A stretch of 64,000 bases of DNA, taken from Saccostrea cucullata. Taxonomy: Eukaryota. The stretch is taken from assembly GCF_032062105.1 (NCBI RefSeq), contig NW_026935164.1:248001-312000 (forward strand). The letters run 5' to 3'. Positions within the stretch are counted from its first letter, which is position 1. Every line of letters starts with the position of its first letter. Made by a program: the position numbers and the translations under genes. Under the pieces are notes generated by a model. That model worked only from the letters and a program-made list of their open reading frames with translations. It did no database searches and had not been told where the DNA came from. This document shows, in pieces, positions 1-64,000 of this stretch.

Positions 1-640
1 AATACTTTTTTCCTAACAAGATGAGAAAATTTTCTAAACAACTTCCTTCAATATTACCCAGCATCACCTTTTGTTTTGAAATTACATAATCATTTTCAAA
101 TGCTTGATACCAATTTTCAAAATTTTTCCCAAAAATAGCTACATGTTTACACTCATAAAAAAGATGAATCAATGTTTCTGGATCTGTTTTACAGAACGAG
201 CAAAGATTATTTTCAGCAATTTTTATCTTGTGAAGAAAAGAATTGGTGGCAAGGAAGCCCATAAGAATTCTATATTGAAAGTAAATTATTTTGGTGTCCT
301 TTGTGCAAATTGAAGCATTCCGCAGAAAAAATTCCCAGTGTTTTTCTGTAATAGGTTCATTTAAATAAATCTCCCATTTTAACTTTTTGGATTCTGGTGC
401 CACAAAATTCTTATCTTTTATAATTTTATACAGAAATTTTATACTTGTCACAGACATCATTTTTTGTATAACACATTTCTCTGGTGCTGCAAGTTGATTG
501 CCTCTTTCTGTCATATAAATAGTTACTTCCCTTTTTACTCTTGCTGGTACTCTTGATACAATATTAAGATAATTTAAAAAATTATTAGTACCAACTATTT
601 TTTTAACATCATTAAAACACCTAAATTTTCCATCATCCGA

Positions 641-3600
641 CTACAAGTCTTTCAATACTTTAATACCTTTTTCCACCCAAGTCTTGTAAAAACTACATTT
701 TTTGATATCAACAAAATTTCTAATATCAGTATATAAATAATCTGTAGCACTCAAAGAATCTTTTTTAATAATTATAAGAGCTTTTATAACATCTTTCCAA
801 AAATCATTGCCTATATAATTCAAAAATTCTGAGAGTTTTTCTTTGGTTAAATATAAAACAAAGTTAAAATTTTTTTGATTAAAAATACAGGAGAATAATT
901 GCTGCCATGCTCCACTGTTGACTGTAAGGACTCTCTTGACCCATTTAAGTTTTATATATGAAATAAAGGAAGATAAATGGATCATGTTTAGTCCACCTTC
1001 TTCAATTTTTCCTATCAATGTATTTCTTTTTACTTTTTCCACCTTATATGCCCAAATGAATTGAAATAAAATTTTATTGATCTCATTAAGTAATTCCTTT
1101 GATGGATTTGGAAGAGCTGAGAATAAGTGTACAAATTTTGGAATAACAAGGGTTTTAATGACTGTTATCTTTCCTATTGGGGTCAAATCTCTTTTTGCCC
1201 AGGATGCAAGCAATTTTTTGATAGAATTTATTTTGGGTCGATAATTGACAGAAACAATATTTTCTAACTTTTTTGTGAAAATTATTCCTAAGAGCTTAAA
1301 GGTATCAGCACTCCAATTAATTTTTAAGTCATCACATAGATTTGATCCTGCCTTGCTTCCCAACCATACTGCTTGAGATTTTGAAATATTAAGCTTCAAA
1401 CCAGAGGCATTACCAAATTTTTCGATTATTTTCATTGATTCTCTCCAAGACTTTTCACTTCCATCTAATGTTAAAAATGAGTCATCTGCATATTGTCCTA
1501 GTTTATTTTCTTTCCCATTAATCGATATACCTTTTATGTGTTCATTATTCTTCAGTGAGATTGCAAGTAGTTCTACAGTAATGATAAAAATGTATGGTGC
1601 CAAAGGGTCTCCCTGTCTACATCCACGTTCAAGATTAAAAAAGGAGGATAAGCTACCATTATTTATCACACAACTTGTGCTGGTTGAGTAAAAGGTTTTA
1701 AACCATTTAACTAATGAATCTCCAAAATTAAAAGACTTTAATGCTTTAACAATAAAATCCCATTCTAAAGAATCAAAACCTTTTTCAAAATCTAATAAAA
1801 GGAGCAAACCAAATTGTTTTTTTATCTTTAAGGTAATCTATTAAGTCGTATAAAAACCTGGTGTTTTCACCTATGAAACGCCCTTTTATAAAACCTTTTT
1901 GGGTATCACTTATAATACTGGACAATACATTCTTGATGCGATTTGCTATGGTACTAGACCCAATTTTGTAATCTACATTTAACAATGAAATAGGTCTCCA
2001 ATTTTTCATATACTTTCTATCCTTTTCCTCTTTTGGAATGCATGTAATTACCCCCTGAGATTGAAACTGTGAAAGTTTTCCAGTTATATACCCTTCATTT
2101 AAAGATTTCAAAACAAAAATACCTATATCTTTCCAGAAAAACTTGTAAAATTCCACTGTAAACCCATCCGATCCTGGGGATTTTTTGTTTTTACATTTTT
2201 TAAAGTTGCACTTGAAGTTCAAAAAACCTTCAAAATTTCCCTTTGTTCATCCGATAATTTGACATTATGTTGTAAAAAGATATTTTCACACAAAAATGTG
2301 TCATTATTATTATTATCCTTTTTACTTTTGTACAAGTTTGAGAAAAAAACCTTTGTTCAAGAATGGCAGACTGGTCTGCAATATGATTACCATCTGAGTT
2401 AATTAATTCAGATATTGTTTTATTTACATAGTTTCTTCTTTCTAATTTACAAAAGTATTCAGAATTTTTTTCACCCATTTCATACCACGTAGCTTTTGGG
2501 CGTAACATTAAACCCTCTATATAGTTCGACCTAGAATTTTGTAAAGTTTGTTTTTTTTTCTTCAAGTATCAAAATATCTTCTTCTTTTCCTGAAATATTG
2601 ACTTTTTCTTCCAAATCTAAGATTTCTTTTTCTAATTTTTTCCTCTCTAGTTTTTGTTTTTTGGACCTTATGGAAGAATATTCTATTGTTAAGGATCTGA
2701 TTTTCATTTTCAAACTTCCCAGAAAAATTGATTACTTATACTAAATTGAATACTCTCCCTTTGTTCAATATCTCCTGATATCATATATTCTGTACTTGTT
2801 TCTGAAATACATTGGGTTACTGTTTCTCTAAAGTCCTTTTCAGGTAATAATTGACAATTAAATTTCCAATAACCTCTTCCTCTATTACTGTCATTTGTTT
2901 TGAATTTTAATACAATTGCTGAATGATCTGTTCTATACCCTAGGATTACTTTGGTATCTAATACTCTACTAAAAATACAATCAGAAACAAGAAAGTAGTC
3001 AATTCTACTTTGAATAACTGGATTTGATCTTCTCCATGTGTATTGTCTAACTTCTTCATTCCAGATTCTCCATGGATCATAAATTTCAAGTTCGCTCTTT
3101 ATATTCTTTATTACTTCATTTGCCTTTGGATTATTAAGATTTTTAACATTGAAAGTGTCAAGTTCTTTATTTTGGACCACATTCCAATCCCCACACATGA
3201 GGATTGACATGTTTTCTAATTTTGTAATTTCTTCATAAATATTTTGAAAAAATTCTGGATTATCATTATTTGGACCATACAAATTTACCAAAGTAAATCT
3301 CAAATTATTTGCTGAAATATCCATTATGATATATCTACCTGAAGAGTCACATTTAACTGAATGGATATCTAATTCAAAGTTATTTTTGAAAAGTATTGCG
3401 ACACCAGCTGAGCTGCTTGTATAACTACTAAAATATTTGTAGCCCCACTCTGATTCCCATAACCTTGAAGTCTCATGAGTACTATGTGTTTCTTGAAAAC
3501 AAACAATAGAGATATTTTTTTTTCTAACCCAATTAAACACATCCCGACGTTTTTGGCTGTAAGAAGAGAAACCTCTTACATTCATACTCAATATACCTAA

Positions 3601-3645
3601 CATTTCTACTTTGTTGGTCATTTTAGTTGTCACATCACATGTCAT
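641..3645 (-). pseudogene. LINE ORF2, endonuclease/reverse transcriptase (frameshifted)
   Basis: Five consecutive ORF-track fragments carry APE then RT motifs in canonical order. Confidence 0.92.
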
Positions 3646-4025
3646 AAAAAGTTTGCATTCTTATTAAACATTCTTTTTCTTACCCAGTTAAATACATCCC
3701 TACGTTTTTGACAATTCTATGAAAATCCTCTAACATTCATACTTAAAATATTTATGCTCACAACCTTTGACATGTGTAACCAGTTAGTCCCTACATTCTA
3801 AATCAAGAAAAAAAAATGATATATTTGAAAGACATTGAGAACTCAGATAAACTATTATTCTGATTAATTACATCTATTAATGGAAAGTGCACACACAAAC
3901 ATACACACACACACTCAAACATAGAAAACTACAAGAAGATAATAACTTTTTACATGTTTTAGGCATACCTCGCCTTTAGGCAAATGTCACCCTTGTCCTC
4001 CGAGCTCCTCCTGTTTATAATATAT

Positions 4026-4740
4026 TTATCTTCCAAGAAGTTTTTTGTCAATATCATCTGTCACATCCATCCTGTGTTGATTCCCCTGTAAGTCTAACAC
4101 ATATATATGTCCATTATAATACCACGCACTATCCACGAAATGCTGTCTCTCTTCTGCCCTCAGTTTTCTCAGCAGCTGCGCGTTCATGTTGGTTATGTGA
4201 TCCAGCATTATAAAGTCCTCTTTTAGCTGTTCTCTCTTTACAATCACTGATCTCCTCACCTCACTACTTATGAATTTTACGATGACAGGTCTTGGGTGAT
4301 TCTTGTCATTCGTAGGAATTCTGTGGATTGCCAGAATGTCTCTTGGATCCAAAGTGACTCCTCCATTTTCTGCCACCAGCGCACATAACTCCTCCTTTAA
4401 CTTCTGTCCCTTTCGTTCTGGCCAATTCAAAATTTTGATGCTATTTTTCATGGAGTATTGTTGGTTCATGTTTGCCATACTGATGGCTGTACTGGCTACT
4501 CCATTTATTTCTTTCATCTGTTTTTCCAGGGTAGTGATCCTGTTTTTCAACTGAGAAACATTATCCATGTTAGTGTCATTATCCATCATTAAGCTGTCAA
4601 CCTTGTCAGAGAGCTGTTTTCTATTTTCCTGTCCATGGCATTCTTATTTTCTTCCAGATCCTGACTCATCTCTGTTTTAAGTTCCTTTAGCATCTCCTCC
4701 TTGATTTCCTCTTTGATCTCCTCCTTCAGCTCTTCCTTCA
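4026..4740 (-). pseudogene. LINE ORF1 (coiled coil + RRM-like), 5'-truncated
   Basis: Coiled-coil stretch followed by the HRI/PRPVIVKF motif typical of L1/Tx1 ORF1p; lies directly upstream of ORF2. Confidence 0.8.
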
Positions 4741-4934
4741 TCGAATATCGATTCTACCAGTAAAGCGACAGCGTAACTAGGATGAAGTCATTTAAAACCC
4801 CGATCCCGATATTAAATATACTTAGCTCAAAAAATTAGCACGTCCAGTCGGGCGCGCGTATAAACAAACTTGTACGTCCGCGCCGAAAGTTATGCGACTC
4901 GGGCGGACGGTTATTTCAAACACTGCTTTTCCCC

Positions 4935-5345
4935 CTAGCCCACTCGACTCGTTTCTTTATGTTTACATCTCGGATTCGTATGTTTTTTTCTTACAACTCG
5001 TCTGTGGTATTTATTTCGGAACAAACATCTTTTTACAGTTACTTCTGAAACAGTATTCCCCCGAAACTGGTTGAATCTGGCAGTGATATCTTTCAGAGGT
5101 TCGACACGATGTGTTTTTACTAACCTCAAAATTGACCGTTCGTCCTGCACACTAAGTTTTTTCTTTCTTCCCGTTCTAGGCTTATTCTCCACCGAACCCC
5201 GTTCCTGATATCGTTTTATCACAGCACAAACTGTACATCGATTTAATCCTAGGCACTTTGCAATTTCTGATTGTTTTATTCCACTCTGAAAACTATTTAC
5301 GATCCTTTGTTTTAAGCTTGGTGATAAATCTTTCGCCTTTCCCAT
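4935..5345 (-). pseudogene. Tc1/mariner transposase N-terminal fragment (paired HTH)
   Basis: MGKAKDLS..EIAKCLGLNRCTV..KPRTGRKKKLS..DERSILRLV; no catalytic domain. Confidence 0.88.
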
Positions 5346-5556
5346 TCTCTGTTTACATACAGAATGACGTAATTTATTGCATCACAATCATGATACGTCA
5401 TATCTTATTATAACATAATACGTCATTTAACCCAGTCATGTGCCCTTTTTATTCAAACATGCAATCTGATAGGAGCTACAGATAAATAAGAGTGAACGTT
5501 TCTTTTTAACTGCAATTGGAACGCCATTTTGTTTATAATATTATGATCCGTCGCTG

Positions 5557-5955
5557 TAGGACTGGGCAATAATATCGATATTTCAATATATTGCAATACA
5601 ATGACAAAAAATATCGTATCGCAATACGATTTTGTAATATCGATATATTGGCAATATGCTTAGATTAAGGAATTTTGTCATTAAATATAAAAATGGACTT
5701 ATGAAAGTTTGTTATTAAGCCAAACAGTAAGTCAGAAGTTGTTTTGTGGGAACATTTCAGAGCATAATTTAAATGAAATCAACAAGATTGTTTTTCCATG
5801 TTGGTTATTTATCATAATTATGTACATTCTGCATGTAAATTAAAGTAAATATGGTAAGAAAATGCCATTTTTATTACCTTGAAAATATTGCAATACATAT
5901 CGCAATACAGTTAAAAATATCGCAATACGAAATCTTGGGCCAATACCCAGCCCTA
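5557..5955. mobile_element. Non-autonomous DNA element (MITE)
   Basis: Imperfect terminal inverted repeats TAGGACTGGG..CCCAGCCCTA with repeated subterminal ATCGCAATAC motifs; no TSD seen. Confidence 0.65.
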
Positions 5956-6278
5956 ATAGAAGCACTGTCGTATGGAATGAGGATCACACGTGTCTGTGTA
6001 ATATCTCTGCGTTTCTGTAAGTCGGTGGCAATGATAGCTCTGTGTTTGTCTTCTTTTTCAGAATCGGAGATGATTTTTTTACGATGTTGTCAGCATGTTG
6101 TTAAAATCTTTTTTCACTATATATAGACGTCACCATATATCGATGAAGGCCGTGAAATATAGTCCTTTACTTCGCACTCAGGACCATCGAAGACCTTTAT
6201 CGTGCCAGTGCCTACTGTGACACAGTACCACCGTTTATAGGGCCTTATCCAATAATCCGCAACTGTCATTTCAAAGTG

Positions 6279-6619
6279 GGTCGCCCGCGTGGCACAGTGG
6301 TTAGAGCGTCTGCTTTATAGTCGCAAAGTAAGCCCACGTGGCACAATGGGTAGGTCGTCTGCTCTAGATTTGCTAAGTAAAGAGTTTATCCTTATGTTGC
6401 TGGTTCGAATCCAACTGTGGGACATGGGGACCAGTCCTTCGGATGAGACCGTATGCACCGAGGTCCCGTGTCGTAGTAGTTGCTGGCACGAAAAAGATCC
6501 CTCCCTACTCAATGGCCCTGCGTTGCGAGAATAGGACAAAATTTGCAGCTTACCACCAGCAATGGATGGCGTCTTCAAATAAGTTAAAAATTCTCGAGAG
6601 GGAACATACAAACAAACAC
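6279..6619 (+). mobile_element. tRNA-derived SINE inserted in an older, opposite-strand SINE
   Basis: A box TGGCACAGTGGTTAGAGC, B box GGTTCGAATCC, core TCGGATGAGACC..CCGAGGTCCCGTGTC..AAAGATCCC, (CAAA)n tail; flanked by TTCAAAGTG direct repeat. Confidence 0.85.
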
Positions 6620-6709
6620 TTCAAAGTGTCGAGCGCCAACACTTAAAACAGTTCAGTGTCCAGCGCTTGGCGAATGAACAGCTGCTACCTATTTTTAAAC
6701 GACATCATT

Positions 6710-6945
6710 GGCGTGGCGCAGAGGCTATAGCGTGGAGTCGATCCTTACCTTGCGGATTCGAACTTCCCTGTGGGACGTGGAAACCGGACCTTGGGATGAG
6801 ACTGTATAAATCGAGGTCCCGTGTCGGCAGGAAAAAAGATCCGTCGCTGCTCAATGGCCCTGAGTGCAGAGAATATGACAAAATTTGCTGCTCTGCACCG
6901 CCAAATGGTGGCGCGTCTTCTTGTGAGGGACGTTAAAAACAAACA
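6710..6945 (+). mobile_element. tRNA-derived SINE (degenerate)
   Basis: Same core and tail as 6279-6619. Confidence 0.75.
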
Positions 6946-7399
6946 CATGAAACATTAAAAATTTTCCACTCGTATATTCTGGTGAAGGTCTTAAAAGTTT
7001 AAACTTGACTCGACACTCAGGGTCTTTGAACAGTAAGGGGTCATTAGAGTGCTAAAGCCTGTCATGACTTCAATACACGACCTCCCGATCAGACTGAGCT
7101 TCCAAGACGATTGGAGTAAATTTTATTTAATAGTTTCGGTACTTTCTTTAATCTTCGTTTCTCAAGAAAACTTCTTTGCACGACCGCTTGCCTCTTCTCT
7201 ATAATTATATTTATAGGGAAATGTTCGATCAGTGCGTTCGTTACACAGAATCACAGGTTGTTCGTGGCTTATCTTGCGGGGCATCCCTTTCATTTTTTTT
7301 TATGTTGTACAATTTTATTTGATGTATGTTATATTTTTAACGAAAGCAACGATCCTATTTTAAATAAAAATGGGCAAATGGAAGGTCCATGGTCGGTCG

Positions 7400-7876
7400 C
7401 ATGTTTACTTGAAAAAGACGTCGATGGTAATTTAACAACCAAACTCTATGATAAACGTGATGACTTTAACTTTTCCATTGTCAACTTCCCTTACTTATGC
7501 AGCAGTATACTTTAATCACCTGCATACGGGAGTTATATATCTCCGTTGATTCGATACGCAAGCGCATGATCTACGCATGAACAATTTCTAAAATGGGGTA
7601 TATTATTGACAAACAAGTTGATGAAAGAAGAATATCAACAGTCTCGTTTAAATTTTGGAAATTCTATGGTCAATACAATGACCTTGTCAGCAAATACAAT
7701 TTATCATCGAGTCAAATGCTGACTATGTTTTTCATAATAATTGTTAGTCCATTATTTATACATTGGATTGACGACGGATTTTTCCGTTATTTTCCGATCA
7801 TGACAAGGAGCTCACGGTGGGAGTGACCGGTCGGCAGGGGATGCTCACTCCTCCATGGCACCCGATCCCACCTCTA
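7400..7876 (+). mobile_element. Penelope-like retroelement 3' RT fragment plus terminal repeat
   Basis: TKLYDKRDDFNFSIVNFPYL..PAYG..ISPLIRYA (RT thumb-like), then a GTGACCGGTCGGCAGGGGATGCTCACTCC..ATCCCACCTCT segment with relatives at ~39267 and, inverted, ~49500-49660. Confidence 0.6.
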
Positions 7877-7877
7877 A

Positions 7878-7990
7878 TTTTTTAGCTCTACTGGTCAGAG
7901 ACCAGAAGAGCTTATGCGATAGTAATGCATCCGTCCGTCTGTCTGTAAACAATTTTTCAAAATGCTACTCCTCCTATAGTTTTGGTCTAT
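7878..7990 (-). mobile_element. Truncated HINE terminus, same family as 29106-30335
   Basis: Reverse complement of the hairpin AGCTCTTCTGG..CCAGTAGAGCT and the ACGG/ACAG microsatellite seen at 30260-30335. Confidence 0.75.
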
Positions 7991-8167
7991 AAGTATAAAC
8001 CAGTAGAGCTACAGTCTCGACAGAGACTTCTGGTTGGAGTCCCGTGTTTGCTCTGCACCTGTTTTGTATTGTTGTATGGACTTTAGATCTCGAATACTGT
8101 CCAATCGTGGCGTAACTCCAGAGTCATAGCTGTTGTCTAAGCGCGCGAACCGAAAACTTCTATTGAG

Positions 8168-8476
8168 GTGGTCGCCCGCGTATGGCAGTGGTTTGATCGT
8201 CTGCTCTAAGAGTCACGAATCAAGGAGTTGAATCCAACGTCACGGGTTCGAATCCCACTGTGGGACGTGGAGATCGGACCTTCGCATGATACCGTATACC
8301 AGGAAACCGAGGTCGCGTGTCGCAGTAGGTGCTGGCACGAAAAAGATCCCTTCTTGCTCAATTGCCCTGACTGCCGAGCATAGGTCAACATTTGCAGCTC
8401 TCCACCGGCAAGTAGTGACGTCTCTATGTGAGTGAACAATTCTCTAGAGGTACGTTAAACAACATACAATCAATCA
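8168..8476 (+). mobile_element. tRNA-derived SINE, near full length
   Basis: GGTCGCCCGCG head, GGTTCGAATCCC B box, shared core, (CAAT)n tail. Confidence 0.85.
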
Positions 8477-8539
8477 GTTTAGTGAAGTAGGCAGTGTTTA
8501 AGGGCTGATAAATTGTAGTTCTAGGTTTATTCCGGAGGT

Positions 8540-8662
8540 TGTAATGTTTAGTATCACATATTGTCATTGATATAAGCACTGCAAATATGTATTTGTATGT
8601 TGTAAGCGGCCAGATCTATATTTAAATAAAGTATTGAACGCCATCTTGGTTATAATTTTACA
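8540..8662 (+). repeat. 5' LTR of Gypsy A
   Basis: TGTAATGTTT...TTTACA, contains AATAAA, followed by the PBS. Confidence 0.93.
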
Positions 8663-8674
8663 TGGTGTCAGAAG
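8663..8674 (+). promoter_or_regulatory. Primer-binding site (tRNA-Leu type)
   Basis: TGGTGTCAGAAG immediately after the 5' LTR. Confidence 0.85.
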
Positions 8675-9263
8675 CTAAAACCGTAAAACGCAAGGATTAA
8701 TGGGGCAATTAAAGCCTCCAGACCATCTTTCGATGGAAGGAAGTCTTGCAGAGAATTGGAAGGAGTGGATACAAGGCTTTGAGCTTTATCTTACAGCCAC
8801 AGGAATTTGAGAAAAAACCGAAAAGGTACAAGTAGCATCTTTCTTGCACGTGGGTGGCTAATTCGAGTTTCCTCTGACTCTAACCCCTGCTTTAATATTG
8901 TGGCTTGTGCAGGGGAGAGTCAGAGCGGAGACCATATTGAAAAGTGGGAATTCAGCGACACCAGCTGGTGTCGCAACTCTGCCTAACTTTTACAACTTTA
9001 GTTCGCGCAGCTAACTCCCGAGACGCGATAAATCAGTAAAGAGATGATTCTTCTACAACTAAATCGTCATTAAAAGGATGCTTCAGTCATTTTAAGTGCC
9101 CTATCACCGACAAATGAAGCATCACTTAAATTTAGGACGCCTCCTCGCCATTCCACTTCTTTGCGCAACCGTCAGTAAACATGGCTGTTTCTGGCATATC
9201 AAACTTGATGAGCTCAGTTCCAAGTTATTGACATTCAATACCCCGGTTGGCCGGTATTATTAG

Positions 9264-10023
9264 TTACCCCACCTCTGTTGATTTTTCCGTGAAATCCTGG
9301 CTTACGATTGGTTATAGTCTGTCACGTGAAAGCGGTGGATTACTTATACCCGGTCAGTTGTAAATCCATACCCGGTCAGTTGTAAATCTATACCCGGTCG
9401 ATGTAATACGTCACAAACACAAACGTGACGTCATAATAGGCAAAGTATAAGCGTGATGAAGCATTTAGCAGAGAAAACCATTTATAAACTACAGATAAAA
9501 CGTAAATGTTTCATCGGTGGGGTAAATTCGTTACATAATCTTTTAGTGACAGGGTATGGGATGATACCTGGTTAGTAAATTTAGTCGGCTCCGCCTCGCC
9601 AGGTATGAAATTTCAGGTATCAATTCACTAAAAGACTATGTAACTAATATTACATAGTCTTTTAGTGACAGGGTACGGGATGATACCTGGTTAGTAAATT
9701 AGTAAAGGCGGAGCCGAGTCAGGTATGAAATTTCATAACCAGGTATCATTCCGTACTCTATCACTAAAAGACTATGTAACGAATTTACCCCACCGATGAA
9801 ACATTTACGTATTATCTGTGATTTATTAATGTTTTTCTCTGCTACACGCTTCATCATGCTTATACTGTGCCTATTATGACGTCACGTTGTGTTAGTTAAG
9901 CCACACATCGACGGGGTGTAGATTTACAACTGACCGGATATAAGTAATCGACCTCGTTCACGTGACAGACTTCAACCAATCGTAAGCCAGGATTTCACGG
10001 AAAAATCAACAGAGGTGGGGTAA
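9264..10023. mobile_element. Foldback (long inverted-repeat) element
   Basis: TTACCCCACCTCTGTTGATTTTTCCGTGAAATCCTGGCTTACGATTGGTT at the left end and its exact reverse complement at the right end; the arms keep pairing inward for ~270 bp. Confidence 0.9.
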
Positions 10024-10437
10024 AGGTACCTACGGTACGTTTGCCTTTTGGAATAAGCTCCGCACCGGAAGCGTTCTCTAAACGGGTACAAGAGATGTTT
10101 TCTGACTTGAAGGGCGTGGATTTCATTGTCGACGACTTGTAAGTGTGAGGTGAGACCACCGCGGAACATGATTCCTGTGTACAACATATGTTACAACGGT
10201 GTCGCGAAAAGAACTTTTAAGTTAAATAAGAGTAATGTGGAGTTCCGTGTACCAGAAGTGAGGTACATAAGACACTTGATTTCGAACAGTTGTATCAAAG
10301 TAGATCCTGAGAAAGTACGAGCCATAGTAGATATGCCTTCTCCAACGGATGTATCAGGAGTGAAACGTGTGTTAGGTGTTGTTTACATACAGACTGTGGA
10401 CAAAAGTATTCGCACGATCGCGTCATTTTTAAACATG

Positions 10438-10894
10438 TGTAACAGGACTGTCTAGGGGTTAGTCCCGAACATAAGTCCGAGTTCAGAAGGATAAAAGAAT
10501 AACAAGAATTTCAGTGTTTAAAGAATTAGATTCTATATTCTGTTGCAATATTTACAATTTAACACAAACGTAAAAGATATGAAACAATATCATATAAAAT
10601 CCAAGAATGCAATAGTTACCATTATAGTAGAAATTTAGCCCCAGTCCACAAAAATACGTCTAATTGATAGTTAAAGATACTTCAGACTGCTGATTAAATA
10701 AATGTACATAACATATAATAATAGTAAATCCCGGCAGGGTACTATAGACCCGGGCGCGCCCAACCCGGACGGGTTATAAACAAAGGGGAATAACTCTAAA
10801 CAACAAGTAATGACGAATAGAGAGAAATATGAATATACATAAATACACTGTGATTACATACGCATATAATTAAATACATATAAAAACCACCACA
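10438..10894 (-). repeat. 3' LTR of Gypsy B
   Basis: TGTGGTGG...GTTACA on the minus strand; near-identical to 15995-16440. Confidence 0.88.
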
Positions 10895-11161
10895 CTCCCC
10901 CTTCCTTAGGACCTAATATGGATGAAAATACACATTAGTCCAAAAATAATCACATGTATGTCTTATAAATCCAAGTAATAATTCAAATTAACATACATTC
11001 AATTATCATAAAATATAATGTACATGCATCAGCATTTAGAAACTTTAAGATAATAGACATTCAATCAATTACATGTACAGTTATATAAACACTTTTTAAA
11101 CAATAAATAAACAATGTCATAACTTTCGCATATTTACACAGTTCATCACAGTTGATCGCAC

Positions 11162-12000
11162 TTACTCCTCGAAAAGTTTGTCCATCGATCGCAATTTCCT
11201 CAATTCGCCCTCTAACTCACGGTTCTTCTTCTCCAGTTGGTGTCTCATATCCCTCTCTCGCTCCAGTTCCGTTCTGTCTCAATCCTCGATTCTTTTCTTC
11301 ACCAGCGCTCTGGCCCTTCCTATGATGTCCATGCTATTTCAAAGCCACATGAGGCATGATTGTAGTTCCTCGGAATTACCTGCCTCTGGAAGGTTTGGTA
11401 GGCTGAGGGTTGGTAAGCCCACGTTGTTTGGGTCCCTATAGACTGGTGATCTGGGATTTTCCGGTCCCTGTACTCCTGGAAAGTAAGCTTTCTCTTCTTG
11501 CTGCTGGTCTCTAGCTCTCCTTCCTCGAGAACGGTTGTTACTGCAGTGGACAGTCTGAGTAGAAAGACTACTCTCTACATCCATCGGGGTAATTCCATCA
11601 TCTGCACTGGAATCCGCTTGTTCCTGGATCACTGCTGGATCAGTAGCTTCCCTCATGCAGCCTCCTTTGAATGTGTATAGACCTTGGTCTAAATAACTCC
11701 ACTCTGTCCTGATTGCTCTCATGTGCTCGGCGAATGTGAGTCCTCATGTCTGATTTCCTCCTGCATTCTGCACTGCAACCATTGACCGAACATAAGTATT
11801 TTGTAATGGACAGTTTGTGTCTCTCCTCCCAGTGTCTGGAGAATGTGGATTTGGAGGGAAACTTTGTCCCTTTGCATCCTAGGACAGGGCAGACCATTCC
11901 TGAAGGATCGTAGAGGACTTCGATATAATCTGTTTGGCACTGTCCAAGGACAGCATTGACTTCACTCTTGTCCGCGAATAATTCTAGAAAATCTGTAGCC
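11162..12000 (-). pseudogene. Gypsy B additional ORF: two C2H2 zinc fingers + C-terminal coiled coil (disrupted)
   Basis: CPVLGC..FSRHWEERH and YLCSVNGC..MRTHIRRAH; frameshift near 11700; tail ..TELERERDMRHQLEKKNRELEGELRKLRSMDKLFEE* with two in-frame TGA; acceptor-like TATTTCAG|GCT at 12001/12000. Confidence 0.75.
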
Positions 12001-12424
12001 TGAAATAGAATTTGTTTATTATTAAAGAGCTGTATGAATATTTTCTTTTCACTAATAAGCGTAGCATTATAACAGCAAACAGTTGGAAAGGAAAATAAAT
12101 AAACTGTATAACCTATCCCCACCAATTAAACAACAATGACAACTGTCATTTCTCCTGACATAACAAGTACACATCCCATCACTCAGAGAATCACTATTCT
12201 CTCATGGGAAATAACACCTAGTAGATAAGACACCGAAAGCTAAACCCATGGTATACACAAAACAAATCTACCCAATTCCAACCTTAGGAATTGATACCAT
12301 GTACTAAATGTCCTCATGTCCTCAACAGACATAAAAATGGGACTTCCAGAGGATTATGCTTCATTAAAACAAACAAATAACATAAACACCACCCCCAAGA
12401 AATATATTTATCTTAGTTATTTTT

Positions 12425-15400
12425 CTAAGGAGAATATCGAGAAACGGATTTTATGAGCCTTCCTTTCCGCGAGAAAGCATCAGCGCGTCTCGATTGAACC
12501 GCATCCAGATCTGGCGATTTGTAAGCCAAAGGCTCAATTTCCTCCCGATCGCTCATAGTATCATATTCGGAATCTGAACTTCCATCATATAGACATGATT
12601 CGTCTTGGTCATTGTCAGAATCATATTGATTCTCTGCAATTCCGTCACCGTGCAGTTGCTTCAGGTGATCAACATGGACCACAACTGTTTTTCCTGTTGT
12701 TTCATGTTTTATCTCATAGGTTATGTCTGAGAATTTCCGAATAGCCCTGTAGGGTCCTGTCCAACCGGATCCTAATTTCTGGTTTGATTTTGGTGGGTAC
12801 CATCTCCATACCAGATCATCTATTGCAAACTCCCATGGCTTCAGTCTAACATCATGGTATCGTTTTTGTTTCTTAAAACTTGATTGCAAGTTTTCATGAA
12901 CAATACCATACGTAATTTCCATAGTATTGCGAGTCCATTCTACGTAAGAATGATAGCAGCCAAACTCTGTTGTATTTGTAGGAGTTGTACCAGCTATAAC
13001 ATCTATGGGCAGATTGATTTCTCTCCCTAACATGACCAAATTGGGAGTACATTTTGTACTCTCTGAAGCGTGGCACGGTAGGCCATCATTAAATATGGCA
13101 AGTGGCAAGTGATCATCCCAATTAGATCTGTTTTCATCGACAAAGATAGACAACATTTGCTGGAGTGTGCGGTTGAATCTCTCTACCATACCGTCGGATT
13201 GAGGGTGATATGGCGTGGTACGGGATTTTATTATCTCCAAGAGAGAACACAACTCAGCAAACAGTGCCGATTCGAATTCACGGCCTTGGTCGGTATGGAT
13301 TCTAAAAGGTATGGCTAAGCGGCATATTACTTCCGTTACAAGCTTATCAGCAACCGTCTGTGCTGTATGATCTTCTAATGCAAACGCCTCTTTCCATTTG
13401 GAAAAATAATCTCCAACAACCATAATGTATTGTTTTCTTTCTTTAGTTAACGGTAGGGGACCTAAGATGTAGATGACAAGACATTCCATAGGACCAAATA
13501 CTTCATGGTGTTGCATTGGGGACTTTCCTTGTCCAGGGCCTGGCTTTTTCTTTGAACAAGGTTGACAAGTTTGACACCAGCGTGCAACATCATCAGTCAT
13601 TCCTGGCCAATAAAAACGATTTCTGATAGAATGTAGAGTTCTCTCGCGTCCAAGATGTCCCGACGACTTACTGTTATGCAAATGTTGCATAATTTCTCTC
13701 ATTATAGATTTTGGGGCAACTAACTGGAGACGACTTTCATTTTCATTTTCTTCCCATACTCTGTAGAGTATATCGTTTTCCAATTTAAGTCGCTGCCACT
13801 GGCGAAGCAATGTGTTTACTGTTGGCAAAGGATCATTTAATTTCGGTCGTTCTTTCTGATGAATGATAAGTTGCTTAACCTTTGATATCGCCATGTCTTT
13901 GTCCTGTTGTTCTTGTAAGTATTGAGGACTCCATTGTTCTACCCAATTGGATTCGGTTCTACTAGCCTTGGTAATGTCTGAATCTTGAGTAGCTGCTGAG
14001 CTCAAAGCATTGACTGAGCATTTTCCGGATGAGCATTGGTTGCATCCTTCTCTTTTGCAACGTTTCCTTGGTTTCCTAGACAAGCCATCTGCATTGCCAT
14101 GAAGACTCCCTTTTCTGTGTTCAATTTTGAAGTCATATGTTTCTAACAGAGATATCCAACGTGCAAGTAAACCTTCTGGCTCCTTAAATTCTTCAACCAG
14201 ATCAACGAAGAATGGCGGTTCTTAATAAAAAGGGTCTTCCATATTAATAGTGTCGGAATTGCTTGACAAAGGTTACGACTGCTAGTAGCTCTCGATACGT
14301 AGTGCAATATCCCATTTGGGTTCTGGATAGTGTCTTGCTGCTATAAGCAATTACTACTTCCTCTCCATTTTGCATCTGTGAAAGCACAGCTCCGACTCCA
14401 TATGTGCTAGCATCAGTATCCAATATAAATTCATCTGTTGGTGATGGATACGATAACACTGGTGCAGTTGTAAGGAGATGCTTTAAGATATTAAAAGCAT
14501 TTTCACATTCCTCTGACCATTCAAATTTTCTTTTCTTTTGTGTCAAACGGGTAAGCGGGTACGCGACATTCGAAAAATTGTTTATAAACCTGCGATAATA
14601 GGATGCAAGTCCTATAAAGCTGCGTAGTTCTGATACAGAAGTTGGAACGGGCCAATTCATTACAGCTGATATCTTATCAGGGTTACATCTAATACCTTCT
14701 TGGGATACAGTATGACCTAGAAATTTTACTTGCTCTTGAAACAAGGCACATTTCTTTGGTTTTAGTTTAAGATTCGCTGTACGAAGTCTGTCAAAGATGA
14801 CAGTCAGGACTCTAGAGTTTCTTCAAACTTGGCACCAAATGTTATGATGTCGTCTAGATAAACTAGACATTTCTCCCATTGTAGGCCAGATAGAACAGCT
14901 TCCATCAAGCGTTCAAATGTTGCCGGGCTATTAGATAAACCAAACGGTAACACTTTAAACTGGAATAGACCCCTGTGGGTTGCTAACGCTGTCTTGGTTT
15001 TATCAGATTCGTCCATGGCAACTTGCCAATATCCGCTAGCAAGATCGAGGGTACAGAAGAAAGCGCCGGAGAGTGTGTCTAGTGATTCGTTGATTCGTGG
15101 CAGGGGAGAGGCATCCTTAATCGTTACGTTATTTAGCTTTCGATAATCTACACAGAAACGTGTAGTCCCATCCCGTTTCTTCACTAGAACTATCGGCGCA
15201 GCCCAAGGTGAACTGCTTGGTTCTATTATATCAGCGTCAAGCATTTTGTCTATTTCTTGATCTGCTATAGCGTTTTGGTGCATAGGCAGACGCCTTGGTG
15301 GTAACTTGATTGGTTTAGCGCTGTCAGTATTGATCGTGTGTTTCACAAGGTCTGTACGCCCTAATGGGGTATTTGGTCCCATAAAAACGTCAGCACGACT

Positions 15401-15961
15401 TGCTAATGTGTTGCTTAACAGCTGGCGTTGCTGTTCAGTTAAGCTACTTGAGCTATTGTCGACCAGGGGCTGCAAAGAGTCGGGTAAGCTTGTCTCCACT
15501 GGACGGCTTTCTGTGACTCTGCTGTCAAATTCAGTTACAGATTCAATTGTTTGCACGGACGCCACGGTAGCATTTTTCTTAAGTATCACTGTTTCTGTTG
15601 TTGGATTTAGTACAGAGAAAAGCACTTTGTTATTCTGTACATTGACGACAGATTTTGGTAACAAAATTCGTTTATCATTGGAAAGCGGTTCTATCAATCC
15701 TTCCACACCATGTGGAAATCCACAATCCGTGCTTCCTTTCAAAAACATCTCGCATTTAGCTGGTATGCTAATCGTCTCTGTCACATGAATGCGTGCGCAT
15801 GTACTTTGTAATTTGTCCTCTTTTACTAAACCGATCTCACCAAAGAATGGTGAATGTAGTCGTCCTAGGTTCATGTCCATTATAGCCTCATATTTTGAAA
15901 GAAAATCAAGTCGGAGTATACCGGACAAATCTCCAAGTTGAGCAACAACAACAGTTGTCAA
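12425..15961 (-). pseudogene. Gypsy B pol (partial protease, RT, RNase H, integrase)
   Basis: SPWAAPIVLV, RFCVDYRKLN, LDLASGYWQV, YLDD, TDAS, YCTTYRELLA, HHCC zinc finger, TDQGREF, ERFNRTL, WTGPY; several frameshifts. Confidence 0.95.
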
Positions 15962-15989
15962 AAATTCCTTCCCATTAATACATAGAGAC

Positions 15990-16669
15990 TTGTTAGAATA
16001 ACAAGAATTTCAGTGTTTAAAGAATTAGATTCTATATTCTGTTGCAGTATTTACAATTTAACACAAACGATATGAAACAATATCATATAAAATCCAAGAA
16101 TGCAATAGTTACCATTATAGTAGAAATTTAGCCCCAGTCCACAAAAATACGTCTAATTGATAGTTAAAGATACTTCAGACTGCTGATTAAATAAATGTAC
16201 ATAACATATAATAATAGTAAATCCCGGCAGGGCACTATAGCCATTCTGTATTCTCTGCATTGTACACGTCCGGTTCTTTGTATTTTCTAAAACGATTGCT
16301 TCTTTTAGACCTGGGCGCGCCCAACCCGGACGGGTTATAAACAAAGGGGAATAACTCTAAACAACAAGTAATGACAAATAGAGGGAAATATGAATATACA
16401 TAAATACACTGTAATTACAAACACATATAATTAAATACATAAGTCCGAGTTCAGAAGGATAAAAGAATAACAAGAATTTCATACATTCTGTTGCAGTACC
16501 GGAAATAGTAGAAATTTAGCCCCAGTCCACAAAAATACGTCTAATTGATAGTTAAATACACTGATTAAATAAATGTACATAACATATACGGGTTATTAAC
16601 TAAACACATATAATTAAATACACTGTAATTACAAACACATATAATTAAATACATACAAAAACCACCACA
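15990..16669 (-). repeat. Rearranged 5' LTR region of Gypsy B
   Basis: One nearly complete LTR copy (15995-16440) followed by a multiply deleted second copy ending ACCACCACA at 16669. Confidence 0.8.
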
Positions 16670-16768
16670 CGTTTATCGCGTGTTGTATAATTCAGGTTGT
16701 CTTTCTTAGTATATCCACGATTCAACCCATTTAAAAAGTCAAGGTCATTGATAGTGACGTAATATTAT

Positions 16769-17356
16769 TTGTATTCGTCTGCATCTGTTAAACCGAATTT
16801 TGATAAAAGGGGATACATTTGTTGGAAATCATCTGAACTTAATCAGAGCTGTAAAGAAAACATTGTTACATTGATACAGGATGGTAAAAGTTTTCGTGAA
16901 GTTTTAAATTTATTGAAAATATCTAAATCAACTGTGTATAGTATGTGGAAAAAATTTAGGAGACATGGTTCCATTGAAAATAAACATAGGAGTGGACGCA
17001 GAAAGTTAGTGGATGAGTGTGCTGCACGGAGACTTGTTAGACAGACTCGGGTGGATAGAAAAAAGCCTTTATCGGACTTAACAAGGAAGTACAACGAAAA
17101 TGATCATTCCAATGTGCCAAAGAAGACTATCTGGCGTTGTTTGAGACGCAATGGTTACAAAAGTTGTGTGTATAAAAAGAAATACTGATCCAAGTAGCAT
17201 ATCGTGTGAAACGAGTGCAATGGTGTGCATGTAAAAGAAACTGGACGGTTGAAAATAACTGGAAAAATATAATTTTCTCTGACGAAAGTCAAATTGTCAT
17301 TGGAAATGACTATAGAGTACAGATATGGAGAAAAGGTGACGAATCTTGGCTGCCGG
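16769..17356 (+). pseudogene. Tc1 transposase, 5' part
   Basis: HTH region, HRSGRRK, WKNIIFSDESQI; frame broken at the CCGG Ginger insertion site. Confidence 0.9.
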
Positions 17357-17607
17357 TGTCGTATAGTGAGACTTCCCCCATAGTGAGGCTTCCCCCGGAA
17401 GGCTCACTATATAGAGTCTTCCCCCCGAAAGGCTGGCTGTATAGTGAGCCTTCCCCCCGGAAGAATGGCTATATAGTGAGACTTCCCCCCGGAAAAATGG
17501 CTATATAGTGAGACTTCCCCCACGGAAGTTTCACTATATAGCCGTTCTTCCGGGGGGAAGGCTCACTTTATAGCCAGCCTTCCCCCATTCATAGCGAGAC
17601 TTCCCCC
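17357..17607. repeat. Ginger left TIR / subterminal repeat array
   Basis: Repeated (C)TATATAGTGAG(A/C)CTTCCCCC motifs in both orientations. Confidence 0.88.
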
Positions 17608-19837
17608 TCTTATTATAGTTTCCGGAACATTGTGATTGTTTTATTATTTAAAAAAATTCTAACAGTGTTAATTTATGACGAAATTATCTTCCATATATAT
17701 ACATGTATTTATATATTTATTTTATATGCATGAACAGTTTGAATATCGTTTTAACTGTTTGATATCCATTATAACATATGCATGTACATTGAGATGATAT
17801 AATAATATATAATATGTATACCCTTTCCTTTACATGTATTGATAACGAATAATTTTATTAGTTCACGAGTCACTTATATGAAATGTTCTGATTGTTTTCA
17901 GCATTTGAATAAAAAAAATTGATAGCATAGTTTTGTTTGTTTGTTTTTCTGTTTGTGTACAAACATTAGCTATTTACACATTAGATATGGTTCAACCGAT
18001 TTAATAAAAAATGTAGCGAAAAGAAGAAAAATTTCTAGTACTTTAAGACTATGCGAGAAATAAAATCATTGTGCTCGAATGTGAAAAATAAAACATGCAT
18101 TCCAAATCTATGATTTTCTTAGTTCCTAACTATATTTATCGAAAGTTTCATGTACATTAAGTTTAAAGTCATATACGCTGTATGAACGCTGAATTTTGTG
18201 TGAAACAAAATGATTAATGATTCAAAACACATGAAGTGTAATGAAAATTAATACTTTCCACAAAATTGTACTATAGATGTCGTTGTAATAACAAAACAAT
18301 TAAACATATCTGGGAATTAAGAATTCAGTCTTTTCATGAATATTGATGAAGGCAGTGCGTAAACAGTAGGCCTATATATAGAAACACATGTTCACGGGAA
18401 ATCACAGACGAGGTTTTTTGCATTTTGACAACAATTATTAATATTAAGGTCAATATGCGTCATAATTGAGAAGATAGTTGATACTGAATACATTAAAAGA
18501 TAAGTACCATTAAGAGTAAGACGCTTGCCATCCACGTGAAAAGTGAGTAGTATCTCAAACGGCCTATCTTGTTTTCTTTACGCCACGTGTGTTTATCAAT
18601 CTAAAAGTAGCGACGGCATCACGTGATGGATTTATTTAAAAATAGCTATTTTTCTTTCCTTGCAGGATAATAAATAATTACAATTTGATAACTTTGTAAC
18701 GCGTTTAATTTTAATGGTGTAATTTACAGTATTTTCGTAACTTTTATTGATAAACAAATGATATCAATTTCCAATCGTATTTTAACTGGCGCAAGTTATA
18801 GCGTGTATACTTTTAAATCTACTTTAAGGATAATTTTAAGCATCATTTAATAGATATGCTGAAATGTAAAATTGATTGGAAAATATTTCATTTACTTTAT
18901 CCACAGGGACGTTTACAATATTAAAGACTTCATAGATCAGTGGTTCGACAAAAATTTACACTACAGCACATAAATCTCAGATTTTTATGAAAGGTCCGTA
19001 ACTGATCATGATTCAATTTGCTGAAATCACGAGAGAGTCAGCGATTTGAGCGCCGTGGTCGTTTTTCTCCAATTGACGAAAACCAGTATGCACGCATTTT
19101 ATAAAACAAACTTTAAAGTTATTACAACTTTTTATATTAAATATAAGCAGATAAAACCCGTTTTAATAACAACAAATATTGGAAAAGTAATAGTTCATCG
19201 ATTTTCTTGAAATAATATATTATTTAACTCAGGATCAGAGGCGCTTAGATTTATTTTTATTAAACACATATATTTCAGAACATATACGTAATTTTATTTA
19301 ACCTAACTAAGGAATTTAAAATAAAAAAAAATACAATATAGGAATGACTAAAATATACATGTTTAATATGTATTTTGCATAATTTTATTGAATATCTCCT
19401 CCCCCTCTCTCTCTTTCTCTACTAATATATGTACATGTATTTCTCTCATTGTGATTTTTTTTCAATTCTGTCTGTCCGTTCGTAATACAGTCCATGTTTT
19501 TCGTTTTGTCTATTCCTTTTTTTCATTTTCTTCGTCCGCTGTGTGTTATTGCGAGTTAATTAATTAGATAACTAGTATTAAGAAGGAGTACTCTTTACAT
19601 GTAGGATTTTGAACCAAATATCGCGGAGGTACGTTCATACTCCCTAGCTCCTGACTTTGTCATGATGATCTAGCCTATGAATATTTCGCAAATATAATTA
19701 ATTTGATATGGAATATTTTTAAATAAAAAAAAAATAAATCTTATATTTATGCAAAGACAATAAATTTGATTTTAAAAAACATTTTTTTAACAAACATTTT
19801 ATTTCATTTGCATGTTTATTTCATAAGATGCTCATGT

Positions 19838-20208
19838 TCAGTCAGTAGACGCTGCCTGGTGATGGTCATCAAGATGATCTCCAAAGCCCATCAATCCAAA
19901 TAAAGCCCGGAAACTTCCAACGAATTGGAAGTATGCTCCAGGAATGTAAATATCGCCTGGCTTCACATATTTTATTCTGTTTTCAATTTCGAAGGTCAGA
20001 TCCAAAATAAAGTCTGCAAGCTCGTGGTCTTGGGGGTTATCATAGACACACATCAAATCCTCCAAAGCTTCGCCTAAGACAAGTTGGAAATAACAGTTCA
20101 TGTCGTTACCATCCATTTGTATTTGGTAAATATGGTACATTAGCAAATCCCTTATCCGTTGGATTTTTTGTTGAAAAGTATCATCACCTTCATAGTCTAG
20201 TCATTCTA
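19838..20208 (-). other. Candidate terminal coding exon of an unknown cargo gene inside Ginger
   Basis: Open frame of >100 codons, GC-richer than its flanks, preceded by acceptor-like TTCTCATTTTTCAG, with AATAAA downstream of the stop. Confidence 0.5.
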
Positions 20209-21482
20209 CTGAAAAATGAGAACTAATTGCAACAGTTTATATTTTAATGCAGATTTGTAGATAAGCTATTAGTAACTCACATATAAAAAGTTTAGAAAAA
20301 TTCACTTAGGGGAAAGTTGGGAAATCGAAAGATTAAAATTAGGGATCAGTATGAATTTAGAATTACCCATTTGCACACCGTACTTTTTCTATATGAGCTT
20401 TCTATGACAGACAGCCTGCAAACAATAGCCATTTAGCATTAAAAGTTGTTGTTTTAACCTGTAGTTTGTTATGCAATCAAAACTAAATAAAAAAATTATA
20501 TATTTTGATTTCCAAAGAAGTAAAGTTTGACTTGAAGTCTTCCAAAAAGTATGGAACGCTGTTTGTATTCACAATATACATGTATGTGAAATTCCTAAAT
20601 GTGAATGTGTTTACTTTCATTTTATTTGTAAACACCTGATGGATATTTATATCCCAGTAGTTTGCAATTTATACACAAGAATAAAAAATGTATGGAACAC
20701 AGTTAGTATACAAAATAAGTCAAAACAGCCTTTTCTAAAGAATTCTGCAAGGAAGCTTATCAGACAAGTACATACATGTAAAATGTATATCAGAGTTGTT
20801 AAAATTGCATCATCACAGAATAAATTTTGATTAAATATATAGAAAATTTATTGAAATTTATCATTTTGAAATAAAGAGTACAGAATTTATGGAATCACAT
20901 GAACAGGATTTGATTTGAAGGTTTCCAAGTTAAAAAAAATCAAATAGCTAATCCATTCAGGCATCTCCGGAACTTAAATTTAAACTGTGTGATTCAAACA
21001 ATTTTTTTTGCTCTCCAGATTTACTGCTTATTGCTTGTGTAAAGAGTAGTGAACCTTATATATAAAGCCAATTGATATTGACCTTTTTCTCTTTAAACAC
21101 TGCACCATGCATCTATGCATGTACAAAAGCTGCATTATGTTTATAGTAATGGAAATAACTCAAATGGAATCATTTAGACAGAATTAAATGTTAAAATGCT
21201 CTTTTTTTAAAATTCTTAATGTAACTTTTTAACAAAATGTTTTACACCCATTTTTAAAAACTTAACTTCTCCTTGTAGATCATATGGTCATTTTTGCAAC
21301 AGTAAAATGCCTGATGTGGCAATTATTGAAGCTCCATTTTATGGGGACTGGTGATAACGGCGTTTCCATGAGCATGCTTTAGAATGTGAACAATCTGGAA
21401 CACTTTCAAAGTCACTTCTTAATAAGAGCAACATTGAAAAAAGAAAAGTAGATGGACGTGAATCTTTCTACTATAATTTTAT

Positions 21483-21757
21483 ATTGTTTAATGTCTCGAG
21501 AATTTTTCGTGCATATGGAGGCGCCACCACTTGTCAGTGGAGAGCTGCACATTTTGTTCTATACTCAGCACTTAGGGCCATTAAGCAGTGAGGGTTCTTT
21601 TTCGCACCAGTGCCTACTGCGACACGGGACCTTGGTTTATACGGTCTTATCTGACGGTCTCCACATCCCACAGTGGGATTCGAACCCGCGACGTAAGGAT
21701 TGACTCCTTACTTCGCAACTCTAGAGCAGATGCTCTAACTCCTGCACCATGCGGGTG
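21483..21757 (-). mobile_element. tRNA-derived SINE inside Ginger
   Basis: Reverse complement of the head (GGTTCGAATCCC), core and tail of the 8168 SINE. Confidence 0.85.
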
Positions 21758-24254
21758 AATTCCTAGATTAAAGCCAAAGTCTCACATGTATATATAATTT
21801 CTATTATTGTTAGGATAACATATTTGGGGAAAATATAACAACAATTACATATGAATTTGAACAAGTAAAAATTGACTACCAGTATCTACCAAGAGTTTAA
21901 CATTTAATTCTTCCTTGAAACAAATACTTGGCTTGCTCTCTTCTACTTCATTCCATTAGTGTAAGTGCTTTAATTTGACCTTAGATTTTTTTTTATCAAT
22001 AAGAATAAAATAATATACTGTGTGCTTTCAATTGCCCCCACCCTCTTCAAGTAACATTACATAGCAACAGTTTGAAATACATTAAGATTTAAGAAGGGTA
22101 ACAATATAATAATTATTAACTGCGCAGAACCTTTGCGCGCACATTTCACAATATTTTGTACCCAGTGCAATTTAATTACTCTTGATACGGCTACATCTTG
22201 GTCAACAATGATCATAATTTCAAGAGATAACAATTTCAGATTTTATCCTAAAACGTGTCTTATCTTCATATTATTGAATGTAGTTGAGGGTATAATTACA
22301 CTGAAAAAAATCTTGAAATATTTTTTGGAATATCACCATCCATGAAGCAACATTGACTGCATATTGCTATGCTCTTTTCACACAGGAGAGCGTGGTTTCA
22401 TTATATGGAGGGTAAAAAAATACATTGATCAATGTTGATCCACTTGATATGAGTAAGATAACACTTTTATTAAAGTCATGAAAAGAAATACCCTGTAGGG
22501 TACTCGGGTGTGGAGTGGGTTCAAGTTCTGATCAAACAAGAACCATCATACTCATTATAGTGTACAAGCACTTTATGGTACTGAAACAGAGTATTTTTTT
22601 TTTATTTCTGAGCATTTTATACAAGTTACCAACCAATCATATTGCAGGGACTCAAAACTGGTGTCACATGTTGAAAGAAAATTTTCTGAAGGGTGGACAA
22701 CACAACTACAATGTAATCTATGGGGAACTGCTTTGCTGTGCGTAAAAAAATTCAGATTTTAGAATATTTTTTGACAAAAAAAAAAACAATTAACAACCTA
22801 CCTAATCCAGAATAAAAACATATAAATTTATTTCGGGGAGGAATGGGGTTCTATGAGATCTTCCGACAATTTTCTTCATATACGGGGTAAACCTTTCAGT
22901 TACAAGAGGGATTCATTTTTTTTTGGGGGGGGGGGGGCATTTTCTGCTAGTTTTCCATAAAAAAAATCTTATTGGGGGATGTCCCCTGACCCATCTAAAT
23001 CTGCTCCTAATTATTTTCGGATATTACCTTTCATATGAATTAAAACATTTTTATTGTTTCTTAACTTTTGGTGATTAAGTATATTCGTGCTATACTTAGC
23101 ATTGCTAAATGACGATTTTTTTCATGTAAAATGCATTTATCATGTATCCATGGCTACCACCTATTTACATTAATCTTCTAAATAATTTCTTTGAAGCATT
23201 TATGGCAAAAGAATGGATCTTGAGTATGTGTGTAAACTAACTTAGTGACTGTATTTGTGTTTGTCAAGGTTCATTGTTCAAAAGTATGTGATATTCTCAA
23301 TCTATACTGTTTCCATGGCAACCAACACATATAGTATCCAATATTTGATATTTTTCCAATTCAGTTTATTCAGTTAAGTTTATTTCCCTAAACTTACATG
23401 TTTTTTTAAACCAGTATAGAAGTTTCTACTTTACATTGTTCCTTTAATACATGTACTTAATCAAAGTGAACATAATACGTCCCAATAATGACCTCATTTT
23501 TTAAATTTTCCCATGTATAAATTTTTCTAAACTTTTTGTTATATATTCAGATCATATCATAGATTGATTAAAACTAAGTTTTGAAACTGTTGCAATTAGT
23601 TCACATTTTGATGGAAAATTTGATAATTTGACTAGACTATCAATATGAAGTATTTTGACATAGTTTCGTAGAAACAAACGTCGTCCAATTGGTTGGCAAG
23701 ATATTTCTCTTGCGTACATTTTCTTTAAGATGCTCATTATGGCAATAATCATACAGGATTTTGTTTTCAACATGTAAATGAAAAAACCGAGTTTGAGCTC
23801 CCTTTCAAAGTAAATGATCTCCCCTTGGTTGTCTTCGTAGTTCAATGTTGAAAGAATTAAAATGTTTATTCTGAATAAATGCCTGTTTCTCTCTTTCTGG
23901 AAGTATTTTTGTTTGTTCTTTTTTTTTAATAATAAAATTTCTCCTGACTCATACTGATACATTTTGTCTGAAATTTACTGCGGATTTTTATATTTCAAAT
24001 ACAATTTACATTTTATTAATTCATAATAATTCATGAATAAAAGGGTATTCATATTTTGATTTAACAATACACATTTATTAAAATAAGTGTGCATAAACAT
24101 TAGATGTTAGATATATAAACATTATATATAAATATATATAAATATTAATTTAATTCAATCAATTATCAGGGAATTTTTTTCTTAATTAAAATACCTATAT
24201 TTTACGTACCAAACGCTAGATCCTGTTATATTTAAAGTAATACACGTTGAGGAA

Positions 24255-26596
24255 ATGGAAAAGATAAAAGACTATCTTTGTGAGGGAAAATATCCCCTTC
24301 AGGTAGATAAAAATGAGAAAAGAAGAATCAGGGCTAAATCCAAAAGATTTATTATCAAAAGCGAAAAATTATTAATTGGATTAATAATTCAAAACAATTA
24401 AGAGAAGTAGTTTTGGAGCAAAAAAAATGACAGAAATTTTAGAAACATATCATGATAATAGAGGCCATATGGGAATAGAGAGGACATATAAGACCATATC
24501 TGAACTGTTCTTTGGGACATGTACGAAAATGTTCGAGAGTATGTCAACTCGTGCCATGCATGCCAAAAGTGTGGCAAATTTTCGAAAGTGACCCAAGAAC
24601 TGTATCCCATACCAATCGGGTCCCCCTGGCATCACATTTGTATTGATTTAGTTTCAATGCCTCGCTCAAATTCCATTCCAATTACATATTGACAATTGTC
24701 GACTTTTTTACAAAGTGGCCGGAAGCAATTCCCCTTCGATCAAAGACCTCTGCAGAAGTTGCACTGGCTCTATACCGAAAGTTTTTGGATAGAGGATTCC
24801 CCTCAGTTATTAGTAGTGACCAGGGAAGGGAATTCGTAAACTCAATTATGGATGAATTGTCCGAAAAATTGAAATTTGAGCAGCGTATTTCATCTGCTTA
24901 CCATCCCGAGACAAACGGTCTCGTTGAACGCTTTAATCAAACAATTCAGAAAATGTTGTTTAAATCAGCTAACGAGGACCACAGCAATTGGGATGAATGC
25001 ATTGATGAAGCTCTCTTCTCGTATAGAACTCAACCTCAAAAATCTACAAAATTCAGCCCCTTCCAAATCATGTACGGCCGAAAACACTGGCAAGACTCAA
25101 CATTAGAATTAGAGCCTACTAAAATCCCTTCTGCAGATGAAATATTTGAACATTTATCACAAATAAGAAACACTGTAAACGAAAAAGTTATGGAAAATGT
25201 CAAAACAGCTCAAGAAATTCAGGTCATTCAGCACAAAAGAAAGAGAGGCAACAAAATACAATTTGCAAAAAATGATAAGGTTTTGTTGTACAACTCCAGA
25301 AAAGCTGGCAGAAAGGGGTCAAAGATGGAGGCTACATGTACCTGGCAAGGACCATATTTTATATCAGATATCGGTTCAAAGGGGACAGTTTCTCTGCAAG
25401 ACGAACATGGGAAAGTTCTGAAAACAAAATATAATGTAAAACTTCTGAAAAAAATATGTTTCAAGAGATTTAACAACAGTTACCGAAAATAAGGAAAACC
25501 ATGACGGGAGTTCAAAAGCTGTTAAACGGAAGAAGCAAGATGCAGAAACACCTGACCAAAGAAAAATAAAACGCGTAATCATAGAAAGAGAACACAGTGA
25601 TGGTAACTCTCAAGGTATATTATTGAAGATGGAGATGGACACTATGATTTTTTGTTGCTGAAATATATCAATTTAAACATATCATTAGTACATATAAACG
25701 AGAGCTTCACCTCTCTCTCTCTCATCATCATATATTTTTGCCGTTTATAACTGTAACAAAATTACAATCTGTAGTACATGCATACGGATATAAATTTGTG
25801 GCGATTTACAGCTGCTTATCTTAGAAACAAAACATTTATAATCATTTCACTCTGGAAAAGCGGAAATGCATTGTTAGACAGGTAATTTTTTTTAGGAAAT
25901 GGTGTGCAAAGAAAGGGCAACGAGAATGCCGATGAGCTTCCCGATATTGAACCTACGGATGCTAGACGAGAAACTAACGATGAACTGCCTGATATTGAAC
26001 CAACAGATGCTGGACGCGTAACCACTGATGAGCTACCTGATATTGAACCAGCACAAAAGATTCATACAGACATTGCTGTAGATGATGTTGTATTTCTTTC
26101 AGCAACGAATGAACAATTTGTATTTAATACAGTTGATCATAAGTGGCAACAAAAACATATAAAAGTTTTGGGCAAAAGTGCGAAAATTAAAAAAGTGCAT
26201 TGTGAGAAAAGGGTATCCGAGTTAACGAAAACGATTATGAGGCTTTTCATGAAGGGGGATGGAAATTTGTTTTTTTTTAATTCAATTATCAATTAGTCAC
26301 GCTATTTCAGGCTCTCAGGCTTACCATTTGGAAGCCGGAGAAGCCGTGGTAGCATGGATGACAACAAATCACAAAATTATCAAATCGCATTTTGGAAAAG
26401 AGTATTTGGAAAAAAGCAATATGAAACAGGTGGGGACCTTGGCGACGGAGGCGGAAATTCTGTCTACTGCTGCATTGTTGTTTGGAATAAGTATGCCGCG
26501 AGTATGTTTAGCAAGGAACCATGTGAAAATGAATGCATATATCTTGTCAATGATTCAGGGGTGCATTTTGACTATGTCTACTCGCTGTCCAATTAA
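24255..26596 (+). pseudogene. Ginger1 transposase: H2C2 + DDE integrase + GPY motif, with spliced OTU domain
   Basis: MEKIKDYLCEGKYP.., HDNRGH..CHAC, VDFFTKWPEA, SDQGREF, ERFNQT, WQGPY; GT-AG intron 25615-25895; GDGN(C)FF..ATEAEILSTA..VHFDYV OTU motifs; frameshifted. Confidence 0.88.
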
Positions 26597-27457
26597 ATAA
26601 TTAAAAGATTTCGTGGTGATTATCCTTGAGTTTTTGTTACTTATTTAAAAAGTTGAATGGCACATGCTGATTCAAAATTACCAGTATGTTTCGCCCCACG
26701 CATTAAAACTTGGTATTCTTATTTTCAATTTGTGTGGAATAACAAACAACTTATTGGTTTGTACATGTGTTGAAGTTAACAAATGAATTATTTTTAATTC
26801 ATATTCTAATATCTTATCTCAATCAAGTAATGACTGATGCATACATGCACGCTCGGTGTTTCAATGTATAAAGTGTAAAAATGAAATTGCGACAAAACAG
26901 ATATACACACTAAAATTGACAATTAGCCATCTCCGACTTTAGTGCAAAATAGTTTAGTCAAATAAGTGACAATTGCAATGCAGTATATATATTTTTTTTA
27001 TTTTACGTATTTTTTATACGTGTATTCAAACATCCAATCGTCCAAACCCAGTTTAATAAAATATCTATAAATAAATAATTTTTAAAACACAACCAAAATG
27101 AAAAAATAATTGTATGAACTGATGTATAGGTGTGATGAGCAGGGGATGCACACATTTTCATGCAATTTTTCCGGTCATAAATTAAAAAAAGGGGGGGGGG
27201 TGGTTAAGCCCAATCTATGCATCCGGTGCCTTTGCTAAAATATGCATGACAGTCAGAATTTGATTTAAAATGTATTAGAACTCAAATCCATCTTATTTGA
27301 TTTTATAGTGATGTAATTTCATTAATATCACGCAAATTTAATTTCAAAATGAAATACAAATCCTAAAAATACTTCATAAAATTCATAAAAGTTAAATGGT
27401 CCCTAAAGCATACAATAAATATTTAATTATGTCAGTGTATATAAAACCGAAAACCGA

Positions 27458-27628
27458 AGGGGGAAGACTCACTCTGGTCATTATGGGGGAAGTCTCACTA
27501 TATAGCCATATTTCCCCCAAGGAGGAAGACTCACTATATAGCCATATTTCCCCCAAGGGGGAAGACTCACTATATAGCCAGACTTCCGGGGGGAAGTCTC
27601 ACTATGGCGGAAGTCTAACTATATGACA
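27458..27628. repeat. Ginger right TIR / subterminal repeat array
   Basis: GGGGAAG(T/A)CTCACTATATAGCC units, inverse of the left end. Confidence 0.88.
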
Positions 27629-28110
27629 CCGGACTGCATTTCCCCTGGAACTAGTAAGAAAATTAGCGTCATGATCTGGGGATACATTACATATCATGGC
27701 GTTGGTACACTTTGTAGAGTGAATGGCAACATAAATTCGGAAAAATACATACATATTTTGGAATATAACTTGTGGCCTGTGGTAGCATGGCACTTTCCCG
27801 ATAATAATTTCTGTGTATGGATGACAATGCACCCTCCATCGTTCTCAAATTTCCACTAATTACAAAGATAACAATATCCCAACAAATGGCACGCACAGTC
27901 ACCGGATTTGAATCCAATAGAAAATATATGATTAACAAGTAAAAGAAAGCTTCAAAGTCACATTTACGACAAAAATTCAGTTGATGAATTGTATAACATT
28001 TTTTTTTAATTTGGACATCATTTAGGGTAGAATATGTAAAAGGTCTGTATGTATCACTTCCAAAACGAGTGCGCCGAGTTCAACAGGCCCGTGGGTACAT
28101 CACAAAATAT
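27629..28110 (+). pseudogene. Tc1 transposase, 3' (catalytic) part
   Basis: ISVMIWGYITYHGVG..NSEKYIHILE; DDNAP-like and SPDLNPIEN motifs. Confidence 0.88.
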
Positions 28111-28301
28111 TAAAGAAACATCTTTTTTCTTCATTTTTATTAATTTTACATTAAACACGAAATATTTGGCAGCAATTTTCTGCATAGGACAATTTATTTG
28201 TGCAATTCAGAAATTACATAAAGGTTTGATTACCGGCGAGTATTTTCAAGAAATCAAAATGGCCGACATCATCGTGCGAATACTTTTGTCCACAGTCTGT
28301 A

Positions 28302-31160
28302 TTTGTCTGACTTGACTGCTCCACTTTGTACTCTTCTACAACAAGATGTAGAATGGCACTGCAATTCGACTCAGCAGTAGAGTTTCAGCAGACTGAAACA
28401 GTTAGTTTCCAGCTCACCAGTACTAAGTATTTCAGGTGACGAAAGGTCTAGGCGTAGTACTTCTCCAGGATGGACATCCCGTAGCATATGGATCGCGTGT
28501 CCTAACAGAGATCCAGAAGCGGTGTGTTCAGATTGAAGGTGAGATGCTAGCGATAGTTTATGGATGCGAGAAGTTTCATCACTACATATACGGCGAGGTG
28601 TGACCGTGGAAACAGACCATAAACCCTTTGTCGCGATCTACAACAAGCCACTTTACTGAGTGACTCCGAGACTTCAGCGAATGCTTATGAAGCTACAGCG
28701 CTACGATCTCAAGCTATTTATTGTACAGGGTGTCCCATAGTATGTACCACGTAAAGAGCTGCATATCTCAGATGTATTTAGTCGGTCTTACCTGAAAGAG
28801 ACTCCTGAGATCTCGTTGATGAAGAGATAGATATAAATTTCTGTGTCCCCCGAAAAACTACACCAGTTCAAAGAGGCAACTGCTGCAGACGAGACATTAC
28901 AAACGCTGAAAAATACTGTATTGGTTGGTTGGCCTGTTGAACGGTCGAGTGTTCCGGTGAATATCATTCAATTTTGGAATTATCGTGATGAAATAACCGC
29001 CATAGATAGACTCTTGTACAAAGGCCAACGACTCGTGGTACCGATCAGCTTGAAAACCGAGATGCTGAACAAGCTACACGAAGCCCACCTGGGCATAATA
29101 TAAAAACAAGAGGCCCAGTCTCTGCTCACCTGAAACTGACCATTCTGTTCTTTGAACTTATAGCAAAGGAAGAGAACCCTAAGCAGCTGATTATCTTTAC
29201 AACAGCAATATATAGAATAATGATCCTTGATAAAGTCTCTTTATGTTCTTAGTGTTTTTGTGTGCCAAGTTATATTGAAATCAGACCAAAACTTTAGGAG
29301 GAGATTTTTCCTATATATTTTATGTAAGACATTTCAATTTTTAGTAACCACGGCAACACAGTTCATCAAAATTAAAATTTGATACACAGAATTATGTATC
29401 ATAAGTGTATTCTTTGTGTGCCAAGTTATATTGAAATCAGACCAAAACTGTAGGAAAATTTTGAAACAATTTTACTATATATTTCTATATTTTAGTAACC
29501 ATGGGAACACCGTTCATCTAAATCAAAAACTGATACAAAGATTTATGTATCTTAGTGTATTCTACTTGTGTGCCAAATTATACTGAAATCAGTCCAAAAC
29601 TGTAGGAGGAGTAGCATTTTGAAAGAATTTCACATATATTTCTATTTTTAGTAACCATTGTGGCAACACCGTTCCTGGAAATCAAAAACCGATACACAGA
29701 ATTATGTATCTTAGTGTATTCTACTTGTGTGCCAAGTTATATTGAAATCAGACCAAAACTGTAGGAGGAGTAGCATTTTGATAGAATTTCACAGAAATTT
29801 CTATTTTTAGTAACCACGGCAACACCGTTCATCGAAATCAAAAACCGATACACAGAATTATGTATCTTAGTGTATTCTACTTGTGTGCCAAGTTATACTG
29901 AAATCAGACCAAAACTGTAGGAGGAGTAGCATTTTGAAAGAATTTCACAGAAATTTCTATATTTTATTAACCACGGCAACACCGTTCATCGAAATCAAAA
30001 ACCGATACACAGAATTATGTATCTTAGTGTAGTCTACTTGTGTGCCAAGTTATACTGAAATCAGACTAAAACTGTAGGAGGAAGCATTTTGAAAGAATTT
30101 CACAGAAATTTCTATTTTTAGTAACCACGGCAACACCGTTCATCGAAATCAAAAACCGATACACAGAATTATGTATCTTAGTGTAGTCTACTTGTGTGCC
30201 AAGTTATATTGAAATTAGACCAAAACTGTACGAGGAGATAAGCATTTTGAAAAATTGTTTACAGACAGACGGACGGACGCCGGACAAAATGTGATCGCAT
30301 AAGCTCTTCTGGTCTCTGTCCAGTAGAGCTAAAAAACAGACAAGAGCACGAGAAATACTCTTTTGGTAAAAAATGAACAAGGATATTGAAAACTTGACTG
30401 GACAATGTGCAGTGTGTAACAAGTACAGGAATTCTTATTGCAAGGAACCCTTGATTCCTCAGGAGACTCCTTCGCGTCCTTGCGCCAAAGTCGCAGCAGA
30501 TATGTTTTTCAGTTCAAAGGTTCGGAATACCTTTTGTGTGTCGATTACTATTCCAAATATCCGGAAATAGTCCGAATGCCTACAACATCCAGTTCACAAA
30601 CAATCACTGCGTTTTAATCTTTGTTTGCTCGTCAAGGCATTCCGACGGAACTATTCACGGAACACGAACCTCGGTTCTTGAGTTACGCATTCAAGAAGTT
30701 TGCGACAGATTGGGATTTCATTCACACCACCTCAAGTCCCAGATACCCACAATCAAATGGACAGGCGGAGAGATGTGTTCAGACTGTAAAGAATCTGCTC
30801 AGGAAAGCTGATGAATCGGGATCTGACATCTACACAAGTTGTATGAACTATCGAGAATCACCGATTGATGGAAAAGGGCTTTCACCATCCCAGCTACTCA
30901 TGAATAGACAGTTGCGTACAAAAAATACCAATAACATCGGACATGTTGAATTCTAAAGTTGTTGAATCCTGCAAGCCTCAACTTGTCATACGCCAAGAGA
31001 AACAAAAACACTAATATGATCGCCAATCTGACCTTTGCCGAACATCAACAAAGGTCAATAAGTCGTGTACAGAAAGATTCAAAACACCTGCAGTGGTAGA
31101 TCAGGAACATCCGGATCGATCTTATGTAGTGCGCTCGGGTGTTAACAAGCTTTATCGCAG
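28302..31160 (+). pseudogene. Gypsy A pol 3' part (RNase H, integrase), split by a HINE
   Basis: QIEGEMLAIVYGCEKFHHYIYG, TDHKP, LHEAHLGI..CAVC, SSPRYPQSNGQAER, SPSQLLMNRQLRT. Confidence 0.88.
29106..30335 (+). mobile_element. Helentron-type non-autonomous element (HINE) with ~156-bp internal satellite
   Basis: AACAAGAGGCCC start; GTGCCAA anchors at 29262, 29418, 29570, 29729, 29885, 30042, 30196; ACAG/ACGG microsatellite; 3' hairpin; inserted in an A tract. Confidence 0.85.
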
Positions 31161-31449
31161 AAACCGCAAATAACTGCTCTAAACTGATGAAACTACCTTG
31201 CCATCTGTTGTCCCAAATGACACATGCACCGAATCGATGGGATAAGCCGCCGCAGTCGCAATCGAAGCAAACAGATTCGTCGACCAGTCCGCGCCAAGAA
31301 CCACAGCGTACAGTGAGACGACCAAAATGAAGATTTTATTTGTGCATAAACTGTTGATTAATTGATTCAATTTTTCTAGTGAATTGACTTTAATTCATGA
31401 TTTAATTCTTTTAATATTTTCAGAAAGAAAAAATCTTTAAAAGGGGAGA

Positions 31450-31572
31450 TGTAATGTTTAATATTACATATTGTCAATTATATAAGCACTGCAATTTTTT
31501 TGTATGTTGTAAGCGGCCTGATCTATATTTAGATAAAGTATTGAATGCCATCTTGTTGGTTACACCTTTACA
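31450..31572 (+). repeat. 3' LTR of Gypsy A
   Basis: Matches 8540-8662, preceded by the PPT and followed by GAGGT. Confidence 0.93.
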
Positions 31573-31714
31573 GAGGTAGCAGCTCCGCTGCGAGATTCAC
31601 GCGCTAGAATTCAATATTTAGATTGGAAAAAATAGAATAAAATTCTTTTGTAGTGTTAAAGCATCCTCTTGCAGGTGCTAAAACGTTGAGTAACATGTAA
31701 CAACCACCAGTTGC

Positions 31715-32745
31715 ACCCCTTCCCACGGGAACCACTGACCCTGGGGTCATATATTTCAAACTTTTGGAAATTTTATCATAAAATTTCATCATGAAAGGTT
31801 GATTAAAACCAAAGAGCAGATTTTAAAGCATTAAATTATTTCCAGACTAAGTATCCCCTACCCCTGACCCAAGGGCACTGAAATTAATCATTTTGAAAGA
31901 GGCACGTTCCTTCATCAAAAATATATACTTAGATCATTGGCATAATACCCAGGAGCAAAGGAAAAGATTTTCAAAGAATTCATGCATTTTCACTAGATAA
32001 TCATTAGAGCCCCGCCCTAACACCAGAACCCGTGACTCAGGGACCTGAAATTCACAAATTGGAAGAAGCATCCTTCTTCAGGGGGTGGGGCTTTTGCAAA
32101 TATATACATAATATAGGCATTGAAAATTGGGTTTTACTTTTTTGTGTTGCTTTAACCCCCCACTTTCAATCCCCCCCCCCCCTTTCAATTTGCTTCCAAC
32201 GCCTATGCATAGTTCATTGGTTTAATACCCAGGAGCAGAGAAGAAGATTTTTAAAGAACTTATGCATTTTCACTATATAATCAATATAGCCACGCCCTTA
32301 CACCAAAACCCCTGACCCAGGGGCCATAAAATTCACAATTTTGGAAGAGACACTCTTGTTCAACATAATCATGTTAAGTTTTTTTAATATCCAGGAGAAG
32401 AGAAGAATATTTTTTAAGAATAAATGCATTTTCACTTTATAATCAATAGTACCCCGCCGTAACACCACAACCCATGACCCTGGGGTCATGAAATTCACAA
32501 TTTTGGAAGAGGCACTCTTGGTAATCATAACTTTGTACTCGGTTAGTTTGTTTAATATCCATCAGCAAAGGAGAAGATTTTCAAAGACATAATGCACTTT
32601 CACTATATAATCTATATAGCCCCGCCCTACTCTAGAACCCCTGACCCTGAGGCCATGAATTTCACAATTTTGGTAGAGGACTAAATACTGATTACAATCA
32701 TGCAAACAGTTTGACTGAAGTCCAGGAGTAAAGAAGAAGATTTTT
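31715..32745 (+). repeat. HINE-type tandem array, ~150-bp units
   Basis: Recurring CCCTGACCC..GGCCATGAAATTCACAATTTTGG..GAAGAAGATTTT; inverse of 35797-36875. Confidence 0.75.
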
Positions 32746-34179
32746 TGAGGTGACGTAAGTCAGCCTCGATAGCTGCTCTATAGCTTCAATGGCGGAACAC
32801 TGTGATCACTACCATTTGCATTTTCTTATTGATCTTCGCTCTTTTGGACAATTCACTACTCTTGTTGTTAAAAAATGATACCTTAGAAGGCAAGGATCAA
32901 ATCAGAGATATGTTGCTAATATGTAAACAATTGCACTTGCAAGAATGATTGGAAATATTAAAACGTTAATTTTTATCAGTTCTCTAAGAAATATAGTCCT
33001 CTGATTATACATGTACATGTATTGAAATTAGAATTTCAGTCACAAAACAAGATCTACAAGGTATTTAATGCGATTTCCAAGCAATAGGTAGTGTTTTTAT
33101 GGATTTAAAAATACTAAATACAAGTTCCTGATTGGGAATAAAATATGAAGTATCCCTACCCACCGAACTATTTTAGCGAGGGTAAAATGTAAACAACTGG
33201 CTACCGCAGAGATCGTGACCTACATGTAGGTCCCGTATGTATATTGAACGTCAATCGCAGGCAAGGATGAGAACAGAACAGTATATACTAAAACAAAACA
33301 GAAAGAAGCGTTATGCTTGAATTGAAACATGCAATTAATTAAATTTGGGGTTAACACAGAGGCGTAATAGACCCTATTGAGCTCCAAAATTCACCGTTAA
33401 CTTATTACAAAAGCGAAGTCATTTTCGCACTCATGGTAAATATCACAAAAGCGAAGTTATTTTCACCCCTCTGTTTTTGACGTAAAAATATCGTCCCTAT
33501 TTTATTAATCTATTTGGTGTTATCACTGTTGAAAAAGAAGAATAATAGCGGGGCACTTGTACCTATTTCGCTGCATACTAATGACCATTTCATCGAATAA
33601 GAATTCCTCTAGAATTTAGGATTCCACATATGGAAAAGTACGTTATTACAAGTAATCTATCGATGTCATACCAAAGGTAGATCATTTTTATTTTTAAAAT
33701 GATTGAATATGCTGTAAATATATACAGACATACAAGTATATTTTAGAGCTATTGAATTAGTTTTCATAATAATTTATACTTGTAATAACGTTATTATTAC
33801 GTGGTTTCTTTTATTCATAATTTAAAGAATTCATAAAGAGAGAAATAATTAGATCTATAAGGAATTTGAAAATGAGCTTTGAAGAGGATGTAACATGATT
33901 GCATTAATTTTAGTGGTTTTGGCCCCACCCCTCAGGTCCGAGGGGGGAGGGGGGCAGGGGCCATGACATTCACAATTTTGTTCCCCTTTAACCATAGATG
34001 TGCTATATGCCAAAATTGGCTCAGTGGTTCCTGGGAAGAAGCTGGAATTGTTTAGGGTTGAGCGGTACATCTGTCACAAGTTTACGACTGATTGATGACG
34101 GACGAAAACAGATAGCGTGAGATCAAGAGAATGTCGGAGAACGATTCAGAACCGTCTGCTCTAAGAGAGTGTCTTGTTA

Positions 34180-35050
34180 ATCAACATTGGTATCGTATGG
34201 AGTTAAAACAATGTTTTCCATTACGTACTGAATTGTGTTCGATTGGAAAATAGGTATTTTTTCCGGTACACGGAAGGTTATACCCTTACAAATGCGTGAT
34301 CAGGTTCTCGAATTTGCGCATGAAGGTCATCCTAGCATTGTTGTGGTAAAATTGCTACTTAGTAAATTATGGTGACCAGGGTTTGATAAGAGCTTAAAAA
34401 GTTTTGCAAAAGTTGTTAAATGTCAGATAGTGGGTCCACTATGTAAATCGAAGCAATGGAGCGCGCCGAATTGCCTTCTGCTTCATGGCAACATCTTGCC
34501 GCAGATCTTTTAGGTCTGCTACCAAATAGGGAGTATAAAGATGTGCTTGTACTTGTAGACTATTACAGTAGATATTTTGAGATCGGGATCACAAAAATTA
34601 TTTTGTTAAACAACATAAGAAGTCATCTCGAAATTTTGCTCAATTCATGGATTGCCGTTTTCAATCCATACCCACAATGGTCCTTATTAGTATTGATTGA
34701 TTGATTGTATATTGTTTCTACGTAATATTTCACTTTTGAAGACGCCACCACTTGCCGATGGAGAGTTGCAAATTTTGTCCAATACTCGGCACTCAGAGCC
34801 ATTGAGCAGGAAGTGATTATTTTAAAAATTTCAAGTTGGACAATGGCATATTCATCACAGAACGACTATTCGATGGCTGCAGGCAAATGACGAGGTAGAG
34901 CGGCTAAAAAGGTTAATTATGAAACGTGTTCGAATTGCTTTTGCTGAAGTCTAAGATTTGAAATCTTAACTAGACATTTCTTGTGATGTATCGAAATACA
35001 TCACAATTTTTTGTCCGTCTCAGTAACCTACTGGTCTAAAACTTCGCACA
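34180..35050 (+). pseudogene. Old Gypsy integrase remnant
   Basis: FAHEGHPSIV, WQHLAADLLG, VLVDYYSRYFEI; interrupted by a SINE fragment at ~34692-34812. Confidence 0.7.
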
Positions 35051-35148
35051 AAGTTGGCAAAGCTTTTTGTACTTCCGCACTTGTTAGTATTTCTACTGAT
35101 GTAGGTATTAAAAATAGTGATCTAAATGTCAGTTACAGATCTGTAAGA

Positions 35149-35377
35149 TTGATTGATTGATTGTATACTGTTTAACGTCCCTCTCCAGAATATTTCACTG
35201 ATATGGAGACGTCACCATTGCCGGTGAAGGGCTGCAAATTTAGGCCTATGCTCGGCACTCAGGGCCATTGAGCAGGGAGATCGTGCCACACCTGCTGGTT
35301 TATACGGTCTCATCCGAAGGACCGCCCCATTTAGTCGCCTTTTACGACAAGCAATTCAACCCGGATCCCCACGGGGT
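35149..35377 (-). mobile_element. 5'-truncated SINE with 13-bp TSD
   Basis: CAGATCTGTAAGA at 35136-35148 and 35378-35390; (ATTG)n tail. Confidence 0.88.
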
Positions 35378-35796
35378 CAGATCTGTAAGAATCTTCCATC
35401 AAGGTTTGAAGGATTTACAGTGTATAAGAGATAATTGGTGTCAACTTGATTATGTATTCAAAATGATGTACTATTAACTGAGTGTGTATTTGATATTGAT
35501 GCTTTCACAATTCATGCCCCCATTATACTTTGTATAAAATAGGGTAATTGAGTATTACTGTTGTTTTAAGCGAGAAAGGAAGAGATGGAGTGTTTGTACA
35601 ATTACTTTCTGTAAGAAAGATAACTCTATTTTATATGTCTGATTTTGTTGACTTAATACCCTTGCCCATGCCTTAGTTTCGGTTCAATAGTGTCTTCAAT
35701 GACGAGTGTTAAATCCGTATGTGTAGCCCATAAGAACGCTACAAGGTCAAAAAAGTTATTCAATTTTTTAAAAAATTGAAAACTTATCCCTTCTTT

Positions 35797-36875
35797 ATTA
35801 GGTCAGCTGAGTAAACTCAGGTGACCTATTGCTATCCGATTTCGTCCGTCGTGATCCGTCGTGCGTTAACATTTAAACATTTTCACTTTTTCAGCTTCTC
35901 TGAAACCGCTGAACCAATTTCAACCGATTTTGGCATATAGCATCTGTGGGTAAAGGGAAACAAACATTATGAATTTCATGGTCCCTGCCCCCCTGGGGCC
36001 TGGGAGGTGGGGCAAAAACCACTAAAATTAGTGCAATCTTTTTAAATCTTCTTCTTTACTCTTGGACATCAAGCAGTCAAACTGTTAATATAATTGTAAT
36101 AAGCATTGAGTCCTCTACCAAAATTGTGAAATTCATGGCCCCAGGGTCAGGGGTTCTGGTGTTAGGGCGGGGCTCCATTGATAATAAAGTGAAAATGCAT
36201 TAATTCTTTGAAATCTTCTTCTCTGCTCCTGGGTATTAAATAAACTAATTAAGTTCGTAGTTATGATGAGCAAGAGTGCCTCTACCAAAATTGTGAATTT
36301 TATGGCCCCAGGGTCAGGGGTTCTGGTGTTTGGGCGGGGCTCTATAATTATTATATAGTGAAAAATACATTACATCTATGAAAATCTTTTTCTCTACTCC
36401 TGGATATAAGCAGATGAACTATTTATATAGTTATGATGTGCAAGGGCTCTTCTTCCAGAATTGTGAATTTGATGGCCCCTAGGTCAGGGATACCAAAGGG
36501 GGGCTCTACTAATATACTGAAAATGAATTGTTTGAAATCCGCTCCTTGGTATTAATCAAACATTTTTGATAAGCAAGTGTGCCTTTTCAAAAATTGTGCA
36601 ATGTGTAGACCTAGGGTCAGGGGTTCATGTGTGGTAGGGGCACTTCTGATTATTGCTGAATATTACTGATTGGTTGACATGCATTTTTGTTCCCCTACCC
36701 TGCTTATGGGTATTAAGTAAACAAACTAAACAATTGCTAAGTGTATAGTTATGATTAGCAATGGTGCCTCTTTCAAAATTGTGAATGCCATAGCATCTAG
36801 CTTAAAACATGAACCAAATTCAATCATTTGAAAGTTGTTGTATGATGCTCAGGTGACTTATAAGGCCCATGGCCC
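35797..36875 (-). mobile_element. HINE with internal tandem repeats
   Basis: Hairpin TAGGTCAGCTGAG..CTCAGGTGACCTA, (CGTC) microsatellite, ~180-bp repeats, terminal CTCAGGTGA..AAGGCCCATGG. Confidence 0.8.
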
Positions 36876-37116
36876 AAACTTCACGTAATACTGATCGCAA
36901 AATTGCAAACTTCAAAGAAATTCTAACCAAGTTACTAAGCTGAATTTGAAAATCCATTGGAAAAATTAAATCTCCAGTAATAAATAGGGTAACTTAAGCA
37001 TTACAATAAGCCACCTATGGTAGCAAAATGCGAGTAGGAGTTTTAAAAAGATCTCTATAGAGCACCTCTTTTTTAAGGTATCCGATCCATAAAATGTCAT
37101 AATTTTCTAACCTTAA

Positions 37117-37866
37117 GGGGGCCGACTATAGTTTCCATTGCGCAATATTTCGCGCATCGTAGTAAAATGAAGCGTATTTACTGTTTTAATGCAACTTTTT
37201 TCGCTTAATTATTAAAATTAAACAAAATTAACAAATTATAGGTATAAAAATGTAATTACAATTTGATATAACTGATTTTTTTTAACCGATTTTGCAATTG
37301 ATAGGTAGGTTGACGTCGTTGCAGTGTTTTTGACGTTATGATAATCTAGCTCTTAAAGAAAAGGGTAATAAAAATATTATTAAAGAAAAAGTAATAAACA
37401 CGCTCTTGAAATTTAAAACATAGAAATTTGAGAATATCTACAATATTTTTATTATGTTTTCATGTGAATCCATTATGTACGTCATATTTTCTAATACTCT
37501 ATAAAAATAGTAAAATTTGCTAATTTTTTGCATTTTGAGATGCCCCCTCTGGTAACAAGACGGTAGAATTTTGTGTTTCGTACATATATTGTATAATATA
37601 GTATTACTCATCAAATAGTATAGTTTGAACAAAATGTCTATTGTAGTATTTGTATAATTTGCTTTAAAGTGGTAAAAATTGGCATTCTCCTATGTAATCC
37701 TATAGTAAATGTACCTGTATTTTGAGACGGTCCCTCAAAAATACCTGGACGGTAGATTTCCCCCAAACTTTGCATGTACACTGAAGTTAATGTAAGTTAT
37801 ATATGGTATAAATATGAAGAGTTTCGCTATTGTAGTTTTCACACAATAAAACTATAGTCGGCCCCC
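37117..37866. mobile_element. TTAA-flanked MITE (Kolobok-like)
   Basis: TIR GGGGGCCGACTATAGTTT..AAACTATAGTCGGCCCCC; TTAA on both sides. Confidence 0.88.
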
Positions 37867-37973
37867 TTAAATGTCCAACCGATATTAAATATTCTAAAAC
37901 TTTTTCAATGCAGATTAAATTAGAAAAGAATATTCAAAAATATGCTTACCCCGAGCAGTAATTAATTAAGAAT

Positions 37974-39101
37974 CAGGCGCGTAGCATCGTTTTTAAAAGT
38001 GGGGGGGGGGAGGCAGCCAGAGAAATTTTTTTACTCACCTGAAAAAGTTGACAAAAAAACGCAAATTAAAAGTTGCCCAAACTCGAAAATCCTATTTCGT
38101 GGGGGAGGGGAGGGGGGCGGGGAGGGGTAGTGGCCATCTATTTCATGGACAACTTCCTTTCACTTCAAATTTTTTTCGTACATTTTCCTACAATTCCTTG
38201 ATATCACTATACTATGGTATAAGGTGGGGGGCCAACCATCCTTTCAATGAACATTTCCTATAGTGAAAACAAATTTAAATTGTACATGAAAAGACAACTC
38301 AGTAATAGTTTTTTAAACATTTGGAACGATATTCGTACCAATTATTTGGAAGGCTTTGGTAAATTAAATACATATTTTAAGTATAAAAGGTCTTTTTATT
38401 TTGAAAAATACTTGAATATGAAAAACCGAGACAATCGGGTAATTCTCACAAAATTCAGAATTAGTAATCATTGTTTAAGGGTGGAGACGGGTAGATATGA
38501 AAGGAAAATTAATAAATGTGTTTAAAATCTTCTTTTAAAAATGAAATTCTTCCCAGGTGTGAGAGAATCTGTCGTTACTGCACCTCAAGTCCAACTGAGG
38601 ATGAATTACATTTTTTGCTAGAATGTTCACTTTATAATGACTCAAGAAGAGAGTTTTTAGATAAAATCTTTAAAACCTTTCCTAATTTGATACTGCTTAA
38701 CAATGTTGACCTGTTTACATGGATTATGTCAAATGAAGATTCTGAGTTTGTTGTTTTATTATGCCAACTCTTAAATGCAAATTTTAATAAGAGAAAACAA
38801 CATAGTTCAATATAGGCATATTGCAGATATTATACATAGGCCACTTATAATGTACATTCTATACATCCTAAAAGAAGATAACTAACTCTCTGTTCATTAT
38901 ACTATGTTTGTTTTGTTCTGTTTTGTATATGTATAACTGTGGTGATTTTGGACACTGTTCTGTATGCTCCACTGTGGGCCCAAATTGGTTGAATAAATAT
39001 TCTAATATTCTAATATTCTAATATTCTAATATAGTGAAGGTAATGTTGGGGAAAAAATATGATTACCCCCCCTGGCCCCCCCCCCTGTTGCTACGTCCCT
39101 G
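37974..39101. mobile_element. MITE with poly-G/C subterminal tracts, containing a LINE fragment
   Basis: CAGGCGCGTAGCA..TGCTACGTCCCTG ends; AGAAT direct repeat on both sides. Confidence 0.75.
38267..39029 (+). mobile_element. 5'-truncated LINE (RTEX/L2-like C-terminus)
   Basis: KFRISNHCLRVETGRY..ERICRYC..EDELHFLLEC; AATAAA then (ATTCTAAT)n tail; TATAGTGAA TSD. Confidence 0.82.
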
Positions 39102-39764
39102 AGAATGCATTGAAGTCTATGGGAACAAGCAATTTTTTTTAAATAATAATTTGAATACTAGGAATACCAAAAATGCTATGGTGGAAAGATATAATTATTA
39201 AGAATAGAAAAATGATTAAATAATACTTTTTCACCACATATATTTTTTTAAAAAATGATTTTTATCGGCACCTAATCCCACCTCTGATGTTTAGGAGGTC
39301 CGTGTTTGCTCTGCTCCTCTTTTGTATTGTTTTATGGACTTTGAGATTGAATACTGTTCGTTATCTCCATATCCTTCTTCATCGATTAAAAGCAAAGGGG
39401 GGTAACTCTTCAAGGACGAGTCAAGGTAAAAAATTATGACACGTTCTGCTCTTACATAATGAGACTGAAACATGAAAAATATGTCCACATATGCTTAGTA
39501 TTCAGCCAACATATATCAGTTATGCATTCAGATTCATTAAATCTGAGTCTATTGTAGATCGGACATCTTAAAAGACGTCAATTGTGCTATAAGTGCCAAA
39601 AACAATACCACTAACTTTTGTAGCAAAACAATAAACTGATTTGCCTACATATATCGTAAAATGGGAAATTCTGATCAAAGGCTCGATCTGAAAAAAATTC
39701 TCTAAAGTTCTTGCATAAATATTGAAAAAAAATATATCTCGATTTTTTTTTTATTTATTTTTAT

Positions 39765-41055
39765 TCACACTTTAGTCACCAATCCACCTTTGATGCTAGT
39801 TCTTAATGTGTTATGTGATGACAATGAATCTCTGTTACGATGATACAATTTTAAATGAGTTTTAAGACACAAACAGCAGATTTTCCCCAACATGTTCTTG
39901 GTTTTCCTTCTGAAATCCTTATCCATCACAAAATAATTTATCGGATGAACAGCACAGTTGGTGAAGGCGAACCAATGAGAAAACATCCAGAAGACTTGTA
40001 GGTACTCCTGACTCATCAGACGGTTGTTGTTGGTCCCCACGATTGTAATTATATGGAGAGGAAGCCAAGAGATTGCGTAGGATACAGCAACGCAGATGAG
40101 CACCTTGACGGTCTGAATAAAGAGAAAAAGATTGTATAAGAATTTGTTACATAGATAAAACTGAGCGGTAAAATAAATGCTTAAAAATATCGTTGGTGAA
40201 TAAATTTTAGATGGTTTTTGTATATAATATGTGCTTAAAAAACAAAAATTGTTTTAATTAAGCATGAATATGAGTAGTACATACCCGTCTTTTTGCTGAG
40301 TACATTTCTTTGATTTTCTGAGGATGGTTTTCTCCTGGTGGTTTTCGTGCCCAGACAAGGCATCCAATATAAAAGTTTGAAATACATAGTATAAAAAGGG
40401 GAATTATGTATTGCAGGACCATTATTGCAATGGTGTAGTAGAGTCGCTCTTTGCTGGAGTTCCACTCTTCCACACACATTTTTCGTGATTGAAACCCTAC
40501 ATTGAAATGTTGTACCTTGGAATACATCGCTATCGGCAATGCAACCAAGAAGGAACACAACAAGGTGAGCAAATATGTGACCTTGCCCTGTACAGCTAAC
40601 GACACTTTTTGTGGAGATCGAAAAATCACGTAATGTCTATAGACAGTCAACAACATCAGAGACTGGGAGCGATGGACAACAAGCACCAAATGAAGGTAAG
40701 CGGAAAACGGACATAACAAGTCAAAATACGGCCAAGACTGGTAGAGATGCTGACCTATAACTTTAAAAGGAATCGAAATAATTACAAGTCCTAGGTCACT
40801 AACAGCAAGACTGCTGATGAAAATATTTTTATTTCTCCAGTTCTTCTTGGGTCTATAATGCCAAGTCATGACTAAATTTCCAGGCACTGCAATAGCCGTT
40901 GTAAGAATGTATAAGCCAAGGAGAATCCACTGCACCGCTAGTCTTCCGTTTGAAATATCTTTAGAAGAGTCACTAATTATCATATACGATGTATTGAAAT
41001 AATCATATGTAAAATTAAAATCTAATATCCATGTATATTCTTCGAGCTGTGCCAT
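39765..41055 (-). CDS. Rhodopsin-family neuropeptide-type GPCR, paralog 1 (exons 41055-40285, 40112-39765)
   Basis: Seven hydrophobic segments; TM1 GN, TM2 LAVSD, ECL1 WPY..C, TM5 Y..P, TM6 SWLP; phase-0 GT-AG intron joining KRR|TVKVL; ICL3 WARKPPGE resembles RYamide/luqin-type receptors. Confidence 0.92.
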
Positions 41056-41141
41056 TTTGCAAAATGATTATAGTCTTAAAGTTATGGAATAGAAATACTT
41101 TTTTCCAACCCACTCGTTAAATGAATAAGGATTTCCTCGTG

Positions 41142-41155
41142 CTTTTATAACCAAT
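41142..41155 (-). promoter_or_regulatory. Candidate TATA and CCAAT motifs of GPCR paralog 1
   Basis: TATAAAAG ~90 bp upstream of the ATG next to CCAAT; a similar AAAAGCAC/CCAAT arrangement lies upstream of paralog 2 (~54768-54803). Confidence 0.4.
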
Positions 41156-41559
41156 GGAAACAAAGTATTGCAAAAGGCGAGAAAACAATGTGTGAATATC
41201 AGTGATATATTCTTAATGTGGGTAAATTATGTAGGAGAACAAACAAATCCAATCATATTTTAAAACCCTTATTTAGCAATTTGATTCAACTGTTTTCAAG
41301 AATTCATTTGAAAACAAGCTGCTACTCTTTCTCGGTTAATTTCTTAGTAAAAGAGGAAATTGTTTAGAACACGTATCCGTAGGTTTTGTAAAACAAAATG
41401 ACAAAAGGCTTAATATTTTTATAACAAAAGGCACAACTAAGGGCCTTAACGGTCAACTGAGTATAATATAACCTAGTGAAGGATCAAATAAACTTAATAA
41501 TCAAATTTTTAAAAAAAAACTTTGGCCCTGAAATTAATATTAAAAACATTAATTGTTTA

Positions 41560-42300
41560 ATTGTTGTTTTATGTCACATTCGAGAATTTGTTCACTCATA
41601 TAGGGAAGTCACCATATACCGGTGACTGGCTTCAAATTTTGACCTTTACTCGGCACTGAGGGCCATTGAGCAGTGGACTTTTGCGCGAACTGGCTTATGA
41701 ATACATTCAACGACTTACTTTTACATTTTTTAAACCTGTGCTATGTACGGATGTACAGAATAGATAATAGGAAAGAAAAAAATTATAGTGGTTAAACATG
41801 TAGTTTCGGTTTTACATGTGGGGACACTTACGTTATTTACAAACATGAAAAATGATTAGAGACAGAATGACGTGACTTGAAATACATTTTTTCATAAAAG
41901 ATAGTATCTCCTTTCATTTTTCATGTTCTGAAGGAATCAAATAAAGAAGAAAAACATTCCGAAATGAAAACTTGGCAGGAGTTTGTAAAGCTTAGAAGGG
42001 AGCGGTTGAGAATAGTATTGTTGCCGTTCCCTTCCTATACAACGTAATATGTGCTTTGAAATGACCTATTATTATCGTTTTATTAACTTAAAAACTAAAT
42101 ATTTATATTGCCAAAAAACTTTCATATATTTCCAGGTGTAAAAGAAATCCGTCTAATATAAAATCCGTGCTTTTCGCAAAAGTCCCGAAAGGGATCTTTA
42201 TCGTGGCAACGCCTGTCGTCACGACTGGACCTCAGTTTTTAAGGTATCATCCGAAGGACCCGCAACTTTCATTTCAAAGTGCTGAGCGCATGACGAAGCC
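41560..42300 (-). mobile_element. SINE split by a TIR element (41675-42185)
   Basis: SINE tail 41560-41674 resumes at GGGATCTTTATCGTGGC (~42190); the insert has GGACTTTTGCG..CGCAAAAGTCC ends. Confidence 0.72.
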
Positions 42301-42464
42301 AGTGTTCTTAAATTGATGAAATAGCCACAAATGTCTGTGGGTTGGGAAAAATATTATTTCAAGTTATATTGGCGCGAGAGGTACAGGTGTATGATGTGAT
42401 GGTCTTTTAGCACTAATGAAAAGAATCCAGAAAAGCTTATGCGATAGTATTTGTTTTAGCCTTT

Positions 42465-43507
42465 CTAATCAAAATTTGTCCGTGAACCCTCCTGAAATAT
42501 AACCTGATGTTGAACCTCTGATGTTGGTTCTTTAATCAACAAATTACTTAATTGAACATATTCATTATTCCACATCTTATCTATCATATTTTGGACGACA
42601 TGAGCCCCAAATGGTGACACAAAACTATGAAAAGACATAGGCTTTTCTATGTCACAATTGCTTGTACCTGTTGGAGCTGGTTGAGTTGTAGATTGTTGGG
42701 ATGCAACTGTATCAACAACTGAGGCGACAGATACTGGAATGGCTTCAGGGTTTGTCTGCTGGGCTGTTGATGAACTCAGTCCTGCAATGGAGGCAATTCC
42801 GGCGACCGATGATGTGGAAGTCGCATTTAATGTAGATATGGGGACTACCACTAAAGTCTCTGGCTGCATGGGTGTTCTGACATCTTGAGATTGCGTTACG
42901 GAAGGCATGATAGCTACATTGGATCTGGTCCTTGCATATGGACTCCTCCCCTTCGATGCCCTTGACTTGTTCGCTCGTAACATGGCTCATAAAACAAAAA
43001 TAAATTTTTACATTATTTATTTATTTTATTATTTTTTATTATTATTATTATTATTATTGTTGTTGTTTTTATATATGATCATTGGCAATTTAATTATATC
43101 AATTTACATATTTTGATTAAAAGTATTTCAAACCAATATTTATTCAAGATGACCGATACCAAATGCCAATTTGTGCAAGTTCTTAATGTACTTTAGCTGG
43201 TCAACAATCACTGATACACCGGTAAATTAGTCTGAAATAATTCATCAAACAATAATTCTATGTACTTACTTCACTTGTTGCGCAAGTACCTTCTTTAATT
43301 TGACGATGAGCGAGATAAAATTCTGCATCAAAATGTTCCCGGTCTAAAGCTTTGGAGAATGACGGAAGAGGAAGCTGGCAGTGAGCATGCTCAATGATGC
43401 TAAATTAGTTGTACGAAAGAAATTAGAGTAATCCTTCTTGACCCATAATAAAATTAAGACGCAAATTGTGCTCGAAATAACCCGGCTTATCCATATGAGA
43501 TAAACCC
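42465..43507 (-). mobile_element. DIRS/Ngaro-like retrotransposon 5' fragment (gag-like ORF 42465-42983)
   Basis: Basic N-terminus, S/T/P-rich linker, then GAHV..IDKMWNNEYVQLSNLL, which I recall from tyrosine-recombinase retroelement gags; right boundary approximate. Confidence 0.5.
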
Positions 43508-43847
43508 AATTATCGTTGTGTTCGTCGTGAACTTTTCACATTTTCATCTACTGGGTGAAAATTTTCGACTAAACTTGGTGCAAAGTATCCTTAGGTGAAG
43601 GGAATTCAAGTTTGTTCAAATGTAAAGCGAAGTCTTTCAAGGGGATATAACAACAAATTTGCGAAAATTTATTGGCATCATTTATAAATCTTCTTCTCAA
43701 GAACAATTGGGACAGGAAAGATGAAATCTATGTCGAATCATTCTCATGGGGTGTAGATTCGAGGTTTTTTTTTTAATCATGACCCCTGAGGGTAGGGTTA
43801 GGTCACAATGGCCAATCAACGGACTAAACTACACAAATCGTTTTTAA

Positions 43848-44347
43848 GGTATCCATATTCAATGAATTTTAATGCATAACAGATATATATTGGCCGAATA
43901 CTCAGTATATGTAGACATAGTGTTCATATGTTTTAGTACCAATATGTAAGAGCAGAATGTGTCCTAATTTTTTACTTTGACCCGTCCTTGAAGCGTTATC
44001 CCCCTTTGCTTTTAATTAATAAAATTCATTTCTAAACATATCTATCTGGTAAAAAATTATTATTTTTTTTAACGTTTTTCTATTCTTAATGATTATATAC
44101 ATCATTCCACCACAGCATTTTTTGATATTCATATTTAGTATTTTAATTTTTATTTTCAAATATTTGCTTGTTTCCGTGGAACTCAATGCATTCTTCATTG
44201 ATTAAATACTGCTCCGGAAATTATATTTTTGAAAATTTCTTCTGGTAAATCCTTTTCTATTCTAAACTGCTTTAAATTAGTTTTTTTTCATAATACGGGA
44301 TGGATATTTAAGGTTAGAAAATTATGTCCTATTATGGGTCGGATACC
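43848..44347. mobile_element. Kolobok-like MITE, copy 2
   Basis: TTAA|GGTATCC...GGTCGGATACC|TTAA. Confidence 0.8.
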
Positions 44348-44859
44348 TTAATTTTTTTTTCAGGGGGGGGGGGGGGTTTGTTTATTTCGATCAACAATTT
44401 TACCAAGGTTCCTAAATTAGTAATTTCTGGGGGGAAAACAAAAGACTATTCCTTCAACAAATTTGATTGATTTATGTCCAGGTCTTCATTAGAGACTTCT
44501 GATTTATATGCTTGAGACTTTGACATTATACACAGCAGACCAATAATATTTATCATAAATATCGCTTAAAAATATGCACTTCGACTGAAAAAACATTGCG
44601 TTCAGCGACGACACTGATGGATTTGACAGTTATGCAGTTCAGTTCGCGCGTTACATTCTAAACGCCACGCATTTTAATTGGCCAATTGGGGCCCGCCCAT
44701 TTTGCATGTGGCTGTTAGAACAAGATCACTCAGTGTTGCTAGCATGATTTAGGAATGCATTTAAGCAGTTTTATGTGATATTGACAACGGGTTTGTTTTC
44801 TATAAAGAAGAATTCATTAAGAGCGATGCCAAATTAGTAAGGGGTTGATGCTTACGTCA

Positions 44860-45072
44860 CGGATTCGATATCCACTGTGGGACGTGGAGGTCGGTCCTTC
44901 GGTGAGACCGTAATAACTGAGGTCCTGTGTAGATGCAGGTACAAAAAAGATCCCTCACTGTTCAATGGCGATGAGTGCCGAGCATAGGACAAAATTTGTA
45001 TCCTTCCGCCGGCAAATGGTGATGTCTCCATACGAGTGAAAAATTCTCGAGAGGGATGTTAAACAACAAACA
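44860..45072 (+). mobile_element. tRNA-derived SINE (5'-degenerate)
   Basis: Degenerate B box, core and tail as in other copies. Confidence 0.78.
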
Positions 45073-45737
45073 ATTTATCATAGGTCTGGGTCGACCACCC
45101 TTGATAATACTCGTATGGTCACTAAGTTTTTAATATTGTCAAAAGAAAATTTTGCATTGTGTAGTCCATTTCAATCCCTTGTATTTCAGAGAAGAAAATT
45201 GAAATAGAAAAACAGATTTAGTACATGTGATGTAGAAGAGTGTTGGTCTCATTAAATTCTTTGAATTTTCGGTTCATTAAACTGAAGCTATTCTTTTGAA
45301 TAAACATAGTCATTTGTAATGTAAACAATTAAACTGTGTCAAGGCAATTTAGCTGTTTCTTCTATACCGACAGTTGACTTCAGGAAATTGAGCAGCATGA
45401 TGATATTTTTGTACCATTTCCACACATTTTAACACTGTCGAACGTTTGCATTCGTGTCTTTGTACTTTTATATATGCAATGAAGTGCAATTCATCTCATA
45501 TCGACCAATGTAGAAGAAATCGCAAAATGGAAATGGTACGTTGAGGTGTAATCTCTATTATCTTCCATTATCGCTGTATAGAGCAGGTGCCCTGAACAAG
45601 AAAAGACAAGGGTCATAACATTAACCTGCACTCCAAAAACGAAGATAGAGGGAAAGGTTATTTGTCACTACTTTAAATATTAGCCGAATTAATTGTCACT
45701 ATAGGGTTGAAGACAGGTACTAAAATCTCTAATAACA

Positions 45738-48700
45738 ATGGCAATTTCGGGGTTGATTGGGAAGTGGAAAGTGATTTCTGAGGAAAATCTAGACGAAATC
45801 TTCCAGGCATTTGGTTTGTATATGTAAAACTTCATTGTGAATATCGAAATGGATGTCAAAAGCTGCTCATATTTTTTTGTTAATTAAAAATTATATTTTA
45901 TCTTAAATGTGACCAAATTCTAACATAGATCTATACAACACTGGCAGGTGTGGACGACGAAATGCGATCAAAAGCAAAAGAGGGTCTAATTCAGCCAATC
46001 CAGGAAATCAATATTATAGACGACGAGTATTTCATTAAGACTACAATCGGCCATATCTCCACTGAAGTCCGCTTCAAACTTCGCGTAACATTCCCAAGTT
46101 CTTCAATGGATGGCAAAAAAATCATGGTACTTTTTGGAAAAGGGGAAGAAAATTCACATAATGAATTGCACTGCACTTAGTTTTGATTTTATGTCTTCAA
46201 AGGTGTCATTAGAAAGCTCAGATATAAAGAACTATATGCGGTATACTGCATATCTATGCCCCCACACAAAAGTCAAATTTTGAAAAATTCTTGAAATGTG
46301 CTGAATTCTATAAATTGTATAAGAAATATAAATTAACAGAACATATTATAGCATCGTCGCAAACCACGGCCAAAATGTACGATCCTCTCCCATTCTGGTC
46401 ATCGTCGCAAACCACGGCCAAAATGTACGATCCTCTCCCATTCCCATAGGAGAGAGCTATATGCGGACTCCGGACCGTGGCTTGAGACGATGATATTATA
46501 CATTTATTGCATGATAGTGAGGGAAATATGAATAATTATTCAGCGAAGAAATATCATATTCCCCAAGGGCTTCGCCCGAGGGGAATATGATATTTCTTGG
46601 CTGAATAAGTCTTCATGTTTCCCGAACATTCATGCAATGAATTGTTTATCATACCGAAACAAGCAAAACCTTTGAAATAAACAAAAACTCTCTTGACAAA
46701 AACTCTCACTTTCATTGTTCACATAAAGTAACTATAAAACCCTTTGTTCAACACATTTTCATCAACATTGTGACGTAAACCAGGTTATTGTGACGTCTAC
46801 TACTCTCGGGAGTCTTCGTTCAACGAACGAGAACTATATTGCGGGAAAATACACTAGGTGTTCCGAAGAGGTGGAATATAATGAAAAGCGTGCCGACGAC
46901 CGTGAAATATGAAGTTTTACGGCCCAATCACGTGATAACGTAGAACCAAACAGATAACGCGTTGTGTAGAATATTTATAATGAGGTATAATAATATAGTT
47001 TCAAAGTAGTTTACTGACAATTTTTGTTTTTATGACGTCACAAACTAGTCCGATTTTATATCATTTTTTTAGAAGAGGACAAAATGGACAAAATTTTAAC
47101 AATTTTAGCTTTAAAATTTATAGAGCACAAGTTTGCTCAGAAACAATATTTACATATTTTATTGATATTATCATTCTTCACATTATATCAAAATATTGAG
47201 CCTGATCAGACCTGCACTCGGTGATTTTTACTCAAAATATCAACGTAATATATACCTTTTCTGCAGAAATCATGGAAATTTTAAATTAACGTCATTTTCG
47301 TGACGTCATTTCAAACATATGACGTAATTGCTTATGAAAATATCCAGTGCTTTGAAGTCAGCATATATCCCCGTGTTTAAGAACATAATTAAATATTTCT
47401 TCGTCAAAGTTTGATTTTGGGGGCAAATATTGGTTATTACCGAATAAAGTTCTTTGCTTGGTATATGCAATGGAAGCTTTATATTAAAATATTAGTTATC
47501 AACGCTTTGGCTGCTGGATACAAAAAAAACGATTTCTAAACAAAAACTTAGTTTATTTGATTCTTGAACTAGATGCAATGGTTGTAAGCGATACAATTTT
47601 AGAGACAAACAGATAGCAGATGTGCATTTATCGAGATGCCCTATGTACATTTATGGATACATATATAATACAGGTCCAAGTTGGTCATATTTCTAGATGT
47701 ATGGACGGTGTTCCTTTCGGGTCAATCGCACCTTCGCAAAAGAGCGATATAAATGTCACACTTTCGCCTTTGCAACTTTGTTTAGCTTATTATCGTTATT
47801 CATTGTACTTAACTTTTAGTGGGCTATATTTATTAGTTATTTTATATGTCACTGTGTGTAGGTTTTTATTTAATTACTGCAATCTCTTTCTTGCGAAAAT
47901 TCCCGCTAGAAATATATTCGCAACAGAGCAGATTCGGATGAGACCTTAAATACCGAGGTCCTGTGTCACAACAGGCGTTAAATATATAAATAGGTCCTGT
48001 GTCACAACAGGCGTTAAATATATAAATAGGTCCTGTGTCACAACAGGCGTTAAATATATGAATAGGTCCTGTGTCACAACAGGCGTTAAATAAATAAATA
48101 GGTCCTGTGTCACAACAGGCGTTAAATAAATAAATAGGTCCTGTGTCACAACAGGCGTTAAATATATACCGAGGTCCTGTGTCACAACAGGCGTTAAAAA
48201 TATATCGAGGTCCCGTGTCACATATACCGAGGTCCTGTGTCACAACAGGCGTTAAATAAATAAATAGGTCCTGTGTCACAACAGGCGTTAAATATATACC
48301 GAGGTCCTGTGTCACAACAGGCGTTTAATATAAATCGAGGTCCTGTGTCACAACAGGCGTTAAATATATACCGAGGTCCTGTGTCACAACAGGCGTTAAA
48401 TATATATCGAGGTCCTGTGTCACAACAGTCGTTAAATATATACCGAGGTCCTGTGTCACAACAGGCGTTAAATGGCAAGATAAAGATCCCTCACTGTTTA
48501 ATGGCCCTGAGTGTCGAGTAAAGGTCAAGATTTGAAGCCCATCACCGGTACCTCTCTATATGAGTTAAAAATTCTCGAATCGTACATGTACATGAAAAAC
48601 ATAGATCAACGTGGGAGAGGGCTATCTAGGTTTTTTTAGAACTTGTGTCCAACCCCTTTGACGTGTTGTCAATAAAATATGTTCAAAACAAAAAAAAAAC

Positions 48701-51700
48701 ATAAAATCAATCAATGGCAGACACCATTTTTACTTTAAAAAATTATCTTCAAATGACCTTACCCTCCTCAAAGGCTAAGGAGCGATACGAGTATCATACA
48801 TTCGCCTTCGCACTTCATCTTAGTCGCAACTTCGCCTTTTTGCTGAATCGCACTCACATCTTTGTCCTTAATGCGACGGGTGCGAGTGGCCACATCGGAA
48901 CATGCACCATAGGTATGTTAACTAAATTTTACTACAAGAAAATATTTTGTAGGTAACATACAGAAAGAATGGAAATGCACTGGAAGAAGTACAACAATAC
49001 GGTGATCACGAGGCGCTAATATCCCGTATTGTTAATGGCAACGAACTTGTATCGGTAAGAATTTTATGTGAACAATCTACAGAAATAAGTAAAAATTTCA
49101 CTTAGATCAATTACCTTGTGACTTAAAATATTTCGATTTAAAAAATTATTTAATTTTGTATCTATGGATTAAAACCTCTGTTTTGGGACATTTTGTTAAT
49201 AATCAGTATTATGTTCGCATGGGTAACGGGGACAAATCAGGGGATAAAACGGTTTGATGCCTCATCAACCTTCTTAGCTCACCTGAGTCTGAGCTGAAAG
49301 CTTAAATGAAGTTTTTTATTCACTCGTTCGGTGTACGTCGTTCCGTACACTTTTTCACATTTTTGACTTCTCAAAAATCACTTGGCCAATTTCACCCGAT
49401 TTGGCATAAAGCATATCTTGGTTTAAAGGGATTTTAATTTTACATTAAAAATGCTCATATAAGTCCATTCAGAAAAGTATTTCAGGGCCAGAGCGATCAC
49501 GGAACTCTAAAAACATCCGAGATGGGATCAGGTACCATAGAGTCGGTCAAAAGCTCTACAGAGCTTATGTTAATTGTTGTAATAATCTGACTTTAAATAA
49601 AATTTTCTGATTCAGAGGAGTGGGCATTCCCTGCCCATCAGTCACAGCCGCCCTGCTTTTCTCATGATCGAAAAACTACAAGTCAAAAATCAGTAGATAA
49701 TTCAGTGTGTAAGTAACGGGCTAACAGTTAGTAAGAAAAACATCAATTAGAATTTGACTTAATGATAGATTTTTATTTGCTGACCAGGTCAATTTATCGA
49801 CCAACTTGCGAAATGGGAACTTTAAACGAGACTGTTGATATTATACATTTATTGACTAAGTTAGAGGGCAACATGCGTTTTGTCAGACCCAAGAACCAAA
49901 CTATCTGCCTGAGGCCGTTAGACCGAAGGCAGACAGTTTGGTTCAAGGGTCCGGCAAAACGCGTTTTGCTCGAGGACTCAGTCAATAAATGTTTTGTCAT
50001 ACTTTTCATCTGATTTCAATTATTTTGACACACATGTATTTTGTACTGTCTTCCATGATGTAACATCTGGTGTGTCACTGTTGAACACCAACAAATGAAA
50101 ATGAGATTAAGGTATCCGATCCATATTAGCCTCAGATTCAATGGAATTGAATGCCTAAATATGCATGGGCTGAATACTCAGTGTAGTTAGAACTAATTTT
50201 CATGTTTTAGTATAAGAATGTAAGAGTGGGACATGTCCTAATTTAGACCTTTTCCTGCCCTTGACGAGTTATCTCCCTTTGATTTTACTCAATAAAAATT
50301 AATTTAAAAAAAAATATATCTGGTAAAAAAAATATTTCTAATTGTTTTTCTATTCCCAATGATCAAATACATCTTTCCACCACGGCTTTTTTTTGATATT
50401 TGAAGTATTTATTTTTTTATCTTAAAAACTTACTTCCTTCCATAGACTTCAATGCAATCTTCAATAATTTATTTCTGTTTAGGTAATAAATTTTTTGAAA
50501 ATTTCTTTTGGTAAATCCCTTTCTACTCTAAAATGCTTTGAAATAATATCAGGATATTTTACAAACAATTGATATTTAAGGTTAGACATTTTGGTCCTAA
50601 TATGGGTCGGATACCTTAAGTTCCGCCCATTCTGTGACGTAAGCGGTCCAACATCTCACTGACCAGTCCAACATCTCACTCAGCGGTCTAACATCGATTG
50701 CCCGCTCAGCCAAACATTAGAAATGTTAGTCTTTCTTTCGTATAGATTTGTATAGGAGCAAAATTTTAAAGGTATAACAATCTGTTTTATCAATTTTTTG
50801 GTCAATAACTTGCCTCGTTTTTAGAAATTAAAAATGCAAAGCATGTTCTTATGTATCGAATAAATTGAGAGACATAACCCCATATGAGGGTGATAAGTAC
50901 AGTGTATATTGCTAAACAAGTTGACCTTGGAGTTTGACCTACTTTTACACAAACATTCCACACTTTTACTTTGGCCATATCTTTTGAACAGTAGATACCA
51001 GGAGTTTTACACTTCATATGTATATTCTTTATGGATAGACCTTTCATTGGATACCAACAATTTTGACCTTGGTCTTGGTTCCGTACTTATCAAAAAATTT
51101 TCACCTTGATCATAACTTATAAACAGTTATAGCTAGTGCTTTCATACTTCACATATGTAATTCTTGTAAAAAAGACTCTACATTGGATACCAAGAAGTTT
51201 GACTTTGACCTCCAGCAAACTTTGACCTTAACTTTTTAAGGGTTAGAGCTAGTGTTTTCATACTTTACATATTTAATCCTTGTGACAAGACCTTTCATTT
51301 GATATCATTTGATAGCTTTTTATTTTCTTTTAACCTTTACCATAACTTTTGAATGGTTAGGGCTAGGACTTACATACTTCACATATGTCTTCTTTGTTGC
51401 AAGGGACTTTCATTGGATGCCAATTATCTTGAGCTTTTTCTTTGACCTGCTTTTTCACAAACACAAATTTTTTTTAACCTTTACCATAACTTTTGAATGG
51501 TTAGGGCTAGGACTTACATACTTCACATATGTCTTCTTTGTTGCAAGGGACTTTCATTGGATACCAATTATCTTGAGCTTTTGGCCTTGACCTTGAAGAT
51601 TTCCGTACTTATGAAAATAAACTTTAACCTTTGCCTACTTTCATATTTCTTAAATGTATTTACAGTGAGAATACCCTACTTGGGTACCAATATATTATAT

Positions 51701-52139
51701 TATAATTTGCATATAGGAAAGTTTAACCTTTGGCATGTTGCCATACGGGGCATCAGTGTTTCACAAACACATCGTGTCATAGTTGTTGTGGTCCAGCTGC
51801 TAAGGATGTAGTTTGGAAAACTTGAATTTACTCTTTCAGAGTGCAGTAATTAGTTGCCCTAGTTCACAGAAAAATCACTCTGTGTCCTTTTAATGAATCT
51901 GTAATGGTAATGTGATATATTTAAATTAATCTAACTTGTAGCTGTATTTCGAACATTTTTAAGAGTTAATAGAGAATTTATAAATGTCAAATATTTTAAT
52001 ACGGGTGTGTTTTGATTAAATGGTAATTTATTATCGTAAATGCCATTGGGTTTTAACGAATGTCTAACAGTATTTTCTTCATTTTCAGACCATTACAGGA
52101 AAAGGAAAGACAGCCATTATTCGTTATACACGAGTGTGA
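45738..52139 (+). CDS. Fatty acid-binding protein family member, 135 aa (exons 45738-45813, 45948-46126, 48953-49054, 52089-52139)
   Basis: MAISGLIGKWKVISEENLDEIFQAFGV (GxW motif), EVRFKL..F..SMDGK, VTYRKNGNALEEVQ..ISRIVNGNELVS, TITGKGKTAIIRYTRV*; three GT-AG introns, phases 1/0/0, as in FABP genes. Confidence 0.9.
46495..46990. mobile_element. Palindromic non-autonomous element (Crypton-like) in FABP intron 2
   Basis: ~155-bp hairpin centred on CCCAAGGGCTTCGCCCGAGGG; starts TATTATACATTTATTG like 49840 and 55520; family assignment tentative. Confidence 0.55.
47932..48580 (+). mobile_element. SINE whose core is tandemly amplified
   Basis: TCGGATGAGACC before the array and AAAGATCCCTCACTG..AAAATTCTCG after it. 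Confidence 0.8.
47950..48473. repeat. 36-bp minisatellite, 15 units
   Basis: GGTCCTGTGTCACAACAGGCGTTAAAT.. at 47957, 47993, 48029 ... 48447; one truncated 22-bp unit. Confidence 0.95.
49840..50778. mobile_element. Palindromic non-autonomous element containing Kolobok-like copy 3
   Basis: Hairpin around GAGGCCGTTAGACCGAAG; paralogous uninterrupted copy at 55520-55893. Confidence 0.75.
50111..50615. mobile_element. Kolobok-like MITE, copy 3
   Basis: TTAA|GGTATCCGATCCATATTAG...CTAATATGGGTCGGATACC|TTAA; the empty site in the 55520 paralog has a single TTAA. Confidence 0.88.
50915..51778 (-). mobile_element. HINE-like element with degenerate tandem repeats
   Basis: Recurring GACCTTTCATTGGATACCAA..TGACCTT units; near-identical pair at ~51330 and ~51475; terminal GGGGCATCAGTGTTTCACAAACAC. 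Confidence 0.65.
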
Positions 52140-52689
52140 CATCATCAACAAGATACCATTTCAACCTGTCGAAACTCAAAGTTAAATTCTATTGGATTCT
52201 CAAACTATTTTACAAACCTTTGATTTGGGTTATCGACAATGATTGTATGCAAGATTCAATTTTTAAAAAAAAATAAAATTGGGTGTTTTAAAACCGTGAT
52301 CAGTTCGTGGTTTGATAAAAAATATTGGTTACTTGGTGGTTTTTTGATTTCTTTCTTTCAGGATAGTGTATTTATATTTCATGGGGCCATGAAATGGTGG
52401 GTATTTGATAAAAAGAAGAAATTAAACGAAAATATCAGTAATTTTCATTATTTCATACAAATTGGGAATAATGAAATTTTCATCTACTCAGTATTCCCTG
52501 GTTAAAACAAATTAAAGTGTCTATGAAATGGCTTGTAACGAGGTAAGTACATACATCGTATAATGGTAATTGAGACTCCTTGTTCTAAGATATGCATGAT
52601 TGTCTTTTTAAATAAGATGTGAAAATTCAATAATCTTAAACACCCTTTCCCCCTTAAATTAAGGTCCTTTGTTTCCTATTCCTTTGCCA

Positions 52690-52920
52690 TACGCTCAGCA
52701 CCTTGAAGTGATAGTTGCGTTCAGGACCTTCGGATTATACCTTAAAAACCGAGGCCCCGTGACACAGCAGACATTGGCACGATAAAAAAAACACACTGCT
52801 CAATGGCCGTAAGTGGCAAGTAAAGGTCGAAATTTGAAGCCCTTCACCAATATATATGGTGACGTCTCTGTGAGATGAGTTAAATATTCTCAACGTAAAA
52901 CAACATACAACCAATCAATC
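52690..52920 (+). mobile_element. SINE between FABP and GPCR paralog 2
   Basis: CCGAGGCCCCGTG..GGCACGATAAA..CTGCTCAATGGCC core, (CAAT)n tail. Confidence 0.75.
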
Positions 52921-52961
52921 TTTGTTTCCTATTCGTCTTTTATTCAATATTGCATAAACTG

Positions 52962-54699
52962 TTAACAACCTGTGTCTAACCGATGCATCTGAAATTCCGC
53001 AGTATTGTTAAGATACGAACAGCATGGTGATCGGAACAGTTTCATTGTTTTCTTCCTGAAGTTCTTATCCATCACAAAATAATTGATTGGATGGACAGCG
53101 CAGTTAGTGAAGGCGAACCAATGAGAGAACATCCAGTGAACCTGTAGGTATTCCTGGGACATCAGTTGCTGGTTGTTACTGGCTACAACAGTTATGACGT
53201 GGAGAGGTAGCCAGGAGAGGGCGTAAAAAACAGCCACGCAAATTAACACCTTCACCGTCTGAAAAAAGAAGAACATGATGTATTTAAAAATTGTATTTTT
53301 TCAATTGCTAAAATTTGGATTTTGGTTAGAAATTAACAATTTTTGTACCCCGCTTTTGCAAAAGTGCATGGACATAGATTGAGTCTTATTTGGCGGTCTG
53401 TTACAAAACTGGGTGGTGCAGAGGTTGAACGTCTGCTCTCGAATCCACTGTGGAATGTGGAGATCAGTCATTTGCAAACTCACATAACAGACGCAAAATA
53501 AAGCATTTCAAAAAAATGTGTCGTAAAGCAAGGGAAAGGTCTGCCCATTCCCATGAAATTTTCAAGATGCTCGAGTTTGGACAGTTTATTTTTTTTTATC
53601 CTCGCAATGCCAGGGGTCTGAGTCGAGAGCAGTTTTTCCAAAAGACATACACCACCACCTCAACCACCATTTTGAAACCCCTGGTTACTAGCTTGAGAAG
53701 ATATTTTTCTTTCAATTGTGGCAATACGTGTGACAAGACCTTTCCTAATGAATTATGATTTTTGACTTCATGACCATGCTATTTTACCATGACCAACAAT
53801 CATTCTCCAAATGTTCTCTAAACTTAAGTTTTTTCCCTTTATAAATCGCAATGTCTAATTTGTGATTTTTTTTTTTAGAGAATTCAGTTGTTAAAAAAAA
53901 AAAGTAAGGAAGTAAAATGCTTTACCCGTCGTTTTTCTTGGTCCAGCTCTTTGATTCTCGTGGGATGGTTTTCTCCTGGTAGCTTACGGATCCAAACAAG
54001 AATTCCAATATAAAAATTGGAGAAACATAATATAAGAAGTGGAATAATATATTGAATTATCATTATTACAATGGTGTAATAAAGTCTATCTTTACTGGAG
54101 TCCCAGACTTCTACGCACATGCGGGTTCGAATGTGAAATGCTACATCAAAGTATTCTACTTTAGAATATATGGCAACAGGCAATGCAACGAGGAAGGAAA
54201 AAAACAATGCTAGCACATACGTGACTTTCCCTTGCAAAGTAAGTGAGACTTTTTGCGGTGATCGAAATATCACGTAATGTCTGAATACAGTCAATAGCAC
54301 CAAGGACTGGGAACGATGGATAACTAGTATTAAGTGAAGGTAGGCTGAAAATGGGCACAAAAATTCAAAATATGGCCAAGATCGGTAAAACTGCTCGCCT
54401 ACCACTTTAAACGGAATAGAAATGAATACAAGTCCAAGGTCGCTAACAGCAAGACTGCTGATGAAAATGTTTTTATTTCTCCATTTCTTCTTTGGTCTAT
54501 AATTCCAAATCATTGCGAAATTTCCAGGCACTGCAATAGCCGTTGTGAGCATGTATACGCCAAGGAGAATCCATTGAACCACTTGTCTTCCATGCGATGT
54601 GTATCTATACGAGTCACCTATAACCATGTATGATATATTGAAATGATCATATGTAAAATTATAATCTAATACCCATGAATATTCTTCCATTTGTGTCAT
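52962..54699 (-). CDS. Rhodopsin-family neuropeptide-type GPCR, paralog 2 (exons 54699-53926, 53258-52962)
   Basis: Collinear and highly similar to paralog 1; same phase-0 intron KRR|TVKVL; open frame. Confidence 0.92.
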
Positions 54700-55519
54700 G
54701 TTGTTATGATCTGATTGATATATGGTTTTAATTTTTTATACCCAGCTCCTTTTTTAATCGTTTATTAGTGCTTTTTAACCTTTATCCAACAGCCAATAGA
54801 AACGAATAAAGAATGTGATAAGTTTTCCAAGAAAAAGCATGTTAATATATATGTGTGTGCGTTTGGTTAGTTGGACCTAACCACGCCCAGTAATGAAAGA
54901 CACTGAACTCCTTTTTTTTTATAAGAGTGATTAAAAGATGTAATTAACTGATGTATAATTTCTAGGTGAAACTTAAACAAGATCCTGAGTGATCATTTAT
55001 CTCCCACCCTCAACCCACCTCAAATCACGGTCATTTCATATCAGGGCCAATATAGTTACAAATTCTTATATTTAAAAAAACTCGTGATAAAATTGAGATG
55101 TATATATATATTATGCAATTTTCCTCCTCTGTAAGCACGAAAACCCTATTAATATATTCAGGTCATGTCCCTGAGAAAAATATTCACAGTTTGAGGTAAT
55201 TCTTGGATTCTGCATTTATACAAGTCAATTGGAATGCAATTTGCATCGTAAAATGACTATATCTCCACGTTTAAAGACGGCATACTTGACAGATATCACA
55301 CTTGATGCATTGGTTCTTCTTTTGGAGTAGATAACCCGAGTTCACAAGCTCAAAAGTCAAGTACAGATCCAACTGGAAATAGAAAGATGTTAAGTGTTCG
55401 ATTTATTAAAACTCTTTGCTTGACAGGCATGAAACTTGGTACAATGATCTGGTTTCCCCAGAGAATTATAAGCATTTGGCCACAATGACAAAGGCCAAGG
55501 GTCACAATGAACTTAGGAA

Positions 55520-55893
55520 TATTATACATTTATTGACCGAGTTCGAGGGCAACATGCATTTTGTCGGACCCAAGAACCAAACTGTCTCCCTGAGGCCGTT
55601 AGGAACATAGTCAAAAAATGTTTTGTTTATATACCTTTCATTTTAATCTTTTTACACACATGTACATATGTAACATGCTTTTGTACTGTCTTCTGTGTTG
55701 TAACCTCAGGTCCGTCACTGTTGAACACCAACGAATGAAAATGAATTTAAGCTCCACCCATTCTGTGACGTAAGCGGTCTAACATCTCACTCAGCAGTCC
55801 AACATCGATTTTTTTATGCCCGCTCAGCCAAACATTAGATATGTTGGACTTTTTTCGTATAGATTTATATAGGAACAATATTTTAAAGGTATA
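55520..55893. mobile_element. Second copy of the 49840 element (no Kolobok insert, one hairpin arm deleted)
   Basis: Direct similarity to 49840-50110 plus 50620-50778. Confidence 0.78.
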
Positions 55894-58800
55894 AGAAAAC
55901 TGATTTTGTTATATGAAGTCACAAGAATCACCAATTCTGAACTTCTTTCAAATAAGTGGAAAAAAGCAACTAAACATAATTAATTCTGCATTTTATTCAA
56001 GTTGATGCAAACAAAAAACAATACAACTAAATGGTCAAAATTTCCAATTCCATATCACGGCTGATCTCAGACCAAACTACCTACTGCAACAAAATATTCT
56101 TACATTGGAGTGAAAAATCACAGACATTTGTATAAACAAGTGATGGTACACTTCTAAACAACATGCAGCCAGAGTTGATAAAATATCATCTTTTTGAACA
56201 CTATTCAGTTTAATAAAGTAGTTTTACATCGCAGAGAATGTTGTGGTATATGTTCATAGGTCAAAATTTTGTTCAGGTTATGAATATAATTTAAGCCACT
56301 AGTACAAAATAAAATTTTAGAAAGCTTATGTATAATTTTTTTTATATATATTATAATGTACATGTAATAATAATACAGATATATTATTACACTAAGGACT
56401 TAAAAATTTAAATAAAGGTTAGTGTCATAAATGAATAAAATGCATTCTACAGTTTTACAAAAAAAATTATGTCAAGTAATGAGTACCAAATGGTCCTCTG
56501 AATATCTCTGTATAAAGAAAAAAAACCGCAGCTTTGACCCTCAGAATCACTAAGTCCTTCAGAGCTGTAAAATACCTATACAGTCAATATCATTATAGGA
56601 CAACTATATCTGGTCCACAACCAATACTAAAAATCATACATGGTCTATGTTATGTGTGAATTTGTTCAGGACAAAGCATGAAGAATGAAAAAAAATGTCT
56701 GAACCTCCTTGCATTCATATTATGCCTTCCATTTTAGTAAGCATTTTACTTTAATCTGTATCTACTATCACATAAAAATTAGTCCAATGAATGCCCTGGT
56801 TTTACATAAAATAAGACAGGCCTAACTCACTTTCTTCAGTGCTTTCTGCAATAAACTAGGTCAGAGAAACAACTCCATGACAGTTGTCATTTTGGCTGAG
56901 TGCCCATCCATACCATGTGTTCTCAGACTGGCCTTTCTGTGTTTGCTGTTCAGCATTGTCTTCCTGTTTTCTGACAATACAGAGATCCATAACTGACTTC
57001 AAAATATGGTTCCCCACACCATGCAATGGTTATCTCTTGTATATTTTTGTAGCTTTTTTCACAAACACACTTAAAAAACTAAGTACAGGAAAAGCTATGA
57101 AAAATACTAACAGAAAACGAAAATCCTTACAAAGGCGAAAAAAGAAAACCCAGCTGATGTTATGTACTGCAGAAAGCAGAGAAATACATTCACATGAACA
57201 CAGAAAAAGGGCAAACAAAATTATATAAAAAAGGCTACATTAAGTTACATATTTTCTGACTTTATCAACATTAAAAACAATGAGAGTTTGTTTAAAATAC
57301 ATTATAATTTACCCACTCATTCTGTTTCGTACACATTAAAAAGAACATATCAATTTGCTTACTCAGTGAACAGATCTGTGTGTTGTTGTTGTTTTCTTCT
57401 TGTTACTGTAATTTTGATTTTTTTTTTTCTTTTGGCTTAAATTTCTGTTTGATTCTATTAATGAATTCAATCAAGTTATTATCTTTAGTGTAACCTTACT
57501 GTTGAACAGTGCGAAAATTTTTTTTGGAAATGTCTTTCAAATAAATCATGGCCAAAATTTACTTAATCACATCACTGCTTGTAGTGAAATTTATTGCACA
57601 AAACTAACATACAATAATAAATTTATTATACATGCATGCAGAACAATCAAAGAAAAAACACAAATTTTCTATTCTATTCTCTTTGTACACAAAAAGTATA
57701 AAAAAAATATTGGCATTCCTTTTTTTGAATCTGAGAAATCCAATGTCTTTTTGTTTACTACAACATGTAATATAATTACATTAATGTTGAGAGCAAAAAT
57801 TCCTCCCCATTTGGAAACTTAACTACAATCCGTGAGATTTTCCTGGAATAATACTGTCTTTTCCTTAGATCCAAAAGATGATAAAAGACTGCTAATTTGA
57901 CACAGTCATGAGTGGTTTTACAAGGATTTCTGTTATAAAGTCCTTAATTTAGTAGTTAGCCCAACAATAATAAATCTTTTCATGAAAAGACAGGCCATTT
58001 GTTTGGGGTAAGTGATCAACTTCAAAATGCCCATAATGCCTTTACTGACCAGAAAACATAAGTCATTATTGTCAGTCTATTACAGTACATACTGATTTTT
58101 TTGTACATGGTTATAACAGAAAAAATATGAAATAGAAATGTTTATATCTAAATGATGAAAATGCTGCAATTCCCCTCTGAACTTGTCATTTGTTTGTTTT
58201 TTTTTGTAACTTCATTATTTTACCCAAAGATCAAGATGACACACCCTTTAATATATTTTGAATGCCTGTACATGTATACTGAATTAAAAACTATTGTAAA
58301 TACTACAATCGAATTTATTTTATAGCTTAATTTTTTCAAATTAATTTTTCAATTAATGCACCTTCAAGAGACTAGTAAAAATATGTACGAAAGGAAAACA
58401 CAAGTAAAATATAAATCACAAGAAAAAAAAATTGGTCCAGCTTGCAAAAAACAGTACAATAAAATATAAAGTTTTAAAAGTTATAATATATTACTTTAAA
58501 ATGTACACGTAACATATAGCGATGGTTTAAAATATTTCATAAAACACAAATAACAAAAATGTTGATTAAGCATAATGATATAAATAGAAATATATTTTTC
58601 TATGTAGACAAATGAAAAAAATTCTGCTAAGTCACTATTTTCAAAAATTTTAATAGATACAGTATTTTTCTTACCCAAGAGAGACAAAGGGCTAAAAAAT
58701 GAATGCAGACAGCAAGGAAAATGCATATAAAAGCATATATAAGCTCAGTGAGACCTTATGAAAAAAAATGAGACCTTGAAATACACACTGAGAAACTAAC

Positions 58801-59401
58801 TGAGTGAGATTAAGAAAGCTTTTAGTTTGTGAGAATAAAAAAACTGAAAGTTTATAGATTTAAAAGCTGAAAGTTAGAAATGATTAAAGCTCAGATTCTA
58901 GAGAAGATAACAAAGACATAACAAAAAAATTCAAAAGATATGAATGTAACACAAGATAGTTCAATCATAAGCTTTAGCTGCCGTTCTCAACCCTTTCTAA
59001 AAATAGCAATACTTTAAAGTTCACTTTACTGAAGTGTCATTTTTACACCTTTCCCTCTTCAAATGTTATAATCCACTTTTTTCACATAAAAGATTCAACA
59101 TACATGATTGTAAAAAAAATGAACAAAAAATGCAAAAAAGCGTTTTAAAAACAACAAATGTAGTAGTGGAGTAAATGTTTTAAACATAAAAATAAATGAA
59201 ATGTTTCTATTATGGAGCAATATTTCTTCCATTTTATTTGCAGTTTATGTACCTACACATATATATTCCATAAATTTAGATATGTAATCTCTTGTCTTAT
59301 AGACAAAGTCCCACTACCAAAAAGTAGAATAGTTCATCACATTAGCTCTCTCTGTGGTGAACAATGTGTGAATTAGCAAAAATCTCCAAAGTTCCTACAA
59401 C

Positions 59402-62400
59402 CTAGGACAAGAAAGAATTAATTCTGTCCATGACATAATCTCTGACAGGATTGACAAACTGCAGGTGCTGTCTGAGTTGAGTTAGCAATGGATGGTCTAA
59501 GTTAGAACTCAACAGAGTAATGGCTGTGACTGTTAGGGTGAGAAACACAAAAAAGAAAGTAAAGAGGAACATCCTACAGCAGCCACCTCCCGTGCTGGTG
59601 GTCTCCACCGCGGTGCTCTTTGTGGAGTTACCCACGTGATTCTGTGTGAGTGGTGCTGACAGGATGTTATTGCTGGATTTGGGCACTGTGGTGAGGACTG
59701 CTTCTTCCTGTACTTCAGCCTCAGGCTGATAAGATCCAGAGAAGCTACTCTTCCTCTCAATCTCTTCCTCCAAATCCTTGATCTGATCCTCTAGGCTGGG
59801 CTTCACTACCTCCTCCTCATCCTCATCACTGTCTGAAATCTCCTGACGACCTTGACCCTCCTTGACTGGGGACTGCTCCTCAATCACTGTATGGTTAGGC
59901 TCATAGGGGGGCATCTCATCACTTTGAGGGTTGAGAACCGTAGCTGGCAGACTGCCATTTTGTTTCAGAGGTTCTGTTTCTGTGGCAGTAATTTTCTCTG
60001 GTTCCACCACTTCAGACACCACGGAGTCCTCTGGGGTAGCTACAGGGGCTGCGACAGGGGCTGTTACAGGGGCTTGTACAATGTCTGCCTTTATACTTGG
60101 TTCTTTACTGGGTACATCCACAGCAGACTCTAAAAAAAAAACATGAACAGCATAAGTGAAATTAAATACCAAAGCAAATCAAAAATATACCAAAACTAGG
60201 TTTTCCAAAAAACAGCAGAAGATATTTCTCATCTCAAAATAAAGCAATGTCTGTCATTCTAGTAAAGAAGAAAGTCTGAACTAAACAAGTTTACGATTTT
60301 AAAATTCTAGCAAACCCAGCACTGATAATATTTTTTTGTTTATTTACTTCATTTAAAGGGTAAATTGATATAATTAAAGTAAAGAGTTTCTTGCTTTTGC
60401 ATTCTTTCTTCTAAAATTAAAAGCCATGCTGTGCAGAGTAAAATATTTTGTAGAACAGATGTGGCTGCAGGAGATTATACACAGTCATGTTATTTGTAAA
60501 TAACTGGGTTTCAAGTTAGTTCTTAAACCAGAACACATTCAGTACCAATCAATATACAGGGAAGATAATGTATATACTTGCAAATAAGTCAGCTTACAAG
60601 ACAATCATTTTTAAAATATTTCCTTATTACAAGTATTTTAGAGGAATTTGATACAGACCAAAATATACATAGGTAGGTACACTTTTTTTTTTATTTGTTT
60701 TGAACATATTTTATTGACAATAATTATATGTCAATGATTCAATGCTTATGTTTACATTTTTAATTCTCTTTGGTGTGAAGTGATTTATATTTTCAAATCC
60801 CTGTACTTTTCTTCAGATAAGTTACATTATGTGAAAAGCCACAGCAACAGCTACTTTTACTATCAGTAAAACTGCTGAAAGTGTGTGAATTTTTGTTTGT
60901 AATGTTGGGTTTGTATGGTGTTCAATGCACTGTAACCCTTATCTAAGTGTTCGTGTCATTAGTGTTTGAAGTGCTGTAGCTCTCCCTAAATTTTATGAAC
61001 AAAATAGAAAAGGAATGTAAATACAATTTTAAAGCAATATTTGACTCCCCAAAATTTAACTTTTATGCAAGTATACAAAGTAACTCTGTGTATATATTCA
61101 TCTATTTGTTAACTGTAAAATTTTATTAAGATAACATTTTCCAATTTTTTTCTGATCTCTGAGTAATTGTAAATGACTGTCAATTTCAAATTTATAGTTT
61201 AATAGTGACCAATGGCAATTGAAGATAATCTAATTAATTAACAGACATTGCGCAAAGATCGTCTTTGAACTAGGATGAAATGCTTGTTTACACAAATTAT
61301 TTATAGTACATTTGTATATCTTTGTTTTTGAAATCTTAGTACCGGTACATTTATGAAATAAAATATTTAGATGATAATGAATTCATAATACTTTAAGAGT
61401 CAATGGAAATTATGAAAACATAAAACTTGTGAAAGAGAATTACTCGAATTCTAAACAACATTTTGTAAGTATATTTTAAGTTTAAGGAAATTGCAAAAAC
61501 AGTTTTTGCTCTAATACACAAAATCTCAAACATGCTTGGTCATCATTAGTATAATCATACAAATACTCAGAGAATAATATTGGCCTGAGCACTTACCCCT
61601 GCGTAACCCCTTGTTAACCCTGTATTTTCTTTTATCTACAAATAACATGCAAACATAGTGAACCTACTCACAACACTGCATTACTTACTTGGTTTATATG
61701 CTATATGCATAAAAGAAAAATATAAATTGACTTATTAAACAAATGCAAAGAAGCCAGGCTAGTGAAGGGAAGGTTTCATTATGCCTTCCAAGAGTTGTAT
61801 TTGATATCTTTGCTGTTAAACTTACATGTTAACAGTCTAAAATTAATGCTTAAAATTCTACCATTTTCACCAAATTCAAATCATGCCTTTGACAAAATGT
61901 AGAATTATTTGATGTTGGCTTATAACATGTCTTTTTATTAATATAGTTTTTTTTTTGGCAAAAATTTTCTCGGTTCTCTCCTTACTGGCTAATTATACTG
62001 TTAAAGCTCAGAGGAGTATGTGGAATTCTGAACATTTTTTATTTTTTTTTACATAACAACCATTGGAAGGCAACTGGTGTGTAAAAAAAATAATAATCCT
62101 AGCATTTTACCAGATTTTACCATAGTTCATATACACTTATCATGCAACAAGCAATAATTACAACAAACTGGAAACAAATAATAAAAGGGAAAAATTACCA
62201 TGAATAGCACAAAAAATAACATATCAGAAATTAACAAAGGAGATATTAACGCAAGAGGATATAATCCCAGATAAGGGGGGATTCTAGGAAAATGTCTTGT
62301 GACATCTCTCCACTTACCCTCCTTAATTGGAATCTCAAGTGTCATAGATTTATGTTTGTTTGGAGAATACTTGCTGTCTGGTTTTCTACCATAGTTTGGC

Positions 62401-63381
62401 AAGGAAGAGGTTCTAAAAATTTAAACAATTCTCACATATATTAAAGTATGCAAACTAACCTTCTTAATATATAATTGTGCTTAATTCATCCCACCCCTTT
62501 CTTTTTTTTAAATTATAAAAAAAAGATTCAAATATCATTCATCCCCCCCCCTTTTTTTTTTTTATAAAAGCACAATGTACGTTATGCACTCTTTGTTTTC
62601 AGTACTATATAGTATTTGAGCTGACCTGTTAAAATTGGGTTCATTTCTCTTGATCTCCTCACTGGCAGCAAAAGCCTCATTTTGACATCTTCCACTGAAA
62701 AAAAAAACAGATGGAAAAAATCAGTTTCAATTTGTATCGACTGATTCAATATCGGTTCATACATGTTACTTTATGCCAAGTTTATCACTGATGTAGAGAT
62801 TATAGATACACTGATATGAACCTGAATCTAAACTTTGAGCCCCTGGAGAACAAACTGTGTCCTGATCGTAGCTTGGGTGGATGGGCTGAGTTCTGTAACC
62901 TGTAAGAATTGCCAATGGTTTTCTTTATATATAATCTAACTGTACAGTTTACAGATAAACAAAGTATCACCTTAACAATGTACTGTATTGTTTACTTTGT
63001 GCATTTAAAGCAATTTAGGGAGACTAACTTCCATATACCAAAACCAACCAGACTGATCATGTTCCAATATTGTAATTCATTAATTAATGACATATTAAAT
63101 AAAAGTACACAAAAATTACACAAATGAAAGCAGTCTGGGAAAAAAATTTGAAAAACCTTTATTTTGGTACCAAATAATTCATATTGTTATTTTATACAAA
63201 AGTACTGTACGCATAACCATAAAACATTTAGAGAAGTGTTTGTTTGATATGCAGAGTTATGACGACACATGACGTGAACATGACGTATACCAGTACTATT
63301 TAACTTACGTGAAGAACAACTGCTGCTCTACAGCACACTTCCAGAGATATTTGCAAGCAGCCAGGGTATCACATTTGTAAC
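59402..63381 (-). CDS. FERM-domain protein with FA region and C-terminal membrane anchor (FRMD3/FRMD5-like), 3' exons 63381-63309, 62899-62822, 62694-62626, 62412-62318, optional 61635-61597, 60129-59402
   Basis: Spliced translation GYKCDTLAACKYLWKCAVEQQLFFT (end of FERM-C)..SLFSRGSKFRFSGRCQNE..IKRNEPNFNR (FA); all GT-AG with matching phases; last exon acidic with TM helix MFLFTFFFVFLTLTVTAITLL; 5' exons lie beyond the window. Confidence 0.88.
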
Positions 63382-64000
63382 CTATTGGTTTCTGCTTCTA
63401 TTAAGTAAATAAAGACATACAAAAATAAACTACCAAAATGTCATCTTGAAATAGCTTATGATAATTTTATGTATGAAATTTATAACAAGGCTCTGATTTA
63501 CAATAGCAGTTGATGAATAACAGTAAAAAATGTTTCTTTTTTTTTTAAATATTAAACAAAAAATATTAACATCTGGAAGCACTAGTGTTTGAATTTTAAA
63601 TTTGTTAATTTGCATGTAAACTGCCAATGACAAACTTATTTCTATATACTGAACCCTAGTACATGTATATGTATACCATCTCTGACGTCTGTTTTACCCT
63701 TTTATCAGAGTGTGAATATTAACAGTCATTAAGACGTGTAAATTTTCTAGTGAGAGAGTGAAACAGATGCCTTACTGCAGCAATGTGTTAAAAAGATTAA
63801 TTATCGAAAGAAGAATCATGCTATAAATCACCATGTTTATATATATCTACATATAATGATATACACGTATTAGTCACCTTGTATAATTGTCCATACACTG
63901 TGAACAGAAATAATTAACTTGTGATATCCTGTGTTTTTTTTCTTACATTGGGTTCAGTGATTAAGGATCACTATATTTAGTACATAACCTACATTATGTA

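Follow-up and report, generated by a model that had tools for sequence, protein, structure and literature searches.

A decayed Gypsy element with a third ORF lies on the minus strand

The window is a 64,000-nucleotide stretch of the Saccostrea cucullata genome (contig NW_026935164.1, positions 248,001 to 312,000). Its minus strand carries a decayed Gypsy element, Gypsy B, in which pol fragments, a spacer, a broken third open reading frame (ORF3), a polypurine tract (PPT) and an LTR follow one another in that order. The features, given in window coordinates, are:

15995..16670 (-): scrambled pieces of the 5' LTR plus a 62-nt gag fragment; a second copy of the donor-like site lies at 16109-16115
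12425..15985 (-): frameshifted pol, comprising the end of protease, RT, RNase H and integrase; from ORFs and Pfam matches
12160..12320 (-): non-coding stretch, conserved in families A, B and C, of the spacer between pol and ORF3; it has small hairpins and no significant folding z-score
12000..12011 (-): putative splice acceptor, a pyrimidine tract followed by CAG (AG = 12001-12000); from sequence and conservation
11162..11999 (-): ORF3, decayed by three deletions and two stops relative to open sister copies of 295 codons
11895..11999 (-): acidic/hydrophobic N-terminal 35 codons of ORF3, under purifying selection and with no conserved ATG upstream in the window's family
11721..11891 (-): two C2H2 fingers, C-x4-C-x13-H-x4-H and C-x4-C-x12-H-x4-H, these form the core of a domain predicted to be compact
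11470..11499 (-): basic patch, then an [ST]-L-x-E-Y motif; from sequence
11425..11433 (-): TQT motif resembling an LC8 anchor, in a disordered stretch; from sequence, with the motif definition of PMC6607443 (in part)
11162..11400 (-): long C-terminal helix; predicted homodimer interface at residues 208-260 of an open sister copy
10895..10907 (-): PPT; from sequence
10438..10894 (-): 3' LTR of 457 bp, TG...CA; to a young sister LTR it has 86% identity across the full 465-base query
10616..10622 (-): donor-like ATG/GTAA in the 3' LTR copy, the candidate donor; the first codon after the acceptor shares the frame of its ATG

The pol stop codon (12427-12425) is followed by a spacer of 425 nt and then by ORF3, which spans 838 nt and terminates at a TAA (11164-11162) after a charged C-terminal helix. 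Comparison with one open sister copy revealed deletions of 44, 2 and 4 nt near 11,700, 11,550 and 11,420, and in-frame stops at 11341 and 11281. Both finger motifs and the low-complexity linker are present. These observations bear out an initial annotation, made from the letters of the window, that placed a decayed ORF of ~280 codons on the pol strand between the integrase stop and the PPT and 3' LTR. The window element has no PBS, and most of its gag is gone.

Two other elements border this one. A Tc1/mariner transposase remnant with subterminal repeats (16763-17635) adjoins it, and RT-like fragments of another retroelement, into which the Gypsy element was apparently inserted, lie on the plus strand at 9966-10455.

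ORF3 is a selected component of a Gypsy clade

The order of the pol domains, protease-RT-RNase H-integrase, is that of a Ty3/Gypsy LTR retrotransposon. Sister copies have paired TG...CA LTRs, a PBS, a PPT and a gag with a CCHC knuckle; full-length copies have the order LTR-gag-pol-ORF3-LTR, with LTR pairs that are 97-100% identical and 4-bp target duplications. Searching the same genome with the ORF gave 27 matches at the DNA level, 14 of them spanning the whole query, and 130 matches at the protein level.

The initial annotation proposed that sister copies be examined for an intact ORF that is under purifying selection and lies inside the element, and on each point the result was positive. 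ORF3 is open over 295 codons in six of the 11 copies of the window's family that were read (two of the six come from one tandem array). Natural open copies of this family gave ORF3 dN/dS values of 0.07-0.16 (10 pairs), against ranges of 0.12-0.17 in pol and 0.24-0.33 in gag (3 pairs each), and ORF3 values in other families were 0.14, 0.20 and 0.32. An upstream pol on the same strand was found at 48 of 59 long loci with an ORF3 match; at the remaining 11 we found no open full-length or stand-alone frame.

We also measured the association of ORF3 with the element in an unbiased sample, 38 further loci chosen from 150 integrase matches by integrase alone. The ORF3 profile matched 24 of these. In a 46-row integrase tree, all ORF3-bearing families fall in one 39-row clade with a support of 98; the tree is a quick search of own-genome rows with a midpoint root, in which L166 is a long-branch artefact and from which six of 52 rows with no unbroken integrase stretch were left out. 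Three rows of the clade gave no profile match: one copy actually carries the region, one has a deletion and one reaches a contig end. None of the six rows outside the clade matches the ORF3 profile; pol is directly followed by the PPT in L184, and the finger ORF found in L173 is a different one.

ORF3 occurs in two forms, a long form of 278-375 aa in seven families and a short form of about 150-210 aa. Beyond this genome, relatives were found among oyster and mussel proteins, in records from Magallana, Ostrea and Mytilus. An exact look-up of 10 ORF3 forms from this genome in a protein collection returned none, and the metagenome and viral contigs that were searched held no relative. ORF3 belongs integrally to the element and is under selection. 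It spans a deep integrase clade and is no one-off capture; a host gene picked up by this copy, one of the outcomes that the initial annotation named as fatal to its proposal, was not borne out.

ORF3 is predicted to be a dimeric two-finger protein

An AlphaFold model of ORF3 has a compact domain (residues 26-129), a disordered stretch (133-213) and a single helix (226-292); modelled alone, the finger domain reached a pLDDT of 87. Zinc ligands C37, C42, H56, H61, C70 and C75 are invariant in 31 of 31 sequences, and H88 is conserved in more than 90%. Spacing and ligands fit the classical pattern C-x2-4-C-x12-H-x3-5-H, with finger 1 longer by one residue and the last His variable in the short forms. 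Pfam zf-C2H2 scored 17.7-19.7 bits, under its cut-off of 25.2. Motifs and model thus agree with the two C2H2 fingers, disordered linker and charged terminal helix of the initial annotation, with Pfam alone falling below threshold.

The best fold matches were DNA-bound finger pairs, all of them weak (E at least 0.07, Z 5.1-5.4). They include tramtrack 2drp (TM 0.72 of the target, rmsd 2.8 over 66 columns, E 0.07) and CTCF (Z 5.3, rmsd 2.1, 58 aligned), the latter being also the top solved-structure match of the ORF3 profile (E 0.0009). Coiled coils crowded the results of the fold search with the full model, E values in the viral library were above 0.03, and the ESM Atlas returned only generic C2H2 clusters (0.85-0.90). 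Host C2H2 proteins have weak similarity to ORF3. Fingers of the C2H2 type can have RNA or proteins as ligands too. At the base-reading positions, the residues ZF1 +6 R, ZF2 -1 R and ZF2 +3 D are fixed in all seven long-form families, which by the usual finger code suggests a CG-G site; in the short forms, which lack the TQT motif and the long helix, these positions are variable. With the fixed residues and the weak fold matches taken together, the domain resembles a finger pair of the DNA-binding kind, in keeping with the nucleic-acid-binding character proposed in the initial annotation.

The remainder of the protein carries several short features. Six to 10 of the first 30 residues are D or E in all eight families, and Met35, just ahead of the first finger, is more than 90% conserved. 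An [ST]-[LVI]-x-[ED]-Y motif occurs in five of seven long-form families; we take its [ST]-L-x-E-Y form to resemble motifs in cyclin T1, MLL5/SETD5 and Set3, and a literature search for this likeness found nothing. All seven long forms have a TQT-like motif (strict TQT in five, SQT or CQT in the other two) in a region that is disordered in the model (pLDDT below 50 at residues 199-213).

A homodimer was predicted through residues 208-260, with a score of 0.53 against 0.00 for the best control; 21 of 30 solved pairs and 0 of 23 single chains attained the mark applied to this score, as did 7 of 16 animal pairs. Contact agreement between runs was at least 44% and pLDDT at least 56. The predicted helix pairing is antiparallel, which would suit zipping by LC8 less well. 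The highest 19-residue Kyte-Doolittle mean was 0.32-1.16 across 8/8 families, indicating that there is no signal peptide or membrane helix, as the initial annotation stated. By these predictions, ORF3 is no Env.

The acceptor ahead of ORF3 is conserved

In all of the first eight families, a YAG lies 0-5 nt ahead of the first ORF3 codon. A stricter acceptor rule was passed by seven of the eight, compared with 109 of 3224 background windows. We then considered the 22 held-out loci with a readable start (21 inside the clade, representing eight subclades, 8/8 of them with a YAG). A YAG was found within 9 nt in 22/22 and within 6 nt in 18/22, whereas the 9-nt distance was reached by 19% of background windows and by 30 of 98 internal Met codons. 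Conservation of the acceptor far beyond chance is therefore well supported at the level of sequence.

An ATG follows the acceptor by 0-5 nt in seven of eight families, the window's family (family A) being the sole exception. The initial annotation had ORF3 begin at an acceptor and not at an ATG; this holds for the window's family, with the first coding base corrected to 11999, since 12000 is the G of the AG. The first 35 codons of family A have a dN/dS of 0.08-0.19. Shared variants in this family are distributed 3/1/10 by codon position after the acceptor, and 2/6/3, with 15 gap columns, before it.

Proteins predicted in relatives change at the same point. In one family, seven database proteins part ways precisely at the acceptor; one continues into the intron, and six have five other leaders. 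The Magallana RefSeq model XP_065941010.1 has a 14-residue leader that matches the family-C LTR (13/14, E 1.7e-7) and ends in register with a donor-like site of that LTR. In the Ostrea isoform XP_056018534.1, a foreign N-terminus is joined directly ahead of the first ORF3 Met. These database proteins, which are predicted gene models, thus appear to use the acceptor as a junction.

The foreign N-terminus of the Ostrea edulis isoform (P0038) is THAP-like by eye, with no Pfam match, and another gene model (P0056) joins a tyrosine phosphatase to the ORF3 acceptor. Such foreign exons are possible cases of exon trapping.

We observed no LTR-to-acceptor junction among the pieces listed, which were contigs from four of 24 listed runs compared with one young copy lacking its 3' LTR; assembled contigs drop rare forms. 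RNA-like contigs from three of the four runs span the acceptor unspliced. In run X1, one contig ends at the last base common to the spliced and unspliced forms at the candidate donor, a weak hint from one of four runs that we do not count as support. Because the four contig runs showed no junction, splicing in the window's family is put forward only as putative. The initial annotation's proposal of a spliced ORF3 therefore stands with respect to the conserved acceptor and the switch in relatives' proteins, and the junction that it looked for in RNA was not seen in these four runs.

LTR and spacer sequences

The donor-like ATG/GTAA is unchanged in 30 of 30 family-A LTRs (23 distinct) and sits in the half of the LTR that is conserved throughout. 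It is the one consistent donor-like site of the LTR in the window's family, and its ATG is in frame with ORF3. Donor-like sites are not enriched in LTRs (sense 7/14, antisense 12/14), which leaves the requirement for an in-frame ATG as the basis of the family-A donor. Hence, whereas the acceptor is well supported by its conservation and by the database proteins, the family-A donor is a candidate that we infer. In unspliced RNA (L030:1855-1890), an upstream ORF of 10 codons begins at the donor ATG and precedes gag; it could dampen Gag translation.

LTRs of long-form elements keep a CpG-rich block, with CpG observed/expected ratios of 0.91-1.47 (L034, L043, L088, L077 and L080). CGG/CCG was not reliably enriched beyond CpG content (p 0.03-0.81, 7 LTRs), and thus no finger binding site was found in the LTRs. 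CCAAT plus TATA are mostly absent from long-form LTRs and mostly both present in short-form LTRs (L150-L182), which amounts to one phylogenetic contrast only.

Families A, B and C have in common a non-coding block with short hairpins 221-259 nt ahead of the first codon. This block was not found in families D-H, in which the spacer can have a length of 92-139 nt. Its folding z-scores (-1.6, +0.44 and -0.76) are no better than those of shuffled sequences, and a search of six loci against Rfam gave no match. The spacer of a family D locus (L089) has four copies of a short repeat containing GTTATTG and a 14-nt word in common with family G.

Comparison with known third genes

In the literature covered, the closest arrangement is the CERV gene of Cer1, which encodes a protein of 517 aa from five exons, with an N-terminus common with Gag, a C4 loop, a GTPase-like domain and a role in RNA export (PMC10309623, in part). 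CERV and ORF3 are alike in being non-Env ORFs of Gypsy elements located in the interval from pol to the 3' LTR, with a spliced mRNA (putative for ORF3), and in having a nuclear-type protein with a basic patch, a zinc-binding part and predicted self-association. By contrast, ORF3 is a single-exon product of 150-370 aa that begins with an acidic stretch and has a C2H2 finger pair and a predicted dimer helix; the two are set apart by the published description, as far as that part of the source goes. The Gag-shared N-terminus, C4 loop and GTPase-like domain were not found in ORF3, whose 295 residues are accounted for by the C2H2 pair, the disordered stretch and the helix.

Errantivirus env has a main exon spliced to a short upstream exon, which in the springer subclade supplies an AU dinucleotide (PMC12992720 and PMC13524379, in part). 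ORF3 occupies the same slot, and its putative LTR exon would likewise supply the start. Like errantiviral third ORFs, ORF3 lies behind a splice acceptor, which is conserved, with junctions confined to database proteins of relatives. It differs in lacking a signal peptide, fusion peptide and membrane anchor. Bdelloid rotifer LTR elements also have non-Env third ORFs in an animal, expressed as separate spliced units; these differ in protein kind, being esterases, DEDDy exonucleases or membrane proteins, and the word "zinc" is absent from the main text of that paper (PMC5408684, in part). Additional ORFs of plant elements, such as gene23 of Grande, are conserved in the interval separating pol from the 3' LTR, some are nuclear, and a Tat/Rev-like role has been proposed; unlike ORF3 they are mostly antisense or env-like, and "zinc" is again absent from the main text (PMC7264820, in part). 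LC8 clients of the ASCIZ/ATMIN type resemble ORF3 in joining N-terminal C2H2 fingers to TQT anchors in a disordered tail, as far as the covered parts of the literature describe them; ORF3 differs in having one to three TQT-like sites, and its LC8 binding is putative. TQT is the usual LC8 anchor and is insufficient alone, with many TQT peptides that do not bind (PMC6607443, in part).

The words "ORF", "zinc" and "splic" do not occur in the main text of a mollusc LTR survey (PMC6238403; its supplements, which possibly list these families, lie outside this scope), nor do "zinc" and "accessory" in a bivalve TE survey. We found no description of a C2H2 third ORF in a Gypsy element in the open literature, a scope that leaves aside Repbase, GyDB, subscription journals and supplements. 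The initial annotation did not recognise the arrangement from described Gypsy elements. For the protein family this stands, since none was found in print. Cer1 CERV (PMC10309623, in part) already provides an example in which the slot plus a splice serve a nuclear protein other than Env, which makes the arrangement less unprecedented. Thus, the slot and splice logic is known, the ORF3 protein family appears to be undescribed in the print covered, and the function is putative.

Animal LTR retrotransposons have been taken to rely on host transcription factors, CERV being the one characterised regulatory third gene in the literature covered. If our reading is true, a clade-wide finger protein under selection in oysters and a mussel would add another, unrelated solution, and might be a transactivator that the element itself encodes. 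This would also explain a set of oyster gene models labelled "uncharacterized" as retrotransposon products, and it cautions against equating every ORF in the env slot with env.

A model for ORF3 function

Foamy-virus Tas and plant VANC are encoded by their elements, bind the element's own DNA and raise its expression, and they provide a working model for ORF3, although their folds and element classes are unlike those of ORF3. We propose, with a probability of about 0.5, that ORF3 is a DNA-binding activator of its own element: spliced, nuclear, dimeric and sequence-specific. The message for ORF3 would be a spliced RNA that joins the 5' LTR to the acceptor behind pol; this splice would take out the PBS, gag and pol. 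The start codon would be supplied by the end of the LTR exon in the window's family, and would follow the acceptor in other families. Dimers would form by the predicted pairing of the C-terminal helices, and the fingers would recognise a site that contains CpG and probably lies within the LTR's GC-rich block. The acidic N-terminus and short motifs could then recruit host co-activators or lift silencing, resulting in positive feedback ahead of full-length RNA production.

A broader version of this proposal is offered tentatively, as somewhat less than an even bet. The bivalve clade would consist of "complex" retrotransposons that use the env slot and an env-type splice to encode their own transcription factor, which would bind the CpG-rich LTR block as a positive-feedback switch, with the acceptor also capturing host exons to give new zinc-finger fusion genes.

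A donor in the LTR would place all of gag-pol in an intron, creating a need for RNA export. It is a lesser but real possibility, perhaps a one-in-several chance, that a spliced ORF3 acts in the manner of CERV or Rev, binding intron-containing element RNA, perhaps at the spacer hairpins, and exporting it for Gag/Pol synthesis. CERV is itself spliced, nuclear and oligomeric, has a zinc-binding loop, occupies the same slot and is needed for export (PMC10309623, in part), and ORF3 is predicted to self-associate. The only local support is the conserved hairpin block of families A, B and C; however, this block does not fold significantly, was not found in families D-H and is without a match in Rfam at the six loci. 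Moreover, the conserved finger residues are at DNA-reading helix positions, and the N-terminus is acidic. DNA-type fingers, a dimer helix and short interaction motifs would also suit a role in chromatin tethering, in which ORF3 guides the integration complex or protects new insertions and leaves transcription unraised. We consider this improbable: ORF3 is separate, has its own acceptor and is not fused to integrase, no longer fused form being present among 1848 candidates, which is a weak test.

The RNA-like contigs that span the acceptor unspliced in three of four runs, and the conservation of Met35 above 90%, would be expected if functional ORF3 came from an internal spacer promoter, was not spliced and started at the Met just before finger 1, with the acceptors incidental. 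Against this, an acceptor is present in 8/8 and again 8/8 lineages, database proteins switch there, and the 34 codons ahead of Met35 are under selection, leaving this reading, too, with slim prospects, a shade slimmer than those of tethering. Weak likeness to host C2H2 proteins, together with the env position, could suggest a host zinc-finger gene captured by a copy or family as passive cargo, or an atypical Env. We regard either as scarcely credible and, as far as the data reach, refuted: dN/dS for ORF3 is as low as for pol, ORF3 is present throughout a deep clade, the 11 of 59 loci that lack an upstream pol include no open copy standing alone, and there is no hydrophobic segment. Self-activation by a DNA-binding ORF3 is the reading that we prefer.

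Other finger ORFs and element arrangements

The different finger ORF at L173 (L173:4042-4674, minus strand) encodes 211 aa and follows pol in a Gypsy element outside the clade. It has a YAG 7 nt ahead and QT motifs, and could be a distant relative or a second, independent gain. A young deleted copy with identical LTRs (L037:5794-9211) has its gag-protease fused in frame to the ORF3 C-terminal helix. An [NS]-x-R-D-[EQ] motif lies near the C-terminus of short-form ORF3s (L116, L150-L177) and of families D and G, and not in the window's family. At G000:C3756:49300-100731 (L031, L007-L013), six element copies lie head to tail at a spacing of 7,878 bases and share their LTRs; gag, pol and ORF3 are open in most of them, and similar arrays occur in other families.
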